From Candidatus Iainarchaeum sp. (lineage in GTDB: Archaea > Iainarchaeota > Iainarchaeia > Iainarchaeales > JAGVWC01): a DNA stretch of 64,000 nucleotides. Within the stretch, counting starts at the first letter, position 1. Each line of letters starts with the position of its first letter. Location of the stretch: contig JAGVWC010000010.1 of assembly GCA_018304465.1 (NCBI GenBank), positions 32,001-96,000 of the forward strand. Direction: 5' to 3'. Positions 1-64,000 of this stretch are shown piece by piece. The translations under genes were made by a program, and so were the position numbers. The notes beneath the pieces were generated by a model, which searched no databases, had not been told where the DNA came from, and saw nothing but the letters and a program-made list of their open reading frames with translations.

Positions 1-423
1 GTTTTTTTCTGTCCAACGGATCCTTGCGCCGAAGAACTCATTTTTCGCATCAATTCCGCGCAATCCTCGGTGGACATCGCGATTTATTCCTTCACCTTAG
101 ACGAAATCTCGGACGCGTTAATCGACGCCAAACAACGCGGCGTGAAAGTCCGCGTATTGTTTGACGAAGGCGAATCCAAAAGCCAGTATTCCGAAGACGA
201 AAAACTCGCGGCCAACCAAATTTCCATCAAAAGATTCGAAAAAACCCGGGGCTTGATGCACAACAAATTCGCGATCATCGACCAACACACCGTGATCACG
301 GGATCCTACAATTACAGCCAAAACGCGACCCAATACAACAACGAAAACCTCATCGCGATCAAAAACACCCGAATTGCCAGCCAATACCAAACGGCTTTCG
401 AATTCCTCTGGAATCAGAGCTGA
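1..423 (+). CDS. Phospholipase D-family nuclease (Nuc-like, single HKD), 5'-truncated by window edge
   Basis: HNKFAIID...ITGSYNYS...NNEN motif; frame open from base 1. Confidence 0.85.
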   Translation, partial: VFFCPTDPCAEELIFRINSAQSSVDIAIYSFTLDEISDALIDAKQRGVKVRVLFDEGESKSQYSEDEKLAANQISIKRFEKTRGLMHNKFAIIDQHTVITGSYNYSQNATQYNNENLIAIKNTRIASQYQTAFEFLWNQS

Positions 424-427
424 AAAA

Positions 428-1045
428 ATGAACAACAAAATTTTTGAACAACTCAAAATCACTTCTTTGGAAGGAATTTATCCGATCGGCGAAGACTCGG
501 AACTGCTTTCAAGCGCACTATTCATCCCCAAAAACGCGTCGTGCCTGGATCTTGGCTGTGGCACCGGCATCCAAGGAATCACCATGGCAAAGCAAGGCGC
601 AAAAAAAATCACGTTCGGTGACATCAATCCAAACGCCCTAGAAAACGCCCGCATCAACGTTTTGCAAAACCACGTCAAAACCCGGGTTTCGTTCGTGCAA
701 ACCGACGTGTTCTCGAATGTATCCGAATCCTTTGACGTCATCGCATTTAATCCGCCGTATGTTCCAAGCGACGACATCCAATGGATCGAAACCGACGGCG
801 GAAAAAAAGGACGGAAAATCCTCGATCGGTTCCTTGAAACCGTTTCCGATCATCTTTCTCCCGCGGGAGAGGTATTTTTTTTGCAAACCAGTTTGAACGG
901 AACAAAAAAAACCGAGGAAATCCTTCGAAAAAAAGGTTTTCGATTTGAAATCATCTGCCGACAAAAACTGTTCTTTGAAGAACTCCTGGTTTTTCACGCC
1001 CAAAAAAACCCAAAACCGGCTGATATTCGAAAACAAAAAAAATAA
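428..1045 (+). CDS. HemK/PrmC-family SAM-dependent methyltransferase (archaeal release-factor Gln methylase-like)
   Basis: YPIGEDSELL, LDLGCGTG, NPPY, DGGKKGR; ATG at 428 just after PLD stop. Confidence 0.85.
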   Translation: MNNKIFEQLKITSLEGIYPIGEDSELLSSALFIPKNASCLDLGCGTGIQGITMAKQGAKKITFGDINPNALENARINVLQNHVKTRVSFVQTDVFSNVSESFDVIAFNPPYVPSDDIQWIETDGGKKGRKILDRFLETVSDHLSPAGEVFFLQTSLNGTKKTEEILRKKGFRFEIICRQKLFFEELLVFHAQKNPKPADIRKQKK

Positions 1046-1083
1046 ATAGTTCTTCTTCCTTTGGCCCCATAGGTGACCAAAAC

Positions 1084-1539
1084 ATGCAAAACCAAAAAAT
1101 TTTCCTCGTCTTGATGGCGTTGTTCATCGGCTTGGCCGGATGCACCCAGCCTCCCGCCCCGATGGATGACACCAATTTCCAAAACGAACCCGATCAAAAC
1201 CAGGCCATCGTTGGAAACGATCGGGATTCCCACGGCTGTATTCCATCCGCCGGATACAGTTGGTGCGAAGCCAAACAAAAATGCCTGCGTTCATGGGAAG
1301 AACCCTGCGAAGAAAACAACGCCATGACCGAACAAACCGCCCGCGAAATCGCCCAAAACAGTTCCGCGTGCCAACAATACTTGTCAGCGGATGCCAACGC
1401 GACCTATAACGAAACCACTGCCACCTGGTGGTTTGACCTTGACATTATCCAAAAAGGTTGTTCGCCCGCTTGCGTGGTATTCGAATCGGACGAAAACGCG
1501 GAAATCAACTGGCGCTGCACGGGACTCGTTTCCCCGTAA
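1084..1539 (+). CDS. Cys-rich lipoprotein, unknown function
   Basis: Lipobox LAGC; GGTGA SD; GCIPSAGYSWC...C...C module. Confidence 0.75.
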   Translation: MQNQKIFLVLMALFIGLAGCTQPPAPMDDTNFQNEPDQNQAIVGNDRDSHGCIPSAGYSWCEAKQKCLRSWEEPCEENNAMTEQTAREIAQNSSACQQYLSADANATYNETTATWWFDLDIIQKGCSPACVVFESDENAEINWRCTGLVSP

Positions 1540-1629
1540 AAAAAAACCGGTTGATTTTCTTTTTTTTTAAAATCCCACCTTCGAAAACGAATCTGAGGTA
1601 TTTTAATCGTTTTTGGGGCTAATCCCCAT

Positions 1630-2769
1630 ATGCCGATTAATGCCGGATACGAGTTTGAGAACGCCAAACGAAAATACGAAGAAGCCCAAACCCCCGAAGC
1701 CAAACTCGCGGCTTTGCAAGAAATGTACACCACGGTACCAAAACACAAAGGCACCGAAAACATCCGCGCGGAATTATCCAAAAAAATCGCGTTAATGAAA
1801 CGCGAAATCGAAAAACAAGCCGAACAAAAATCAAAACGCGGCGGGGGAGAAAGTCTCGCCGTCAAAAAAGAAGGCTGTGCCCAAATCGTTCTCATCGGGT
1901 TTCCCAACAGCGGAAAAAGCACCTGCCTCAAAAACCTCACCAACGCCGACGTCGAAGTATCCGCGTTTCCTTTCACGACCGTCAAACCCCAAATCGGAAT
2001 GATGATGATCGAAGGCGCCAAAGTCCAGCTCGTCGAAGTACCCGCGCTCATCGAAGGAAGCAGTCAAGGCAAAGCCAACGGACCCCAATTGCTCTCCGTG
2101 ATCCGCACCGCGGACGCGGTCGTCCTGGTTCTAGACGCGGACAACGCAAAAAACGAATTCGAAATCCTTCTAAAAGAACTCGAACAAGCCGGCATTCACT
2201 TAAACCGCCATCGCCCCAAAATCATCATCAAAACCGGGGACACCAAAGGAATTTCCATCGGCGGAAAACAATTCTTAAAAATTCCCCAGGACGAACTCGT
2301 CGAATTTCTGAAAAACCACGGCATGCACAATGCTTCCGTGATCATCGAAGAAGAAATCAACAACTTGGCCCAAGTATTCGAAGCCCAAGACGAACGCCTC
2401 GTGTACCAGAAAGCCTTCGCGATCCTGAATTTCAAGGGAAACACCCCCCGGCCCATCGACGGAATCCGGTTTCCCACATTCCCGGTGTCAAACGAAAAAG
2501 AATTCGGACAATTAAAACCCGAATTTTTCGGTTTGCTTGAAATGGTGCGCGTGTACACCAAACGCCCCGGACAAAAACCCGACACCGATTCGCCGCTTGT
2601 GCTCAAAAAAGGAAGCACGATCATGGATCTCGCCGGACACCTGCACAAAGACTTCGCCAAATACCTCAAACACGCCAAATTATTCGGAAAAAACGCCAAA
2701 TTCGAAGGCCAACGCATCCAACAAGACTACGATTTGCACGACGGCGACATCGTCGAAATACAGTCGTAA
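1630..2769 (+). CDS. DRG/Obg-family GTPase with C-terminal TGS domain
   Basis: PKHKGTE N-terminal motif, GFPNSGKST, FPFTT, TGS tail LHDGDIVEI; G3/G4 degenerate. Confidence 0.85.
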   Translation: MPINAGYEFENAKRKYEEAQTPEAKLAALQEMYTTVPKHKGTENIRAELSKKIALMKREIEKQAEQKSKRGGGESLAVKKEGCAQIVLIGFPNSGKSTCLKNLTNADVEVSAFPFTTVKPQIGMMMIEGAKVQLVEVPALIEGSSQGKANGPQLLSVIRTADAVVLVLDADNAKNEFEILLKELEQAGIHLNRHRPKIIIKTGDTKGISIGGKQFLKIPQDELVEFLKNHGMHNASVIIEEEINNLAQVFEAQDERLVYQKAFAILNFKGNTPRPIDGIRFPTFPVSNEKEFGQLKPEFFGLLEMVRVYTKRPGQKPDTDSPLVLKKGSTIMDLAGHLHKDFAKYLKHAKLFGKNAKFEGQRIQQDYDLHDGDIVEIQS

Positions 2770-2813
2770 AACGCGAATTCACAAGTTTTTTATAGCACTA
2801 TTGTGATATACTA

Positions 2814-4586
2814 ATGACATTAATGAAACAATATATTGGAATTCTGGCCATTTTGTTTTTTCTTTTGACAAGCATTGTTCCCGTGAGCGCCCAGGTTTCC
2901 TGCGGAAACCATTCCTGTGAACCCGGAGAAAACTCCTGCACCTGCACGCAAGACTGCGGAAGCTGCGAATCCTACTCCAACCAATTCTTTGACTACAAAT
3001 GCGTCGAAACCATCTGTAAACAATTACCCAAAAGCGGCGTGTGTGGAAACAACGTGTGCGAAGAACAATTCAGCGAAGACTACGGAAACTGTCCCCAGGA
3101 CTGCGAACCCAAAACACTCGAAATCGAAATCATTTCTCCCAAACCCAATGATTCTTTTGCCCGAAACGGAAAAGGAACCCTTGAAATCAAAATCACGGCC
3201 AACGGCCGCGACATTCCCGGTGCCCAAGTATCCGCCGTACAGCCTTTTCGCAACATTCAACTCGTCAACACCCTGTTCTCTAACGAATACAAAGGCGAAT
3301 TTCAAATTCCAGCCGACATTGCCCCCAATTCCTACGACGTTGAAATATCCGCGTCGTTTCGAAAAGCCATCGGAAAAACCACGCTCCCGATTACCATTGA
3401 ACCGCGTTTAAACACCACCTTTTCTGTGCAACCCAAAACCCTATTGGGCGACACGTTACTCATCAGCGGTACCATTCAAAACGGATCCGCTCCCGTATCC
3501 ACCCCCATTACAATCAAAATCCTGGATACCGAACGAAAAAGCCTATTCAACCAAACCGTTTCATCGCAAGCGGATGGATCGTTTCAAATCCAATTCAAAA
3601 CCAGTTTAAACGACCTCCCCGGCAACTGGCTGATCACGGGAAACGGAACCGACGATTACAACAACGCCATTTCAGTCGAAGGAACCACCACGATGGTCAC
3701 CCCCCAATCCCAACGCCAACTCGCCATCACCACGTACCTGGACCAAAACGCGTCGGTTTCACGCGGAACCCAACTAACCATCATCGCGCAAGTCACGGAC
3801 TCAAATATTCCGACCACCGACGCAAACCTCGTGCTCGTTTCCCCCAGCCAACAAACCATTCCATTCCAACTGGCTCCCGACGGGAACTACACCTTGTTCT
3901 ACACGATTCCCAGCAACCTGCCGTTTGGAAAAAACACGTTTCACTTACAAGCCACAAAAATCGGAATCATTCCACTGGAAGGACAACTACCGCTTGAAAT
4001 CACCATTATCCCCACCCTGTTTTCAATTCAACTCGTCAAACCCCAAACCACGTTTTTTTCGATCGGAGACAACGTCGAGTTCCGCGTATTCGCGCAATAC
4101 GAATCCGGAGAACCGGTGCTTGATGCCAACACCTCGCTTTTGGTCAACCAACTTGAAATCCCCCTGCAAGCCCAAGGCGGCGGATACTACAGCGGAAACT
4201 ATACCGCGCAAGAACAAGACGCCGGCGAACTACGCCTGAAAATCACGTCGACAGACGGATTCAACCAAACCGCAAGCGCGGACACCAAACTCAACATCTA
4301 CGGATACGGAACCAATTACTATCTGACCCGCTACGGCGCCATTGGCCTTGGTGCCCTCGCCCTATTGATCGTGGGATACTTTGTCGCTGCCAGATTCGCA
4401 ACCAAACGATTCGACCAAACCAAAGCCAAAAAACGCGCCGAACAAATCATCGAACTCGAAAAAGACCTGCAATCCAAATACTTTGAAAAAGGAAGCATCC
4501 AAAAATCAGATTACGAAAGCCAAATGCTTGATTACGAAGACGAATTGAAAAAAATAAAAGAACAACTTGGACGTGCACCCAAATGA
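2814..4586 (+). CDS. Secreted, C-terminally membrane-anchored surface protein (Cys-rich repeats plus Ig-like domains)
   Basis: Signal peptide; CGNxxCE...C..DC repeats; beta-rich body; TM helix plus charged tail. Confidence 0.75.
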   Translation: MTLMKQYIGILAILFFLLTSIVPVSAQVSCGNHSCEPGENSCTCTQDCGSCESYSNQFFDYKCVETICKQLPKSGVCGNNVCEEQFSEDYGNCPQDCEPKTLEIEIISPKPNDSFARNGKGTLEIKITANGRDIPGAQVSAVQPFRNIQLVNTLFSNEYKGEFQIPADIAPNSYDVEISASFRKAIGKTTLPITIEPRLNTTFSVQPKTLLGDTLLISGTIQNGSAPVSTPITIKILDTERKSLFNQTVSSQADGSFQIQFKTSLNDLPGNWLITGNGTDDYNNAISVEGTTTMVTPQSQRQLAITTYLDQNASVSRGTQLTIIAQVTDSNIPTTDANLVLVSPSQQTIPFQLAPDGNYTLFYTIPSNLPFGKNTFHLQATKIGIIPLEGQLPLEITIIPTLFSIQLVKPQTTFFSIGDNVEFRVFAQYESGEPVLDANTSLLVNQLEIPLQAQGGGYYSGNYTAQEQDAGELRLKITSTDGFNQTASADTKLNIYGYGTNYYLTRYGAIGLGALALLIVGYFVAARFATKRFDQTKAKKRAEQIIELEKDLQSKYFEKGSIQKSDYESQMLDYEDELKKIKEQLGRAPK

Positions 4587-5758
4587 AACAACCCCTCGTA
4601 CTCGCTTTGTTCCTGCTGTTATTGATCGGAAGCGTTTTCGGAGCAACAATCCAGCTTGACAAAACCACCGTCCAAAAAGGCGAAACCGTTTTCATCAACG
4701 GAACCTGCGTAACCGCATTCGAACTCGAGATCCGACAAAACAACCGACACATTCAAACCGAACCCGTTCCGTGTTCGGCCGGTGGATTCCAAATCGAAAA
4801 AAAAATCCCGCTGTGGTTTCCAAGCGGAGAAACCCAAGTAGTGGCCCTTGAATCCGGAAGAGAAAACACGCAAACCATCCAAATCAACCCCAGCCGCGAA
4901 AGCGGATTCTTGTCTTTAACCACCCTAAGCCCCACAACGACCGCGATTGAACGCCAAAACACGATTTCCTTCAAAGTCCAAATCCAAGACGGAGTATCCC
5001 TGCTGACCAACGCTATGGTCCAAATCTGGGACCTAAACGGCAAGCAGGTGCCCCTCGTTCACACCCAAGAAGGAATCTACGAAGCCGCATTTGCGATTCC
5101 GTACAATGCCGCATTGGAAACCCATTCGTTTGTCATCACCGCGGTCACGGCGGATGAAAACGCCGGCGGCGAACGAACCCTTGTTATGGAAGTCACACCC
5201 GCCAACATCCAGATTCAGCTGACCCAACCCAACCTCAACAGCATTCCCTCCGCGACCGAAGTGGAATTCGTGGCCAATGCCACGTACGCGGACGGCTCAG
5301 CGCTCCACAACCCAAAACTCGAAGTGGTCCTTGCCGAAACACTTCCCATGGCCCAAACCAATCCCACGACGTTTTCAACGAAAACCGTTTTCACGTCGAA
5401 CGCCGTTGGCAGCGGAACCTTTTTCATCTTCGCCCAAGACGACGCGAACAACACCAAAACCCAAACCTTCGAATACTCGGTGACCCCAACCTTGCAATTA
5501 CAACTGATTCGCTACGCGCCCTACATTCTTGGCCTTGGCCTCTTTTTGGTCCTCGTATGGATCTTCATCATCCCCAAAATCCGCGGAAAAAAAAGTAAAG
5601 CGTCTTTAGAACAGCGAAAAAACCAAATCGAAAAAGAACTGACGGAACTGCAAACCCAATACTTCGAACAAAACGCGATTTCCAAAGAACAGTTCACCAA
5701 ACGCTCCGCGGTACTCGAAAAAGAACTCGCAGAAACAGGCAAAAAATTAAAAACATAG
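4583..5758 (+). CDS. Membrane-anchored Ig-like surface protein, paralog-like partner of upstream gene
   Basis: ATGA overlap; signal peptide; C-terminal TM plus LQTQYFEQNAISKEQF tail resembling upstream LQSKYFEKGSIQKSDY. Confidence 0.75.
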   Translation: MKQPLVLALFLLLLIGSVFGATIQLDKTTVQKGETVFINGTCVTAFELEIRQNNRHIQTEPVPCSAGGFQIEKKIPLWFPSGETQVVALESGRENTQTIQINPSRESGFLSLTTLSPTTTAIERQNTISFKVQIQDGVSLLTNAMVQIWDLNGKQVPLVHTQEGIYEAAFAIPYNAALETHSFVITAVTADENAGGERTLVMEVTPANIQIQLTQPNLNSIPSATEVEFVANATYADGSALHNPKLEVVLAETLPMAQTNPTTFSTKTVFTSNAVGSGTFFIFAQDDANNTKTQTFEYSVTPTLQLQLIRYAPYILGLGLFLVLVWIFIIPKIRGKKSKASLEQRKNQIEKELTELQTQYFEQNAISKEQFTKRSAVLEKELAETGKKLKT

Positions 5759-5782
5759 AACCCCTAATTAAAGCGACCGGGG

Positions 5783-6718
5783 ATGAAGACCATGGAAACG
5801 CAAAACAAGAAAAAAGCACTCGCCAAAACGCCCAACCAGCTGGACGCCGCCATCGAAATGCTTGAAAACATGAAGAAAAAAAGCGACACCAAAAACATCA
5901 ACCCCGTTTCCCTGCCGCTACCCGGGACCAACCTTGAAACCACACCCGTAGGAATAGAAGGCGAAATCAAACCCGAAAAAACCAAAATCGAAAAAAAATT
6001 CGAAATTCTCCCCGTAAACGTTGACCGGTTCGACTTGCTGCTCCAAGACGGCGGAATCGAACGCGGACTCACCATTCTCATTTCCGGCGGTGCCGGAACA
6101 GGCAAAACCACGTTTTGCGTCCAATCCTTATACTACAACGCCTTGGCGGGACAACGCGGCGTATACATTTCTTTCGAAGAAGATCCCGAAAACATCAAAC
6201 ACCACATGAAAAAAAATTACGGATGGGACCTATATGAACTTGAAAAAAAAGGACTGCTTGCGTTCATCAAATTCGATCCCGTAAAAATCGCGCGACAAGT
6301 CGAAGAAGTCCTCGTTCAGGAATCCGGAATGCTGCGCATCAAAATTCAAAATCTCGTGCTCCCCATTCAACCCGACCGCATCGTCATCGACTCCATTTCC
6401 GCGCTCGCCATCGAATTCGAAAGCGACAAAAACTTCCGAAAATACCTCAAAGAACTCTTTCACATGCTCGAAAAATACAATTCCCTCAACTTCATCATCG
6501 GAGAAACCGAACAAAACCCGCAAACCTATTCGCGCAGCGGAGTCGAAGAATTCCTCGGCGACGGCGTCATCGTATTCTACAACCTCAAAATCGCGGGCGT
6601 TCGAAAAAACGCGCTTGAAATCCTCAAACTTCGAAGCGGAAAACACGTCAAAGAAATGATTCCATACGCGCTCGACGAAAAAGGAATCGAAATTTACTAC
6701 AAACAAAAATACGACTAA
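5783..6718 (+). CDS. KaiC-like RecA-superfamily ATPase (single domain)
   Basis: GGAGTGKT, YISFEE, IVIDSIS, LEILKLR. Confidence 0.9.
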   Translation: MKTMETQNKKKALAKTPNQLDAAIEMLENMKKKSDTKNINPVSLPLPGTNLETTPVGIEGEIKPEKTKIEKKFEILPVNVDRFDLLLQDGGIERGLTILISGGAGTGKTTFCVQSLYYNALAGQRGVYISFEEDPENIKHHMKKNYGWDLYELEKKGLLAFIKFDPVKIARQVEEVLVQESGMLRIKIQNLVLPIQPDRIVIDSISALAIEFESDKNFRKYLKELFHMLEKYNSLNFIIGETEQNPQTYSRSGVEEFLGDGVIVFYNLKIAGVRKNALEILKLRSGKHVKEMIPYALDEKGIEIYYKQKYD

Positions 6719-6775
6719 ACCCTTTGTCAGACCCTCTTAAACGCTTTTCTATAAACAAATACCATTGAGTCCCTT

Positions 6776-8041
6776 ATGAGACCCCGCTCGATTTTCCAGC
6801 GCTTGACCGAAGGCGTCAAAATCGTTGCCGACACCATTATCCGGCTTTTTACGGACGCGGAACTCGCGACGGTAGCCGTCAAAAACCTTCGCAACCAAAA
6901 AATGCGCAGAAACCTCACATTACTCGGAATCGTCATCGGAATATCGTCGATCGTCGCGTTGCTCTTGCTTGGCACCGGACTTAACAACGCGATCACGAAA
7001 CAATTCGAAAGCCTCGGACTCAACACGATTCAAATCCAAGCCGGCGAAGACTTTTCATCCGCCGTATTCTCCCGCATGCGCACCCATGACGCCGAACTCA
7101 TCGAACGCATACCGCACGTGGAACACGTAATCGCGTTTTACGAAGGCTCCGGCGTCGCCAAAAACAAAAACAGCGAAGCCAGCGTATTCCTCATCGGCGT
7201 CGAACCCAAAGACTATCCCTACCTTGAAAAAATGGGGTACGTTTCGCTTGCCGAAGGACGCTACTTAAACGAAAACGACGCCACCGGACTCGTCGTATAC
7301 CAGAATTTCGTAGACGACGCTTTTGACCAACCCATCGGATTACGACAAAACATCACGATCAACGGCAAAAAATTCAAAATCGTTGGAATATCCAAACCAA
7401 CCGACGTCGCGTTTGGCGCAACCGGAATTACCAACATGGTGTACACAAGCGCCGAAGCCATGAAAACCCACTTCAACGAAAAAAATCCCACCGAACTCAT
7501 AGTCAATGTTTCAAGCAAAGAAAAAGTACCCGAAACCGCGGCCAGAATCGAAAAAGAACTGGAACGCGACCACAAAGAAAAAGACTTTACGGTCAACACC
7601 ATGGAAAATTTATTGGCGCAAGTGTTTTCCATCATCGGCGCGGTTCAATTCTTCGTGCTTGCGATCGCCGCGATATCGTTACTGGTTGGCGGCATCGGCA
7701 TCATGAACACCATGTTCATGGCCGTCACCGAACGCACCAGCGAAATCGGAACCATGAAAGCCATGGGCGGAACCGACGCGCTTATCCGCAGCTTGTTTCT
7801 GGCCGAAGCCGGCATCATCGGATTCATCGGCGGCGTCCTGGGTATCCTCGTTGGATACCTGCTGGCAATGCTGGTCGGCGTCATCGCGGACCAATCCGGT
7901 TTTCCCCTGCCGATTTCATTCGAACCCGGCATCATCCTGTTCGCGTTGTTTTTCTCGTTGTTTGTCGGAATACTCTCAGGGCTTGCTCCCGCCGAAAAAG
8001 CCATTCGCTTGGACCCCGTTGAGGCGATTCGATATGAATAA
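6776..8041 (+). CDS. MacB/FtsX-type ABC transporter permease
   Basis: LTLLGIVIGI, GGIGIMNTM..VTERTSEIG, LDPVEAIRYE; exact start uncertain. Confidence 0.9.
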   Translation: MRPRSIFQRLTEGVKIVADTIIRLFTDAELATVAVKNLRNQKMRRNLTLLGIVIGISSIVALLLLGTGLNNAITKQFESLGLNTIQIQAGEDFSSAVFSRMRTHDAELIERIPHVEHVIAFYEGSGVAKNKNSEASVFLIGVEPKDYPYLEKMGYVSLAEGRYLNENDATGLVVYQNFVDDAFDQPIGLRQNITINGKKFKIVGISKPTDVAFGATGITNMVYTSAEAMKTHFNEKNPTELIVNVSSKEKVPETAARIEKELERDHKEKDFTVNTMENLLAQVFSIIGAVQFFVLAIAAISLLVGGIGIMNTMFMAVTERTSEIGTMKAMGGTDALIRSLFLAEAGIIGFIGGVLGILVGYLLAMLVGVIADQSGFPLPISFEPGIILFALFFSLFVGILSGLAPAEKAIRLDPVEAIRYE

Positions 8042-8065
8042 AACCCACGGAGACGATGCGTTTCC

Positions 8066-9262
8066 ATGATCGACCAAGAATCGATAAAAACCGCGGCCAA
8101 GACCCTGCAAAGCCAAGGATGGCGCACATCCCTCACGGTTCTTGCCATCGTGCTTGGCATCACCGCCATCATCACCCTGGTTTCGCTTGGAGAAGGACTC
8201 AACGCCAGCGTCACCAAACAATTCCAAAGCATGGGAACCGACACCCTGGTAGTGTTACCCGGCAAAGGATTCGTGGAAAGCGCGTTTGCCCAACTTCGCG
8301 ACGACGACGATGAAACCATCGAAACCGTCCGCGGCGTCTCGTTTGCGGCCGAAATCTACATCGCCAGCCAGCAAATGGAATACAAAGGAGAACGCAAAAC
8401 CCGCCTCGTGATCGGAATCGATCCCGCCCAAATGAGCCAAATGAACATCATCGGACTCGTAAGCCTCGAATCCGGACGCGTCTTATCCCCCCGCGACCAA
8501 ACCGCTGTCATGGTCGGACCCCGCCTTGCCGAAAAAACATTCGAAAAAATCGTGTACGTCAACAACGAAATCAAAATGAACGACGCGCACTACCGGGTCG
8601 TCGCAAGACTCTCAAAAGCCACCAATTCTTTTTACGGAAACTTCATGGACAACGCCGTGATCCTCAATTCGGACCAACTCACCAAAATACAACCCGGCAT
8701 CAAACCCAACCGCATATTCGTCAAACTCGATGAAGGCGTAAAACCCGACGACGTCAAAGAACGCATCGAAAACGAACTCGAACTACGCCACAACCAAACC
8801 GACTTTCAAGTCATGACCCCGTCGCAAGTCGGAGAAACCGCAGGCAGCGTCATCGGACTCATTCAAACCATTCTCGTTGGAATCGCCGCCATCTCGCTTG
8901 TAGTCGGAGGCGTCGGCGTCATGAACACGATGTACATGAGCGTCACCGAACGCACCAGCGAAGTCGGCGTCATGAAAGCCATCGGCGCCGGCAACGAACA
9001 AATCCGAGACATTTTTCTCACCGAAGCCGCGCTCATCGGAATCATCGGCGGCATCATCGGAACCATCCTCGGCGTCGGACTCGCGACCATCATCACGATT
9101 GCGGCCCAATACGGCGGATTCGATCTGGAAGCCGTCATCACCTGGCCAACCATTGCCGGCGCGGTGCTGTTTTCCATGGGACTATGTTTGGTATTCGGTT
9201 ACCTACCCGCCAAACAAGCCGCGGACCTCGACCCGGTTGAAGCCATTCGAAGAAAAGGATGA
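8066..9262 (+). CDS. MacB/FtsX-type ABC transporter permease (paralog)
   Basis: GGVGVMNTMYMSVTERTSEVG, LDPVEAIR. Confidence 0.9.
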   Translation: MIDQESIKTAAKTLQSQGWRTSLTVLAIVLGITAIITLVSLGEGLNASVTKQFQSMGTDTLVVLPGKGFVESAFAQLRDDDDETIETVRGVSFAAEIYIASQQMEYKGERKTRLVIGIDPAQMSQMNIIGLVSLESGRVLSPRDQTAVMVGPRLAEKTFEKIVYVNNEIKMNDAHYRVVARLSKATNSFYGNFMDNAVILNSDQLTKIQPGIKPNRIFVKLDEGVKPDDVKERIENELELRHNQTDFQVMTPSQVGETAGSVIGLIQTILVGIAAISLVVGGVGVMNTMYMSVTERTSEVGVMKAIGAGNEQIRDIFLTEAALIGIIGGIIGTILGVGLATIITIAAQYGGFDLEAVITWPTIAGAVLFSMGLCLVFGYLPAKQAADLDPVEAIRRKG

Positions 9263-9439
9263 CACCGGAATCGGTGTCCCTGCAATAAAGTGAATAATCG
9301 TTCGAGCACTTTTTGTTCCATTAAACCTTTTCTGGTAATAATTTTCGGCTTCGGAATGTAAGTTGACTCCTTTGTCAGTCAAAGACACAGCATACCCCCC
9401 AGTTATTCATCCAAGATATCACGTGTCACAAAGGTACAA

Positions 9440-9556
9440 TGCGGGAGGCAGGATTCGAACCTGCGAAGGCACTAAGCCAGCGGGTCGCTTCAAGACTAAA
9501 ACATCCGCTTCAATCTTGCCTAAGCCCGCCCGAGTAGACCGCTATCGTACTCCCGC
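9440..9556 (-). tRNA. tRNA-Leu(UAG) with 33-nt intron at 37/38 (intron 9486..9518); CCA not encoded
   Basis: Acceptor GCGGGAG/CTCCCGC-A, anticodon stem GCGGG/CCCGC, loop CT-TAG-G^A, long variable arm, T-arm GCAGG-TTCGAAT-CCTGC; relaxed bulge-helix-bulge at junctions. Confidence 0.93.
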
Positions 9557-9669
9557 TTCGCTCAAAAAGTGCAGAAATTCGATCCGCCCTTTTGGGTAAA
9601 TAAATAGCACACAGTAGGTCTTTAAATTTCTTCATTTCCGATTTTGGGGCTTGAGATTACGAAAAAAAC

Positions 9670-9840
9670 TTAGTGCTTGAGGATCTCTAAAGTTTTAACA
9701 TTTTTTTTCATGAGCTTTCGGACATTCGCCATGGCGCGACCCATATCCGAAAGAGGGACCGCTTTAAACTTGGATTGCACCAAGGCTATCTTTGGAATTT
9801 CAGATCCCGAAAAAAGGCGCGTTTCTTTTTTTGAACTCAT
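9670..9840 (-). CDS. 56-aa protein, putative antitoxin of adjacent Doc/Fic (not in ORF track)
   Basis: Hand translation MSSKKETRLFSGSEIPKIALVQSKFKAVPLSDMGRAMANVRKLMKKNVKTLEILKH; 33 nt downstream of Doc gene, same strand. Confidence 0.5.
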   Translation of the reverse strand: MSSKKETRLFSGSEIPKIALVQSKFKAVPLSDMGRAMANVRKLMKKNVKTLEILKH

Positions 9841-9873
9841 CCTATAGTACTCTTCCCCGAACTATTTAAACAT

Positions 9874-10503
9874 TTATTTATCGGATTCTGAATCCCCCTT
9901 GAGTTTTTTCAAAATAGTTTGAATAAATTCAAATAACCAAGGGTGGGCAAATTTCTCATCTTCCGCCCGGATAACAAGGAGCTTGATTTGAGGATAGATA
10001 TCCACCGGACTTTCATAGTTGACGGCCGGATCGGCGCCGCTAAGCTCGAACAAAAGCCGGATCAACTTATACTCTCTGGAACCCTTGTTGTCTTTGAAGG
10101 TTTCCTCGATGGCGGCCAGCGGTCGCTCTCCATTCGAAATGAGTTGGGTTATTTTGTCCAAGGCTTCATTGGATTTTGCCTCGCTGTAAAACGGAGAAAA
10201 ACCGTTGCCCATCAAAAAGATGCTAAAGGATAGAAAAGCGGTTCGTTTGTTTCCATCACTAAACGGATGCCGCTTGGTCAGATAAAAAATGAGATAGCAG
10301 GCCACATAAATAATCTTGGTTTGCACATCCGAAGGAATAATGCCTGCGCTTTCCGGAAATTCGTTAACGGTTTCAAACAAGAATTCAAAATTGCTCTTTA
10401 AAACAAAACCTTTGGCATCCAGCGGAAGCGACTCATGAATTTTCAAAGCCAGTTCCTTTTGAACAGACTTATATTCCAAAGGCATTCCAAGTGAATTAAC
10501 CAT
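9874..10503 (-). CDS. Fic/Doc family protein, Doc-type motif
   Basis: HPFSDGNKRTA (K variant typical of Doc); start uncertain. Confidence 0.8.
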   Translation of the reverse strand: MVNSLGMPLEYKSVQKELALKIHESLPLDAKGFVLKSNFEFLFETVNEFPESAGIIPSDVQTKIIYVACYLIFYLTKRHPFSDGNKRTAFLSFSIFLMGNGFSPFYSEAKSNEALDKITQLISNGERPLAAIEETFKDNKGSREYKLIRLLFELSGADPAVNYESPVDIYPQIKLLVIRAEDEKFAHPWLFEFIQTILKKLKGDSESDK

Positions 10504-10628
10504 TGTTCCTTTAAGACCATCGAAAAATCGCTTCCAAAAAAAATCGAGCCAAACCAAAGACAAACAGAAAATAGTTTTAAACTGGTTTTGGCGATAATAC
10601 TTTTACAAACCGAAAACCGTTGGCATTC

Positions 10629-11027
10629 ATGACCCAAGAATTCGTCGTCCACAAATCTGTCATTCACGGAAAAGGCGTGTTTGCTTTGCGCGATTTCAAA
10701 CCCGGAGAAATCGTGATTCATTGGGACACCACGCGACAAATTTCCCGCGCTCAATTCGACCAGTTACCTGAAAACGAAAAAGCATTCATCGCAACATACA
10801 AGGGAAAACTCATTGTCCAGCAAGCCCCCGCAAAATTCGTGAACCACTCCTGTGACCCGAATACTCGCGTGAAAAACTTCTGCGACACCGCAATCAAGCC
10901 CATCAAAAAAGGAGACGAAATCACAACCGATTACCGCGACGACCCCGGATCCGAACTCGACATGTCCTGCAACTGTCAAACCCAAAATTGCACCGGGCGC
11001 ATCAAAGGAAAAAAACAAACAGTCTAA
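10629..11027 (+). CDS. SET-domain protein-lysine methyltransferase with post-SET cysteines
   Basis: SVIHGKGVFA, FVNHSCDPN, EITTDY, CNC...CTG. Confidence 0.9.
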   Translation: MTQEFVVHKSVIHGKGVFALRDFKPGEIVIHWDTTRQISRAQFDQLPENEKAFIATYKGKLIVQQAPAKFVNHSCDPNTRVKNFCDTAIKPIKKGDEITTDYRDDPGSELDMSCNCQTQNCTGRIKGKKQTV

Positions 11028-11599
11028 TTCATCAAGCCTTTTTTCTTGAGCAACAAATAGGGATACCCGCGCTTGTCGGCTTTTGACACATTCAACCCCA
11101 GCGACTCCGCGAACCGATGCACACGCAAACGAGTTTCGTCCACGCCTCCAAAATCCTTTAACGCTTCGATTTCAACGAAAAAACCCAAATCCTTGACGTC
11201 GTCAAGCGCGATTTCAAACTCGTGTTGAAAAACAAAAGCCTCGCGTTTTTTCTCGATCGAAACGATTTTTCGAAAACCCAAAGAAACAAACAAGCGCTCC
11301 AAACCATCGCGGTTGCCCACATCGGTTTCGAATTCTTCGCAATGCGAAAACACTTCCACATTCTCGGGAAAAAAATGCTTGTAATTCAAAATTACTTTGG
11401 GACCGCGTTTTCGAATGCTTAACCATTCGAACGGATAGGCAACCGCCAAAAAATCCCGATGCGGCGCATTGAAATAATCATCCAACTGGTTTGAAACATG
11501 ACTGGCACCGCACGAACCCGATAAGCGTTCGGTTAACCGGTCAAACTCAGCTTTGTCCACCGGAATCTTGATTTCAACTTCCTGATTATGGGCCGCCAT
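11024..11599 (-). CDS. CYTH-domain protein (class IV adenylate cyclase/triphosphatase family)
   Basis: EVEIK, DDYF, KKR, LDDVKDLGFFVEIE, GY. Confidence 0.88.
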   Translation of the reverse strand: MAAHNQEVEIKIPVDKAEFDRLTERLSGSCGASHVSNQLDDYFNAPHRDFLAVAYPFEWLSIRKRGPKVILNYKHFFPENVEVFSHCEEFETDVGNRDGLERLFVSLGFRKIVSIEKKREAFVFQHEFEIALDDVKDLGFFVEIEALKDFGGVDETRLRVHRFAESLGLNVSKADKRGYPYLLLKKKGLMN

Positions 11600-11689
11600 G
11601 CCGAAGTCAAGGAAAAAAACCGTTAAAAACGCCACGGGTGGCCAAAAAAATAAAAAATGAGAAAAAAATAGAAAAAAAACAGCGATTAT

Positions 11690-11818
11690 TTATTCGTCAA
11701 ATTCTTCTTCGCTGTCCGAATCGTCGTCATCGTCATCGTCCCAGTCGTCGTCACCGGAATCGCTGTCGTCACCCGAATCGTCGTCATCGTCGAACGCCAT
11801 GAAATCTAAGGCTTTCAT
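11690..11818 (-). CDS. 42-aa ultra-acidic peptide (not in ORF track)
   Basis: MKALDFMAFDDDDDSGDDSDSGDDDWDDDDDDDSDSEEEFDE; AAGGAGG SD, upstream TTTATATA, T-rich tract downstream. Confidence 0.75.
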   Translation of the reverse strand: MKALDFMAFDDDDDSGDDSDSGDDDWDDDDDDDSDSEEEFDE

Positions 11819-11968
11819 CGTTGTGCCCCTCCTTTAGAACTATAAAAAATTTTAACAACTATTTCTCCGTAGTATATATAAATCCGACGGCGGGAAGGGT
11901 TGTATAAGGGAAAAAACCGCCTTTAAAGCCGTTTTAAAGGTTTTTTGGCCTTCCATTACCTCGAAAAA

Positions 11969-12041
11969 GGGCCCATGGTCTAGCGGTTAGGACGCGACAT
12001 TCACACTGTCGAGCTCGCCGGTTCGATCCCGGCTGGGCCCA
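11969..12041 (+). tRNA. tRNA-Val(CAC); CCA not encoded
   Basis: GGGCCCA/TGGGCCC-A acceptor, CGACA-TTCACAC-TGTCG anticodon arm, GCCGG-TTCGATC-CCGGC T-arm. Confidence 0.95.
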
Positions 12042-12127
12042 ATTTTTTTGGTCAAAAAAACCAACCACTATTTTTTTGATAGTATTCAATGTCCTTAAAA
12101 ACAACTTTTCACGGAAAAACATATACC

Positions 12128-12817
12128 ATGGCAGAACACGACCTCCTGCTGATTCGAAAAATCGAAAACCTGCAGCGCGAACTCATCAACACCAAACAAA
12201 AACTCGGAGAAGTCGAGCAACTCAAAAAACAATTCAGTCTCCTCCAAAACGCGTTTAAGGAAATCCAAGAAATGGCAGGACACAACCCCGAACTGGGACC
12301 CGTCATCCAGCGGCACCTTCAAGACAAACAAATCTACACCTGGTTTTACCACCTCAAAACCACGGCGCATCAAACCAACAACCTGTTAAACGACTTCAAC
12401 CAAGACATGGTGGAAGCCACCGCGTTTTTGGAAACCCAACGCACCTGGCGCAATTATTCTTTTCCAAGCCACATCGACCTCATCACGTTTTTGGAAGAAA
12501 CCGGATTCGTATTCGACATCAAAACCTTCAAGTTCCGCCCCAACTACATGGGCGTCATTGATTTTTCGCCGCTCGAAAAAGAAGAAATCATTCTCAAAGC
12601 AACCAACGATTCGTGGACCATCGAACCCTCGAACATCAAATACGTCATCAGCTACCTGATGGACAAACGCGCGCCCGTGAGCTTCAAACTTGAAAACGAA
12701 TTCATGCGATTATTGGTGAAAAACAGCCAAACCGTCAAAATCGAAGGCCAAAACCTCATGATCCGCCGCCTGGATTTGATCGTCAAAACCAAAAACGGAA
12801 CCGTCCAAAACGATTAA
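12128..12817 (+). CDS. Hypothetical protein with N-terminal coiled coil
   Basis: Long ORF with host-like codon usage; no family recognised. Confidence 0.65.
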   Translation: MAEHDLLLIRKIENLQRELINTKQKLGEVEQLKKQFSLLQNAFKEIQEMAGHNPELGPVIQRHLQDKQIYTWFYHLKTTAHQTNNLLNDFNQDMVEATAFLETQRTWRNYSFPSHIDLITFLEETGFVFDIKTFKFRPNYMGVIDFSPLEKEEIILKATNDSWTIEPSNIKYVISYLMDKRAPVSFKLENEFMRLLVKNSQTVKIEGQNLMIRRLDLIVKTKNGTVQND

Positions 12818-12842
12818 AAAAAACAAAAACACTCTTCTTTTC

Positions 12843-13418
12843 ATGCCAAAACCCAAAGAAAACACCCGACGGTTGCGACCCATCGTCGTGCATCTGGGAA
12901 ACATCGGCGAATACCGCAAAGGAGAACGACCCGCCGAAAAAACCCGTCGGTACGCGCGCAGGTTTCCCGGCATCCAATTCATCGGCATCGATTTGAATCG
13001 GTTCGAAGGACGCCAACGCCGAAACTGGCGCCAACTTCAGGACAACTACCGAAAACAACTCAAGCGATATTCCCCCGAAAGCATTTCCTTGATCAGTTCC
13101 GACATGAGTCTCGGCCACACCTTCGAATTCCTCCTCGGACCCAGGGCCACGCACCGCGAAATATTCCAAACGATCTACGAAAAACTAAAACCCGGCGGAA
13201 AATTCTTGATGACGGTCGGCGAAACCCAACTGGAAGGAAAACCCAATGTCGTCATGATGTACTTGCTTGCCTGCGAAATATTCGGGGAACGAAACGTCGA
13301 AATCAAAAAGGTTCCGCCCGGCAAAAGCTGGACGCACTGGATGAAAAGATGGGAAAAAGAAGACAAAACCCCGGTGTACGTGATCACGGCAATGAAAGAA
13401 CGGAGGAAGAAAAAGTAG
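12843..13418 (+). CDS. Basic orphan with degenerate class I methyltransferase-like fold
   Basis: VVHLGNIG, FIGIDL, LKPGGKF; Arg/Lys-rich termini. Confidence 0.55.
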   Translation: MPKPKENTRRLRPIVVHLGNIGEYRKGERPAEKTRRYARRFPGIQFIGIDLNRFEGRQRRNWRQLQDNYRKQLKRYSPESISLISSDMSLGHTFEFLLGPRATHREIFQTIYEKLKPGGKFLMTVGETQLEGKPNVVMMYLLACEIFGERNVEIKKVPPGKSWTHWMKRWEKEDKTPVYVITAMKERRKKK

Positions 13419-13471
13419 CCGCGGAAAAAAAGTTATGTAGATTTTAGCGACATAACAAATTCGTGTTTTTT

Positions 13472-16060
13472 TTAATCCGTAAACGCCGTCGCGGTCACGC
13501 CGCCATCCCAACTAAACCGCGGACGAATCTTAACCAACCACAACTTTTCCGTATTGTCATCCAAAATCAACGCATATCCTTTTCCGCGCGGCATTTCCTG
13601 GTACAACTTGTCAAAATCCGAATGCAAATACGTCGGACGAAGCTCCGACACCGCGGCAATATCCGATTGCGCCGTCATGCGATGACTGATAAACAAATCA
13701 CACTGCGAAATCGCGTCCGGATGAATCTTGTTCGGCCGCTGGGTCGCAAGCAACAACGACAACCCCGGCTGTCTTCCGACACGCACCCATTCCAACAACA
13801 CATCCAACGCGACATTTTGCTCGTCTTTGGGCATAAACATGTGGGCTTCGTCAATCAACATCCAAATCAACGGCATTTTCGATTCGCGACTGCCGCCTGC
13901 AATCAAATTCGCTTCTTCTTTTTTCCGATACAACATCCGTTCCTCGAACAGTTTTTTTCCGACCAACGCCACGATAATATCCCGCGGTCCTTCCATTCCA
14001 ATCGCCTGGCGATACGCGGACACATCAATAATCGTCACGACCCCCGGCTTTGCCAATTCGCTTAATTTTGTTCCGTCTTTTTCGAGTAGTCCCCAGGTTT
14101 TTGCGGCTCCGAGCCTTCCGATCAACGCGGACTTTGTCAAGGCATCCGATTCCGGATCTTGTCGCACCATTTTAATCATGTCATCAATGCCGTAATAGGT
14201 TCCCAGTTTTTCCTTGATGTCTTCCACCAACCGCGTCAACAACACGCCTTCGGGATCCTTCCAGGTTAATTTGAACAACGCCAACCATTCTACGCCCTCC
14301 AATTCACTGACTTTTAACGTGAACGCGCCGTCCACCGGAATCCCGTTTTTCTGATAAAACTCGAGTTTTCCCGCGGGCACCATCACGCGCACCGGAGAAG
14401 AATCCGGTTCCAAATCCCACGATTTCAACTCCGCTTTTTCGCGCGAATTCGGAATCTTTAACGTCCAAAAAATCCCCACGGTATCGATCGTGATCACGGA
14501 GATGCGGCTTTTGATATCCGCCATTTGCCGCGCGAACTCTTCAATGATGACGGACATCGTGTAACTGTTATGAACAATAATGTCATTGGCCACGAAATTG
14601 TGGTGCTCCGGCACCGAAATATCGAATACTTCGCACGGACCCGATAATACCCGCACAGACTTTATTTCGTCCCAGAAAATATCCGAATCCGCTAACTTTT
14701 CGATGATTTTGTTATGGTCTAACCGCGCGATCTGCAATAGTTTTAGCCGGGTTGGAGCGTAATGAATCGATTCGCGCAAGCTCTTTGGGAACGTTAATCC
14801 CATTTCTCGTCCGATTTTTGCCCAGGATTCCGGGCGGTATTGGTTCCAGATTTCTTTTGGGATCGTATCCGTGTTCGCATTGCGCTTGATTGACTTTATC
14901 TGTTCCAACGCTTCTTTTTGGCGGGTTTCCTTCTGTCCGAAAAACCCGATTTTTTTCAGGAAAAATTCGACATTGTTTCCTCGCAATTCCAACTCAAAAC
15001 TTGGAAAGACACGTCCTTCAAAAACAGTGTTCTTCTTTCGAAGCACTGAAAGGATCCCGAATCGATTCAACAGATGCTGAACCTGGCGGATTAATTGCTC
15101 CGAAACAGATGCGTACGCGATTCGCCAGGATTCGGTATTCGCATCGAAAAAGATTGTTCCGTCACAGCTGAACAGACGGTTTAGGAAAAGAGAAACTTTT
15201 TGTTCCGGCGACTTCAAGATCGAATCAGGAATAAATTTTGTATGCGAATTAACGTTGAATAGGCTCAATTCCTTCAGACGCTGTTTTAATCGATGCGGCT
15301 TTCGCGTCAGATCCATCTTGACAGGATAATCCCGGTTCTTTTTTGGTCTGAATCCCGCGACAACACGCAAACACGCGTTTGAAGCGACGGGTTCCACTCG
15401 AAGATTCGAGTCAAATTCCTTCAGAGCGTTTTCAAAATCACCCTGAATGGCTTCGTCGGTATTCGAAAACCACACGGCGTGCCGGGCCAAATGCCCTTCC
15501 GCGATCAAATACGCGAGGAGTTTCGTTTCCGCTTCAGAAACGAACTCGCTCCCAAAAAACGGCTGAATTCGCGGTGTTGCGATTCGAGAACCGATCGGAA
15601 GATCCTTGGCCGGAAACCAACCGCTAATCGTCAAAAGCGGATGCTCCGGAGTCAATTTGATCTTTTTTCCACTGTGCAATTCGATTTCAAGAAGTTCGTT
15701 AACAGTTCGGGAAAAAAATTCTGTTTTTTCCGATCCCACGATCTTGTAATCGGCATTCAATGAAGCCACTTTGTTTGATTCTTGTGCCAGTTCGCGGATC
15801 GGTTTTAGGGAACCGTCCGCCAATGGGATCAATGTATCTCCGTCCAGGCACTTTCCCCCACCGCGTTTTCCGCACACCAAAATCATATGCGGCTCGGCGA
15901 TGTCAATCAAGACTTTTCGTCCCAGCACGGGTGTTTGTCCGCCGCTCATCACGACTTTTCCGATGTACGCGGTCGCGCGTTCCCCGTACTTGGCAATCTT
16001 GCTTTCGCTTCGACCCAGAATCTGTATGCCTTCGCCCAAATTCACGTTTTCCATTGCCAT
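13472..16060 (-). CDS. HerA/VirB4-like (DUF87/DUF853-type) P-loop ATPase containing an intein
   Basis: Walker A GKRGGGK|S split by intein; LIDEAH; RVGRQPG..LLLATQRP. Confidence 0.88.
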   Translation of the reverse strand: MAMENVNLGEGIQILGRSESKIAKYGERATAYIGKVVMSGGQTPVLGRKVLIDIAEPHMILVCGKRGGGKCLDGDTLIPLADGSLKPIRELAQESNKVASLNADYKIVGSEKTEFFSRTVNELLEIELHSGKKIKLTPEHPLLTISGWFPAKDLPIGSRIATPRIQPFFGSEFVSEAETKLLAYLIAEGHLARHAVWFSNTDEAIQGDFENALKEFDSNLRVEPVASNACLRVVAGFRPKKNRDYPVKMDLTRKPHRLKQRLKELSLFNVNSHTKFIPDSILKSPEQKVSLFLNRLFSCDGTIFFDANTESWRIAYASVSEQLIRQVQHLLNRFGILSVLRKKNTVFEGRVFPSFELELRGNNVEFFLKKIGFFGQKETRQKEALEQIKSIKRNANTDTIPKEIWNQYRPESWAKIGREMGLTFPKSLRESIHYAPTRLKLLQIARLDHNKIIEKLADSDIFWDEIKSVRVLSGPCEVFDISVPEHHNFVANDIIVHNSYTMSVIIEEFARQMADIKSRISVITIDTVGIFWTLKIPNSREKAELKSWDLEPDSSPVRVMVPAGKLEFYQKNGIPVDGAFTLKVSELEGVEWLALFKLTWKDPEGVLLTRLVEDIKEKLGTYYGIDDMIKMVRQDPESDALTKSALIGRLGAAKTWGLLEKDGTKLSELAKPGVVTIIDVSAYRQAIGMEGPRDIIVALVGKKLFEERMLYRKKEEANLIAGGSRESKMPLIWMLIDEAHMFMPKDEQNVALDVLLEWVRVGRQPGLSLLLATQRPNKIHPDAISQCDLFISHRMTAQSDIAAVSELRPTYLHSDFDKLYQEMPRGKGYALILDDNTEKLWLVKIRPRFSWDGGVTATAFTD
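14567..15850 (-). mobile_element. 428-aa intein with LAGLIDADG homing endonuclease
   Basis: Begins CLDGDT, block B LTPEHP, LAYLIAEG and LFSCDG motifs, ends VFDISVPEHHNFVANDIIVHN followed by Ser+1. Confidence 0.95.
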
Positions 16061-16171
16061 GGCATACTTTACACGAAGTCCGAATTTTTAAAACTGTCTC
16101 ATTGCCAAAAGCAATGGAATAGGTTCAAACCATTCAATGAAAAACAGTCGTTCAAAAACGAAAAAAAAGTG

Positions 16172-16378
16172 TTATCGTTGACCAGGCAACGACGTGAGTC
16201 TTCGCCGCGAAACCGCGGTTGTTTTGGCGGGAACACTCGAAAAAGCGGTTCGTTCCTCCACGATTTTTTTCCGTGGCAACCGATTCGTTTCAAACGCTTC
16301 AATATGCTGGTCTTGTACGCGTCGACCCGTTACCGAGTTTCTTCGAAAACCCCTAAAATCCACAAATGTATCAGACAA
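16172..16378 (-). CDS. Small basic hypothetical protein (68 aa)
   Basis: TTG start with AGGTGG SD; fills the gap upstream of the ATPase. Confidence 0.45.
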   Translation of the reverse strand: MSDTFVDFRGFRRNSVTGRRVQDQHIEAFETNRLPRKKIVEERTAFSSVPAKTTAVSRRRLTSLPGQR

Positions 16379-16579
16379 ACAAAACCACCTATACTATTTA
16401 TGCGCCCATCTCATTTAATACCCGAGAAACCCGGTTTTTTTGAAAAAAAAGACTTTTTTACTGGAATCGATGGCGTTGGCTGGAAAGAATAGGGGAGGAG
16501 AGCCGCGGGGGAGCGGCCCTCCCAAAATCCTTTTGTTGGACAAAAGGAGGTGGGGTTAAGGGGGGTAATGAAATTAGCA

Positions 16580-17110
16580 TCAATGGTTCGCGAGATACAC
16601 GACCTTTTTTCCGGATTGGATTTTTTTCAGGTAACCTTCTTTGAACAACTTGTTCAAACGCTGACACGCCGCATTCAAGCCTTTGTATCCCAAAGACGCT
16701 TTGACGATTTCGGCGTCGACTTTGCCTTTTTGATCCACCAGGGTCAAAATCATTTGGTCTTGTTCGGGCAATACCTCAAACAAGTTTTTTTTGAGTTCCC
16801 TGGTTTCGGGAGAAGGGGCGGATGATTGCAGGAGGGGGTTAAGGGGGGAAAACCCTGCCTTTTGGGTTTTCCACTCAAACATCAACTGGTCATACTTTTC
16901 ATTTAACTGCGAAAGCAATTTGTTCGTTTCTTGACGCTCTTGCACGAGTTTAAACAACAAGGCCGAAACAACCGCCGGATTGTTCGAAACCTTTAGAATC
17001 TGATTCAAATCCACGGATAAAGAGTGGAACTCCGGAGAAACACTTTTTAAAACCGTTTCTACATCCGTTCTAAGCGCATCTGCTGATTGTTTCGAATCAT
17101 GATTTTTCAT
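16580..17110 (-). CDS. Coiled-coil plus C-terminal winged-helix protein
   Basis: LPEQDQMIL...NAACQRLNKLFKEGYLKKIQSGKKVVY wHTH-like pattern. Confidence 0.7.
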   Translation of the reverse strand: MKNHDSKQSADALRTDVETVLKSVSPEFHSLSVDLNQILKVSNNPAVVSALLFKLVQERQETNKLLSQLNEKYDQLMFEWKTQKAGFSPLNPLLQSSAPSPETRELKKNLFEVLPEQDQMILTLVDQKGKVDAEIVKASLGYKGLNAACQRLNKLFKEGYLKKIQSGKKVVYLANH

Positions 17111-17143
17111 GCTGTATCATGATAGTATCATGATATTTATAAA
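17095..17143 (-). promoter_or_regulatory. TATA box (17136-17143) followed by four helically phased TCATG(A) palindromes spanning the wHTH start codon
   Basis: TTTATAAA about 26 nt upstream of ATG; TCATG cores at 17097, 17107, 17117, 17128; two perfect TATCATGATA. Confidence 0.65.
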
Positions 17144-17258
17144 TGAATGTGTCCAAACGGGCCTAAAAATAAAAAGGAAAAACTATTTTTGAAAAGACTC
17201 TTTGAACCCAGTTGATCTGCCAAAAAAAGCTTATATGGTAGAAAGACGTTCTTTTGCC

Positions 17259-18077
17259 ATGAAATTATCCGAGACCGATTTGGCATGGCTCGTCGGCTTT
17301 ATTGAAGGAGAAGGAAGTTTCGGAGTTTCAATTTGCATTTCAAAAACCGACCAAGGCATAAAACCCACTCTTCTTTTCAAACTCGCTTTAGCAGAACGCG
17401 ACAAAGAAGTCATCTACAAGCTGAGAGAAATGCTTGGCATCGGATGGATTACGTTCAAACGAAAAGAACTCTGGCAAAAACACGGCATAAAAAACGCCTC
17501 CAATCAATATTCTTTCTTGGTGACCAGCGTCGATGAATGCCAAACACTCTGTAACCTGCTTGATGAAAGCCTATTCAAAACCGCCAAGAAAAATGATTTC
17601 CTTTTATGGAAAGAAGCAGTAAAAAACATTGGCAATTTTGAACACCTTAAAAAAGATGGATTGCTACGACTCGCAGAAATCCGAGACATGATAAACGGAC
17701 CTGAAAAAACAACAAACTACAAAGCCAAAGCATTTTTCATGAATGCCATTGAAAAAAGACCCCAATTATTCACCATACAAGCCATTGAAAAAAGAACAGC
17801 AAAAGCAATTATTGTTCGGGAATCTATCAAACAAAAGAAATCCAAAATTTCCCAATACAAACCCAAATTTGAGATAGCCCCCGAGGACCACGTGTGCATT
17901 GATTGTAGAAAAAGCCTCGCAGATCGAAACGTCCGAGCCGAGCGATGCGAGACCTGCAGAAGAAAACACCTTAACAAACTTGGATACCAATGGCTCAAAA
18001 AACACCGGGCAGCGGTTCGATACATGGCCCAAGACGTGTTGGCGGGAAAAAAAACCGATCGCTGGCAAAAACAATAA
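17259..18077 (+). CDS. Free-standing single-motif LAGLIDADG homing endonuclease with C-terminal Zn finger
   Basis: LAWLVGFIEGEGSF; CIDC...CETC; start uncertain. Confidence 0.85.
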   Translation: MKLSETDLAWLVGFIEGEGSFGVSICISKTDQGIKPTLLFKLALAERDKEVIYKLREMLGIGWITFKRKELWQKHGIKNASNQYSFLVTSVDECQTLCNLLDESLFKTAKKNDFLLWKEAVKNIGNFEHLKKDGLLRLAEIRDMINGPEKTTNYKAKAFFMNAIEKRPQLFTIQAIEKRTAKAIIVRESIKQKKSKISQYKPKFEIAPEDHVCIDCRKSLADRNVRAERCETCRRKHLNKLGYQWLKKHRAAVRYMAQDVLAGKKTDRWQKQ

Positions 18078-18115
18078 TCCGTTCTGATTCAAAGCCTTTT
18101 TTTGATAAAGAACCA

Positions 18116-20173
18116 TCAGCGTTTTACGCTTTCGAAAAAACTTTTGGCGGAATCCGCCACGATTTGGGTGTACGGGGTTTCTTTTTTGATGTCCAGCATT
18201 TGGCGATGCTCTTTGTCCAATGTTTTGTCAATAGCGCCATTCGATAACACCGCGAAAAAACCATAGTCTTCACGGGACCGGGTTAACCGTCCAATGGCTT
18301 GAATGAAATTTTTGCGGGTCGTCAACACGAAAAACCAGGTGTTGGCATCGATTTTCCACTTGTGTTTTTTGGCGAGTTCATCGAATTTTTTGATTTCAAA
18401 ATCATACACTTGCGGATACGGAATCCCGATCAAAAGCAAGATGCGACACCCATTGTCTTTGAGCATATTGCTTCCGCGGGCATATTTGGTGTACATCGTT
18501 GAAAACATGACTTTTTTTCCGCTTGATTGCTTGAATTTTTCCCATTGTTCGTCGCGGCTATGCGACGCGTCCAGTTTTTTTTCTTCGTCCAAAAAAATCG
18601 TAACCCCGTTTTTTTCCAACAAGGAAAACAACGGGTCTTTTACGGGATTAAAGGCTCCGTACGCGTTAAAAAAAACCACGATTTCGCGTTTGACTTCGGA
18701 TAATTCCAAAATCAGGTCGCCGATCATCTGGGCCTTAAGACCAATGTCGGCAAATCGTTTTCGCGACGAAAAATCCAGGGCCGGGTGCTTTAGAATAATG
18801 CCTTGTTTTTGTCCGGTTAACCCCGCGTTTTTTGGAACCGTAAACCAATCGACTTTTTCGCCGAACTGGATTTCAAGCATTTCCTGAAACGGTAACGTCG
18901 CGGACATCACCACGATTTTTTCGAATCGACGCGCTAACGATTGAAAAAACTCGGTGAACACCAAGGGCCGGCGCACGAAAAAAACGTCGGTTTGATCGCC
19001 GCGTTTTCGTTTGGACACCGAATCCACGAACGTAATCGCGTTTTTTTGATCCACCGAAAACGCCAACCGAAAATGAAACGCCAGCACGTGGCGATACGGA
19101 TCGTGTTTTTTGGCGGAATCCGAAATCAATTTGAAAAAATCGCTTTCATTTGCCTTAAACACCTGGTTAAACCGTTCAAACGCCAGTCGATACAACGGAA
19201 CCCCAAAAAACGCTTTTTCGACTTCGATTCCCTTGGGAACATCCATCGGAAGTCCTTTGGAGGCATGATCCAGAAACGTTTTCAGACTCTCGGCATACAA
19301 TTCCAGTTCATACGCCAGTTCGCGACGCTTGTTGATCTCCATTTTTTCAAAATCCCGCAAAAACAAATCCCGATTCGTCGGCCGCAAATCCGACAACACG
19401 TGGGTCAACTGGCTTTGCGACAAACTGATCTTGAATTGTTCGCGCAAACGTTCTTCAAACTTGTCAAACTCGTCAATCACCAGCAAAAACTCCGACGTGT
19501 CTTCTTCCAGATACTTCGGATTGATCAAATACTGATAATCGCACACCTGGATTTTGGCCGAAGAAAAGTTTTTTTTGAACAAATAATACGGACACAATTG
19601 TTTTTCCTTTAAGTTACCGATGATTTGCACCAAATCGTTTTCCCCAAGATCCAAGTGTGGATCCGACAATTTGGAATGCAATTCTTTGACCGCGGCTTCG
19701 CCGGACGGCTTTAATGTTTTCTGACCCGCTTTTTGTTCTCCGAACACGTTTTCGTAATGAACACAATCCCCGGATTCTTTCGCCCGATCGCACAAGGAAT
19801 AAATGCTTTCTTGTCCGTCAATTTCGGACCCGGGTTCGTCCGACAAAAACACGCAGGGTTTATACGTCGGGTTTCCTTTTCCGATCAAAAAACCCAAATC
19901 CACGTTCGACGGATTCAATCCTTCTTGCTTTAAATGATCCTTCCAAAAATTCACGGTGTGATTCGTGGCCGCGGTCGCGATCAACACCCGCTTTTTTTTC
20001 TCCAACACGAAATTCTTGGCCAACCCCAACGCCAAAAACGTTTTTCCAAACCCCGTTGGCGCTTCCAACGCCACGATATCGGATTCTTCCAACGCGTCAA
20101 ACACGTTTTTAGCAATCGCGTTTTGAACCCTGGACCGGGTTTCTTTTGCCGCCGAAATCTCGTATAGCGCCAT
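18116..20173 (-). CDS. XPD/Rad3/DinG-family Fe-S helicase
   Basis: APTGFGKT, four Cys incl. LCPYY, IDEFD, MSAT, GIPYP, QAIGRLTR. Confidence 0.85.
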   Translation of the reverse strand: MALYEISAAKETRSRVQNAIAKNVFDALEESDIVALEAPTGFGKTFLALGLAKNFVLEKKKRVLIATAATNHTVNFWKDHLKQEGLNPSNVDLGFLIGKGNPTYKPCVFLSDEPGSEIDGQESIYSLCDRAKESGDCVHYENVFGEQKAGQKTLKPSGEAAVKELHSKLSDPHLDLGENDLVQIIGNLKEKQLCPYYLFKKNFSSAKIQVCDYQYLINPKYLEEDTSEFLLVIDEFDKFEERLREQFKISLSQSQLTHVLSDLRPTNRDLFLRDFEKMEINKRRELAYELELYAESLKTFLDHASKGLPMDVPKGIEVEKAFFGVPLYRLAFERFNQVFKANESDFFKLISDSAKKHDPYRHVLAFHFRLAFSVDQKNAITFVDSVSKRKRGDQTDVFFVRRPLVFTEFFQSLARRFEKIVVMSATLPFQEMLEIQFGEKVDWFTVPKNAGLTGQKQGIILKHPALDFSSRKRFADIGLKAQMIGDLILELSEVKREIVVFFNAYGAFNPVKDPLFSLLEKNGVTIFLDEEKKLDASHSRDEQWEKFKQSSGKKVMFSTMYTKYARGSNMLKDNGCRILLLIGIPYPQVYDFEIKKFDELAKKHKWKIDANTWFFVLTTRKNFIQAIGRLTRSREDYGFFAVLSNGAIDKTLDKEHRQMLDIKKETPYTQIVADSAKSFFESVKR

Positions 20174-20251
20174 ACTCAAAACACCATACGAAAAGGGTTT
20201 TAACCACCCGTCTTCATCGCAATCCTCGTTAAACCGCCGCAAATAAAAGCG

Positions 20252-20461
20252 ATGGGCTCCAACCCAAAGAAAAAGAAGCGGCTTTCCAACGATGGCAAAA
20301 CGATACCCGCCCGATCGCGTCCGCATCTGGCCAAAGACGGCACCAAAACCGATTTTGAAAAACCCACTCTAAAAGACATGGTAAAAGTCTATGACCAATG
20401 GGTCGAAGCACCCGGTGCCATCACGATTCGCTGGCGAAAAAACGTCCGATCCTATTTATAA
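20252..20461 (+). CDS. Small basic hypothetical protein
   Basis: ATG ORF in intergenic gap, host-like codon usage. Confidence 0.4.
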   Translation: MGSNPKKKKRLSNDGKTIPARSRPHLAKDGTKTDFEKPTLKDMVKVYDQWVEAPGAITIRWRKNVRSYL

Positions 20462-20509
20462 AAAAAAAACATCAAAACCCTTTAATTCTACCGCTTCGAA
20501 ATACTTGAC

Positions 20510-21196
20510 ATGCCGTCACGCCGAAAACCCGTTACGCGTCTCACCCGCCCCACAGCCGTTTTGCGCCGGCCCTTGCGACCGGCCCACCCACGACCCTATC
20601 GAATCATTGAAAAAACCCCTAACATTGCGCGCGCCGAAATGGCCTGGTTTCGATCCAAAGGAAAACCCGGTTACTTGCGCGAAAGTGCATCCGCGCGCCG
20701 ACTGGACCATGTGTATCCCGGACCCCCAAAACCCGGCGAACACGCGTTTGTTCACACCCACCCCTTCACGCGCGTCATGGGAACCGTTTCGACTCCGTCA
20801 TTATCCGATCTAGCGACTTTTTTTGCCGAACACGTCTTTGATTCCGACGTACGGGTATGGGAAATCGCAACTGTGGACAAAAAAGGAAAAGAAATCGGCG
20901 TATTCGCTTTTCGCGCCCAAAAAAAACTATTGGATTCACAAACAGAATCTGACCGAATCCGATTCCTGATCGAACGCGTTTTCATCAATAACCTAGACAA
21001 ACCCACCGTGGAAAAATACCGTATCGCCGAACGACTGCGGCAATACCTCGTAAAAAACAAATTTTTCGTCGAACACGCCGTAAGCCGGCGCGGATACGAA
21101 TTCGCATACGATTCCAGTCGACACGTCGGATTTTTCAGGAAAAAACGAAAAAAACCAGGCGAAGAAATCACGAAAACGTCAAGCCAACGCCGTTGA
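20510..21196 (+). CDS. Basic orphan with JAB/MPN-like metal-binding motif
   Basis: FVHTHP...PSLSDL; Arg-rich N-terminus. Confidence 0.55.
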   Translation: MPSRRKPVTRLTRPTAVLRRPLRPAHPRPYRIIEKTPNIARAEMAWFRSKGKPGYLRESASARRLDHVYPGPPKPGEHAFVHTHPFTRVMGTVSTPSLSDLATFFAEHVFDSDVRVWEIATVDKKGKEIGVFAFRAQKKLLDSQTESDRIRFLIERVFINNLDKPTVEKYRIAERLRQYLVKNKFFVEHAVSRRGYEFAYDSSRHVGFFRKKRKKPGEEITKTSSQRR

Positions 21197-22003
21197 TTTC
21201 AACGCGTTCCACGCCTTGAACCCAAAAAACGCTGAAACCGCGACAAAAACCATTAAAGCGCCGTATACTTCGAATAAACCCGCGGTTTGCGCCAAATACA
21301 CGACGACCGCGTCCACCAACGAATGCAACACAATCGCGAGAATTAACCAAATTTTGTTCGACTCCACGATGCTTCGAAACACCAACAACGAAAACGACAA
21401 ATGCAATCCCATCGCAAGCAATCGTTCCAACAAACCCGGCAACGCATCGACCGGAGTCAAGTTTTTCACGGTTTCTTGCTGTTGCTTGATTTGATCCACT
21501 TGTTCTTGGGTTAACGTTCCGCCGGATTGTTGATTCAAATCCGCAATTCCCGCGTCATCCAAGGATTCCAAGGTCGAAAACCCAACCGCGGTCACAATCA
21601 AGATAACGCCAATCAACATGCATTCGACGCCGCCCCACCCCACTCCAAACAACAAACCGTTTTCACGCGAAAGCGACACTTTTTGATTCTGAAAAACATA
21701 TTTGAACACGAGCCAGCGTCCGATTTCCTCGAACAACCCCGCAAGCAAACCCAAATACAAGGCGGAAAGCACCAATGGAATCGGGGGTTCAAACCAACCC
21801 GAAAACAAACCCGACAACGGAGTTTGGGTCAAAAAAACGAACGGCACGTGTAGGACTTGCACCAAAATGAAAAAACCAAGTCCAAGACCAAACACTTTCC
21901 ACGAAAGATGATACTTTTTAACAATCCAAAACCCCAATGCCAATGGAATCAAGATCTCAAGCAAGGCGACGATTCCAAACGTCAACAAAACAACGGGGTC
22001 CAT
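21179..22003 (-). CDS. YhfC-family intramembrane glutamic/metalloprotease
   Basis: LAGLFEEIGRW, GVGWGGVE, ERLLAMGLH, HSLVD; multiple TM helices. Confidence 0.85.
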   Translation of the reverse strand: MDPVVLLTFGIVALLEILIPLALGFWIVKKYHLSWKVFGLGLGFFILVQVLHVPFVFLTQTPLSGLFSGWFEPPIPLVLSALYLGLLAGLFEEIGRWLVFKYVFQNQKVSLSRENGLLFGVGWGGVECMLIGVILIVTAVGFSTLESLDDAGIADLNQQSGGTLTQEQVDQIKQQQETVKNLTPVDALPGLLERLLAMGLHLSFSLLVFRSIVESNKIWLILAIVLHSLVDAVVVYLAQTAGLFEVYGALMVFVAVSAFFGFKAWNALKSTALA

Positions 22004-22086
22004 GCAACACCACTTTACCGACAAGTTTTAACGGGTGTGCTAAAAAAACATGCTAAAAAAGAACAACCCTGTTACGAGAAAGTAGG

Positions 22087-22395
22087 TCAGGCTTGTTTAA
22101 TTTTTTTTACTTTCTTAACCCTAAACACAGATAACATCAATTTTCTTGCAATTGGTTGATAGATAAGTAAGAACAATCCACTTCCAGCAAAAATTGGCAT
22201 GCTATAGTCAATCATGGTTTTTTGGACTTCATTCAATGTATGACCTTGCAAGAGAACCCAATAGACAAGCAAAATTTCCACCCCGCTAATAATCAGCACT
22301 AGAACACTAAGCACACTAAGGAACCATATAAACAGAGAGCAAAACAAGTCTTTTAGGGCAAGCGGTTTTTGAATAGGCGTTTTTGGTTTTATCAT
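22087..22395 (-). CDS. Small 2-TM membrane protein
   Basis: Two hydrophobic stretches; overlaps stop of upstream gene. Confidence 0.55.
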   Translation of the reverse strand: MIKPKTPIQKPLALKDLFCSLFIWFLSVLSVLVLIISGVEILLVYWVLLQGHTLNEVQKTMIDYSMPIFAGSGLFLLIYQPIARKLMLSVFRVKKVKKIKQA

Positions 22396-22571
22396 TTTTT
22401 ACGCCTCCAATCTAAAGGTTGCCAACAATTTGGACAAATTGGCGCATCTTTTGCCACAGGGTAGTTACATCGGGGACAACGATTTTGGTTAAGCGCATCA
22501 ATAATTAGCTTCCCTAAAAGTATCATCCCTGCCGCGTCGACAATATCTTTTATCCAGTCATCTTTTGCCAT
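22392..22571 (-). CDS. Small zinc-ribbon protein with hydrophobic N-terminal helix
   Basis: CPRC...CPNC; ATG at 22571. Confidence 0.6.
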   Translation of the reverse strand: MAKDDWIKDIVDAAGMILLGKLIIDALNQNRCPRCNYPVAKDAPICPNCWQPLDWRRKK

Positions 22572-22732
22572 AAACCAATTTGGACTAGCTACGAATTTTT
22601 GTATCTTACTATTTGTTCTATCTAGTGAAAAACGAGGATGCTTGCAGTTGAAATTCCCCCGCGATTGAAAAAGCTCATTCGCAAACCATAAAAACCCCAA
22701 ATGCATTCTATTTGCATAAAAGAAGACCCCTC

Positions 22733-24262
22733 ATGACAAAAATTACTAATGGAACCAAAGAAGGTTTCGAACAAAAAATGTGGACCGCCGCCGACAAAAT
22801 GCGAAACAACATGGACGCTGCCGAATACAAACATGTCGTCTTGGGCCTTATTTTCTTAAAATATATTTCTGATCGGTTTGAAGTCATACATAAAGAATTG
22901 TCCAAAGATCCTGAAGGCTTAGGGCCCGAAGAACGAGACGAATACATTTCCCGCAACGTATTTTGGGTTCCAAAAAAAGCACGTTGGGGCTATTTACAAG
23001 ACCGCGCCAAACAACCCGAAATCGGACAATTCCTCGACGATGCCATGGAACTTGTCGAAAAAGAAAACCCCACGCTAAAAGGCGTATTACCCAAAGATTA
23101 CGCTCGCCCTACACTCAACAAACGAAGACTTGGGGAACTCATCGACCTAATCGGAACCATCACACTGGGAGACGAAGAAAGCAACAAGAAAGACGTTTTA
23201 GGACAAGTATATGAGTATTTCTTGGGCCAATTCGCAGATGCAGAAGGAAAAAAAGGCGGCCAATTCTATACCCCGGCTAGCATTGTAAAACTCCTCGTTG
23301 AAATGATCGAACCCTACAAAGGCCGTGTATTCGATCCGTGCTGTGGAAGCGGAGGAATGTTCGTTCAAAGCGAAAAATTCATTTCCGAGCACCAAGGAAA
23401 AATTGACGAAGTATCCATTTACGGCCAAGAAAGCAACCCGACCACCTGGAAACTCTGCAAAATGAACTTGGCGATACGCGGAATCGACGGAAACATTTCG
23501 CTTGGAGATTCTTTTCACCAAGACCAACACAAAGACCTCAAAGCAGACTTTATTTTAGCCAATCCACCCTTCAATGTCTCCGACTGGAGCGGAGAAAGCC
23601 TACGCGACGATTCCCGCTGGAAATACGGAGTTCCACCAACCGGAAACGCCAATTTTGCATGGGTCCAACACTTTATTTCCCATTTGAGTCCCACCGGAAT
23701 CGCCGGATTCGTTCTCGCCAACGGTTCCATGTCATCTAACCAATCCGGCGAAGGCGAAATTCGAAAAAAAATCGTTCAAGAAGACCTAGTGGATTGCATG
23801 GTGGCACTTCCAAGCCAATTATTCTTCAACACCATGATCCCTGCCTGCTTATGGTTTGTGGCACGCGACAAAAAAAACAATAAACACCGCGACCGCCGCG
23901 GACAAGTACTATTCATTGACGCTCGCAAAATGGGGACCATGATTGATCGCCGCCACCGCGAACTCACCACTGAAGACATCCAAAAAATTGCTTCAACTTA
24001 TCACGCGTGGCGAAACAAAGATGGGAAACACCAAGACATCAAAGGATTCTGCAAGTCCATATCACTCAAAGAAATCGAAAAGCAAGGATTCATCCTAACC
24101 CCCGGACGATACGTTGGAACCGAAGAAATAGAAGACGACTGTGAACCCTTCGAAGAAAAAATGAAACGTCTCACGAACGAATTAAAAATGCAATTTGAAG
24201 AATCGAAACGTCTAGAAAAAGAAATTGAAAAAAATCTGAAGGGGATCGGTTTTGACTTTTAA
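22733..24262 (+). CDS. hsdM: Type I restriction-modification methyltransferase subunit
   Basis: [26 protein letters not shown]. Confidence 0.97.
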
Positions 24263-24719
24263 CATTTTCATAAGTTACTCAACAAAGGATATCGAAACGG
24301 CTAAAAGACAGCAGAATTATTTTTCTCAAATTCAAGGAACGCGAGTTTTTCTATCTGAGTCAAGCCTGATTTTGGGTCAACTAAGTGATGTATTCATTAA
24401 CGAAATCAAAAAGTGTGATTTATTCATAGTCCTTTACAGTAAGAATTCTCAAAATTCGACTTATGTTCAACAAGAAATTGGTGTTGCGAAAGGAAACGGA
24501 AAACTTGTTATCCCCGTTCTGCTTGATGCTGAAGCAAAACCGGATGCAATGCTTCAAGGTATTAGTTATCTTTCAATTTACGATGAAGAAAAGCGCAACA
24601 CACAAATGCCTCGGTTATATCAGTACATCACACAAGAAACACAAAAGAAAGCAACTGGAGAAACACTTCTCTTTCTTGGAGCGCTTTATACACTATACTC
24701 TTTGTCGAGACACAGGTGA
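24252..24719 (+). CDS. Stand-alone TIR-domain protein with short hydrophobic C-terminus
   Basis: [29 protein letters not shown] (catalytic-type Glu), VIPVLL; overlaps hsdM stop and hsdS start. Confidence 0.88.
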
Positions 24720-25978
24720 CTATAGTGCCCAAGTTTAAAGAAACGGAAAACGGAAAAATTCCCCCTGGCTGGGAAGTTACTATAATTAGTAATGCAATCG
24801 AAGTTAATCCCGAGAGAGCGCTAAAAAAAGGATCAAATGCAAAGTCAGTTGCAATGCAAGACTTAAAAGAGTTTAATAAAAAAATACAAAATTTTACAAT
24901 TAAATCCTTCAGAGGAGGTTCAAAATTCAAAAACGAGGACACTCTGATGGCTAGGATTACGCCTTGTTTAGAAAATGGTAAAACAGCATTCGTTGATATT
25001 CTTGAAAAAGAGGAAATCGGGTTTGGATCTACAGAATTTATAGTTCTATCCGGAAAACCAGAAAAAACAACAAATGAATTCGTCTTCTACTTATCTATTT
25101 CCCCAAAATTAAGAAGCGAAGCTATTCAATCAATGTCCGGTACATCCGGAAGACAAAGAATTCAAACCGATTTATTCAGGTCTAAGGAAATTGCGATACC
25201 AAAAATTTTCGAACAAAAGGCAGTCGTAAAAATTCTTTCAGATTTAGATTCTAAAATCGAATTGAACAATCAGACGAATCGTACGCTCGAACAAATTGCT
25301 CAAACTTTGTTCAAACATTGGTTTGTTGATTTTGAATTTCCAAACGTAGAAGGAAAACCATACAAATCCAGCGGCGGAAAAATGATTGAATCTGGGCTTG
25401 GATTGGTTCCCGAAGGGTGGAAAGTTCGATCATTGGATCAAATTGCTGATTTTCTCAATGGCCTTGCGTTACAAAAATATCCCCCTGCAGGAGAAGATTT
25501 TCTTCCAGTAATAAAAATTCGAGAATTGCGACAGGGAGTTACAGTGGATAGTGACAAAGCAGATATTTCCATTCCAGATGAATATATTGTTGAAGATGGA
25601 GATGTACTTTTTTCTTGGTCTGGCAGTTTAGAAGTGGTTATCTGGTGTGGCGGGCCTGGAGCATTAAATCAGCACTTATTTAAGATTACATCAAAAGAAT
25701 ACCCTAAATGGTTTTTTTATCAATGGACCAAATATCATTTAACCGAGTTTCAGCTTATCGCAGAGGGAAAAGCAACAACAATGGGGCACATACAACGCCA
25801 CCATTTAACCGAAGCAAAAATTTTGGTTCCACAACGGGCAATCTTAGAAAAAATTAATAAAATTATGGCCCCAAAATTCGAATTGCTTGTTAATAACAAA
25901 ATTGAAATTCGAAACTTGACACAGATTCGTGATTCTTTGCTTCCAAAACTAATGTCTGGAAAAATCCGAGTGAGTTGA
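24716..25978 (+). CDS. hsdS: Type I RM specificity subunit
   Basis: IPPGWE...EQKAVVKIL...LDSKIELN, PEGW, RDSLLPKLMSGKIRV. Confidence 0.95.
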   Translation: MTIVPKFKETENGKIPPGWEVTIISNAIEVNPERALKKGSNAKSVAMQDLKEFNKKIQNFTIKSFRGGSKFKNEDTLMARITPCLENGKTAFVDILEKEEIGFGSTEFIVLSGKPEKTTNEFVFYLSISPKLRSEAIQSMSGTSGRQRIQTDLFRSKEIAIPKIFEQKAVVKILSDLDSKIELNNQTNRTLEQIAQTLFKHWFVDFEFPNVEGKPYKSSGGKMIESGLGLVPEGWKVRSLDQIADFLNGLALQKYPPAGEDFLPVIKIRELRQGVTVDSDKADISIPDEYIVEDGDVLFSWSGSLEVVIWCGGPGALNQHLFKITSKEYPKWFFYQWTKYHLTEFQLIAEGKATTMGHIQRHHLTEAKILVPQRAILEKINKIMAPKFELLVNNKIEIRNLTQIRDSLLPKLMSGKIRVS

Positions 25979-25982
25979 TGTA

Positions 25983-28900
25983 ATGTCGTTTATTGTAGAA
26001 CAGGATATCGAAGAAGCCGCCTTGGACATTTTGAAGGAATTAGGGTACACGATCTATTATGGGCCATCTATTGCGGTGGATGGTGAAAATCCAAAAAGAA
26101 CGGCTCGAGACGACGTAGTGTTGAAAGAGCATTTAATCACCGCAGTCCGAAAGATAAACCCACCCTCAATTCCTACTGTGGCAATTGAAGAAGCTGTCAA
26201 AAAAGTAATGAGAACCACGAGTGCAAAAACAATTGTGGATAATGAACGATTCCACGAGTTTTTAGTAAATGGCGTTGAAGTCGAAATCCGAGTCAAAGAC
26301 CGAATAAAAGGAATCAGTGTAAAACTATTTGATTTTGAAAAACCTGAAAACAACGATTTTGTTGCGATTAATCAAGTTACAATCGTAGAAAATGGAAATA
26401 ACCGACGACCAGACATTCTCCTGTTTGTAAACGGTTTGCCCCTGGGTTTACTCGAGTTGAAAAATCCTGCTGCACCCAATGCAACCATTTATTCGGCTTT
26501 TGAACAAGTCCAAACGTATTTAGCCGAAATTCCAAGTGTCTTTACGTATAATGAATTTGTTATTTTGGCGGATGGAACCACCGCCAAAATCGGGTCAATC
26601 ACTTCGCCTTGGGAATGGTTTTTGCCCTGGAGAACCATCGACGGAAAAAGCCGCGCCCCAAAAACAATCCCTCAATTAGAAGTTGTATTGAAAGGAATGT
26701 GCAATCAAAAAGTCGTTTTAGACTTGGTCAAAAACTTTGTCGGATACCAAAAAACAAAAAAAGAAACCATCAAAGTCATCGGCGGTTATCACCAATATCA
26801 TGCCGCCAACAAAGCCGTGGAACGAACCGTCAAAGCGATTGGAGGATCAAAAAAAGCCGGTGTCGTTTGGCATACGCAAGGAACGGGAAAATCCCTGACC
26901 ATGGCTTTTTTTGTCGGAAAAATAACTCGCGATCCTCGAATGAGAAATCCTTCCATTGTTTTACTCACAGACCGAAACGATTTGGATGACCAATTGTTTA
27001 ATACTTTTTCAGATTATCGCCAGATATTTCGCGAAACCCCCAAAAAAATCAACAACCAGCCCGAACTAAAGGAAAGCTTGAAGATTTCATCGGGCGGAAT
27101 CTTTTTTACTACAATCCAAAAATTCTTAGACAAAAAAGAATCTTCTTTCGAGCTACTTTCAAAAAGAGACAATATTGTCGTTGTGGCCGATGAAGCCCAT
27201 CGAACGCAATATGGATTAAAAGGAAAAATCAGTAAAGATCAAAAATTACGATTTGGTTTTGCAAAATACTTAAGAGACGCGTTGCCGAATGCTTCTTTTC
27301 TTGGTTTTACTGGGACTCCGATTGATTTTGCCGATAAAAGTACTCGTGCGATTTTTGGGGATTACATTGACATTTATGACATGCATTCGGCAATTGAAGA
27401 TTGCCGCGTTGTTCGGATTTTTCACGAACCCAAACTGATTAAACTGGGAAAAAACGAGGATATTTTCAAAGAACTGGATCAAGACCTTGCGGATGTGACG
27501 GAATTTGAAGAACAAAACAACCGAGAATATCTAAAATCCAAGTGGAGCAAAGTAGAAGCATTGGTTGGAACAAAAACCAGGATTGAAACCATTGCCAATA
27601 CAATCGTAAAGCATTATGAATTACGCCAAGCCACGCAAAACGGAAAAGCATTGGTTGTTTGTATGAGCCGTCGAATTTGTGTGGACTTGCATGATCAAAT
27701 TAAGCGAATTCGACCCGAATGGTATCACACGGAAGATACTAAGGGACGGATAAAAATCATTATGACGGGTTCAGCTTCCGATGGAAAAGCTTGGCAAGAG
27801 CATATTCGCACCAAACAAAAAAGAAGAGAAATGGCAGAACTGTTTAAAGATTCTGATTCAGACTTCAAAATCGCTATTGTCAGAGATATGTGGTTAACCG
27901 GATTCGATGTTCCGGCATTAAATACCATGTATTTGGATAAACCCATTCGCCACCATAACCTTATGCAAGCCATTGCTCGCGTAAACCGCGTATACAAGGA
28001 CAAACAAGGCGGAATCGTGGTAGATTTTGTTGGGATTGCAGAAGAATTGAAGAAAGCCATTACTATTTACACACAAAGTGGCGGAAACGGAAGCCCCGCA
28101 TATGAAATCGAAGATGCAATCAAAGTAATGATGGAACGATACGAAGTTGTCAAATCAATCGTTGGCAAATTCGAATACGCAAAATTTTTTACCGGAACGC
28201 ATCAAGAAAAAATGCGCGTAATTCCGGGACTGATGGAACAGGTTCTTGGACAAGCAAAAGGAAAAGAACGTTTCATGAAAAACACCATTGCTCTGACGAG
28301 GGCATTTTCGTTGGCTTCCGCGACTCCGGAAGCCCAACAAATCCGAAACGATGTGGCGTTATTCCAAGCAATTACAAGTGCTTTTACAAAAACCGATACC
28401 ACTCAAGGCACGAGGTCCGATTTGATGGATACGGCCATCAAGCAACTGGTTTCCAAAGCAATCGAAGCCTACGGCGTAATCGATATTTATCGAGAACTCG
28501 GCGTGGAAAAACCAGAAATTTCAATTTTATCCGATAAGTTTCTAGATGAATTTCAAAAAATGGAATACAAAAACCTCGCATATGAAGCTTTGAAAAAATT
28601 GTTATATGAAGAAATTATCCTGCGATTTAAAACGAATAAAATAAAATCAAGAAAATTTTCGGAAATGCTCGAAGAAGCGATTCGAAAGTATACCAATCGA
28701 AGCATCGATTCCGCCCAAGTCGTCAAAGAACTCATCGAAATTGCTAAAGAAGTTCGAGAAGCCCAAAAACAAGGTGAAGAATTAGGTCTTTCAGAAGAAG
28801 AAGTCGCTTTTTACGATGCCTTGGCCAATAACGAAAGTGCGGTCGATTCATTAGGCGAAGAAATTCTGAAAAAAATTGCACGAGAATTAACCGATATGAT

Positions 28901-29090
28901 TAAGCAAAATACCTCTATTGATTGGAAATTCAGACAGAGTGTACGCGCCAAACTACGGCTCATGGTAAAAAAACTATTGAAAAAATATGGTTATCCTCCG
29001 GATAAAACTCAAATCGCAACAGATCTCGTGTTAGAACAAGCCGAAATTCTTTCCGATAAATGGGTAGATTTGCAGTACGCTACCGTGTGA
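25983..29090 (+). CDS. hsdR: Type I RM restriction subunit
   Basis: RPD...ELKN, HTQGTGKS, DEAHR, FTGTP, QAIARVNR. Confidence 0.97.
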   Translation: MSFIVEQDIEEAALDILKELGYTIYYGPSIAVDGENPKRTARDDVVLKEHLITAVRKINPPSIPTVAIEEAVKKVMRTTSAKTIVDNERFHEFLVNGVEVEIRVKDRIKGISVKLFDFEKPENNDFVAINQVTIVENGNNRRPDILLFVNGLPLGLLELKNPAAPNATIYSAFEQVQTYLAEIPSVFTYNEFVILADGTTAKIGSITSPWEWFLPWRTIDGKSRAPKTIPQLEVVLKGMCNQKVVLDLVKNFVGYQKTKKETIKVIGGYHQYHAANKAVERTVKAIGGSKKAGVVWHTQGTGKSLTMAFFVGKITRDPRMRNPSIVLLTDRNDLDDQLFNTFSDYRQIFRETPKKINNQPELKESLKISSGGIFFTTIQKFLDKKESSFELLSKRDNIVVVADEAHRTQYGLKGKISKDQKLRFGFAKYLRDALPNASFLGFTGTPIDFADKSTRAIFGDYIDIYDMHSAIEDCRVVRIFHEPKLIKLGKNEDIFKELDQDLADVTEFEEQNNREYLKSKWSKVEALVGTKTRIETIANTIVKHYELRQATQNGKALVVCMSRRICVDLHDQIKRIRPEWYHTEDTKGRIKIIMTGSASDGKAWQEHIRTKQKRREMAELFKDSDSDFKIAIVRDMWLTGFDVPALNTMYLDKPIRHHNLMQAIARVNRVYKDKQGGIVVDFVGIAEELKKAITIYTQSGGNGSPAYEIEDAIKVMMERYEVVKSIVGKFEYAKFFTGTHQEKMRVIPGLMEQVLGQAKGKERFMKNTIALTRAFSLASATPEAQQIRNDVALFQAITSAFTKTDTTQGTRSDLMDTAIKQLVSKAIEAYGVIDIYRELGVEKPEISILSDKFLDEFQKMEYKNLAYEALKKLLYEEIILRFKTNKIKSRKFSEMLEEAIRKYTNRSIDSAQVVKELIEIAKEVREAQKQGEELGLSEEEVAFYDALANNESAVDSLGEEILKKIARELTDMIKQNTSIDWKFRQSVRAKLRLMVKKLLKKYGYPPDKTQIATDLVLEQAEILSDKWVDLQYATV

Positions 29091-29094
29091 GAAC

Positions 29095-29481
29095 ATGAAA
29101 TACTGGCTGGTAAATCGCTCATGGGAATCGTTTAAACGAACCCAAGAGTTTTGCGGTTTTATTTCTGAGACAGAAAGAGATAAAATCATTGTTGGAGACA
29201 AAATAGTATACTTTGGAAACGGGATTGTTTTAGGGGTTTTCGAAGCAATCGCGTTACCCAACTTCGAGTTTAAGGGTTGGCAAAAGAACTATCCTTTTCA
29301 AGTTAAGTTAAAATTGCTCTCCATCTCAAAACGAGGATTGCTCGCCAAACCACTGGAAAGCAAGATTTTGATGCAAAAAAGCCAAGGCCAATCCCAAAAC
29401 CTGGTTGAACTCACCGAAAAAGAATTCCATCAAATAAAAGACGTGATAGATGCCAATGAAAAGGAGTTGATATTTAAATGA
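29095..29481 (+). CDS. EVE/PUA-like domain protein
   Basis: MKYWLV..., VGDKIVYF, YPFQVKLK, VELTEKEF pattern typical of EVE domains. Confidence 0.65.
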   Translation: MKYWLVNRSWESFKRTQEFCGFISETERDKIIVGDKIVYFGNGIVLGVFEAIALPNFEFKGWQKNYPFQVKLKLLSISKRGLLAKPLESKILMQKSQGQSQNLVELTEKEFHQIKDVIDANEKELIFK

Positions 29482-29708
29482 CTGGGAAAGCATGGGTTGC
29501 TGGAATTCAAGAACCTGAAAAAATGGATTTGAATTGTCCGAAATGCGGCGCATTAAACGAAGTATTGTATTTTCCGGGCTTTACACAATCATATGCCGTT
29601 ACGGGTTCGACAGGTAAAGGAAGTCGAAGAATCGATCGCAAACCTGAAAAAGTTGACGGCGCGTGTAAGGATTGTGGGTACAAATTCAAGTCAAAGGATT
29701 TGGAGTAG
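29478..29708 (+). CDS. Small zinc-ribbon protein
   Basis: CPKC...CKDC; ATGA overlap with EVE-like gene. Confidence 0.6.
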   Translation: MTGKAWVAGIQEPEKMDLNCPKCGALNEVLYFPGFTQSYAVTGSTGKGSRRIDRKPEKVDGACKDCGYKFKSKDLE

Positions 29709-30357
29709 CTTCACTAACTGAATAATAGGGTTCATGGTCGATAGGTTCTAATCGCATAAACTTAAATCGGTCCAAGTGATAGGCTACGATTGCTCGTTTG
29801 GCTTGCTTGCAAAACGTTTCGTCGTTGGTAACAAAGCGATTAAGATCCGTTTGAAGCATGGCGGCAATACATTCGATAAAAATTTCCCGGTCCTCAGAAT
29901 CGGAAAAAACAGCCGTTTTGAGTTTTTCCCATAACTCAAGTTGCTCCACAGTTAAGTCTGATAGCGAAACCCAATTAATTTTTCCGATGATTTCCGATAG
30001 TTTGGTTTCAAGGCTTGCTTTCGCCATCGGAATGCTGGTTTCAAAGTCAATTACGCCGATTCCGGTTTCATTTTTTCCAATCTCGGATAATATTAGTCGA
30101 TGAAAGTTTTCAAACTGAGGCGATAGTTTATTCAGTTCTTCAATTGTCGGCAAACAAAAATGGATATTTGTAAAAGCAATAATTTCAGAAAGCGAGTCCA
30201 AATAATGCTGTAGGAATTTAGTTCGGGTTTCAATGAGAACACTGTCCAAAAGGAATAATTCTTCTTTTTGGTCACGATAGTAACGGAAAGAAGCTTGATG
30301 CAAGCGATCTTTGGGATTAATCAAGCCAATAATCAAATTGGTATCATACGCGTACAT
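29686..30357 (-). CDS. PIN-domain protein
   Basis: YDTNL, D.LH, E, EDREI, FVTND acidic residues. Confidence 0.7.
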   Translation of the reverse strand: MYAYDTNLIIGLINPKDRLHQASFRYYRDQKEELFLLDSVLIETRTKFLQHYLDSLSEIIAFTNIHFCLPTIEELNKLSPQFENFHRLILSEIGKNETGIGVIDFETSIPMAKASLETKLSEIIGKINWVSLSDLTVEQLELWEKLKTAVFSDSEDREIFIECIAAMLQTDLNRFVTNDETFCKQAKRAIVAYHLDRFKFMRLEPIDHEPYYSVSEATPNPLT

Positions 30358-30365
30358 TTTTTTAC

Positions 30366-31070
30366 CTAAAAGTTAGTCAAGGCAGCCCAGTAATCTTTGA
30401 ACCGTTTCTTTTCTTCGTTAGAAACTGGGATCGGATTCGCCGCAATTGTTTTTAGCAATTGCTCTTCCGAAACAGTTTTGTTCAAAAAAGCGAATGTTTT
30501 GAGTAAAAGAACAATAAAAGAAATTTGAAAGCGTTCAATACGATTAGGGTTTTTGTTTTTTAGTTCTTGGATAATTACCTTGGTGAGAATGCTCAACTCA
30601 AGAATCGCTTGGTCAAAAACCAGAATTTTTTTGATCTGGGTTTTATCGTTCGTTAGACCGAGCGCATTATGATTAAACGTTCTGATTTCGGCTAGTTTTC
30701 CTTCAATTCGAACATACAATTGAAGCGTAAATGAAAGCTGCTGATTTTCGGGAATTGCCTCAATGTGCTTTCGTAACGAAGAAAACTTTTTACTTTCAAA
30801 CAAGTTTCGAAACGTATCCAGAACATTCTGTTGGTTCCTCGGGGATAATTCTGTTTTTCCCAGTTCTTCCATCGTTTTGAGTAACGAAGGATCAGGAGTG
30901 CTAGCAATTTTTTCGAGTTCTTGAAACGCTTTGACAAGCGCTTCACGCTTTGGTTGATGTAAGTCGACCTGTAATTGAGTGCTTGAAACCGATTGAATAA
31001 CATAGGTTAAGGGAGATAAGGCTAACTCAAAAGGGTTTGGCGTTACAGCATCGCTTTTTGATGGGTACAT
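30366..31070 (-). CDS. Helical hypothetical protein, co-transcribed upstream of PIN gene
   Basis: 8-nt gap to PIN gene; no family recognised. Confidence 0.6.
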   Translation of the reverse strand: MYPSKSDAVTPNPFELALSPLTYVIQSVSSTQLQVDLHQPKREALVKAFQELEKIASTPDPSLLKTMEELGKTELSPRNQQNVLDTFRNLFESKKFSSLRKHIEAIPENQQLSFTLQLYVRIEGKLAEIRTFNHNALGLTNDKTQIKKILVFDQAILELSILTKVIIQELKNKNPNRIERFQISFIVLLLKTFAFLNKTVSEEQLLKTIAANPIPVSNEEKKRFKDYWAALTNF

Positions 31071-31092
31071 AACAATCCATTCTTTTTTATTG

Positions 31093-31929
31093 TTAAAAAC
31101 ATATCGATTTTTCGTATTGTTGCGGATAAAGGAAGTTTAGGATGATTTTGGCGGTTTTTGAAATTGCTTCGAAAAAATAAGTTAAATCTTTGGAAGGAAA
31201 CCCCAAAGGTGCCAGATATACCGAACTTTTAGAGTTTAAGCCAATGGCTCTGGTCACTACATAGCAAACGCTTTCCGCTTGAATTTCTTTTGCTCGCGTA
31301 GGCAAAGAAGAATACGGTAAGGAATAATGTAATAACTCATGGGCGATCTCATGAATAAGTGTACAGGTTTTCATATCGATGGATTGATCTTCTCCAATAA
31401 TGATTTTTCCACCGGCACTATAACCGTAAGCATTGTGTAAGCCCAATTTTTCGAATGACACTTTTATTTTTTGAAGTTCACAAAATTCAATTAACCGAAG
31501 GAATGTTGATTCATGAAATGAACTATTAATCACTGGAGACGCATCTAGCAAAGGAGCTCCACTGGTTTGAGAAATATCAAACACGGATACGGAATGAAAA
31601 TATACCCGTGTTTCTTCCTCTTCATTTCCAGTAGTTTCAGATGAGGTTAATTTTTTCTTAAACGGAGCGAGAATTTTAATAGCTTTTTCTCCTGCGTTTA
31701 CCTGGCGACCCAATGCGCACCAGGCCCGATACCCTGCCACGCGCGTTGCGGTTTCTTTTTGCGCTAAGATAAGCAACTGGTTGCGATAAGAGTAATTCCA
31801 AAAACGAGTCAACAGGTCCAAGTAGTTCTTGAATTTCTCAGATTGACGAACTGAATTCGTTTCTTGGGCCAAATCCTCCAAATACTGTTTTATTTTTGTA
31901 TCGAGGATAGAATTTTCATACTGTTGCAT
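31093..31929 (-). CDS. ArdC-like ssDNA-binding domain plus zincin metallopeptidase (antirestriction/polyvalent-protein type)
   Basis: FWNYSYRNQLLI, VAGYRAW..LGRQV..GEKAIKILAP, VFDISQT, HEIAHELLH, EIQAES. Confidence 0.85.
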   Translation of the reverse strand: MQQYENSILDTKIKQYLEDLAQETNSVRQSEKFKNYLDLLTRFWNYSYRNQLLILAQKETATRVAGYRAWCALGRQVNAGEKAIKILAPFKKKLTSSETTGNEEEETRVYFHSVSVFDISQTSGAPLLDASPVINSSFHESTFLRLIEFCELQKIKVSFEKLGLHNAYGYSAGGKIIIGEDQSIDMKTCTLIHEIAHELLHYSLPYSSLPTRAKEIQAESVCYVVTRAIGLNSKSSVYLAPLGFPSKDLTYFFEAISKTAKIILNFLYPQQYEKSICF

Positions 31930-32102
31930 TCGAAGGAATATCTGCTGAGCTAAGAAGAATGTTTGTAGGCGCCGCATTGCCACTGATATTGTCGAAAAAA
32001 CGATCGATTTAAATATCGCCAAACGTTTCACCGGCAATCCCCCTCGCCACGGTTTATTAATCGTTTTCTGCACGCAATCAAACAAACAACGGAGGAATGA
32101 TA

Positions 32103-32324
32103 ATGGCAGATACGTACATCGACAAGAAAGGATACCGGCGATTTTCAGATAGCAGTAACCTTGTACATCAATGGGTTGCAGAACAAAAAGTGGGTGGGCC
32201 ACTTCGACCTGGAAGCGTTGTACACCACAAAGATCGAGACAAACTCAACAACGATCCAGATAACCTTTGGGTGTTCAAGAGCCAGAAAAAACACTGGAAA
32301 ACACATCAGAAAGACGGGCATTAA
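32103..32324 (+). CDS. Minimal HNH endonuclease
   Basis: GY...HQWVAE...VVHHKDRDKLNNDPDNL...H...H; GGAGG SD. Confidence 0.8.
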   Translation: MADTYIDKKGYRRFSDSSNLVHQWVAEQKVGGPLRPGSVVHHKDRDKLNNDPDNLWVFKSQKKHWKTHQKDGH

Positions 32325-32392
32325 ACTGAGTGAAGATACACTTGCCAAGATTTATCAATAATAACCATGCACACATTTGAACGGGACCAGCG

Positions 32393-32773
32393 ATGACTAC
32401 TCACAATAAAAAAGAACCAGAATCCGACAAACCCTTAGAAGCACTCTCATTAAAGCAAGTGCATGAACTTGGAAAAGAATGGGAACTCGCAGCTATACAA
32501 GACAAAAAAAATGCAAGCAATTTGGTATATCTACTCATCGGAATACTTGTTGGACTATTGGCAAATATATGGACAAATTTGTTGTTTTTTTATATTGAAA
32601 AGCACGTCCAGTCTAAAGATATTCTTTTACAGAATTCTACGATTTTTACGCTTGTATTAACAGGCGTTATTTTCTTCATAGCTTGGAGAATCTCATCAAT
32701 GGTCGATGAACTTCAAAATAAAGCACAATACAAACAGTTTTATTCAAAACTATTCAAAAATGCAAAAAAGTAA
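32393..32773 (+). CDS. 2-TM membrane protein
   Basis: Two hydrophobic helices; AT-rich. Confidence 0.6.
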   Translation: MTTHNKKEPESDKPLEALSLKQVHELGKEWELAAIQDKKNASNLVYLLIGILVGLLANIWTNLLFFYIEKHVQSKDILLQNSTIFTLVLTGVIFFIAWRISSMVDELQNKAQYKQFYSKLFKNAKK

Positions 32774-32830
32774 TTAAAGAGCTATCCGCATCCCCGTCTT
32801 TTGCTTGCAGGGGCGAACCATAACAGAGCA

Positions 32831-33427
32831 TTAAACGATCGAAGCGGTTTGGACGTCTCCGGCGCGTTCGTAGTTCGCGAATATCACGCCCAACGGGGAA
32901 ATGTTGGATTTCTTTAATTTGAACGCCGCGGGAATCGCGCCGCCGTCAAACAAGCGTTTTCCTTTTCCAAGCGTGATCGGAAAAATTTTGAGCCACAATT
33001 CGTCCACCAAATCGTTTTTCAACAAGGTTTGAATGAAATTCGCGCTGCCATGTACTTGCAGATCCGGACCGTTCGAAGATTTTAGTTTTTTAAGTTCGTC
33101 CAATAGGTTGCCTTTCAAAAACACCGTGTTTTTCCACACGGATTTCGAAAGCGACTTCGAGGCCACGAATTTTGTTTTTTCATTGATGCCCGGCCATTGA
33201 TCCGCGTGATCCGGCCAATACGCCGCAAAAATATCAAACGTTTTGCGACCCAACAGCAAGTCAGAGGGACCCATTTGTTTTTCCATTTCTTTTCCCGAAA
33301 AATCGTCAAAATACAGTGTCACCCATCCGCCGAATTTGAATCCGCCGGACGAATCCTCTGTCGGACCCCCGGGCGCTTGCACGACACCGTCAAGCGTGAC
33401 GAACTGCAACACAATGATTTTTCGCAT
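32831..33427 (-). CDS. RibD C-terminal/dihydrofolate reductase-like protein
   Basis: TLDGVVQAPGG, LLLGRKTF, GSA, LVDEL..P..LGKGKRLF. Confidence 0.9.
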   Translation of the reverse strand: MRKIIVLQFVTLDGVVQAPGGPTEDSSGGFKFGGWVTLYFDDFSGKEMEKQMGPSDLLLGRKTFDIFAAYWPDHADQWPGINEKTKFVASKSLSKSVWKNTVFLKGNLLDELKKLKSSNGPDLQVHGSANFIQTLLKNDLVDELWLKIFPITLGKGKRLFDGGAIPAAFKLKKSNISPLGVIFANYERAGDVQTASIV

Positions 33428-33432
33428 TCGAA

Positions 33433-33921
33433 TCAACCCCTTTTTCCCTTGGCGGCTTTTTCCAAGTCCATTACATTAATCCGTTTCATGTCCAGCAATG
33501 CTTTCATGGCGTTTTTCTTTTTTTCGGAATCCGCGGTTTTCATCCAGGCGTCAAAGTCTTTTGGAATCAATTGCCACGAAATCCCGAATTTGTCTTTTAA
33601 CCATCCGCACATTTCCGCGTTGGGGTCCGCGGATAGCTTGGCATAGTAGTAATCGATTTCTTTTTGGTCTTTGCACGGAATCATCAGCGAAATCGCTTCA
33701 TTGAACTTGAAATAGGGTCCGCCGTTTAACGCCAAGAATTCGTTTCCGTCCAATTCGAACGAAACCGTCATGACGCTTCCAACGGGTTTGTTCGAAGGCG
33801 TTTCTGTGACATATTTTTCGATTTGCGTTATTTTTGAATTCGGAAACACCGAAACATAGAATCGGCTGGCTTCTTCGGCTTGGCCGTCAAACCACAAACA
33901 AGGCGAAATTTTTCGAGACAT
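33433..33921 (-). CDS. PhnB-like VOC protein (3-demethylubiquinone methyltransferase family)
   Basis: PCLWFDGQAEEA, ALNGGP, CGWLKDKFGISWQ. Confidence 0.9.
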   Translation of the reverse strand: MSRKISPCLWFDGQAEEASRFYVSVFPNSKITQIEKYVTETPSNKPVGSVMTVSFELDGNEFLALNGGPYFKFNEAISLMIPCKDQKEIDYYYAKLSADPNAEMCGWLKDKFGISWQLIPKDFDAWMKTADSEKKKNAMKALLDMKRINVMDLEKAAKGKRG

Positions 33922-33935
33922 GCTTTTTCCTCCCT

Positions 33936-34028
33936 TTACATGGACTCCGGTTGCATCAAACCCGCGCGGTTTCCTTCGGAACGTTTTCGGTCTGTTGCCG
34001 GCATTTCGAAATGAATCACGGGATTCAT
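33936..34028 (-). pseudogene. VOC/glyoxalase gene reduced to fused N- and C-termini by in-frame internal deletion
   Basis: MNPVIHFEMPATDRKR joined to SEGNRAGLMQP. Confidence 0.7.
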
Positions 34029-34062
34029 TGTCATGTACCAATACTCCATTTTTTTCTTTTTT

Positions 34063-34452
34063 TTACATTTGATAGATTTGAATCAGGTTTCCGCAAGTAT
34101 CATCAAACACCGCTTGAATGGTCGGGCCCTGATGCGCGGGTTTTTGGTGAAATTTGACTCCGAGTCGGGTTAAACGCTCGAATTCTTTCTGCACATCCGC
34201 CACCCAAAACGCCGTAAAAGGAATACCGTCGCGTTTAAGCGATTCTTTCAAGGCTTTCATCGCGGGATACCGGCCATTGGGTTCCAGCACGAGTTCCACG
34301 CCGTCGGGATCTTCCGGTGACACTACCGTGATCCACCGTTCTTGGGCGCCTAAAGGAATATCCCGTTTCTTGACAAACCCCAAGACCTCGGTGTAAAACA
34401 ACAAGGCTTGATCATAGTCTTCGATTGGAATACTAGTGAGCTTGATCCGCAT
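34063..34452 (-). CDS. VOC/glyoxalase family protein
   Basis: FYTEVLGF, FDDTCGNLIQ. Confidence 0.9.
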   Translation of the reverse strand: MRIKLTSIPIEDYDQALLFYTEVLGFVKKRDIPLGAQERWITVVSPEDPDGVELVLEPNGRYPAMKALKESLKRDGIPFTAFWVADVQKEFERLTRLGVKFHQKPAHQGPTIQAVFDDTCGNLIQIYQM

Positions 34453-34475
34453 GACAAACCGCCTCTAAGCGAAAT

Positions 34476-34841
34476 TTACCATTCCACCAAAGCCTTGAAT
34501 CCGCCGTACGCCATGCGTTTGGGATCAAAGGGCATCACCATGTTTTTCATTTTGGGATCGTTCATCACTGGGTCCGACATGACTTTCTTGTTCACGCTAT
34601 CGCGGTGCTTGCGGGATTTATACACGATAAACGAAAACACGACGGTTTCGCCGGATTTTGTTTTGGCAAGTTTTGGAAAACGCGTCACGGTTCCTTTCGG
34701 CGCCAAATCATCCCCGATGGCTTCCGTGTATTGCAATGCACCGTATTTTTTCCAAAGCTTGGCGCCTAATTGAGCCATTTTTTTATACGATTGAACATTT
34801 TTCTTTGAAATCGGGATTACAAATCCGTCCACATACGTCAA
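34476..34841 (-). CDS. DUF1428 family protein
   Basis: YVDGFV.P, ETVVFS, MPFDPKRMAYGGF. Confidence 0.9.
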   Translation of the reverse strand: MTYVDGFVIPISKKNVQSYKKMAQLGAKLWKKYGALQYTEAIGDDLAPKGTVTRFPKLAKTKSGETVVFSFIVYKSRKHRDSVNKKVMSDPVMNDPKMKNMVMPFDPKRMAYGGFKALVEW

Positions 34842-34910
34842 AACAAAAACCCCCTTGGTTTAGTTCAAACTCCGAAAAGTTTATAACTTAATTGAATTAT
34901 AAAAATTTGC

Positions 34911-35321
34911 ATGATCAAACAAATATTCGTGAATCTTCCCGTGGAAAACCTCGAGCGATCCATCGCTTTTTTTTCCAAAATGGGTTTTTCATTCAATCCC
35001 CAGTTTACCGATGAAAACGCGACGTGCATGATCATCGGCGAAAACATGTTCGCCATGCTCTTGGTCAAACCGTTTTTCAAATCGTTTATCCAAAAAGAAA
35101 TTTCAAACGCCAAAAAAACCAGCGAAGTGATTCTTGCGATTTCCCTCGAAAACCGATTCGAAGTCGACGAACTCATGGTCAAAGCGATTTCCGCCGGCGC
35201 CAAAGAACCGCGAAAACCCCAGGACCTGGGCTGGATGTATCAACGCGGTTTTGAAGACCCGGACGGACACCTCTGGGAAGTATTCTTCATGGATCCCGCC
35301 AAAGCGGGTTCGAATCCCTAA
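34911..35321 (+). CDS. VOC/glyoxalase family protein
   Basis: IFVNLPV, FNPQFTD, MYQRGFEDPDGHLWE. Confidence 0.9.
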   Translation: MIKQIFVNLPVENLERSIAFFSKMGFSFNPQFTDENATCMIIGENMFAMLLVKPFFKSFIQKEISNAKKTSEVILAISLENRFEVDELMVKAISAGAKEPRKPQDLGWMYQRGFEDPDGHLWEVFFMDPAKAGSNP

Positions 35322-35387
35322 AATCCAAACCGCTTTCGCTTTTTTCTTTTTTTGGGGGTTAATAAACACTACGCACTACTAGTATGT

Positions 35388-35660
35388 ATGGACAACCGAT
35401 TAGACAACCGAGTTTATTACACCCGACCCAATAAAGAAAAAGCGGCCACCGAAGACGAAATCATACGATTCGAAAAATTCGTTCTTGCGGATATTCACCG
35501 TGGAAAACAATTCTTCATCATCGAAGAATTTCCAATCAAATTTTTCGGTTACGCCACCAAAATCCGGCTTCAAAAAGTCATGGAACCCGTAGAAACCCTT
35601 TCCGAAGAATCCAACGGCCGCTTATACAAAGTCGTTTCCACCAGCAGCATTTACGAATAA
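35388..35660 (+). CDS. Small hypothetical protein
   Basis: ATG ORF with host-like codon usage. Confidence 0.55.
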   Translation: MDNRLDNRVYYTRPNKEKAATEDEIIRFEKFVLADIHRGKQFFIIEEFPIKFFGYATKIRLQKVMEPVETLSEESNGRLYKVVSTSSIYE

Positions 35661-35939
35661 TTTATTCGGGCGGAAACTATTTTTTTCTTCTTGGACCAGC
35701 GCTACATACCATGACATGCTTTGGCCTCGGGATTTTTCTCGGTTAGGTTTCGCCGTCCGCTCTACAACTGTTTTCATTCATTGATGTTCGGCAAAAAAAA
35801 TGCCGCCCACCCGTTCCAACAAGCCCGATTCGTTTTTCATCCAAAAACCCCTCTTAATCGCCGTTAACCCCCCCCCAACATATAAGTCGGTTATAGTTTT
35901 ATTATGAACGGTCGTCTTTACTATCCAGGAGGTGTTTTA

Positions 35940-36401
35940 ATGAAACGGGAACCAATGGATTTCAGCCGGTTATCCGAAACCATTAAAGCAAAGGAACTGG
36001 TCGGTAAAAAAGTCATGTCGGACACCGGCAAAGAAATCGGAAAAGTCAACGCCGTTCACCTCGACAAAGAGTCCCTGGCCATGGCCGGCATCGAAGTCGA
36101 CCGCGGACTCCTCGAAGTGGATTCCTTCATCGGAAAAGACTACATCTCTTCCATCGGAAACGAAGGAATCTTCCTTAACATCACGCCTGTCAGCGAATAC
36201 AAAGGCGCCAAAGTCCTTGACGCCGACGGTCACAACGTCGGACACGTCAAAGAAGTGCAGCGGGTGGGCGCCACCAACCAGCTCGAATCCATCGTCATCG
36301 ACCGCGGACTTGGAAAAGGCGACTTGGTCGTTGCCCGAAACGACATCCAGGTATTTGGCGACCGCATCATTTTAGGTCACCGCGTCAAATCCGTGGACTA
36401 A
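35940..36401 (+). CDS. Tandem PRC-barrel protein
   Basis: LVGKKV...GKEIGKV and GAKV..DGHNVGHV repeats; GGAGGTG SD. Confidence 0.85.
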   Translation: MKREPMDFSRLSETIKAKELVGKKVMSDTGKEIGKVNAVHLDKESLAMAGIEVDRGLLEVDSFIGKDYISSIGNEGIFLNITPVSEYKGAKVLDADGHNVGHVKEVQRVGATNQLESIVIDRGLGKGDLVVARNDIQVFGDRIILGHRVKSVD

Positions 36402-36533
36402 ACGGAAAGGCCCCTCCTTTCCATTCTCTTTTTCCACGACCCAGTCAAACCAAACGAAAAACAGAGTTGGAAAAGAAAACGAAGAATCCCAAAAGATTAA
36501 AAAGAACAAAAAAGAACTCTCTTTTTGAAGAAC

Positions 36534-36992
36534 ATGAAATGGGATCGACTCTTCATTGCGATCGGACTATGCGAACTCGCCGGATTCATCGGCGCGATTT
36601 TCACGTTACCCGCCTTGATCGATTGGTACCCCCGCCTCCAAAAACCGTTTTTTAACCCGCCCAACTGGGTGTTCGCCCCCGTGTGGATTCTGTTGTACGC
36701 GTCCATGGGAATCGCGGTGTACTGGGCGTCCGAAAAAGGACTCACCCAAAAAGCCAAGGTCTTGTTTGGAATTCAATTGGGATTAAACGTTTTATGGACG
36801 ATCTTGTTTTTCGGACTCAAAAACCCAGCCCTCGGATTTGTCGGAATCCTATTGCTTTGGATATCCATTATGGCCACCATGCTTGAATTTCGAAAAATCG
36901 AACCCAAAGCCGCCGCGATTCTGATACCCTATTTGTTGTGGACGACGTTTGCGGGAATCCTCAATTTTTACGTGATGATCCTAAATCCCTAA
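36534..36992 (+). CDS. tspO: TspO/MBR family membrane protein
   Basis: WY..LQKP.FNPPNWVFAPVW, LIPYLLW..FA..LN. Confidence 0.92.
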   Translation: MKWDRLFIAIGLCELAGFIGAIFTLPALIDWYPRLQKPFFNPPNWVFAPVWILLYASMGIAVYWASEKGLTQKAKVLFGIQLGLNVLWTILFFGLKNPALGFVGILLLWISIMATMLEFRKIEPKAAAILIPYLLWTTFAGILNFYVMILNP

Positions 36993-37052
36993 AAAAAACC
37001 TTTCTTTGGCCCCCGATTTTGTTTATAATGCTTTCGGGCTTAGCACATAGAA

Positions 37053-37520
37053 ATGGAAACCCTCTTGGCCAACCCCGACTTGGTGCTTAAACTCGGTTTA
37101 TCCGTCATCATCGGTGCCTTGATCGGACTTGAACGCGAACTCGACGCCATGCCCGCGGGGTTTCGAACCCACATGCTGGTGTGTCTTGGCGCCACGTTGT
37201 TTACGATTCTTTCGATTGCGTATCCCGGCGGAGACCCGACCCGCATCGCGTCCCAAATCGTCGTTGGAATCGGGTTTTTAGGTGCCGGCGCGATCTTTAA
37301 AGCCGAAGGATCCACGCGCGGACTCACCACCGCAGCGGACTTATGGGCGTTGGCGGCCATCGGAATGGCCATTGGATTCGGCGAATACGTTCTGGCCTTG
37401 GTGGCAACGATCGTGGTATTGCTCATGCTGATGCTCAAAAAAATGCCTTTTTTCAAGAATTTCGTGCAAAAACACCACTTGTTCCAAAAACGCATTGAAA
37501 AAGAAGCGCCACCCCAGTAA
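37053..37520 (+). CDS. MgtC/SapB family membrane protein
   Basis: IGLERE, AGFRTH, DPTRIASQIVVGIGFLGAG, GLTTAA. Confidence 0.92.
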   Translation: METLLANPDLVLKLGLSVIIGALIGLERELDAMPAGFRTHMLVCLGATLFTILSIAYPGGDPTRIASQIVVGIGFLGAGAIFKAEGSTRGLTTAADLWALAAIGMAIGFGEYVLALVATIVVLLMLMLKKMPFFKNFVQKHHLFQKRIEKEAPPQ

Positions 37521-37567
37521 ACGCATGTATCCAAAACCCCTAAAAGAACAATCCTCCTTTTTCTTAC

Positions 37568-38122
37568 ATGGCCAATTATTACCTGGACATCGAAACCACG
37601 GGACTGGATCCTCAAAAAGACAAAGTCATTACGATTCAATTCCAGGAACTCGACCGATCCAGCGGCGAACCCATCGGAAAACTCGTGATTCTAAAAGAAT
37701 GGGAATCCAACGAAAAAAAAATCCTGGAACAATTCATCGACGAATGCCACCTCAAAGACCCGTACCCCTTCACGTTTGTTCCCATCGGAAACAATTTTAA
37801 TTTCAAACACAATTTTTTGCTTGAAAAAACCAAACACTACGGCCTTCCCCCTATCGACATTTTGTCGCGTCCCTTCATTGACTTGCGCAGCTTTACCATT
37901 ATCATGAACAAAGGCGAATTCAAAGGAAGCGGCCTTGACAAAATCACGGGAAAAAACCTGGACGGAAACAAAGTTCCGCACTGGTACTATCACCAGGAAT
38001 TCGACACGATTGAAATATACATCAAAGACAAAACCCACGAATTCGTCAAACTCACCACCTGGTTGTACCGCGAAATGCCCAAGTTTTTGGAACGATTCCA
38101 AATCGAAAACCGGGTTCGCTAA
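37568..38122 (+). CDS. RNase H-like/DnaQ-type 3'-5' exonuclease domain protein
   Basis: YLDIETTG, FIDL, EIY..D. Confidence 0.7.
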   Translation: MANYYLDIETTGLDPQKDKVITIQFQELDRSSGEPIGKLVILKEWESNEKKILEQFIDECHLKDPYPFTFVPIGNNFNFKHNFLLEKTKHYGLPPIDILSRPFIDLRSFTIIMNKGEFKGSGLDKITGKNLDGNKVPHWYYHQEFDTIEIYIKDKTHEFVKLTTWLYREMPKFLERFQIENRVR

Positions 38123-38156
38123 CCGGTTTATAATGCGTTTATCCCATTGAACGTAT

Positions 38157-39086
38157 ATGGCGCCAACCACAGAACATTTCTTAGCCGTATCCGACGGACA
38201 CCAATTACACTTTCAAACCCGCGGAAAACCGAACGGAAAACCCGTGTTGTTTTTGCACGGCGGCCCCGGCGGCGGTTGCTCCAAAAAAGACCAGCGATTC
38301 TTCAATTACAAACACTTAAACGTCACGTTTTTGGATCAGCGCGGAAGCGGCAAAAGCACGCCGTACGCCAGCACCCACGCCAACACCACCCAGCATTTGG
38401 TCGAAGACATCGACGTGTTGCTTGACCACCAAGGCATTGACCAGGTTTTTTTGTTTGGCGGCAGCTGGGGAAGCACCCTGGCACTCTGTTACGCCATCGC
38501 GAATCCCGATCGCGTCGCCGGAATGCTCTTACGCGGAATATTCTTTGGCAACGCCCCCGAAATCAAATACATTTTTGACGGTCCCGCCAAACACTTGTTT
38601 CCCAACGCCCGCGCCCGATTGTATTCACTGGTGCCCAAAGACCAGCACCACCGGATCGCCGAATACTATTACGAACAAATCAATTCCCAAAACAAAGCCA
38701 AAGCCCTCGAATACGCGTTCGAATGGGAATTATACGAACAATCCTTGCTCAAACTCGAACCCAATGAAAAACACACGGAAAAAAAAATGAAAGTCTGGAA
38801 TCCGCTGGCCATCGCACGCTTGGAAACCCATTACTTTGTCAACAATTGTTTTTTACCCAACAATTACATTCTCAACCACATTTTTTCCATCGAAGACATT
38901 CCGCTTTCCATCGTGCACGGCCGCTACGACATGATTTGTCCCCCCCAAAGCGCGGTGTCATTGCACGAAAAACACGGCAAAAGTAAACTGTTTTTGACCA
39001 CCGCCGGCCACGCGAGTTCGGATCCGGCCACCGAAAAACGCCTCAAAGCCGAAATGGAATCCATGCGAAAAAAAATCAAATGGTAA
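38157..39086 (+). CDS. pip: Prolyl aminopeptidase (S33)
   Basis: LHGGPGGG, DQRGSGKS, GGSWGSTL, HGRYD, AGH. Confidence 0.92.
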   Translation: MAPTTEHFLAVSDGHQLHFQTRGKPNGKPVLFLHGGPGGGCSKKDQRFFNYKHLNVTFLDQRGSGKSTPYASTHANTTQHLVEDIDVLLDHQGIDQVFLFGGSWGSTLALCYAIANPDRVAGMLLRGIFFGNAPEIKYIFDGPAKHLFPNARARLYSLVPKDQHHRIAEYYYEQINSQNKAKALEYAFEWELYEQSLLKLEPNEKHTEKKMKVWNPLAIARLETHYFVNNCFLPNNYILNHIFSIEDIPLSIVHGRYDMICPPQSAVSLHEKHGKSKLFLTTAGHASSDPATEKRLKAEMESMRKKIKW

Positions 39087-39179
39087 ACGAATTCATTCAA
39101 AAAAAAAGTTTTTAATTGTCTTCATGCCACAAGGGGCGTTGAAGAAAAGAAAAAAAATAGAAAAAGAAACCTGCGGGTT

Positions 39180-40013
39180 TTATCGCAGGTATTTGAGGGT
39201 GTTTTCAAACACGCCTTTGGTTGCGCCGGGATCGTAATTGAAATAAATTACTTTTCCGATGCCAAACCAGGTTTTTTCAACGACCGCGGGATACCAGGCC
39301 GGCGTCGTGACATTTTGAATGTACGCGACTTGGTTTCCGATCGGAGTCACATTGAAGGTTTCAAGGAACAACACCGCGTCCGGATCGGCGGGTGCGACTT
39401 CGATTCCTTCCATGATCTTGTGTTTGAAATCCTGTTGGAAAATCTTGGCGGTGACATGCACGGGTCGCGTACAGGTGGCCACGAAATCCTTTTCGTAATT
39501 GCATTCGACGGGCATGATGTCACCGAACGTGGCTTTCCAACCGATTACGTCGGACGCGCCATCGCGGTAAATACCCGAATCTTTGACGACGATCAGTTTT
39601 CCGCCGGTTTTGACCCAATCCTGAATCGCGTCACCTAAAACGCGCGGAACGGATTTATCGGCTTGTTTGGACTGGTCCAATAAAACGATTTTGTATTGCG
39701 CTAACTGGTCTTTGGGAGAAACCGATAACGAGCGCGCATCCCGAATCGTATAGCGCACCAAATCGCGGTCCTCGTCGAGAATCGCTTTCAATGTGGGCGA
39801 AGGCTCGCCGATGATCAACATGCGAACGGGTTCCGTTCCCAAACCGGGCAACGGCAAACTAAAAAAGCCAAATCGCGCTCCGGCATACACTGCGATAATG
39901 AGAATGATGATTAATGGAATCATGCTTTCGATATTGCTGGCCCGACTGCGAAAGCCCGTATCCGCGGGATAATCCTCGGCAGGTGCGGCACCGCCACCTT
40001 GTTCTGGATACAT
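39180..40013 (-). CDS. N-anchored membrane protein with glutamine-amidotransferase-like fold
   Basis: TM helix; LAQYKIVLL...WVKTGGKLI; GIGKVIYF. Confidence 0.6.
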   Translation of the reverse strand: MYPEQGGGAAPAEDYPADTGFRSRASNIESMIPLIIILIIAVYAGARFGFFSLPLPGLGTEPVRMLIIGEPSPTLKAILDEDRDLVRYTIRDARSLSVSPKDQLAQYKIVLLDQSKQADKSVPRVLGDAIQDWVKTGGKLIVVKDSGIYRDGASDVIGWKATFGDIMPVECNYEKDFVATCTRPVHVTAKIFQQDFKHKIMEGIEVAPADPDAVLFLETFNVTPIGNQVAYIQNVTTPAWYPAVVEKTWFGIGKVIYFNYDPGATKGVFENTLKYLR

Positions 40014-40151
40014 CTTTTATTCACCCACTCCAATTACTCTGTTAATATCGTGTGTTGTTTGGTTTAAATAATTTTGCTTTATTAAAGCACAGAATAAAGG
40101 TTTTCAGTATATATAAATGTTGCTTTCGCCGCTAAACGCCCTGGAAGCCGT

Positions 40152-41078
40152 TTATTTGATCATTCCAAAATACATCTGTTCGACAATCGTCCAGTATTTT
40201 TCAGGCAAATCCGGCGCCACGAACTGTTCCGGCGGCACCGCATAATAGACCACCCGGTCTCCCACGCCACCGGTTTGAATCATCGGAAACGAATTCCCCA
40301 AATTCCGGTTGTCTTGGGTAATCAAATTGCCTTCCCAATCAAGCGTTAACACCCGCGTCGACGGCACATCATCAATCGGGCGCACAATCGCATAATCCCC
40401 GCGCAACACCAATCCTTCGCGCAAACCATACACCAAGGGATGATCGCGCTCTTGATCCAACCGCAAAATTCCCTGCCAAGGCCGTGTCTGCGAACACGCT
40501 TTGACTTCACAAAACCGGGCCACGTATCCGACGGACAAAAACTGGTCAAACGCCACGATCCGATCATATTCTTTGCGACGCCACGGATTAATCGGAACCG
40601 GGTTCGTCGAATTCAAATCCGGATCCTCGCTTTCAAGCAACAACGCGTCTCCCGGCGCAATTTGGGTTCCTGCGTCGCCGGTCCACACCAATCGTCCGCC
40701 TGAATTCACGTACTCCATAAACATCTTGAGTTTGCCCGTACTCATGGTCCGCGACCGTTCCACAATCACCAAATCATACCGCTTGATATTCCCCAGATTC
40801 ACCAAATCCAACCGCGACATCGCGGCTTGCACGCCGGCATGCTGCGGATCCCCCAAGGCTTGCCGCAACAAGTCCGGATCTCCCATGCCCTGGCCGCCGT
40901 CAATAATCAATACGCGCGGAGGCCCTCCGCGGGTAATCAACCAATACGCGTCACACCAACCCGGCACCGCGGCACAACGCAAAACCCCGGTCCACGTCAA
41001 CAAATACAATAACCCCAACACCAAGCCCACGAGCACGACGAGATGAAAAAGATCCTTGGTTGTTTGGCGATAATCCAT
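40152..41078 (-). CDS. N-anchored membrane protein, distant paralog of downstream gene
   Basis: TM helix; YDLVIV...YVNSGGRLV; RVVYY. Confidence 0.6.
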   Translation of the reverse strand: MDYRQTTKDLFHLVVLVGLVLGLLYLLTWTGVLRCAAVPGWCDAYWLITRGGPPRVLIIDGGQGMGDPDLLRQALGDPQHAGVQAAMSRLDLVNLGNIKRYDLVIVERSRTMSTGKLKMFMEYVNSGGRLVWTGDAGTQIAPGDALLLESEDPDLNSTNPVPINPWRRKEYDRIVAFDQFLSVGYVARFCEVKACSQTRPWQGILRLDQERDHPLVYGLREGLVLRGDYAIVRPIDDVPSTRVLTLDWEGNLITQDNRNLGNSFPMIQTGGVGDRVVYYAVPPEQFVAPDLPEKYWTIVEQMYFGMIK

Positions 41079-41171
41079 ATTCAAAACACCGGGAAAAGCG
41101 TTCCAATACCTTTTTATGGTTTTCAATATAATAAACTTATTGGAAACAAAACCACTATTTGGAGAAAAAAC

Positions 41172-41348
41172 ATGGTTAAACTACAACAAAACCAAGGTGC
41201 CGGAGGACCCAGTTCCTCGCTTGGGATCATGCGATTTTTCGACGTGGAAACCGGCGGACCCAAATTGTCCCCGCAATTCGTCGTCGGACTCAGCGTCGCG
41301 TTCGTGATTCTCATTATGGTACTACGCATCACGATTTTTAAGAGTTGA
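41172..41348 (+). CDS. Preprotein translocase subunit Sec61beta
   Basis: SSLGIMRFFD...PKLSP..VV plus single TM. Confidence 0.85.
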   Translation: MVKLQQNQGAGGPSSSLGIMRFFDVETGGPKLSPQFVVGLSVAFVILIMVLRITIFKS

Positions 41349-42213
41349 ATCCGTTTTTTGTTCCGCCGCCGCCCCGACGCTTAAATCGGCGGCCCATCGG
41401 TTCAAACGACGGATCAACATCCGCTTCTTCGATCGCCATTTTCGCGCGACTCGCTTCAAGAACCTTGCGAGAATACACCATCCGACTCGCGAACGGCTGA
41501 AGCAACACCGGTTTTTTCGGATCCATTTTTTTTCCGAGCGCGATGCGATCCATCTGTTCATGATTAATCACCCACGCCTGCAAATCCCCATGCCGGTTCA
41601 CCATCAGTCCCGCCGCCACGAGATCCTTGATTGTCAAGGTCGCGCGCAAACGCGCGTCTCCGCGAACCTCTTTGGGAGAAAGTTTCGAATAATTCTTCTG
41701 AACGAATTCGCGAAGTTTGTCGGCAGGACACAAATACACGTGCGTAGGCGTGATGAACAAAAATTCCGTGGCGACATTGTTCATCAGCGCTCTGTTCAAC
41801 ACCTTGATATTCGAAAAAGTTCCCATGTTGGCGCCGTTAAGCGTTCCCTTGACTTCGACAAAATGCTGACCGTCACGGGAAACAAAATCGACCCCCATGT
41901 TGTTTTTGGGAGTTCGATGAAAATCCGCCAAAATCCGCGCGGCAAGTTCTTCATACTCCGCCCCATGCCGATGGGCCATCAACGCAAAAGACTCTTTTTT
42001 AAGCGACCGCTTTTTTCGCACGGGTTTTCCCTGATGCGCTTCATGCTGTTGTAGCGGCGGCTTTTGCTTTGAAAACGAAAGATTGTTCCGAATATCATGA
42101 GTCAGTTGTCTCATACCCGACGAAAACGGGACTTTTCCCTTGAACCTGCCTTTTTTTCGGGGACCAAACCCGCGTTCCGGCCCGCCGCCAGAAGAACTGC
42201 GTCCTTTGCCCAT
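41338..42213 (-). CDS. Basic orphan with PD-(D/E)XK nuclease-like motif
   Basis: GAEYE...GVDF...FVEVKG; Arg/Lys/Gly-rich termini. Confidence 0.55.
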   Translation of the reverse strand: MGKGRSSSGGGPERGFGPRKKGRFKGKVPFSSGMRQLTHDIRNNLSFSKQKPPLQQHEAHQGKPVRKKRSLKKESFALMAHRHGAEYEELAARILADFHRTPKNNMGVDFVSRDGQHFVEVKGTLNGANMGTFSNIKVLNRALMNNVATEFLFITPTHVYLCPADKLREFVQKNYSKLSPKEVRGDARLRATLTIKDLVAAGLMVNRHGDLQAWVINHEQMDRIALGKKMDPKKPVLLQPFASRMVYSRKVLEASRAKMAIEEADVDPSFEPMGRRFKRRGGGGTKNGFNS

Positions 42214-42220
42214 ATAATGG

Positions 42221-45088
42221 TTATTTATCACTCAAGCGAATAAAAAAGCTTCGTTTGATCAGGAGTTTCAATTCGCCAGTACCAGGAACGATTTTGACGC
42301 GCGCGTCCGATTCCAATTGTTTTGAAAAACGCTTCACGAAACCCGCATCCGTGGAACCCAGTTCCAGAACCGCCAAGGCGTCTTGCTGGAGTTTGGCGGC
42401 TTTCCGGGCGTCCTGAACCAATCGACGCAATTCCATGTATTCCCATTCGTCTTCAAGGTTCGCGTCCGCGGACACGTCCAAAAACACGGTAAACCCGTCT
42501 CCTTGTTTTGAAGCAAAAATTCCTTTCGGAGGAAACTTTGATTCTGACGCTTTTTTCACGTTGGCCTGGCTTTCAAGCACCGGCAACACCCGACCAAACG
42601 TTTTTCCGGTTTTCGTCACGACCACGAGTTCACGCAATGGCCAGCGCAATTTTTTCTTTTGTTCTTCGCGCAAAGCAAGCGAAATCTGAACGACTTCCGA
42701 CAATTTTCCAAACGCGGACTCAAGCTCCAAATCCTGATGCTTGGAGTCGAACACCGGAAGCAAATTCAAATGCACGCTTTTGAACATCTTTTCGCTTTTT
42801 CCGTGCAAATAAAAATGCTCGGACACATGCGGACACAACGGAGAAAGCAACCGGATCACGGAAAACAAAGCAAAACTCATGACCCGCGAAAGATCCGACG
42901 AATCGCCCACTTTTGCGCGATCGCGAATCAATTTGATGTAGGTACGCGACAAATCATTGATCACGAATGCTTCCAGCACATTGGCGACCCGGAAAAACTC
43001 GTACTTGTTATACGCCTCCGAACACGCTTTGATGACCGAATGCGTGCGGCTTAAAAGCCACCGGTCTTCCAGGCCAGACACTTTGGGCGCGGATTCATTG
43101 GACGCAAAATCCAAGTCCAAATACAACGCCGCGTAATTATAACTGTTCCAAAGAATCGAAAAAAACTTGTGAATCTCCGAAAACGCTTCCCAGTCAAACA
43201 CGATGTCGTCTCCGCCGCTGACTTGCGACAAATAAAACCGCAAATAATCCCGCGAATATTTTTCAATGACTTCACCGGGAGACACGATGTTTCCCTGGGA
43301 CTTGGACATTTTTTTCTTGGCCAAATCCAAGACCATGCCATGCACGGCCACGGCTTTGAAGGGTTTTTGGTCAAAACAAATCTGGGAACAAATCAATTCG
43401 CTGTTCCACCAGCCGCGAAACTGATCCGTGGCCTCGATATTCAAATCCGCCGGCCAGAACTTCTTGAACAAATCGGTTTTCGCCGGATACCCCAAGGCCG
43501 CCCAGCTTGAAACCCCCGAATCAAACCATACATCCAGCACATGGGAAACGCGTTTTTGGACACCACCGCATGTTTTGCATTTAATCGTAATCTGGTCGAT
43601 CCACGGCTTGTGCAAATCCATGTCTTTGGGCAATTTCGTCAACGATTCCAATTCTTTTTTGCTTCCCACCACTGTTTTTTCATCGCATTTTTCACACACC
43701 CAAATCGGCAACGGCGTTCCCCAATACCGGCTGCGCGACACCGGCCAATCGCTTAATCCTTCCAACCACCCATTCATGCGCCCCTTCATTCTGGCCGGAA
43801 CCCACTCCACGGACTGGTTTTCCTTAACCAAATCGCTTCGGAATTTTGAAATCCGAAAAAACCACTGGGGCACCGACATCTGCAACAACGGGGATTTATC
43901 GCGCCAGCACACGGGATAATCATGCGAATACGGATGCTCCAGCACCAACGCGTTCAAATCTTTCAAATCATCGATGATTTCGCGGTCCACCACCCGCGCT
44001 TTTTTTCCAGCGTATTTACCCGTTTCGGGTTTTAGATTCCCGTTTAATTCCACTGGCGAAATCGCGGGCAGACCCGCTTTGGTTCCCGCGTCAAAATCTT
44101 CTTTTCCGTGACCGGGCGCCGTATGCACCAAACCGGTTCCGTCTTCCACCGTCACATACCGATCCGATAAAATCACGCGATAAGCGTTCTCGAGTTTTCC
44201 CAGTTTCAGATGATTCGAAAGCGGGTTTTCGTACTTTGTTCCTTCCAGTTCTTTTCCCGGAAACGTTTTCAAAATCACATACCCCGCTTCCAAGGCGTCC
44301 ATCAACGGCACTAACCGATCCTTGGCCACAATCCAAATCTCGGCGCCAACCTGGGCTTCAACGTATTCGTATTTCGGATGCACCATAACCCCTGTGTTTC
44401 CCGGCAATGTCCACGGTGTCGTGGTCCAAATCACCAAAAACCGATTGTCGCTTTCCTTGACCTTGAACTTGACATAAATCGACGAATCGGTTTGCTTAAC
44501 GTATTCAATTTCATTGAACGCGACCGCGGTTTCACAATGCGGACACACGTGCACGGGATACAACCCCAAATACAACAAATTTTTTTCATGGGCTTTTTTG
44601 AAGGTCCACCACACGGCTTCAATATACTCGTTTTTGTACGTAATATACGGATTATCCCAATCCATCCACACGCCCAAGTCCTCAAACTGTTGGTTCATCA
44701 CGGGAATAAACTGCGACGCGAAAAGACGGCATTCTTCAATGAATTTTTCAACCCCAAAAGACTCGATATCGGTTTTGGATTTGAACCCCAATTTTTGTTC
44801 CACTTTGAATTCAATCGGAACCCCATGGGTATCATACCCCGGGCGATCAAACACGTCAAACCCTTGCATGCGCTTGGACCGCATCGCGATGTCTTTCAGG
44901 GTTTTGTTTAACGCCGTGCCCATATGAATGTTTCCCGTTGCGTACGGAGGCCCATCCATGAAATAAAACTTTTTCTCGGATTTTTTGTACTGCGCCCGCG
45001 CTTCGGAGGACACGTTGTTTTTTTTCCAGTACGCCGCAACAGCTTCTTCGCTTTGATGCGAAAACGGTCCCAATTGTTTTTTTGGCAT
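42221..45088 (-). CDS. ileS: Isoleucine--tRNA ligase
   Basis: DGPPYATG.HMGT, WTTTPWTLP, GTGLVH.APGHG, WFDSG, KMSKS. Confidence 0.97.
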   Translation of the reverse strand: MPKKQLGPFSHQSEEAVAAYWKKNNVSSEARAQYKKSEKKFYFMDGPPYATGNIHMGTALNKTLKDIAMRSKRMQGFDVFDRPGYDTHGVPIEFKVEQKLGFKSKTDIESFGVEKFIEECRLFASQFIPVMNQQFEDLGVWMDWDNPYITYKNEYIEAVWWTFKKAHEKNLLYLGLYPVHVCPHCETAVAFNEIEYVKQTDSSIYVKFKVKESDNRFLVIWTTTPWTLPGNTGVMVHPKYEYVEAQVGAEIWIVAKDRLVPLMDALEAGYVILKTFPGKELEGTKYENPLSNHLKLGKLENAYRVILSDRYVTVEDGTGLVHTAPGHGKEDFDAGTKAGLPAISPVELNGNLKPETGKYAGKKARVVDREIIDDLKDLNALVLEHPYSHDYPVCWRDKSPLLQMSVPQWFFRISKFRSDLVKENQSVEWVPARMKGRMNGWLEGLSDWPVSRSRYWGTPLPIWVCEKCDEKTVVGSKKELESLTKLPKDMDLHKPWIDQITIKCKTCGGVQKRVSHVLDVWFDSGVSSWAALGYPAKTDLFKKFWPADLNIEATDQFRGWWNSELICSQICFDQKPFKAVAVHGMVLDLAKKKMSKSQGNIVSPGEVIEKYSRDYLRFYLSQVSGGDDIVFDWEAFSEIHKFFSILWNSYNYAALYLDLDFASNESAPKVSGLEDRWLLSRTHSVIKACSEAYNKYEFFRVANVLEAFVINDLSRTYIKLIRDRAKVGDSSDLSRVMSFALFSVIRLLSPLCPHVSEHFYLHGKSEKMFKSVHLNLLPVFDSKHQDLELESAFGKLSEVVQISLALREEQKKKLRWPLRELVVVTKTGKTFGRVLPVLESQANVKKASESKFPPKGIFASKQGDGFTVFLDVSADANLEDEWEYMELRRLVQDARKAAKLQQDALAVLELGSTDAGFVKRFSKQLESDARVKIVPGTGELKLLIKRSFFIRLSDK

Positions 45089-45117
45089 ACTTATCAACAC
45101 ATAGAGTTGTTTTTTAT

Positions 45118-45399
45118 TCAATTCTTGTACACATCATCGTGATGCCTGAAACGGTCAAAAAGAATATGCTGCTCTTTTTTGAATACTCTGAATATCAAAA
45201 CGAAATTCCGGTTCACATGAACCCGCTTATAATCTGAGAAATCATACCGAAGGTTCTTATAATGCTCGATCGTGTGCAAATCACACGAAACAATTTGCTT
45301 TATTTTTTTCTGCAATGCTTCCGCTGTGACTTTGTCCTTCTTCGCCAGCACCCCGATGGTTGCTTTCAATTCATCGGACAAGTCGTAGGAAAACGTCAT
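45118..45399 (-). CDS. RelE/YafQ-type mRNA interferase toxin
   Basis: YKNLRYD...KRVHV..FVLIF...HHDDVY. Confidence 0.85.
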   Translation of the reverse strand: MTFSYDLSDELKATIGVLAKKDKVTAEALQKKIKQIVSCDLHTIEHYKNLRYDFSDYKRVHVNRNFVLIFRVFKKEQHILFDRFRHHDDVYKN

Positions 45400-45651
45400 T
45401 TAGCGGCCTTCAAAAAGTGCATCAAGTTCTTTTTCGGACATTTTGCGTAAGCCGTATTTCTTAACGTGTTGCTCCGTGGAATTAATAACTTCTCGGATCA
45501 CTTCATCACGTACCTCGCGGTCTATAAATTCAGACCCATACATTTCCGCGAATTTGTCCAAGGCTTCTCCTTTGTCGGTCAACCCGTATTTTTCCTTAAC
45601 AACACCCAAGACCCGACTGGTATACTCCTTGACCTTTAGATTCATGGTCAC
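45400..45651 (-). CDS. DUF2683-like antitoxin
   Basis: RVLGVVKEKYGLTDKGEAL; abuts toxin; start uncertain. Confidence 0.75.
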   Translation of the reverse strand: MTMNLKVKEYTSRVLGVVKEKYGLTDKGEALDKFAEMYGSEFIDREVRDEVIREVINSTEQHVKKYGLRKMSEKELDALFEGR

Positions 45652-45727
45652 TTCCTTCTTCAATAATACCACCTAACATAAAATAAGTTAAAATAATTTA
45701 TAAACGCACACGTGAATTCATCCGAAA

Positions 45728-45802
45728 TGGACGGGGCGGGATTCGGACCCGCGACCTTTGGCTTATAAGACCAATGCTCTAGCCAGGCTGAGCTACCTGT
45801 CC
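45728..45802 (-). tRNA. tRNA-Ile(UAU); CCA not encoded
   Basis: GGACAGG/CCCGTCC-A acceptor (A5-C68 mismatch), GCTC/GAGC D-stem, TTGGT-CTTATAA-GCCAA anticodon arm, GCGGG-TCCGAAT-CCCGC T-arm. Confidence 0.9.
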
Positions 45803-46102
45803 CACGGCTTTTTTTGAAAAGGCCGGCGAAAAACAACCGAAGAAAAAAACACGGTTGTTTCAAGTGAAAAAAAAGACGTTGTTTGGAAATTTAATAACGA
45901 GGGATCACTCAACGAATCAGCATTACAGGAAAATTTCTGAATCCCTTCTGCGTATTTCTAAATCCCTTCTCATACCCAAAACACGCAATAAACGCTTTTA
46001 AAAGGCATCGATTGGCATCGTGGCCCAACCAAGAAAACGAATTCGCAAGGAAAAAAGGTTTTCCACAGACTTTAAATACAAAAAAGCCCCCTAGTGTTTT
46101 TC

Positions 46103-46805
46103 ATGAAAAACCAGTGGAAAAGCCTCGCCGAAATTCCGGCGTCGGAATGGATCCAATTACAACGCCGGGTGGAAAAAGCGAACGGCAGAGTGGTGGTGCT
46201 CGTGCACCCGTTTTTTGGCGACGTCAAAAATTTAACGGGACCGGAAAAATACGAACGATACCGGCAAGCGGTTTCGGCGCTTTTACATCAATCCAAAGTA
46301 CCGGTAGTGATTCTGGAAGAATACAAAAAAACCGGCAGACTCGCGTCGGAACTGAAAGCGCGAAACGAACACGTGCTGATACTGCCAACCAACACCAATG
46401 AACCTCATTTGGTCCTCAGCTTTGACAAAGACCAAGAACCGCTTCCGGATGAAGCGTACAAGGAACTATCCAAACACCTGCGTTTTGCGGGCGCAAAATT
46501 CGTTTCCATCGGAGGATGTATACGGATAAATGGCTGTTTCGATCCGATGTGATCCGGTTCCACGAACAAAAATGGCTTCCGAAAAACCGGCGGCCAGAAG
46601 GCCGCTATTGGAGTTCATGTGCCGGCGATGTTTACATCGGGCTGATTCAATCGGGAAAAATCGAAAAAGTCCGCCTGATTCCCAAAGCCGTGTACCCGTA
46701 CAAACCCAGGTATACGATTCGACCCAAACCCAAGCCGATCAAACGATTCATTCGAAAACAAACCCGACGCATCCGAAAATATTTTTGCGGATCGGAAAAA
46801 AATAG
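46103..46805 (+). pseudogene. Basic orphan gene apparently frameshifted near 46516 (pseudogene or assembly error)
   Basis: Frame ending ...FVSIGG continues plausibly as MYTDKW...SSCAG... in the overlapping frame, which then lacks a stop before the convergent ssb. Confidence 0.45.
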
Positions 46806-46824
46806 AAAAAAAAGAAGAGGATAC

Positions 46825-47592
46825 CTAGTACCCTTCTTCATCTTCGCGATCATTGCGCGAACCGCGGTTTTGACCGCCGCGACCGCCCGGCATCGGGCGC
46901 TGTTTGAATTCTTTTTGGCTCATCGCGTTTTCTTCATTGACGTTATCGACTTCTTCGTCCGCCGGATCCAGGGTTCCGTTTCGGCCGAGATTCAACCGCA
47001 ACGATTTTTGGAACAACGACGTGAACGCGTTTCCGATTTTATAGGATTTTCCGACTTCGACTTTTTCGATGCCCTCATCCCAGAGCGTCAAGAGAATCGT
47101 TCCCGAATCGTCTCCGATCAACGCTTCCGTGACGCGATGCGTGGAATTATCGTTTTTGCTCGATACTTCGCGCACCTCGTTTTTGGACAAGGCTTTCACG
47201 ATCACATCGACTTTGCGCAAATACGGTTTCAAATCACCGATTTTTAGGAGCGGAACCTGCGCTTCGCTCACATTGGTTTCCTCGTTCACGACGACTTCTT
47301 CGTCGGTTTCCTCAATCGAACCGTTTCGACCCAGATTCAACCGAAGCGACTTTTGGAACAAGGACGTGAAGGCGTTTTGGATGCGATACGCTTTTCCCGA
47401 AGCAATCCGGTCAATGCCGTCGTCCCACAACGTGAGCAACACGGTTCCGGAATCGTCCCCAACCAGGGCCTCCGTCACGCGATGACGGGACCCGTCTTGC
47501 TTGGACGCGACTTCCCGCACTTCGTTTAACGAAAGCACCTTGACCAAAAGGTCGACGTTTTTTGCGAATGGACGCAGATCAGCTATTTTCAT
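46825..47592 (-). CDS. ssb: Single-stranded DNA-binding protein with two near-duplicate OB folds and acidic tail
   Basis: Twice KI.DL.P...HRVTEAL.GDDSGT.LLTLWD...NAFTSLFQKSLRLNLGRNG; GGAGG SD. Confidence 0.88.
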   Translation of the reverse strand: MKIADLRPFAKNVDLLVKVLSLNEVREVASKQDGSRHRVTEALVGDDSGTVLLTLWDDGIDRIASGKAYRIQNAFTSLFQKSLRLNLGRNGSIEETDEEVVVNEETNVSEAQVPLLKIGDLKPYLRKVDVIVKALSKNEVREVSSKNDNSTHRVTEALIGDDSGTILLTLWDEGIEKVEVGKSYKIGNAFTSLFQKSLRLNLGRNGTLDPADEEVDNVNEENAMSQKEFKQRPMPGGRGGQNRGSRNDREDEEGY

Positions 47593-47731
47593 GTGAATTT
47601 CCTCCGAAGTGAATTGTTAATCATACTGGCTAACCGATCCATTTGAATCAATTAAGTCAGGAATATGTGCACAAAAGTTTATTTAAAAAGGATGTGAAAA
47701 AAACAAAAAAAGGAAAAAAAGTGTGGGAGAA

Positions 47732-48421
47732 TTACTTTCCCACTTCTTTTCGAAGATCGTTAGCCAATTGAACAATGTCCTTGCGAAACGCAAGCACAAA
47801 GACCAAACCAGCCAAAATCGCCAAACCGAACACCATTGCCGAAAACCCGACAATGAACGCATCGGTCAAAATCTTGGTATTGATTCCCACGGTCTGCAGC
47901 GAAATAACCGCCGAGACGTAGATGATCATTACTTCGATTACCACTGCGATGGTCTTCTTGTACTGATATTCCGTTGATTCCACAACGTTTCGCACATAGC
48001 GCGCCAACAGCAATCCGCCGACCAGAATAATCATCGCCGCAATCAGCGAGTTGATGAAACTGATCAGGAATTCGGTGAAGCTACGCAATACGCGCATCTG
48101 GATCAAATCCAGCGACTGCGCCAAAAAGATCACGATCACATACCACTTGGCAAAGCTTCCGAAAATCGACGACAATTCGCGGTTGCCGAGCGCGTCATGC
48201 AATTTTTTTTCGCGCAACCAGTCATCGGCTTTCGTGCTCTGAATGACACCCGTAACGAATTTCTTGACGTATTTTCCGATGAACACACCGACCGTCAACA
48301 AAACCGCGGCACCAATCAGGCCCGGAATGACCCGGATCACATCGGAGACAATATTGGTTGTGGCTGAAACCAAATTCGCTCCCACCTGGCGCAAATACTC
48401 CTGTAAAAAGTCCACAGCCAT
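47732..48421 (-). CDS. MscS-associated TM-helix repeat (CmpX-like) membrane protein
   Basis: PGLIGAAVLL.VG / LIAAMIILVGG repeats. Confidence 0.7.
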   Translation of the reverse strand: MAVDFLQEYLRQVGANLVSATTNIVSDVIRVIPGLIGAAVLLTVGVFIGKYVKKFVTGVIQSTKADDWLREKKLHDALGNRELSSIFGSFAKWYVIVIFLAQSLDLIQMRVLRSFTEFLISFINSLIAAMIILVGGLLLARYVRNVVESTEYQYKKTIAVVIEVMIIYVSAVISLQTVGINTKILTDAFIVGFSAMVFGLAILAGLVFVLAFRKDIVQLANDLRKEVGK

Positions 48422-48558
48422 GAATTAAATCACCTGTACACATAATTATTTCCCAGTTTATAAACGTTTATGTAGCCGCGACCCAAAACAGGTGAATCCG
48501 AAAAAGAGTGTTGGAAAAACAGCGATGATTTCCGATCGCCCAGTACAAATTAAAAAAT

Positions 48559-49068
48559 TCATTGCTTCAGCACTTGAGGACTTGGATCTGATTGGGCGGA
48601 GGATTCCAACACCTCACCGAACAATTTAGAATATGTTTTTGGATACGCCAGCGCCATACTTGCGCAGATAAAATAAAAAACAGGAAAAAGAGTAAGAAAA
48701 AAACTAAGGATTGTTCCTGCAATTACATTAAACCACATCGCAACTGCGATGACCCAACCGAGCGCCGACGCGATCGGAATGATAAAAATTGAAAATAAAA
48801 CGGCTTGCTGCAACGTCCAAAATGGAAAACGCCAAAACCGAATTTTAAATGAACCACCCGGATGCGATCGATCCAGCGCAAGCAAAGTAAAACAATAAAG
48901 GAATACACAACCAAGGCCGATGCCAACGATGGCCCCCCAAAAATACATGACGCCGATAATCCCAGAAATTTTTTCTGTTTGCGTTATCGCAAAAAAAAGT
49001 GCTCCGGCGATAACGGCTAAAAGTAGACCTAAAAGATGGATCCAAAAAACTCTTTCTTGTATATCCAT
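48559..49068 (-). CDS. 4-TM hypothetical membrane protein
   Basis: Hydrophobic helices. Confidence 0.6.
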   Translation of the reverse strand: MDIQERVFWIHLLGLLLAVIAGALFFAITQTEKISGIIGVMYFWGAIVGIGLGCVFLYCFTLLALDRSHPGGSFKIRFWRFPFWTLQQAVLFSIFIIPIASALGWVIAVAMWFNVIAGTILSFFLTLFPVFYFICASMALAYPKTYSKLFGEVLESSAQSDPSPQVLKQ

Positions 49069-49134
49069 GGTTTCGAAACCAAAATGGAGAGTTGTCCAAT
49101 AGGCTTTTACGCCTACTGGACGGTTGGGTTCTCC

Positions 49135-50787
49135 TTACATGTCCATTCCATCCATTCCGCCCATTCCGCCGCCCATTCCACCGGGTGGCATTTTGGATTT
49201 GCTGGAACCGGCGATGATGTCGTCGATACGCAGAATCATTTCCGCGACTTCGGACGCACTCGTGATCGCTTGAATCTTGATGGCTAATGGTTCGAGCACT
49301 TTTTTGGCCGCCATGTCCGCGACTTTCGAATCGAACACGTCGACTCCGAACGCTTTTCCGTCTTTTGCCGCGTGCTTTGAACGCAACGCGACCAAGGTGT
49401 CGATCGGATCCATTCCCGCGGATTCGGCAAGGGTTCGCGGAATCACTTCGAGGGCTTCGGCAAAGGCTTCGATCGCGAGTTGTTCGCGTCCGCCAATGGT
49501 TTTTGCGAATTCGCGTAGTTTCATCGCGACTTCCATTTCCGCGGCGCCTCCGCCGACCACGACTTTTCCGACGCGAATCGAACTTGAGACGGCTCCGATC
49601 GCATCGTGCACCGCGCGTTCGGCTTCATCCACGACGTGTTCCGATCCGCCGCGCACCAACAACGAAACCGATTTCGGGTTCTTGCATTCGTATACGAAAA
49701 CCATGTTGTCGCCCGCGATTTTGCGTTCTTCAACGATTCCCGCGTACCCCAAATCATTCGGCGTCAAATCCTTGATACGCGAAACGATTTTGGCGCCGGT
49801 GGCTTTAACCATGGCATCCATGTCGGATTTTTTCACGCGGCGAACCGCGGCGATTCCTTCTTTGGCTAAAAAATGCTGGGCCAAATCGTCGATTCCTTTC
49901 TGGCAAAACACGACGGTGGCACCGGATTTCTTGATTTGCTCCACCATGTTGCGCAGAAATCCTTCTTCCTGATCCAAAAACGCCTGTAATTGGTCCGGAG
50001 AATTGATTTCGATTTTGGCGTCGTTTTCAGGCTCCTTGATTTCCATGGCGGCGTCCACCAACGCGATTTTCGCTTTTTCAACGCGTTTTGGCATTCCCGA
50101 GTGAACGATTTCCTTGTCAACGACCACGCCTTTGACGAGTTCCGAATCCGTCAATGACGCACCGACTTTTTTTTCGACCTTGATCTGGTCCAAATCAATC
50201 ACGGTTTTTCCGTCTTTTTCTTCCGCGACTTGCTTGACCGCGGTGACGACCAAATTCCCAAGTTCGCTGGCACCTTCCGCGCTTTTTCCAGTCATGGCCA
50301 CCATCGCGATGTCTTTGAGCATGGCCGTGTCTTTGACCGAAATTTCGTTTCCGGTAATATCGTATTCTTCTTTGGCTTTCTTGGCCGCCATGCGATAACC
50401 CTTGATGATGACGGACGAATGAATCTCGTCATCCAATAATTTTTCGGCTTTTTCAAGCAATGTTCCGGCCAGAACGGTTGCGGTCGTGGTTCCGTCGCCG
50501 ACTTCGTTGTCCTGGGTCTTTGCGACTTCCACCATCATTTTTCCCGCGGGATGTTCAATCGACATTTCCTGCAAAATCGTGGCGCCGTCGTTTGAAATCG
50601 TCACGTCGCCGAGTTCGTCGACAATCATTTTGTCCATTCCTTTCGGACCCAAGGTGGAGCGCACCGCGTTCGCGACGGCTTTGGCCACCAGAATGTTAAT
50701 GCGCTGCGCATCCCGACCCCGGGTTCTTTTCGCGCCTTCGCCCAAAAAAATGACTTGTTGGTTGTTTGGATCGACTCCATTTGCCAT
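49135..50787 (-). CDS. ths: Thermosome (group II chaperonin) subunit
   Basis: [32 protein letters not shown] tail. Confidence 0.97.
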
Positions 50788-51017
50788 AGATGAATTCCTC
50801 CTAAAGAAAACAAAACGCGTTCAAAACCGCCCAAAACAGACGGAAAACGCCCTATGCATTATTGATGGATATAAATGTTAAAAAACCTTGGTGTACGGCT
50901 TTTTCACGGAAAACAAAAATTCAATCGCTTGGGGCGGCAATCCGCAGGACAGGGCTAAAAAAAACGCCGGAATGACTTTAAACAGAATGGACGATAAACC
51001 CAGGAAGGCAACGAGAT

Positions 51018-51647
51018 ATGAGAGGATCAAAAGTTCCAACGCCCCGAGAAAGAAGAAAAAAATCAAAACCATCCGCGTTTTTCCGGGGACAACGCGTGAA
51101 GATCCCGCGAGAAAGCAAGACCATTCCCGCCACGGTATTGAGAACCAAACGACGCGGAAAAGTGGTCATCGTTGGCCGCAAAGAACGAATCGAACCCAAA
51201 CGCGTCGTAAAAACCACATTGCTCGGACTTCAACGCAAAGCCGAAGCCCTGCAAGCCCGCAGTCGCAAAGGAACGCTCTCCATCGAAGAATGGAATGAAC
51301 TCCACAGTTTGTGGCAGACGCTCGCGAACACGCAATACCGCCGCCTAAAACCAATCATCCACACCAAGATTGAACGCGTCAACGCAAAACAAGTCGTGAT
51401 TCCGACTTCACAACAACCCGTTCGACAACACGTCTCCGACATTACGCGCCGACAAAACCGGGAAAAAGCACACATCACAAAAGCGGTGATCGAGCTAAAG
51501 CAAAGACGAAAATTCCGACGAAACAGCAAACGAATCCTTCGCGAGTTGGCACGAAAAGGAATCAACCCCGCCCGCCTAAAACAAAATTCAACACGAAAAA
51601 GGAAAAAAAAAGCCAAACAAAAAAAGAATGTCTCCGATTTCTTCTGA
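51018..51647 (+). CDS. Highly basic orphan protein
   Basis: 209-aa Arg/Lys-rich ORF with host-like codon usage. Confidence 0.55.
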   Translation: MRGSKVPTPRERRKKSKPSAFFRGQRVKIPRESKTIPATVLRTKRRGKVVIVGRKERIEPKRVVKTTLLGLQRKAEALQARSRKGTLSIEEWNELHSLWQTLANTQYRRLKPIIHTKIERVNAKQVVIPTSQQPVRQHVSDITRRQNREKAHITKAVIELKQRRKFRRNSKRILRELARKGINPARLKQNSTRKRKKKAKQKKNVSDFF

Positions 51648-51735
51648 TGCCAAACTCGTTTGCCAAGCGCACACCAGATATTTTTGAACTCGCAAAAAAA
51701 GGGTTTCCCGAAAGCCCGAAACAATAACAAAACTT

Positions 51736-51945
51736 CTACTTCGACCAGGTCATGGTCAACAGCATCTTGAACCGCGTTTTCGCATTCACGGCGTGCGGTT
51801 TTTTCGCGGGCAACAAAATCCATTCGCCCGCGTTCACCAAAAAAACTTCTTTTGCAATCGAAACTTTAGCGGTTCCATCCAGCACCCAAAGCAACGCGTC
51901 AAACGGTTCGGATAACCCTTGATTCTGATCAAACGCGGCATGATC
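51736..51945 (-). pseudogene. Cupin gene remnant
   Basis: FDQNQGLSE-PFDALL.VLDG...LPAKKPHAV.A..RFKMLLTM; first metal His (HTA) deleted, no intact 5' end. Confidence 0.65.
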
Positions 51946-51950
51946 CCCGA

Positions 51951-52154
51951 TTAATCCGTTTTGCAAAAAAAATTGATTCGTGTCTTTTTCGCCAAAAAAC
52001 GATTCCGGCATGCCTTGGGGGGAAAATGCGTTCCCAACACGTCTTTGGACAACCCATAACGACCATACTCCGGCACAGGACCCACATTTGGCTACGAGCA
52101 CCCGGCTAAAAACACGGCACCGAGCAGCAAAACCGCGGCTAATGAACGATTCAG
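51951..52154 (-). pseudogene. Lipoprotein gene remnant with nonsense codon
   Basis: LNRSLAAVLLLGAVFLAGCS*PNVGP; TAG at 52092-52094 where other lipoproteins here have Gln. Confidence 0.5.
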
Positions 52155-52219
52155 GCATATACAAACACAGGTTCAATTTTTATTCTGTTGGGCTTTTTCT
52201 CTTGTTGGTGAACCCCCAT

Positions 52220-52573
52220 ATGAGCAAATCCAAAAAAACTTCCTCTCCACAAAAACACGAACACGAATCGCAACACCCGGATTACAAGGAATGCCCTGAT
52301 TGCGAAGACTGTCAAGGCTGCGACTGCGAATGCCACCAAGCCGAATCCGATGACTGCCAAGATGACTGCTGCTGCGACACAGGCCCCGGAAAACTCTCGC
52401 CAGAAATGACCAACGCCATGCTCGAAAACACGGCAAGCCAAGTCTGGATAAAACTGTTCATGGACGAATGCGAAAAAGAATGGAAACGCGTGTCCGGAAA
52501 ACAAATCTCCAAAAAAGCAAAAGAAGCCGTTGCCAAAGCCAAAAAAGATTGGGACGAACGCCTCAAACCGTAA
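52220..52573 (+). CDS. Small protein with metallothionein-like Cys/His/Asp-rich N-half and helical C-half
   Basis: GGTGA SD; CPDCEDCQGCDCECH...CQDDCCC. Confidence 0.7.
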   Translation: MSKSKKTSSPQKHEHESQHPDYKECPDCEDCQGCDCECHQAESDDCQDDCCCDTGPGKLSPEMTNAMLENTASQVWIKLFMDECEKEWKRVSGKQISKKAKEAVAKAKKDWDERLKP

Positions 52574-52710
52574 TTCCAATCACGTAAAAGCGCCGAACGC
52601 TTTTACGAAAACTTCTTTTTTGACCAGAGCTTTTTCCCGAAACAAAAAAAACCTTTTAAAAGCCGATTCAACCTTCATTCTAGAAAAAACTACCAAGAGG
52701 GATTCAACCA

Positions 52711-53579
52711 ATGGAAACAACCAGCAAAACCAACAATTCTTGGCTCGTTCCCCTGGGTGTCATCGCCATCGCATTCGTATTGGTCGCCGGCGTCACGATG
52801 TGGCTGCCCAAAACCAATGCACCAGACACAACAAACTTTAATGGTGCCGTGGCCGTGATTCCAGGCGCGTACGCCAAAGGCATCAACACGACTTCCACCG
52901 GAAACGCCGCAAACTTTCCAAGCGACGGCATCCGACTCGCCGCCGACGACGCGGAAAACTCCAAACGACTCATTTCCGTCACCGGAAAAGTCATCAAAAA
53001 CGTTTCACCCGACCAAGCGATTCTCGTGCTGGCCGTCGAAACCACAAATAAAAGCGCAAGCCAAAGCCAATCCGAAAACGCGCAAAAAACAACCGATGTC
53101 ATCAACGCGTTAAAAACCGCCGGAGTACCGGAAAAAGACATCAAAACCGTTGGATACACGCTCAACGAACAATGGGAATGGAATCGAACAACCGAAAAAT
53201 CCGAATCCACGGGATACGTCACGACCAACCGCATTCAGATCACCTTGCACGACTTGACTACCACCGGAAAAGTCATTGACGCGGCCGCACAAGCCGGCGC
53301 CAACCGCATTGATTCGGTTTCGTTCTCGCTTTCGCAAGCCAAAGAAGACCAACTCCGCGTCGAAGCGCTTTTTGAAGCCGCGCAAAACGCAAAAACCCGC
53401 GCGCAAAGCATCGCGACCGGACTTGGAATAAACCTTGGAACCGTTCACTCGGCCAGCGAAAACGCGGATTACTCGATTCCGTACTACTACAAAAACGAAA
53501 CCATGGCCCGAGAACACCGATCATTTCGGGAGACGTGGAATACACGGCAACCGTCAGTGTACAATTCGAAATCCAGTAA
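52711..53579 (+). pseudogene. SIMPL/DUF541 protein, frameshifted near 53510
   Basis: ISVTG...SPDQA, GANRIDSVSF, A..RA..IA; family-like end TPIISGDVEYTATVSVQFEIQ* lies in another frame. Confidence 0.8.
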
Positions 53580-53630
53580 ACCCAAACAAGCGGCTTTGAA
53601 AAACCAAAGCCGTTTCTTTTTTATTTTTTT

Positions 53631-54389
53631 TTAAGCGCTTGGAACACCGAAATACGCGCCAACCAAAAAACCCGCAAACGCGGCCAGCAATCCAACCACC
53701 AGAATTTCCAAACCGCTTTTCCACATGTCTTGCGCCGTCAGTTTTCCCTTGACCGCACCCATAATAAACAACGCCAATCCCGCCAAACCAAGGCTTAGCA
53801 TCATCGCTTGGGCAATCGAAATCGACGGAACCAAAAAAAACGGGACCAACGGAACGAACGATCCCACAATCGCCGACAACCCCACGATAAAACCCTGCTT
53901 GACCGGATCATGCGCTTCCTGTGACAAATGCAATTCATCCACCATCATGGTATCCGCCCACACGTTTTTGTCCGACGTGATTTTTTCGACGACATCGTCC
54001 AGCAGTTTTCCCGAAAAACCCTTTTTTTCGTAAATCGATCGGATCTCCTGTTTTTCGATTTCGGGAATCACTTCAATCTCGTGCAATTCTTGCTGTCGCT
54101 GACGATCGAAAAAATCCGCGGAAGATTTCGAAGACGTGTACGCCACCGCGGCCATGGAAATGCTTTCGGCAAACGTCGCGGCCAACCCGGCCAAAATTGT
54201 GATCGGCGCGCTTTGAGTCCCCATCGCCACTCCGAGCACGATGCCCGACACATTCACGACGCCGTCTTGACAACCCAAAATAAACTCGCGTAACCAGGAC
54301 CCCGCTTCGATGTCATGGTTTTCTTTATGCCATTTTTCGGCTTCCGCCGCCGTCATTTTGATTTTTGTTGCCTGAGATTCCAACGCCAT
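53631..54389 (-). CDS. VIT1/CCC1 family Fe/Mn transporter
   Basis: ILGCQDG, AESISMA, E..EI..IY..KG, VPLVPF. Confidence 0.9.
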   Translation of the reverse strand: MALESQATKIKMTAAEAEKWHKENHDIEAGSWLREFILGCQDGVVNVSGIVLGVAMGTQSAPITILAGLAATFAESISMAAVAYTSSKSSADFFDRQRQQELHEIEVIPEIEKQEIRSIYEKKGFSGKLLDDVVEKITSDKNVWADTMMVDELHLSQEAHDPVKQGFIVGLSAIVGSFVPLVPFFLVPSISIAQAMMLSLGLAGLALFIMGAVKGKLTAQDMWKSGLEILVVGLLAAFAGFLVGAYFGVPSA

Positions 54390-54458
54390 ACTTTTCAAAC
54401 AACCGAATGATTTAAAATCCCAATAACAATACTAAGAATACCAGCGAGGGAATACGAC

Positions 54459-55190
54459 ATGGTGGAACGAATTCCGTTAGGAATCAAAAACTTCGATCGA
54501 TTGGTGGAAGGCGGATTGCCCAAAGGAAGCGCCACCCTGATCGCCGGAACCCCCGGAACCGGAAAAAGCATTTTTTGCTTACAGGCACTTTACTATAACG
54601 CCATGAAAGGACGCACCTGTTTATACGTTTCTTTCGAACAAAGCGCCGAAGAAATCAAGGAACAAATGCGCCAATTCGGATGGGAATTCGAAAAATCCCA
54701 ACCGCATTTCAAACTGCTGGCCACCGATTACAACGACCCCACGTTTTTCACGCAACTGATGACCGAAGTCAAAGTCCGAAAATTCGACATGATCGCGATC
54801 GATTCCCTTGCCTCCGTCATCATTGACCCGTTCGAAGTATTCGGTTCCCCCGACTTTGGAATGGCCAAACTCCTCAAAGCGGGAAACATTCTTCCGATGG
54901 ACATGTCCACCTTGGGCCGCTTGAAAGTCAAAAAAATCATTGAACTCGTCAAAGCCAGCGGCGCCACCACGTTGCTTGTCGGCGAAGTCGTCAAAGACCA
55001 AACCGGACGCAGTATGTCACGCGACCAGGTATCCGACTTTTTATCCGACGCCGTCATACTGCTCCAGCACAACCCCACGGCAGGCGCCACCAACCGGACA
55101 CTCACGCTCGAAAAAATGCGCTTAACCAGCATCGACGACTTGATTCATCCGATGCAAATCACGCAAAACGGAATCGAAATCAAGGGATAA
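54459..55190 (+). CDS. KaiC-like ATPase (single domain)
   Basis: GTPGTGKS, YVSFEQ, IDSL, LEKMR. Confidence 0.9.
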   Translation: MVERIPLGIKNFDRLVEGGLPKGSATLIAGTPGTGKSIFCLQALYYNAMKGRTCLYVSFEQSAEEIKEQMRQFGWEFEKSQPHFKLLATDYNDPTFFTQLMTEVKVRKFDMIAIDSLASVIIDPFEVFGSPDFGMAKLLKAGNILPMDMSTLGRLKVKKIIELVKASGATTLLVGEVVKDQTGRSMSRDQVSDFLSDAVILLQHNPTAGATNRTLTLEKMRLTSIDDLIHPMQITQNGIEIKG

Positions 55191-55231
55191 CACCACCGAA
55201 ATTAAAACCCCTTTGTCCGGACAAACTCCTT

Positions 55232-55807
55232 ATGCCGCTTGCTTTAAGACTGGAAACGTACCTCGCGAAAAAAAAACTCACGGCAGTGGAAAAAATCAGC
55301 CGCGGATTTAGTGCCGAAATCTATCTGGTCCAAACCCAAACTGGAAAAAAACGCGCCCTTAAAATCGAACGCGACGACTCGCCGCGACGCGACTTCATTT
55401 ACAAAGAAAGCGAATACCTCAAAATGGCCAACCACGTTCAGGTAGGTCCAAAATTAATCGACGCGGATTATGAAAACCGCGTGGTCCTCATGACATTCGT
55501 GGACGGAATTCCTTTTGGCAAGTGGGCCTTGGAAAAAACCACCACCAAAACCAAACTCAACCGGTGCATCCAATCGCTTTTGAAACAAGCCGACCAATTG
55601 GACCGGATCGGACTCGACCACGGACAACTCGCGGGAAAAGGAAAAAACATTCTGGTGACCAAAACAGGACAACCCGTCATCATTGATTTTGAAAAAGCCT
55701 CACCGGTCCGAAAACCGCATAACCGCGGACAAATTGAAAGCTTTTTATTCAAAAATCCCCATTCTTTCTTGGTCAAAACCGTGAAAGAAAAAACAGGCCG
55801 TGAATGA
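55232..55807 (+). CDS. Archaeal Ser/Thr protein kinase-like (RIO/Bud32-related)
   Basis: RG..AEIY, ALKIER, VGPKL, DHGQL..KNIL, IIDFEKAS. Confidence 0.8.
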   Translation: MPLALRLETYLAKKKLTAVEKISRGFSAEIYLVQTQTGKKRALKIERDDSPRRDFIYKESEYLKMANHVQVGPKLIDADYENRVVLMTFVDGIPFGKWALEKTTTKTKLNRCIQSLLKQADQLDRIGLDHGQLAGKGKNILVTKTGQPVIIDFEKASPVRKPHNRGQIESFLFKNPHSFLVKTVKEKTGRE

Positions 55808-56514
55808 AAATGCCCCAGCGCTTACGAAAAATCGCCGCCAAAGTAAAAAAAATCGTTTCCACCGCGGTCAAAACACAACGCTTAAAATCCAGGCTTAACC
55901 GCGAAATTCGCGCCCTGCAATCAAACCGCAGGACCCATGAAAAAAGAGTCCTTGGCGACATGAACCAGCGCGTCCAACTTATTCACAAAATAAAAAACAC
56001 AGAACCCGGTTTAAAACAGGAAAAATTACGCCGCCGTTTACGAGAAGTATTAACTCAATCGAACCCCGAACACGAAATCGAAAAAATAAACGAGCACTTG
56101 GCCAAAACCGAATCGCAACGCCGAAGACTCAAAAGCGTTTTGCGCGAAAAAAGATTCGGAGGACATCCAAGACGCGATATTCGAGTGCTCAAAGACCGGT
56201 TTCGCACGCGACCCCGGCTTGTTGGCGAACAACTGCGACTCGCGCGGCGCAGGGAAGAATTAAAAGCATGGGAAAAACTTTACCAAGCCCTGCGGGAAGG
56301 CGACATCCAAACGGTTCAAATGCAAAAAACCCAAGAAACGCAAACACGGCAGTCCGAAGAAAAAAAAGGCCGAAGACTCCTCAGTCAATTGGCCGCAAAG
56401 ATGCAAGCCGACATGGCCAGCAAACAGGTGGACGCCCAAACCCAACGAATAATCATTTCAAGGCGCCTCGCCGAATTACGCGTTGCAATTCAAAGAAAAA
56501 AAAGAAAAAAGTGA
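55804..56514 (+). CDS. Basic coiled-coil orphan protein
   Basis: Overlaps kinase stop; Arg/Lys-rich helical ORF. Confidence 0.55.
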   Translation: MKMPQRLRKIAAKVKKIVSTAVKTQRLKSRLNREIRALQSNRRTHEKRVLGDMNQRVQLIHKIKNTEPGLKQEKLRRRLREVLTQSNPEHEIEKINEHLAKTESQRRRLKSVLREKRFGGHPRRDIRVLKDRFRTRPRLVGEQLRLARRREELKAWEKLYQALREGDIQTVQMQKTQETQTRQSEEKKGRRLLSQLAAKMQADMASKQVDAQTQRIIISRRLAELRVAIQRKKRKK

Positions 56515-56520
56515 CCGTTT

Positions 56521-56958
56521 TTATTTTCTGAATTTCCGGTCGACTTCGTTGATCAAAACATCACACGCGGCTTTCACGGCTTCCAGCTGCAGGATGATCC
56601 GCTTTCGCTCGTTTTCAATGTCAAGAACGTTTTCGTAGGTTTCGATCGCTTCGCGAAACATTCCACCGTCGACATATGAATACGGATGCTCGTTCATTTT
56701 GGACGTGGTCCGTTCAATCATTTTTCCAAGCCAAATATTCATTTCGTCTTTGACTTGTCCTTTGATTTGTTTTCCCGAATCCAGGTACTTTCGCATCTGG
56801 TTGACCACGGTTGCGCGGGGAAACGGAAGTTTGTCCTCGGGTAATTCCTCGGGAGACGCTTCCACCGATTCGACGGTTTGGCCTACTTCTTCGCTTTCAG
56901 CGGCGTTTTCGGCCGTTTGAACCGCGACTCCATTTGATTTTGCTTCTTTTGCCAACAT
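56521..56958 (-). CDS. Putative histone-fold protein with acidic N-tail and C-terminal helix
   Basis: LPFPRATVVNQMRK...QIKGQVKDEM...YVDGGMFREAI follows alpha1-L1-alpha2-L2-alpha3 spacing; GGTGA SD. Confidence 0.6.
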   Translation of the reverse strand: MLAKEAKSNGVAVQTAENAAESEEVGQTVESVEASPEELPEDKLPFPRATVVNQMRKYLDSGKQIKGQVKDEMNIWLGKMIERTTSKMNEHPYSYVDGGMFREAIETYENVLDIENERKRIILQLEAVKAACDVLINEVDRKFRK

Positions 56959-57084
56959 ATCACCTTCAAGAAAAACGCATACAAGTAGCATTTTTATATA
57001 CAAAACAAGTGTTACATTCACAATTTAAAGGTGTCGGAGCCCCAAAAAGGCCCTTCCTTTATAAAGAAAAAGGAATTGGAGAAA

Positions 57085-57834
57085 TTATCTCCAATCCTGC
57101 GGAATCGCATATACCGGCAAAAACGTCTTATTCACGTTCGAATCCGGCCAAAACGATTCAATCCGCACATCATCATTTACCGGAAACCAAATGGTTTTGG
57201 TTTCATTCGCGTCCAAATACACGTCTCCGATCAACGGATGCCTAAAAATCAATCCGCCTTCGGCCACGTTAAACGTCCGCACTTTGAGGGTCAACACCAA
57301 AATGCTTCCTTTCGGAACCTGCACTTGCAACGGATAAAACTCCGAATCATCCGCTTGCACGGTTCGCGCCGTGGTTCTGGATCCCGATGGCGGACGCGCC
57401 CACCTTTTTTCCGTCAACACGAACGAAACAAATTCGTTTCCATCCACCGTCACCTGTTGAGACGCGGATTCGAACACAGAATCGTTTTGGTCGCCCACCA
57501 AAACATTCACGTCCAAAAACGCAAAATCCGAAAACAAACCAAACCCGTTTTGATCCGTTACCAGTTGAGCAATTTCTTGGGAATCATTGGCATCCAACAG
57601 GCGAACCAAAGCACCAGTAACCGGAGATTGGTTTTCGTCCACGACCCGCACCGAAACAAAACCCGTTAACGAAACGTTTTGATCCTGATTTTGATCCACC
57701 GGCACGTTAACATCCGGATTTCCCGGCGAATTCGAATCCGAATTCAAATCATCAGGGTTCTGCGGATTCTGCGACTGGGTACACCCAAGCAACAGCAATA
57801 CAATCGCCGCCAAAGCAAGCCATTTCAAATTCAT
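57085..57834 (-). CDS. Lipoprotein with beta-sandwich domains
   Basis: Lipobox LLGC; VVDENQSPVTGALV...TDQNG prealbumin-like pattern. Confidence 0.7.
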   Translation of the reverse strand: MNLKWLALAAIVLLLLGCTQSQNPQNPDDLNSDSNSPGNPDVNVPVDQNQDQNVSLTGFVSVRVVDENQSPVTGALVRLLDANDSQEIAQLVTDQNGFGLFSDFAFLDVNVLVGDQNDSVFESASQQVTVDGNEFVSFVLTEKRWARPPSGSRTTARTVQADDSEFYPLQVQVPKGSILVLTLKVRTFNVAEGGLIFRHPLIGDVYLDANETKTIWFPVNDDVRIESFWPDSNVNKTFLPVYAIPQDWR

Positions 57835-57909
57835 TTTCTATTCCTCCGTTATGCAGACAAAAATTTCTTTCGGCAAATCCTTTTTTAACCAAACGAAATT
57901 GAAAACAAT

Positions 57910-57976
57910 TGGCCTCAGTTCGCCCATCTCTCCTCACCCCTTGCGGTCAGAGTCATCGTCAGTTCGTCATCGGCCA
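57910..57976 (-). ncRNA. Box C/D 2'-O-methylation guide sRNA (67 nt)
   Basis: TGGCC-G-[C ATGACGA]-ACTGACGATGACT-[D' CTGA]-CC GCAA GG-G-[C' GTGAGGA]-GAGATGGGCGAA-[D CTGA]-GGCCA; 5-bp terminal stem, 13- and 12-nt guides. Confidence 0.85.
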
Positions 57977-58202
57977 TCAGAATAACTGGATAAAAGGTTT
58001 TTAACTGGGCGAGAAGCGGTGTTAGCGCTGGAATCGTGCCGCCCAAAAACAAGCAATTTCAATCATTTTTACCGCCCAAAGCCACCCCTGTTTCAAAATA
58101 AACCTATATTATTGATTTAATGGCTAATTTAATGGCCTTTGTTGATTTTAATTTGCCGCCCAAATGCATACAAATAAATACTATTTCGCGCATATTCTTC
58201 GT

Positions 58203-59156
58203 ATGAGTTATCTGGAAATAAAAAGACGCAATAATGAACGGTACGCGTATTTTGTCAAGAAATGGTCGCTTCAAGGAAAACGCTTTGTGTTGCGACGGTA
58301 TATCGGGAAAGCGACCAGCATGGTTTCCAAAGAGAGTTTTCTATCTAAAAACATGGGCTCATTGGTCGATGAAGAACTCAATTTACGAAAACCGATTTGG
58401 GAAAAAGCAATTTCCATATCGCATGATCCAAGGCAAATCGAGAAAGTCGAAAAAAAAGCGGTCCTGTTAAACGACCTTGTTGACGCTCAAAACGCTCAGC
58501 AACTTGTACGGGCGGAATTCGCCAAGGAATTCATTTATAATTCGAATAACATCGAGGGATCGCGTATACCAAAAGAAAAACTGGTTGAATTGTTCGAAAA
58601 AGGAACAACGTCCTACAAAAACCAAAATGAAGTGACCGAAGTAACGAATTCAATTCGGACTTTCGAGTACTTGGAAAACGATTTTGCATTCACGCTCAAA
58701 AACATCAAGCGTCTTTATTCGATTCTTACGAAAGGACTGTATCTGGAAAATCAAAACCCGTACCCGCGCGGATTCAAAAAAATCGAAATCGTGGTCGGTG
58801 AATCCAGAACCACTGCGCCTGAAGACGTTGAAGAGGAACTCAAAACCCTATTGGCCTGGAACAAAGCAAACGCCAAAACAATGTATCCCCCGCAACGCGC
58901 ATTCGAATTCCACGCACGCTATGAGCACATCCATCCATTCCAAGACGCCAACGGCCGAACCGGAAGACTTCTCCTGAACAAAATCCTGCTGCAAAACAAC
59001 TATCCGCCGATCATTGTCTATAAAGACAACAAGACGGCCTATTTCAATTCCATCAAGGAAACACAAGAAGGAAACAAAAGCAAATACTATCAATTCATGC
59101 TCGAACAAACCGAGAAGACCTACGACCAAATGATCGGCATCCTGAAAAAATACTAA
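58203..59156 (+). CDS. Fic-domain protein
   Basis: SNNIEG inhibitory-helix motif; HPFQDANGRTGR. Confidence 0.92.
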   Translation: MSYLEIKRRNNERYAYFVKKWSLQGKRFVLRRYIGKATSMVSKESFLSKNMGSLVDEELNLRKPIWEKAISISHDPRQIEKVEKKAVLLNDLVDAQNAQQLVRAEFAKEFIYNSNNIEGSRIPKEKLVELFEKGTTSYKNQNEVTEVTNSIRTFEYLENDFAFTLKNIKRLYSILTKGLYLENQNPYPRGFKKIEIVVGESRTTAPEDVEEELKTLLAWNKANAKTMYPPQRAFEFHARYEHIHPFQDANGRTGRLLLNKILLQNNYPPIIVYKDNKTAYFNSIKETQEGNKSKYYQFMLEQTEKTYDQMIGILKKY

Positions 59157-59188
59157 AAAGAGATTATCAGAAGTAGATAGCGGTAATA

Positions 59189-59207
59189 GTCAGTTCGTCA
59201 TCGGCCA
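59189..59207 (-). repeat. 19-nt exact copy of the 5' end of the C/D sRNA
   Basis: gtcagttcgtcatcggcca identical to 57958-57976. Confidence 0.85.
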
Positions 59208-59277
59208 ACAAAGACGTGCAGGCAGGATTGTTTAAACAGAATTAAATTCCTAATTTCCCCTATCGAATATTGTCTCG

Positions 59278-59670
59278 TTAAATCGACTCTTGTTCGACAC
59301 CAGCATTCATTCGCCATTTGTATAAGGCTAATCCAAGTAGGTATGGCACTCCAAGAGCCCCATAATACAATCCGGCCACTTGCCATAACCCGTAATAGAA
59401 CTCCAATGTACGCGCAATGGCAATTCCTTGCGTGAGAATTACACTGATTCCAAATACAACGGAAAAAACAATTCCGACCCACTTGAAAACTTCCGATAGT
59501 TTTTCAGCAGACGGCGGCCTCCCTTTGCTTTTTACCCCCGCATGAAAAAAGCCGATGGTGATTAATGGCGCGGGAACAAGCAGCACAGCAGAATTCATCC
59601 ACACCTGAAAAGGAGGAAGAATCAAGAAAAATAATTCCGCAACAATAAGCACCACAAGTTCTTGTTTCAT
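59278..59670 (-). CDS. Small multi-TM membrane protein
   Basis: GGTGA SD; hydrophobic helices. Confidence 0.6.
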   Translation of the reverse strand: MKQELVVLIVAELFFLILPPFQVWMNSAVLLVPAPLITIGFFHAGVKSKGRPPSAEKLSEVFKWVGIVFSVVFGISVILTQGIAIARTLEFYYGLWQVAGLYYGALGVPYLLGLALYKWRMNAGVEQESI

Positions 59671-59682
59671 GTTTGGGTCACC

Positions 59683-60012
59683 CTATGCTATCTTGGTCCC
59701 CGTGTCGAGGGCTGTTTTGACGATTCCGAGCTGGGTTTTTCGTTGCTCGATTTCTTTTGGAGTGTAGCAAAAAGGCTCGATGTCTTGGCCGATGGGTTCG
59801 GTGGATAATTGCAGTATTTGGTCGATTCGGTTTCGAAAGGTTATTCCTTCGAATTGATTAGAGATAATCAGGATATCCCAGTCGCTGTCGTTGCGTTCTT
59901 CTCCTCTGGCTCTCGAACCGAATAGAATGATTTGTGCCGGAAGAAACCGTTGTTTGATTCGAGCCACCAGTTTTTGGACTGGTTCGCTTATTCTAATTTT
60001 TTTTCCAACCAT
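59683..60012 (-). CDS. Minimal nucleotidyltransferase (MNT)
   Basis: LFGSRARG...SDWDILII. Confidence 0.9.
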   Translation of the reverse strand: MVGKKIRISEPVQKLVARIKQRFLPAQIILFGSRARGEERNDSDWDILIISNQFEGITFRNRIDQILQLSTEPIGQDIEPFCYTPKEIEQRKTQLGIVKTALDTGTKIA

Positions 60013-60368
60013 GTAATCAACTCTTTGGCGTCCATCAAAATTTCTTTGGTGATTTTTTCGTCGTAAGTTTTGGCGGGCAAATCGCCAGCCGCATCAGGAT
60101 AGCGGCTGATGATGAAATCACGGGATAGTTTGCGCGCTTTGGAAAGAAGGTTTTCGGGGACTCCGATGAGTTCTCCGAGTTCGCGCAAGTTATGAAGGTT
60201 TGGCGGGCTTTGGTTTTTTTGGAACATGAAAACGGCTTTCATGGCTTTTTCGACAGCTTGCTGGCAGAGAAAAGCGCAGACATAATAGTATTTGGTTTTG
60301 TAGTTGGATTCCGCAGCCTGCAGGTCGATTTGGGCTTGTTCCATCCATATTTCGATTTCCCGACGCAT
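59988..60368 (-). CDS. HEPN-domain protein
   Basis: A..DL..A, QQAVEKAMKA, HNL..L, SRYPD. Confidence 0.9.
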   Translation of the reverse strand: MRREIEIWMEQAQIDLQAAESNYKTKYYYVCAFLCQQAVEKAMKAVFMFQKNQSPPNLHNLRELGELIGVPENLLSKARKLSRDFIISRYPDAAGDLPAKTYDEKITKEILMDAKELITWLEKKLE

Positions 60369-60560
60369 ACAAGAGTTCTCGTTTAAAGTTGTTTTAAACC
60401 TTTGGAAAAAGATATGACACTGACTACTTCACGGTCATTGTGAGTTGAACATCAACACCCGTTATTGGTGTTACTCACTTTCATGGGCAAAACTTGCCAA
60501 TAACAAAACAATCATGCGGCGAAGTGGTTAAAATTCGGTCGCTAAACCGAGAGTGGCGGT

Positions 60561-61136
60561 TCATTCCCTGTGTTTGAACACTAGCCCGTAGTGGTGCGGG
60601 GGTAAATCGTATTTTTTGTGGAGTGTTAGCCCTGCTTTTTTTGCCCATTGTATTATTTGTTCTGGTTTTGGTCGGATTTGCATTGGTGGGCCTCTTGGCG
60701 TGGTGGGGTCGTAATTCCAGTGTATTACTGCAACAGTTCCGTTTGGGTTCAGTATTCTGCTGGCTTCGACTAGCAAGCCAACGGGGTTTTCGCCGTGCAG
60801 GATGTTGAATAGTAAGACATGCTGGACTGAATTGTCTTTGAGGCCAGTGCCGTTTCTTGAAACATCTCTTTTGAGCGTTTTAATGTTTTTCAGGTTTTTT
60901 TGTCTTGCTTGCGCTTTTAGGCGTTCAATCATTTCTGGGTCTATCTCGATTGCGAACACCGTTTCCTTAGTTCTTCTTGCTGCTGGAATGGTGAAGGTTC
61001 CATAGCCACTTCCGACATCGACTATGTGGCCTTCTTTTACCCCCAAAGTTTCAAGTATTTTTCGGGGTTTGAAGAATTTTTTCCAATGGTGTTCTTGCGG
61101 CATTCCGCTTTCTCTATACTTTGGGATTATGATCAC
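60561..61136 (-). CDS. Class I SAM-dependent methyltransferase
   Basis: RESGMP, VDVGSGYGTF, ILNPNG, TPRGPP. Confidence 0.85.
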   Translation of the reverse strand: MIIIPKYRESGMPQEHHWKKFFKPRKILETLGVKEGHIVDVGSGYGTFTIPAARRTKETVFAIEIDPEMIERLKAQARQKNLKNIKTLKRDVSRNGTGLKDNSVQHVLLFNILHGENPVGLLVEASRILNPNGTVAVIHWNYDPTTPRGPPMQIRPKPEQIIQWAKKAGLTLHKKYDLPPHHYGLVFKHRE

Positions 61137-61456
61137 CCGACTGTGAGTATTTTGTCTGAGTCTTCAACCAGATTAAGCAAATCTTTCATTGTTGAAATCG
61201 GGCAGACATTGCTTCCTTCCTTGTGCCTTGACTGGAGGCAGGTGCCGCAGGCCAATATTTTGCCCTTGTTCTGGATGAATGCGGTAATTTGTTCTTTCAC
61301 ACCATATTTTTCGTTTTCGGTATCTTCGGCTTCAACGCCCTCGTTTATGAGAAAAACCGTTACGCCATGATTTGCTTTGAGGGCAGTCACTCCGAACCTG
61401 AACGCGTTCCAGGCTTTTTCAGGTTCTTTAGTGCTTAAAACAATGCCAACTTTCAT
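61133..61456 (-). CDS. DsrE/DsrF-like protein
   Basis: VFLINEGV, ACGTCL, DKILT. Confidence 0.88.
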   Translation of the reverse strand: MKVGIVLSTKEPEKAWNAFRFGVTALKANHGVTVFLINEGVEAEDTENEKYGVKEQITAFIQNKGKILACGTCLQSRHKEGSNVCPISTMKDLLNLVEDSDKILTVG

Positions 61457-61953
61457 TTTTTCCCATCCTTTCTTTTGAATAGCAAATAAATGTTGAGCGC
61501 AATTGACGCCACCAGCAGCAACCAAAAAACAAGGTTATCCAAATAAAACGGGTTTTGCCAATAGCCTCCCAGCCCTGTTGCCCATTGCATCATCCAAGGC
61601 CCCATCATTCCCGGCCCCGTTGAGCCTATGCTTGAGCCATTGAAGCAGTGCAAATAGCTCTTGCCCATAGAAATATGCACGGCTTGCAAGGATTCAGACC
61701 CCTCGCCACCAAGCATAGCATCCATTGTTTCATGCGCCGCACCTGGATGCATTTGCTCCATTAAAGAATCTCCCAATTCTTCAAACTGAAGGTCGCTTAC
61801 CTTGCCGCAATTGATTTGACTGGCATTTGATATTCCTTGCGTGGACATTATTTCCGAGAAAACGGTTTCAACGCTTGGAATGCTTTCCGCGGCAAAAACG
61901 CCTAAAGAAAACAACAACAAAAACAACAAATTGGCAGCAGCCAACTTTTTCAT
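61453..61953 (-). CDS. Secreted/membrane Met-His-rich hypothetical protein
   Basis: Signal peptide, MEQMH...HETMD.M.GG...H, C-terminal TM. Confidence 0.65.
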   Translation of the reverse strand: MKKLAAANLLFLLLFSLGVFAAESIPSVETVFSEIMSTQGISNASQINCGKVSDLQFEELGDSLMEQMHPGAAHETMDAMLGGEGSESLQAVHISMGKSYLHCFNGSSIGSTGPGMMGPWMMQWATGLGGYWQNPFYLDNLVFWLLLVASIALNIYLLFKRKDGKK

Positions 61954-62273
61954 TTTACCACCCCGCGAACCATTTTCTGCCTGCTTTGAATCTGTTCAAG
62001 CAAAACCTCGCGAATCAGGTTGCACGCCTTCACCATTTTGGGAAAAGCGATTTTGTAATAAACCGCAGTGCCGTCTTTCCTGCTTGCAATAACCTCTTTC
62101 AGTCTCAGGATGGCGAGATGCTGCGAAAGATTCGCCTGCCTCAGGCCAGTTTGTTTGGCAAGCTCGGAAACAGATTTCTCGCCCTCGCCAAGCAAATAAA
62201 GGATTTTCAAGCGTTTTTTATCCGCCAGCGTCTTGCACAACTCTGCATGCATGCCAAATAAATCGTCATTCAT
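61950..62273 (-). CDS. ArsR/SmtB family regulator
   Basis: KTLAD.KRLKIL...SVSELA...NLSQHLAILR...G..VYY. Confidence 0.92.
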   Translation of the reverse strand: MNDDLFGMHAELCKTLADKKRLKILYLLGEGEKSVSELAKQTGLRQANLSQHLAILRLKEVIASRKDGTAVYYKIAFPKMVKACNLIREVLLEQIQSRQKMVRGVVK

Positions 62274-62322
62274 ATATTCAAATATACGAATACAACAATA
62301 TTTAAAACATAATGTGTGCGGA

Positions 62323-62334
62323 TCAGTTCGCCCA
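62323..62334 (-). repeat. 12-nt exact copy of the 3' part (guide plus box D) of the C/D sRNA
   Basis: tcagttcgccca identical to 57915-57926; short, supported by intergenic position. Confidence 0.55.
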
Positions 62335-62398
62335 ACTGCTCCGAAAGACGAAGAATTATTTACATTTCTTAAGTTCTTGAGAATGCGCTTTTGGGCAG

Positions 62399-63478
62399 TT
62401 AAGGAAAATTTACTGGTGTACGATATCCTGCCGTGACAAAGACAAGTTCTATTTGTGCCTCACCGTATTGGTTAAACACAATTGGCCCGGCAACTCCATT
62501 TATTTTCAGTTCCTGAACAGTGCCCTTTGTTATCTGCTTTTTGACAAGTGCATCCAAAACTAACATAAGATCATAGCCATAATGCGCAACAAAATCCGGC
62601 TCCGAGCCGTATTGGCTTTTGAAAGCAGCCCTAAATTGCTCCGCTTTTCCAGATTCAACTAATGCAGATGGAACCAACGAATAAACTTCTCCAAGCAGCC
62701 CCTTGGCGTTTTCCTGGACAAAGTTGCTTTGAATATCTTCTGTGGAAACCACCGGAATATTTTCCATTCCCAATTCTGACCTTTGCTTTAAAAAATTCAA
62801 AGCATGCGGAGGATAACCCAGAAAAAAGATTGCGTCCGGGTTTGTGGCTTTTATTTTGCTAAGTGTTGTTCTAAAATCAGTTTGTGATAACTGGTAATTT
62901 TCTTGAATAAGAATCTCTCCCCTGAATTCATCTTTAAACTTTTTTTGCATTGCCTGACCAAACTCATCCTGAATTATCAGAAGCGCAACTTTTTGATATT
63001 GTTTTTTATCCAAAAAATTAACAATTTTGGAAATCTGGTCACTTGGAAGCGGATACATCAGGAAGGCATATTCGCTCTTTCGCGTGTATTCAGATGGATC
63101 CAAGGAAGTCAAAGCTGCAAATACCGGAATGCTGTGCTGTTCCGCAATCGGAAGAATCGGGGAAACATGAAGCGCCTGGATTGTCAATATGACACCGGCT
63201 TGATTTGAGTCAATAAGATTGTTCAATGCAGTAACAGCTTCTTTTGGGTCTGTTTTTGTGTCTTCAATATGCAAAGCCAAATCTGAATTGTTTAAATCTT
63301 TCTGGGCAAGTTCCATTCCTCGAAAAAAATCCTGCCCAAGCGAAGCAGCGGGTCCAGTCTGTGGAATCAAGACAGCAATATTTAATTTTTCCTGCGAATC
63401 AGGTTCATTATTTTGGACACATCCGCTAAAAGCAACTATTGCCACAGTCAATACAAGCAGTAGAAAACCTGTTTTCAT
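62399..63478 (-). CDS. LivK-like (branched-chain amino acid type) substrate-binding lipoprotein
   Basis: Lipobox FSGC; PQTGPAA..G, EDT, DEFG, TDFRT.L.KIK, YGYD; no cognate permease in window. Confidence 0.85.
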   Translation of the reverse strand: MKTGFLLLVLTVAIVAFSGCVQNNEPDSQEKLNIAVLIPQTGPAASLGQDFFRGMELAQKDLNNSDLALHIEDTKTDPKEAVTALNNLIDSNQAGVILTIQALHVSPILPIAEQHSIPVFAALTSLDPSEYTRKSEYAFLMYPLPSDQISKIVNFLDKKQYQKVALLIIQDEFGQAMQKKFKDEFRGEILIQENYQLSQTDFRTTLSKIKATNPDAIFFLGYPPHALNFLKQRSELGMENIPVVSTEDIQSNFVQENAKGLLGEVYSLVPSALVESGKAEQFRAAFKSQYGSEPDFVAHYGYDLMLVLDALVKKQITKGTVQELKINGVAGPIVFNQYGEAQIELVFVTAGYRTPVNFP

Positions 63479-63510
63479 GCATTTACAATATTATTTTTTA
63501 AATTTAAAAA

Positions 63511-63642
63511 TCCCTCGGTGCGCCCAGCTTTCGTCATCGCCGTCACGTCCGGCGCGTACGGGCACTAGCGCACTACGTTCGATAGGGCTGCTTGCTGCGC
63601 CTTTAGACCGACTCAGAGTCATCCTCAGTTCATCATCGGCCA
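63511..63642 (-). ncRNA. Second, diverged C/D-like copy with 75-nt structured insert between D' and C'
   Basis: 5' 30 nt match 57947-57976 at 28/30; C ATGATGA, D' CTGA, C' ATGACGA, guide AAGCTGGGCGCA, D variant CCGA. Confidence 0.7.
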
Positions 63643-63694
63643 GTAGTCTATAGGTAATACAAAAGGAATTTAAAGAAACAAACAGAAAATGGGT

Positions 63695-64000
63695 TCATGC
63701 TATTTCGGCGGGTACTCTTTTGGGAACGCCAGATGGGCGAATTCTTTCTCGTGTTTCGATGGATGCAAGCAGAGAGTCCAGTGCTTGTTGTCCTTGGGCC
63801 GTTTTTCCTTTGAAGAACTTGTGATATGCGTGTCTGGCAAAAAAGTAGGTGTCCCAAAACTCTTTGTTTCGTAAAAAAGACTGAACTATTTCTCTGTCGG
63901 GATATGCCCGCAAAAAGTAGTATGGGTTTTGGGTGAATCGAATGAATTTTCCCAAATCCATTTCCGCAATTCCCAATTTTATTGTAAGGTCGTCAATCAT
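63695..64000 (-). CDS. Hypothetical protein, probably 5'-truncated by window edge
   Basis: Open frame to the end of window. Confidence 0.45.
   Translation of the reverse strand: MIDDLTIKLGIAEMDLGKFIRFTQNPYYFLRAYPDREIVQSFLRNKEFWDTYFFARHAYHKFFKGKTAQGQQALDSLLASIETRERIRPSGVPKRVPAEIA

Follow-up and report, generated by a model that had tools for sequence, protein, structure and literature searches.

Xer-dependent modules, namely the IMEX elements and the pdif modules of Acinetobacter plasmids, are small, often encode toxin-antitoxin systems and have short conserved boundary sites on which a host-encoded recombinase acts in trans. The attC sites of integrons carry the boxes RYYYAAC/GTTRRRY. Chromosomal integrons and CALINs (attC clusters lacking an integrase), including the archaeal ones presented in the main text of Ghaly et al. 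2022 (PMC9668308), are among the closest comparisons for the locus described here. Another comparison is provided by integrative elements and islands targeting tRNA or tmRNA genes, which use tyrosine integrases according to the available text of a review (PMC8371274). Also, box C/D sRNA genes are themselves plastic: the available text of Lui et al. 2018 (PMC6009581) reports that in Pyrobaculum such genes have been duplicated, with pseudogenes lying a few kb away, along with composite sRNAs, MITE-like sRNA elements and copies resembling transposons.

Here, we analyzed a 64,000-nt stretch of DNA from Candidatus Iainarchaeum sp. (the window), for which an earlier note had pointed to repeated sRNA sequences between accessory genes. 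The conserved methylation-guide sRNA gene found there in tiny DPANN archaea probably serves as an integron-like platform for cassettes, with recombination at the gene ends by a trans-acting enzyme.

The anchor sRNA gene and its paralogue

The array is anchored by the sRNA gene sRNA1 (Table 1). Its RNA consists, in this order, of a UGGCC stem, the C box AUGACGA, a 13-nt D' guide, the D' box CUGA, a loop, the C' box GUGAGGA, a 12-nt D guide, the D box CUGA, and a GGCCA stem. The top Rfam match was sR2 with 22 bits, which is under the gathering score of 42. Full-length homologues with 74–92% identity were present in about 20 of 40 relatives, and a pattern scan of the GTDB species genomes yielded 19 archaeal matches, 10 of them in Candidatus Iainarchaeum. 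Stem covariation covered all 7 pairs, with 88.6% paired cells compared to 59.5% after shuffling, and the observed score was reached in none of 500 shuffles. The D' guide can pair with 16S rRNA via 11 Watson-Crick pairs and one G.U pair, and fibrillarin is encoded in the host genome. Judged by its sequence, sRNA1 is a genuine box C/D sRNA conserved across Iainarchaeales. Synteny also extends across the order: the sRNA is flanked by EndA plus a TrpRS/TyrRS-like gene and, at its opposite end, by genes for a 166-aa protein and a RIO-like kinase. In the genomes G018, G020, G026, G039, G024, and others, the sRNA is adjoined by homologues of the backbone proteins of 191 aa and 166 aa.

The paralogous full copy sRNA2 is identical to sRNA1 at 28 of 30 positions of the 5' end and contains a GC-rich insert of ~74 nt between the D' and C' boxes. 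Its C box is AUGAUGA, its D box CCGA, and its D' guide has one central mismatch. An insert-bearing homologue of sRNA2 was found at the same position in G026.

Copies of the sRNA ends and organization of the array

The earlier note had listed an intact C/D sRNA, a diverged full copy with an insert, an exact 19-nt 5' fragment and an exact 12-nt 3' fragment; all four were recovered at their coordinates and on one strand. By whole-genome blastn of the 1.25-Mb genome, the repeat of the sRNA1 5' end was restricted to the array locus, where five copies lie within 8.6 kb on one strand, two of them beyond the window end. A census of the motif GATGAYGAACTGAC with at most one mismatch gave 5 matches in the host genome, every one at the array locus. 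Thus, by both methods, the 5'-end copies are confined to the locus; the note had named genome-wide scatter as speaking against its reading. The 3' fragment (62323-62334), which is the D-guide and D-box part of sRNA1, is indeed exact (14/15 over 62323-62337) but turned out to be just part of a 25-nt O3 element. The 12-mer by itself is at chance level, with seven further 12–14-nt matches across the host genome; together with its upstream arm it forms the 25-nt string CTTTCGGAGCAGTTGGGCGAACTGA, which is identical at G001:C121:2855-2879 and G107:C5:7435-7459. The O3 pattern occurred 25 times in 16 of 196 genomes of the order, and the reversed-pattern control gave no occurrence. A stretch that may be a degenerate 5'-half copy reached a local alignment score of 22, which was equalled in 6 of 300 shuffles.

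Chance matches or assembly artefacts, for which only the chance-level 62323 12-mer could be cited, were refuted and have practically no probability left: the exact 19-nt copies are locus-restricted, the elements are found again in numerous genomes and in contigs of metagenomes, and Logan contigs from other samples span every repeat, including the joins that the note had considered possible misassemblies.

Table 1. Features of the sRNA locus (window positions unless contig C15 is named).
Feature	Position	Strand	Basis or remarks
RIO-like kinase	55232-55807	+	Pfam
Conserved backbone, 3' side of sRNA1	55232-57021	mixed	Pfam and synteny
236-aa ORF, no assigned family	within 55232-57021		
Conserved 166-aa backbone protein	56521-57021	minus	homologues in relatives
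Secreted CarboxypepD_reg-like protein, final backbone gene before sRNA1	57085-57834	minus	weak Pfam match, 21.8 bits, under curated cut-off
sRNA1, intact box C/D sRNA, array anchor	57910-57976	minus (RNA sense)	sequence
Fic-domain gene, sole cargo between sRNA1 and O5#2, antisense to sRNA	58164-59156	+	PF02661, 59 bits
O5#2	59160-59240	minus	promoter-like TGTTTAAAC box; core 59189-59207 TGGCCGATGACGAACTGAC = sRNA 5' 19 nt; arm 59160-59188 TATTAC..CTGATAAT
Cargo: 130-aa membrane protein, MNT nucleotidyltransferase (59683-60012), HEPN (59988-60368)	59278-60368	minus	Pfam
Possible degenerate sRNA 5'-half copy, weak evidence	60429-60458	minus	63% ungapped identity
Cargo operon: SAM methyltransferase, DsrE-like, unknown 166-aa protein, ArsR regulator	60561-62273	minus	Pfam
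O3 element	62323-62365	minus	arm ATGTAAATAATTCTTCGTCTTTCGGAGCAGT + core TGGGCGAACTGA (sRNA D-guide end + D box)
Periplasmic solute-binding (LivK-like) cargo between sRNA2 and O3	62399-63478	minus	PF13458, 134.8 bits
sRNA2, paralogous full copy	63511-63642	minus	sequence comparison with sRNA1
Kinase-like gene (334 aa), 3' part, runs off window; cargo between sRNA2 and O5#4	63695-64000	minus	weak APH match, 20.1 bits, under cut-off
O5#4, 5'-end copy beyond the window	C15:96730-96750 (window-equivalent 64730-64750)	same strand	whole-genome blastn
O5#5, 5'-end copy beyond the window	C15:98493-98511 (window-equivalent 66493-66511)	same strand	whole-genome blastn

In minus-strand order, the array comprises O5#5, methyltransferase and HicBA, O5#4, the kinase-like gene, sRNA2, the LivK-like gene, O3, the ArsR-DsrE-methyltransferase operon, HEPN/MNT with the membrane protein, O5#2, Fic, sRNA1, and the backbone; most of its 8.6 kb lies in the window. 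The gene content given in the earlier note (Fic; membrane/MNT/HEPN; ArsR-DsrE-MTase; LivK-like) was borne out by Pfam, and the AT-richness noted there is real but modest (GC 0.39–0.45 over 57.5–64 kb vs. mostly 0.46–0.52 upstream). Both O5 and O3 elements occur in the array, as do two full sRNAs, and simple one-site accretion is insufficient to explain this, which counts against the platform model.

Boundary elements

Comparison of the sequences indicates that the sRNA fragments are parts of conserved boundary elements of 45–60 nt common to several families. In O5 elements, a promoter-like box is followed by the 19 nt of the sRNA 5' end and the arm AATTAC-N11-TCTAGATAATAT, while O3 elements consist of the arm GTAAYTAAY..TCATCTTTCGG followed by the 15–19 nt of the sRNA 3' end. 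O5 arms of this type are present in G000, G026, G028, G104, G013, and G014, and the arm of O5#2 is homologous to those of O5#4, O5#5 and the elements of G026, G028, and G104. The O3 arm TCATCTTTC (≤2 mismatches) was found at most 30 nt upstream in 33 of 44 O3 copies. O5 copies are located upstream of full sRNA copies; in loci with a full copy, 34 of the 35 non-full O3 cores are on its strand (32 downstream, 2 upstream), and the antisense control for fragment copies gave 1 weak match. The O3 element contains the imperfect repeat CTCATCT-N8-AGATGGG. In the O3 element of the window, the bases of the terminal stem have decayed to TCCGC, and this lack of stem bases counts against the platform model.

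Partial sRNA copies bound the islets as previously claimed, but they are not bare scars, as the non-sRNA arms are conserved, and with such arms the array resembles integron cassettes more than decayed islands. The alternative offered in the same note, L7Ae-bound K-turn punctuation, appears unsupported: each element holds only the C-box half or only the D-box half, so that a C/D K-turn should not form from the element alone.

The elements could also be expression signals spread by duplication within an ordinary variable region and perhaps bound by a C/D RNP, with O5 as promoter and leader and O3 as 3' UTR and terminator, in which the hairpin YUCAUCUU/AAGAUGGG is followed by a U-rich tract. This would fit the TATA-like box ~20–33 nt upstream of every O5 copy, the position of O3 copies after co-oriented genes and before AT- or T-rich sequence, and the pairing of O3 arm and core that is possible by inspection. 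As an explanation of the locus it is nevertheless quite unlikely, because each element has only half a C/D K-turn, the hairpin is without covariation support (no compensatory changes were seen in the O3 arm and the core side is invariant), and signals alone explain neither the insertion-type polymorphism with exact element overlap nor the reciprocal junctions with inverted arms described below. Expression-signal and recombination roles are compatible and could coexist; with no compensatory changes seen, which is also a point against the platform model, the O3 arm may be a protein site or an RNA signal.

Reciprocal junctions were found in G050/L133 and Ca. I. andersonii (L126), where ..ATATTATCTAGA-N10-GTAATC-AACTGAC-GATGAC.. 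is followed by the remaining sRNA. Their arm repeats the O5 arm in inverted orientation, and AACTGAC, common to both junction types, looks like a 7-bp overlap. Such ends might instead belong to a non-autonomous TIR transposon, i.e. a MITE-like cassette carrier targeting AACTGAC in the D' guide with a 7-bp duplication, the O3 arrays being separate. Its left end (AATTAC..TCTAGATAATAT) and right end (ATATTATCTAGA..GTAATC) would both adjoin AACTGAC, and sRNA-resembling MITE-like elements are described for Pyrobaculum in the available text of PMC6009581. We regard this as very unlikely, since 2 right-end junctions stand against ~10 left-end ones, left ends occur upstream of an intact sRNA without a right end in the window, G026, G028, and G104, and neither a transposase nor a second genomic target was found.

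Arrays, empty alleles and cassette shuffling in relatives

At the same syntenic sRNA gene, at least 12 genomes carry arrays with up to 10 cassettes, whose cargo consists mostly of toxin-antitoxin modules. Empty alleles and different cargo in relatives, both suggested as checks in the earlier note, were observed: cargo varies at this sRNA gene, and a single sRNA without fragments was present in 9 of 18 genomes with flanks fetched, although most genomes compared are incomplete MAGs and absences therefore weak evidence. The empty allele of G020 is compact, with the 166-aa gene, the sRNA and EndA. In G173, 10 O3 elements lie within 10 kb after 2 full sRNAs, and two cassette types are duplicated with edges at the core. 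Cassette order is permuted between G028 (GT2, Fic, AbiE-like) and L133 (AbiE-like, Fic, other) at 75–83% DNA identity. The congeneric genomes G093 and G095 have the backbone (85%) and a single cassette (92%) in common and differ by whole cassettes; the O3 element is exactly where their alignments stop and overlap, with breakpoints at the O3 core. One and the same Fic-cassette 5' end was found after five different upstream arms. As to population variation, contigs from the same set of groundwater and soil samples break 13–17 nt past the sRNA2 3' end and inside O5#4. The homologue of an O3-flanked HicBA cassette of G001 is located behind an O5 element in the array studied here, so cassettes may not be tied to a single site type, which is another point against the platform model. 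Empty alleles, variable cargo, locus-restricted fragments and bridged joins together support a guide sRNA gene as target with tandem accretion of islets, as originally inferred.

Search for a recombinase and mobile forms

No integrase was found in the window, in agreement with the earlier note, and the only PF00589 match of the contig lies outside it (C15:3028-3408). No recombinase, tyrosine recombinases included, was found beyond position 64000, where the note had suggested looking, or near any array examined. In 21 genomes, mostly incomplete MAGs, PF00589 had no match on array contigs or in fetched flanks, and no recombinase family was matched among the Pfam-scanned cassette ORFs. One XerA-like gene is present in every genome examined. 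Non-Xer integrases are present both in genomes with and in genomes without arrays and fail to separate them; this counts against the platform model, as does the lack of an identified recombinase. A search for a circular cassette or an attP-bearing virus or plasmid found none, which also counts against the model, with absences from incomplete MAGs being weak.

These results bear on the possibility that integrase-bearing elements entered the sRNA gene as in tRNA genes and decayed to att remnants and addictive toxin-antitoxin genes. Gene-end direct repeats around accessory DNA fit the tRNA-target pattern in the available text of PMC8371274, toxin-antitoxin genes are the expected survivors of decay, and no recombinase remains. 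Decay does not, however, predict arms conserved across unrelated cassettes and families, cassettes duplicated and permuted as units, or the finding of no integrase relics at all in over 12 arrays, the 10-cassette one among them. Passive scars are therefore unlikely.

Proposed cassette platform

For the preferred explanation, cassette insertion at the sRNA ends, the repeats with their conservation, the empty and occupied alleles, the shuffling of cassettes with breakpoints at the cores and the absence of a recombinase in cis were observed, whereas we infer circular intermediates, the chemistry of recombination and an enzyme acting in trans. Each end of the sRNA gene would be a recombination site, with (T)GGCCGATGAYG-AACTGAC (C box and start of the D' guide) as 5' site and GATGGGCG-RACTGAG-GC (D-guide end, D box and half of the terminal stem) as 3' site; the motif GATGR..CGAACTGA is common to both. 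The mobile cassettes would be 0.5–4 kb in size, with one to few genes, mostly toxin-antitoxin/abortive-infection modules, methyltransferases, and glycosyltransferases, and each would carry a conserved arm attached to a mimic of one of the sRNA ends. A circular cassette would be inserted into the chromosomal sRNA gene by conservative site-specific recombination, which would regenerate a complete sRNA and leave a single boundary element, of O5 type upstream and of O3 type downstream, and repeated events would stack the cassettes. Candidates for the enzyme are the ubiquitous XerA-like recombinase, a ~400–500-aa integrase encoded elsewhere, or another protein. If this is true, a methylation-guide sRNA gene would be a docking point for stacked swappable cassettes, integron-like and without a recognisable integrase nearby.

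Comparison with known systems

As in tRNA- and tmRNA-targeting elements, as far as the available text of PMC8371274 covers them, a small stable RNA gene is targeted and restored by an end copy in the inserted DNA, boundaries are partial direct repeats, and tandem accretion is possible. In contrast to these elements, the target here is a box C/D methylation-guide sRNA (sRNA, snoRNA and non-coding RNA targets have 0 occurrences each in that text), the units are single-operon cassettes without integrases, and both gene ends are used. In Pyrobaculum, the sRNA genes themselves move, and the available text of PMC6009581 describes no protein-gene cassettes bounded by sRNA ends and has 0 occurrences of the stem 'integrat'. 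With Xer modules, the locus has in common small, often toxin-antitoxin modules with short conserved sites and a XerA-like gene in every genome examined, but its sites are not 11-6-11 dif-like palindromes when compared with the general dif layout rather than an Iainarchaeales dif.

Integrons differ in that their insertion point is attI beside intI, whereas here it is the end of an RNA gene. Furthermore, the boundary elements mimic the sRNA ends, have arms of their own and lack attC boxes as judged by eye, there are two site types, one per gene end, AT-rich promoters appear to be supplied by the cassettes themselves, and IntI was not found. Iainarchaeota have 0 occurrences in the main text of PMC9668308. 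Measured against the integrons and CALINs described in that text, the likeness comprises one-directional arrays of small, toxin-antitoxin-rich cassettes, each ended by a conserved recombination-type element, which are reordered or duplicated and occur in some relatives but not in others, and whose adjacent integrase is often missing.

Layout of the array

The genome under study comprises 1.25 Mb on 15 contigs with contig GC contents of 0.46–0.50, encodes archaeal-type tRNAs and carries archaeal rRNAs on contig C14. The window corresponds to C15:32001-96000. The public runs containing the locus were groundwater and soil metagenomes, with no RNA run listed among them. In the window, an intact box C/D sRNA gene (sRNA1), two partial copies and a diverged full copy (sRNA2) had been proposed to bound blocks of accessory genes. 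All four copies were found at the stated positions by a sequence check, the gene content of the blocks was as described, and the blocks are AT-richer than the backbone, modestly so. Coordinates of all features are collected in the table. Two types of boundary are distinguished: O5 elements bear the first 19 nt of the sRNA 5' end and an arm, while O3 elements consist of an arm and the sRNA 3' core. Relatives from the Iainarchaeales are designated by G numbers and fetched DNA stretches by L numbers.

Whole-genome blastn with the sRNA, as the earlier note had recommended, together with a motif census restricted the 5'-end repeat to the array locus, where its copies all lie on one strand and extend past the window. 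Read along the minus strand, the array consists of O5#5, a methyltransferase (MTase) gene with HicBA, O5#4, a kinase-like gene, sRNA2, a LivK-like gene and the O3 element, followed by the ArsR/unknown/DsrE/MTase genes, the HEPN/MNT/membrane protein genes, O5#2, an antisense Fic gene, sRNA1 and the backbone. On the other side, the kinase-like, HicA/HicB and methyltransferase genes beyond the window are followed by a GNAT gene, archaeosine TGT and AlaX-like genes. Misassembly was checked as well: contigs of other samples span sRNA1, every fragment and sRNA2, and thus the repeats are not assembly joins.

Positions of the sRNA copies, boundary elements and further features (contig positions of sRNA copies and O5 elements refer to the 5'-end repeat)
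Feature	Window position (strand)	Contig or fetched stretch
tRNA-Ile, anticodon TAT	45728-45802 (-)	
sRNA1, intact	57910-57976 (-)	C15:89947-89976
O5#2	59160-59240	C15:91189-91207
Non-coding gap, MTase operon/HEPN	60369-60560	
Look-alike of sRNA 5' half (rejected)	60429-60458	
O3 element	62323-62365 (-)	
Part of O3 matching the spaced pattern	62323-62347	
Unit of the back-joint	63478 to about 64757	L146:7357>6078
sRNA2, diverged, insert variant	63511-63642 (-)	C15:95613-95642
O5#4	64730-64750 (equivalent)	C15:96730-96750
O5#5	66493-66511 (equivalent)	C15:98493-98511
EndA and synthetase-like gene		C15:104798-106513 (L001:8798-10513)
Fibrillarin		C15:216995-217645
Best tyrosine-recombinase match		C6:162357-164093
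sRNA insert variant, G026		L033:8175-8307
Molybdopterin oxidoreductase, G026		L033:8311-10062
Paired full sRNA copies		L147:4760-4932
Paired full sRNA copies		L037:3425-3612
Paired full sRNA copies		L035:6701-10882
C-box-less copy, G050/L133		L133/L158:860-953
C-box-less copy, Ca. I. andersonii		L126:2210-2300

The 190-nt non-coding gap between the MTase operon and HEPN has no Rfam match; from about 60530 onward the sequence is GC-rich, and this stretch extends beyond the gap to cover the 3' end of the neighboring ORF. A look-alike of the sRNA 5' half in the gap was rejected as weak and unsubstantiated, its score being reached by 6 of 300 shuffles. Only two tRNAs were detected in the window by Rfam at gathering thresholds. 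Elsewhere in the window lies a tRNA-Ile with anticodon TAT, which is an uncommon means of reading AUA.

The box C/D sRNA gene

The minus-strand RNA of sRNA1 reads UGGCC-G-AUGACGA-ACUGACGAUGACU-CUGA-CCGCAAGG-GUGAGGA-GAGAUGGGCGAA-CUGA-GGCCA. In archaeal box C/D sRNAs, a terminal stem joins a C box (RUGAUGA) close to the 5' end to a D box (CUGA) close to the 3' end; D' and C' boxes with a short loop between them lie inside, and the guides comprise about 12 nt. Judged by its sequence, the order of the predicted C, D', C' and D boxes is canonical, and the guides measure 13 and 12 nt. The C box is AUGACGA here and AUGAUGA in most relatives, the D box CUGA or CCGA, the D' box CUGA and the C' box GUGAGGA/AUGAYGA. 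K-turn geometry needs a 3-nt bulge before the tandem GA, and in this register a 3-nt bulge (GAU) precedes the tandem GA on the 5' strand. In the sRNA alignment, boxes and guides are invariant, while the termini are variable yet complementary: all five pairs of the 5-bp terminal stem change on both sides, the loop-stem pairs 34-47 and 35-46 covary, and all 7 stem pairs vary on both sides. For the terminal and the 2-bp loop stems of 28 sequences, 88.6% of the cells were paired, compared to 59.5% in shuffled alignments (0/500) and 33–43% with partners slid.

The sRNA was matched at E ≤ 10 in 30 of 41 genomes (40 relatives and the genome under study), with near-full-length alignments of 74–92% identity in about 20 relatives. 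A pattern scan of GTDB species genomes returned 27 stretches, 19 of them from archaeal MAGs (10 titled Candidatus Iainarchaeum), which places the genome under study in the Iainarchaeales (DPANN); the remaining 8 came from bacteria, near chance expectation. In Rfam, only sub-threshold C/D matches were obtained, the best being sR2 with 22 bits versus a gathering score of 42, which is not evidence against the C/D class because Rfam models are specific to single sRNA families. Fibrillarin, a protein of the C/D RNP, is encoded on the same contig (230 bits). Altogether, the comparative evidence strongly supports a genuine sRNA gene as the anchor of the array.

According to the N+5 rule, the target nucleotide lies opposite the fifth base upstream of D or D'. 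The D' guide can pair with 16S rRNA positions 1008–1019 (own numbering; GGUCAUCGUCAGC) by 11 Watson-Crick pairs and one G.U pair, which by this rule points to A1012 as the predicted target. No convincing target was found for the D guide, GAGAUGGGCGAA, in 16S rRNA, 23S rRNA or 23 tRNAs. Its order-wide conservation equals that of the 16S-targeting D' guide, and its 3' part forms the O3 core.

sRNA2 carries a GC-rich insert of ~74 nt between its D' and C' boxes, and it has a central mismatch to the 16S target. At both edges, the insert is homologous to one in G026, a genome of another family in which no further full copy was detected; both variants (~70–74 nt, edges ..GACGGCGA(A)UGA) are hairpin-forming. 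Archaeal C/D sRNAs normally have few nucleotides between D' and C', a layout from which these two copies deviate. sRNA2 may have arrived with a cassette-bearing element. In G026, the molybdopterin oxidoreductase gene beside the sRNA contains an intein with a LAGLIDADG domain. Further paired arrangements are two full tandem copies ~100 nt apart in G173 and G011, two full sRNAs in G018 that flank radical-SAM, MTase and AsnC-type regulator genes at a distance of 4 kb, and an inverted pair in G038.

Conserved neighborhood and empty alleles

On its 5' side, the sRNA gene is flanked by EndA, the tRNA-splicing endonuclease gene, and a class I (Trp/Tyr) tRNA synthetase-like gene, and on its 3' side by genes for a conserved 166-aa protein and a RIO-like kinase. 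These flanking pairs are kept in G018, G020, G024, G026 and G039, and partly in others. The ancestral arrangement is an sRNA gene adjoining EndA and the Trp/Tyr-type synthetase-like gene, and this linkage is conserved across several families. G020 represents the compact state with EndA 0.4 kb from the sRNA, while in the genome under study the distance from sRNA1 to EndA is 14.8 kb, of which 8.6 kb are punctuated by sRNA-derived elements.

To look for empty alleles, which had been named as support for an integration site, 18 genomes with a full copy and fetched flanks were each queried with their own sRNA. Such alleles exist: nine genomes have no further sRNA match of at least 12 nt. Extra same-strand terminal fragments of at least 14 nt occur in five (own genome, G002, G026, G028, G014), a second full copy in three (G018, G011, G038) and only a 13-mer in one (G022).

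Boundary elements at both ends of the sRNA gene

Alignment of the flanks of every copy revealed the O5 layout: a TATA-like box 20–33 nt upstream, the core (T)GCCGATGAYGAACYGRC and the arm (A/G/T)ATTAC-N11-12-TCTAGATAATAT. It was found in the genome under study (three copies), G026 (two), G028, G104 and G013, and a further O5 arm with zero mismatches in G014. For this arm pattern, only matches with zero mismatches were used, since at one mismatch it is swamped by chance in AT-rich genomes (control counts were similar).

The O3 layout consists of the arm (G)TAAYTAAY..YTCATCTTTCGGNNNAGA followed by the core TGGGCGRACYGA-GGC, with TCATCTTTC (at most 2 mismatches) within 30 nt upstream in 33 of 44 non-full O3 copies. 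In loci with a full sRNA, 34 of the 35 O3 copies lie on the same strand, 32 downstream and 2 upstream; an antisense control search for fragments gave one match with 4 mismatches. Across the 196 genomes of the order, CTTTC-N5-8-TGGGCGRACYGA was matched 25 times, with matches in 16 genomes, and its reversed control 0 times. The 12-nt fragment at 62323 is by itself at chance level, with seven other 12-14-mer matches in the genome. It is nevertheless real, because it is part of the conserved O3 element, which is one of these 25 occurrences and letter-identical in G001 and G107. The same arms were present on 6 contigs, mostly of about 1–2 kb, in a metagenome contig scan for O3.

Both cores share GATGR..CGAACTGA, which suggests a single recognition logic at the two ends of the sRNA gene. 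By inspection, the O3 arm is in part similar to the D'-loop-C' segment of the sRNA itself, taken as reverse complement. The 3–4 bases after CUGA at O3 do not vary within a genome (AGCC in G050 and GGC in the others), also where the Fic cassette is the same, which fits an identity requirement in the crossover region.

Cassettes as putative mobile units

Different cargo between copies in other strains had also been predicted, and cassettes are indeed permuted or present/absent between genomes (G028 vs L133; G093 vs G095). G028 and L133 have AbiE-like and Fic cassettes in common (75–83% DNA identity) in different order, and the 5' end of the Fic cassette (TATAAAGGACTTAA..) stands behind five different upstream arms in five genomes. 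The congeneric G093 and G095 allow a clear comparison of occupied and empty state: they share a cassette (92% identity) that in each genome stops precisely at the O3 core, the alignment of their backbones (85%) starts inside this O3 element, and the 32-nt element is the sole overlap of both alignments. At that element G095 has an extra Fic cassette, while G093 has an extra cassette adjoining the sRNA.

In G173, ten O3 elements are spread over the 10 kb behind the two tandem sRNAs, with wHTH-nucleotidyltransferase/HEPN, DUF4258/MqsA-like, GT2, wHTH-Fic and RHH/PemK genes as well as unknowns as cargo. Two cassette types are present twice, and from these copies it can be seen that each cassette ends with its arm and core, while the next one starts immediately behind GGC. 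Over all arrays, pairs of the toxin-antitoxin or abortive-infection type predominate in the cargo identified by Pfam, accompanied by methyltransferases and glycosyltransferases.

To assess variation in populations, metagenome contigs from Logan (four runs, at least 90% likeness) were aligned to the 9.6-kb array (L146; window coordinates minus 57400). In several runs, contigs match up to or from L146:6094-6098, 13–17 nt past the 3' end of sRNA2, and then diverge; one contig diverges at L146:7337, inside O5#4. With modest weight, these divergence points fit cassette-level variation among co-occurring strains at sites derived from the sRNA. Two skip joints (3277>3570, 4361>4703) were disregarded due to sides of 21–22 nt, and uncovered parts in runs X8 and X9 were excluded. 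A back-joint with 16 extra letters was observed in three runs at 2–4 times the depth of neighboring contigs. The unit it delimits spans sRNA2, the kinase-like gene and O5#4; the joint could reflect a tandem duplication, a circle or the arrangement of another strain.

Possible mechanism and search for the enzyme

Two sRNA copies without C box, in G050/L133 and Ca. I. andersonii, begin with ..ATATTATCTAGA-N10-GTAATC-AACTGAC-GATGAC.., the arm being diverged in L126. Their arm repeats that of O5 in inverted orientation, and junctions of both types contain AACTGAC. Judging from these motifs, an insertion into the D' guide may have produced the C-box-less copies as reciprocal junctions. The two junction types look as expected for reciprocal products of conservative recombination with a 7-bp overlap, AACTGAC, between inverted GTAAT/ATTAC half-sites. 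The same junctions could equally be explained by an element with terminal inverted repeats (TIRs) creating a 7-bp duplication. TIR transposons and MITEs have such repeats, with a target-site duplication, at both ends of one element; left- and right-end junctions were never paired around one element in the fetched DNA. The incoming DNA must normally supply promoter and 5' end, because in most arrays, including that in the window, the sRNA downstream of O5 is intact with its own promoter-like box. Accretion at a single site does not account for the mixed element types in the array.

A recombinase gene beyond position 64000, which the earlier note had listed as support, was not found: the search covered tyrosine recombinases (PF00589) in 21 genomes, none of whose matches lies near an array, and the Pfam-scanned cassette ORFs, none of which gave a recombinase family. 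Every genome searched has one XerA-like gene. In Xer-dependent modules (IMEX or dif modules), the boundaries are dif-like sites that the Xer recombinase of the host recognizes. Longer integrases were found with and without arrays, with no clean correlation in the 21 genomes. No O5/O3 motifs occur near the integrase loci of the genome under study, and ORF inspection of the 6 O3-bearing metagenome contigs revealed no evident recombinase and no attP-bearing element. Viral contigs scanned for the sRNA 5' and 3' cores contained no full sRNA and no attP-like context; 66 viral loci with core matches were dismissed as chance, located inside coding regions of unrelated phages. The best tyrosine-recombinase match in the genome under study is split into two Pfam stretches ~1.2 kb apart in one 710-aa open frame, which may be due to an intein or insertion in the XerA-like gene.

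The best explanation, and in our view a probable one, is that cassettes recombine site-specifically at either end of the C/D sRNA gene through a putative trans-acting enzyme. The earlier interpretation of an sRNA gene serving as target for tandem islets is upheld in substance.

Significance and comparison with known systems

More broadly, we tentatively propose, at somewhat below an even chance, that the Iainarchaeales own an integron-like gene-capture system unrelated to IntI/attC, with the ends of a guide-RNA gene as insertion sites and end-mimicking cassettes exchanged between lineages by a putative recombinase. For this recombinase, the housekeeping XerA would be a candidate, and conceivably also a protein that uses the sRNA or its RNP as guide. 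If true, a box C/D sRNA gene would join tRNA and tmRNA genes as recombination target, used at both ends, and the integron problem of capturing, stacking and reshuffling single-operon cassettes would have been solved a second time, independently, in host-dependent archaea with 1-Mb genomes thought to exchange genes intensively. This would also explain where many of the toxin-antitoxin and defence genes of these genomes are located and how they turn over, and the short, defined DNA sites O5 and O3 would be usable as bait for a new site-specific recombinase. The O3/O5 motifs are a practical marker of variable regions in DPANN metagenome bins.

A literature search, with supplements (e.g. data S1, PMC9668308) outside its coverage, revealed neither a C/D sRNA gene described as integration site nor such arrays in Iainarchaeota. 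In the passages covered of a review on archaeal tyrosine recombinases (PMC8371274) and of a paper on sRNA evolution in Pyrobaculum (PMC6009581), sRNA genes are nowhere named among the targets of integration.

Integrative elements targeting tRNA genes leave similar target-end repeats, and as in tRNA-type islands a direct repeat of the target end is found here at the far boundary and the intact gene at the near one. In such islands, however, an element-encoded integrase lies beside one att site, whereas here there is no integrase and the units are single operons. Integrons and CALINs are closest in function, but their defining features are absent: intI adjoins the integron array, whereas no PF00589 match was present on the array contig regions in 21 genomes. 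Integron attC sites are imperfect palindromes ending in RYYYAAC and GTTRRRY, boxes which by inspection are absent at the O3/O5 boundaries. Shared with integrons are the co-oriented array and the unit-wise movement of cassettes, and the counterpart of attI is here the end of an RNA gene.
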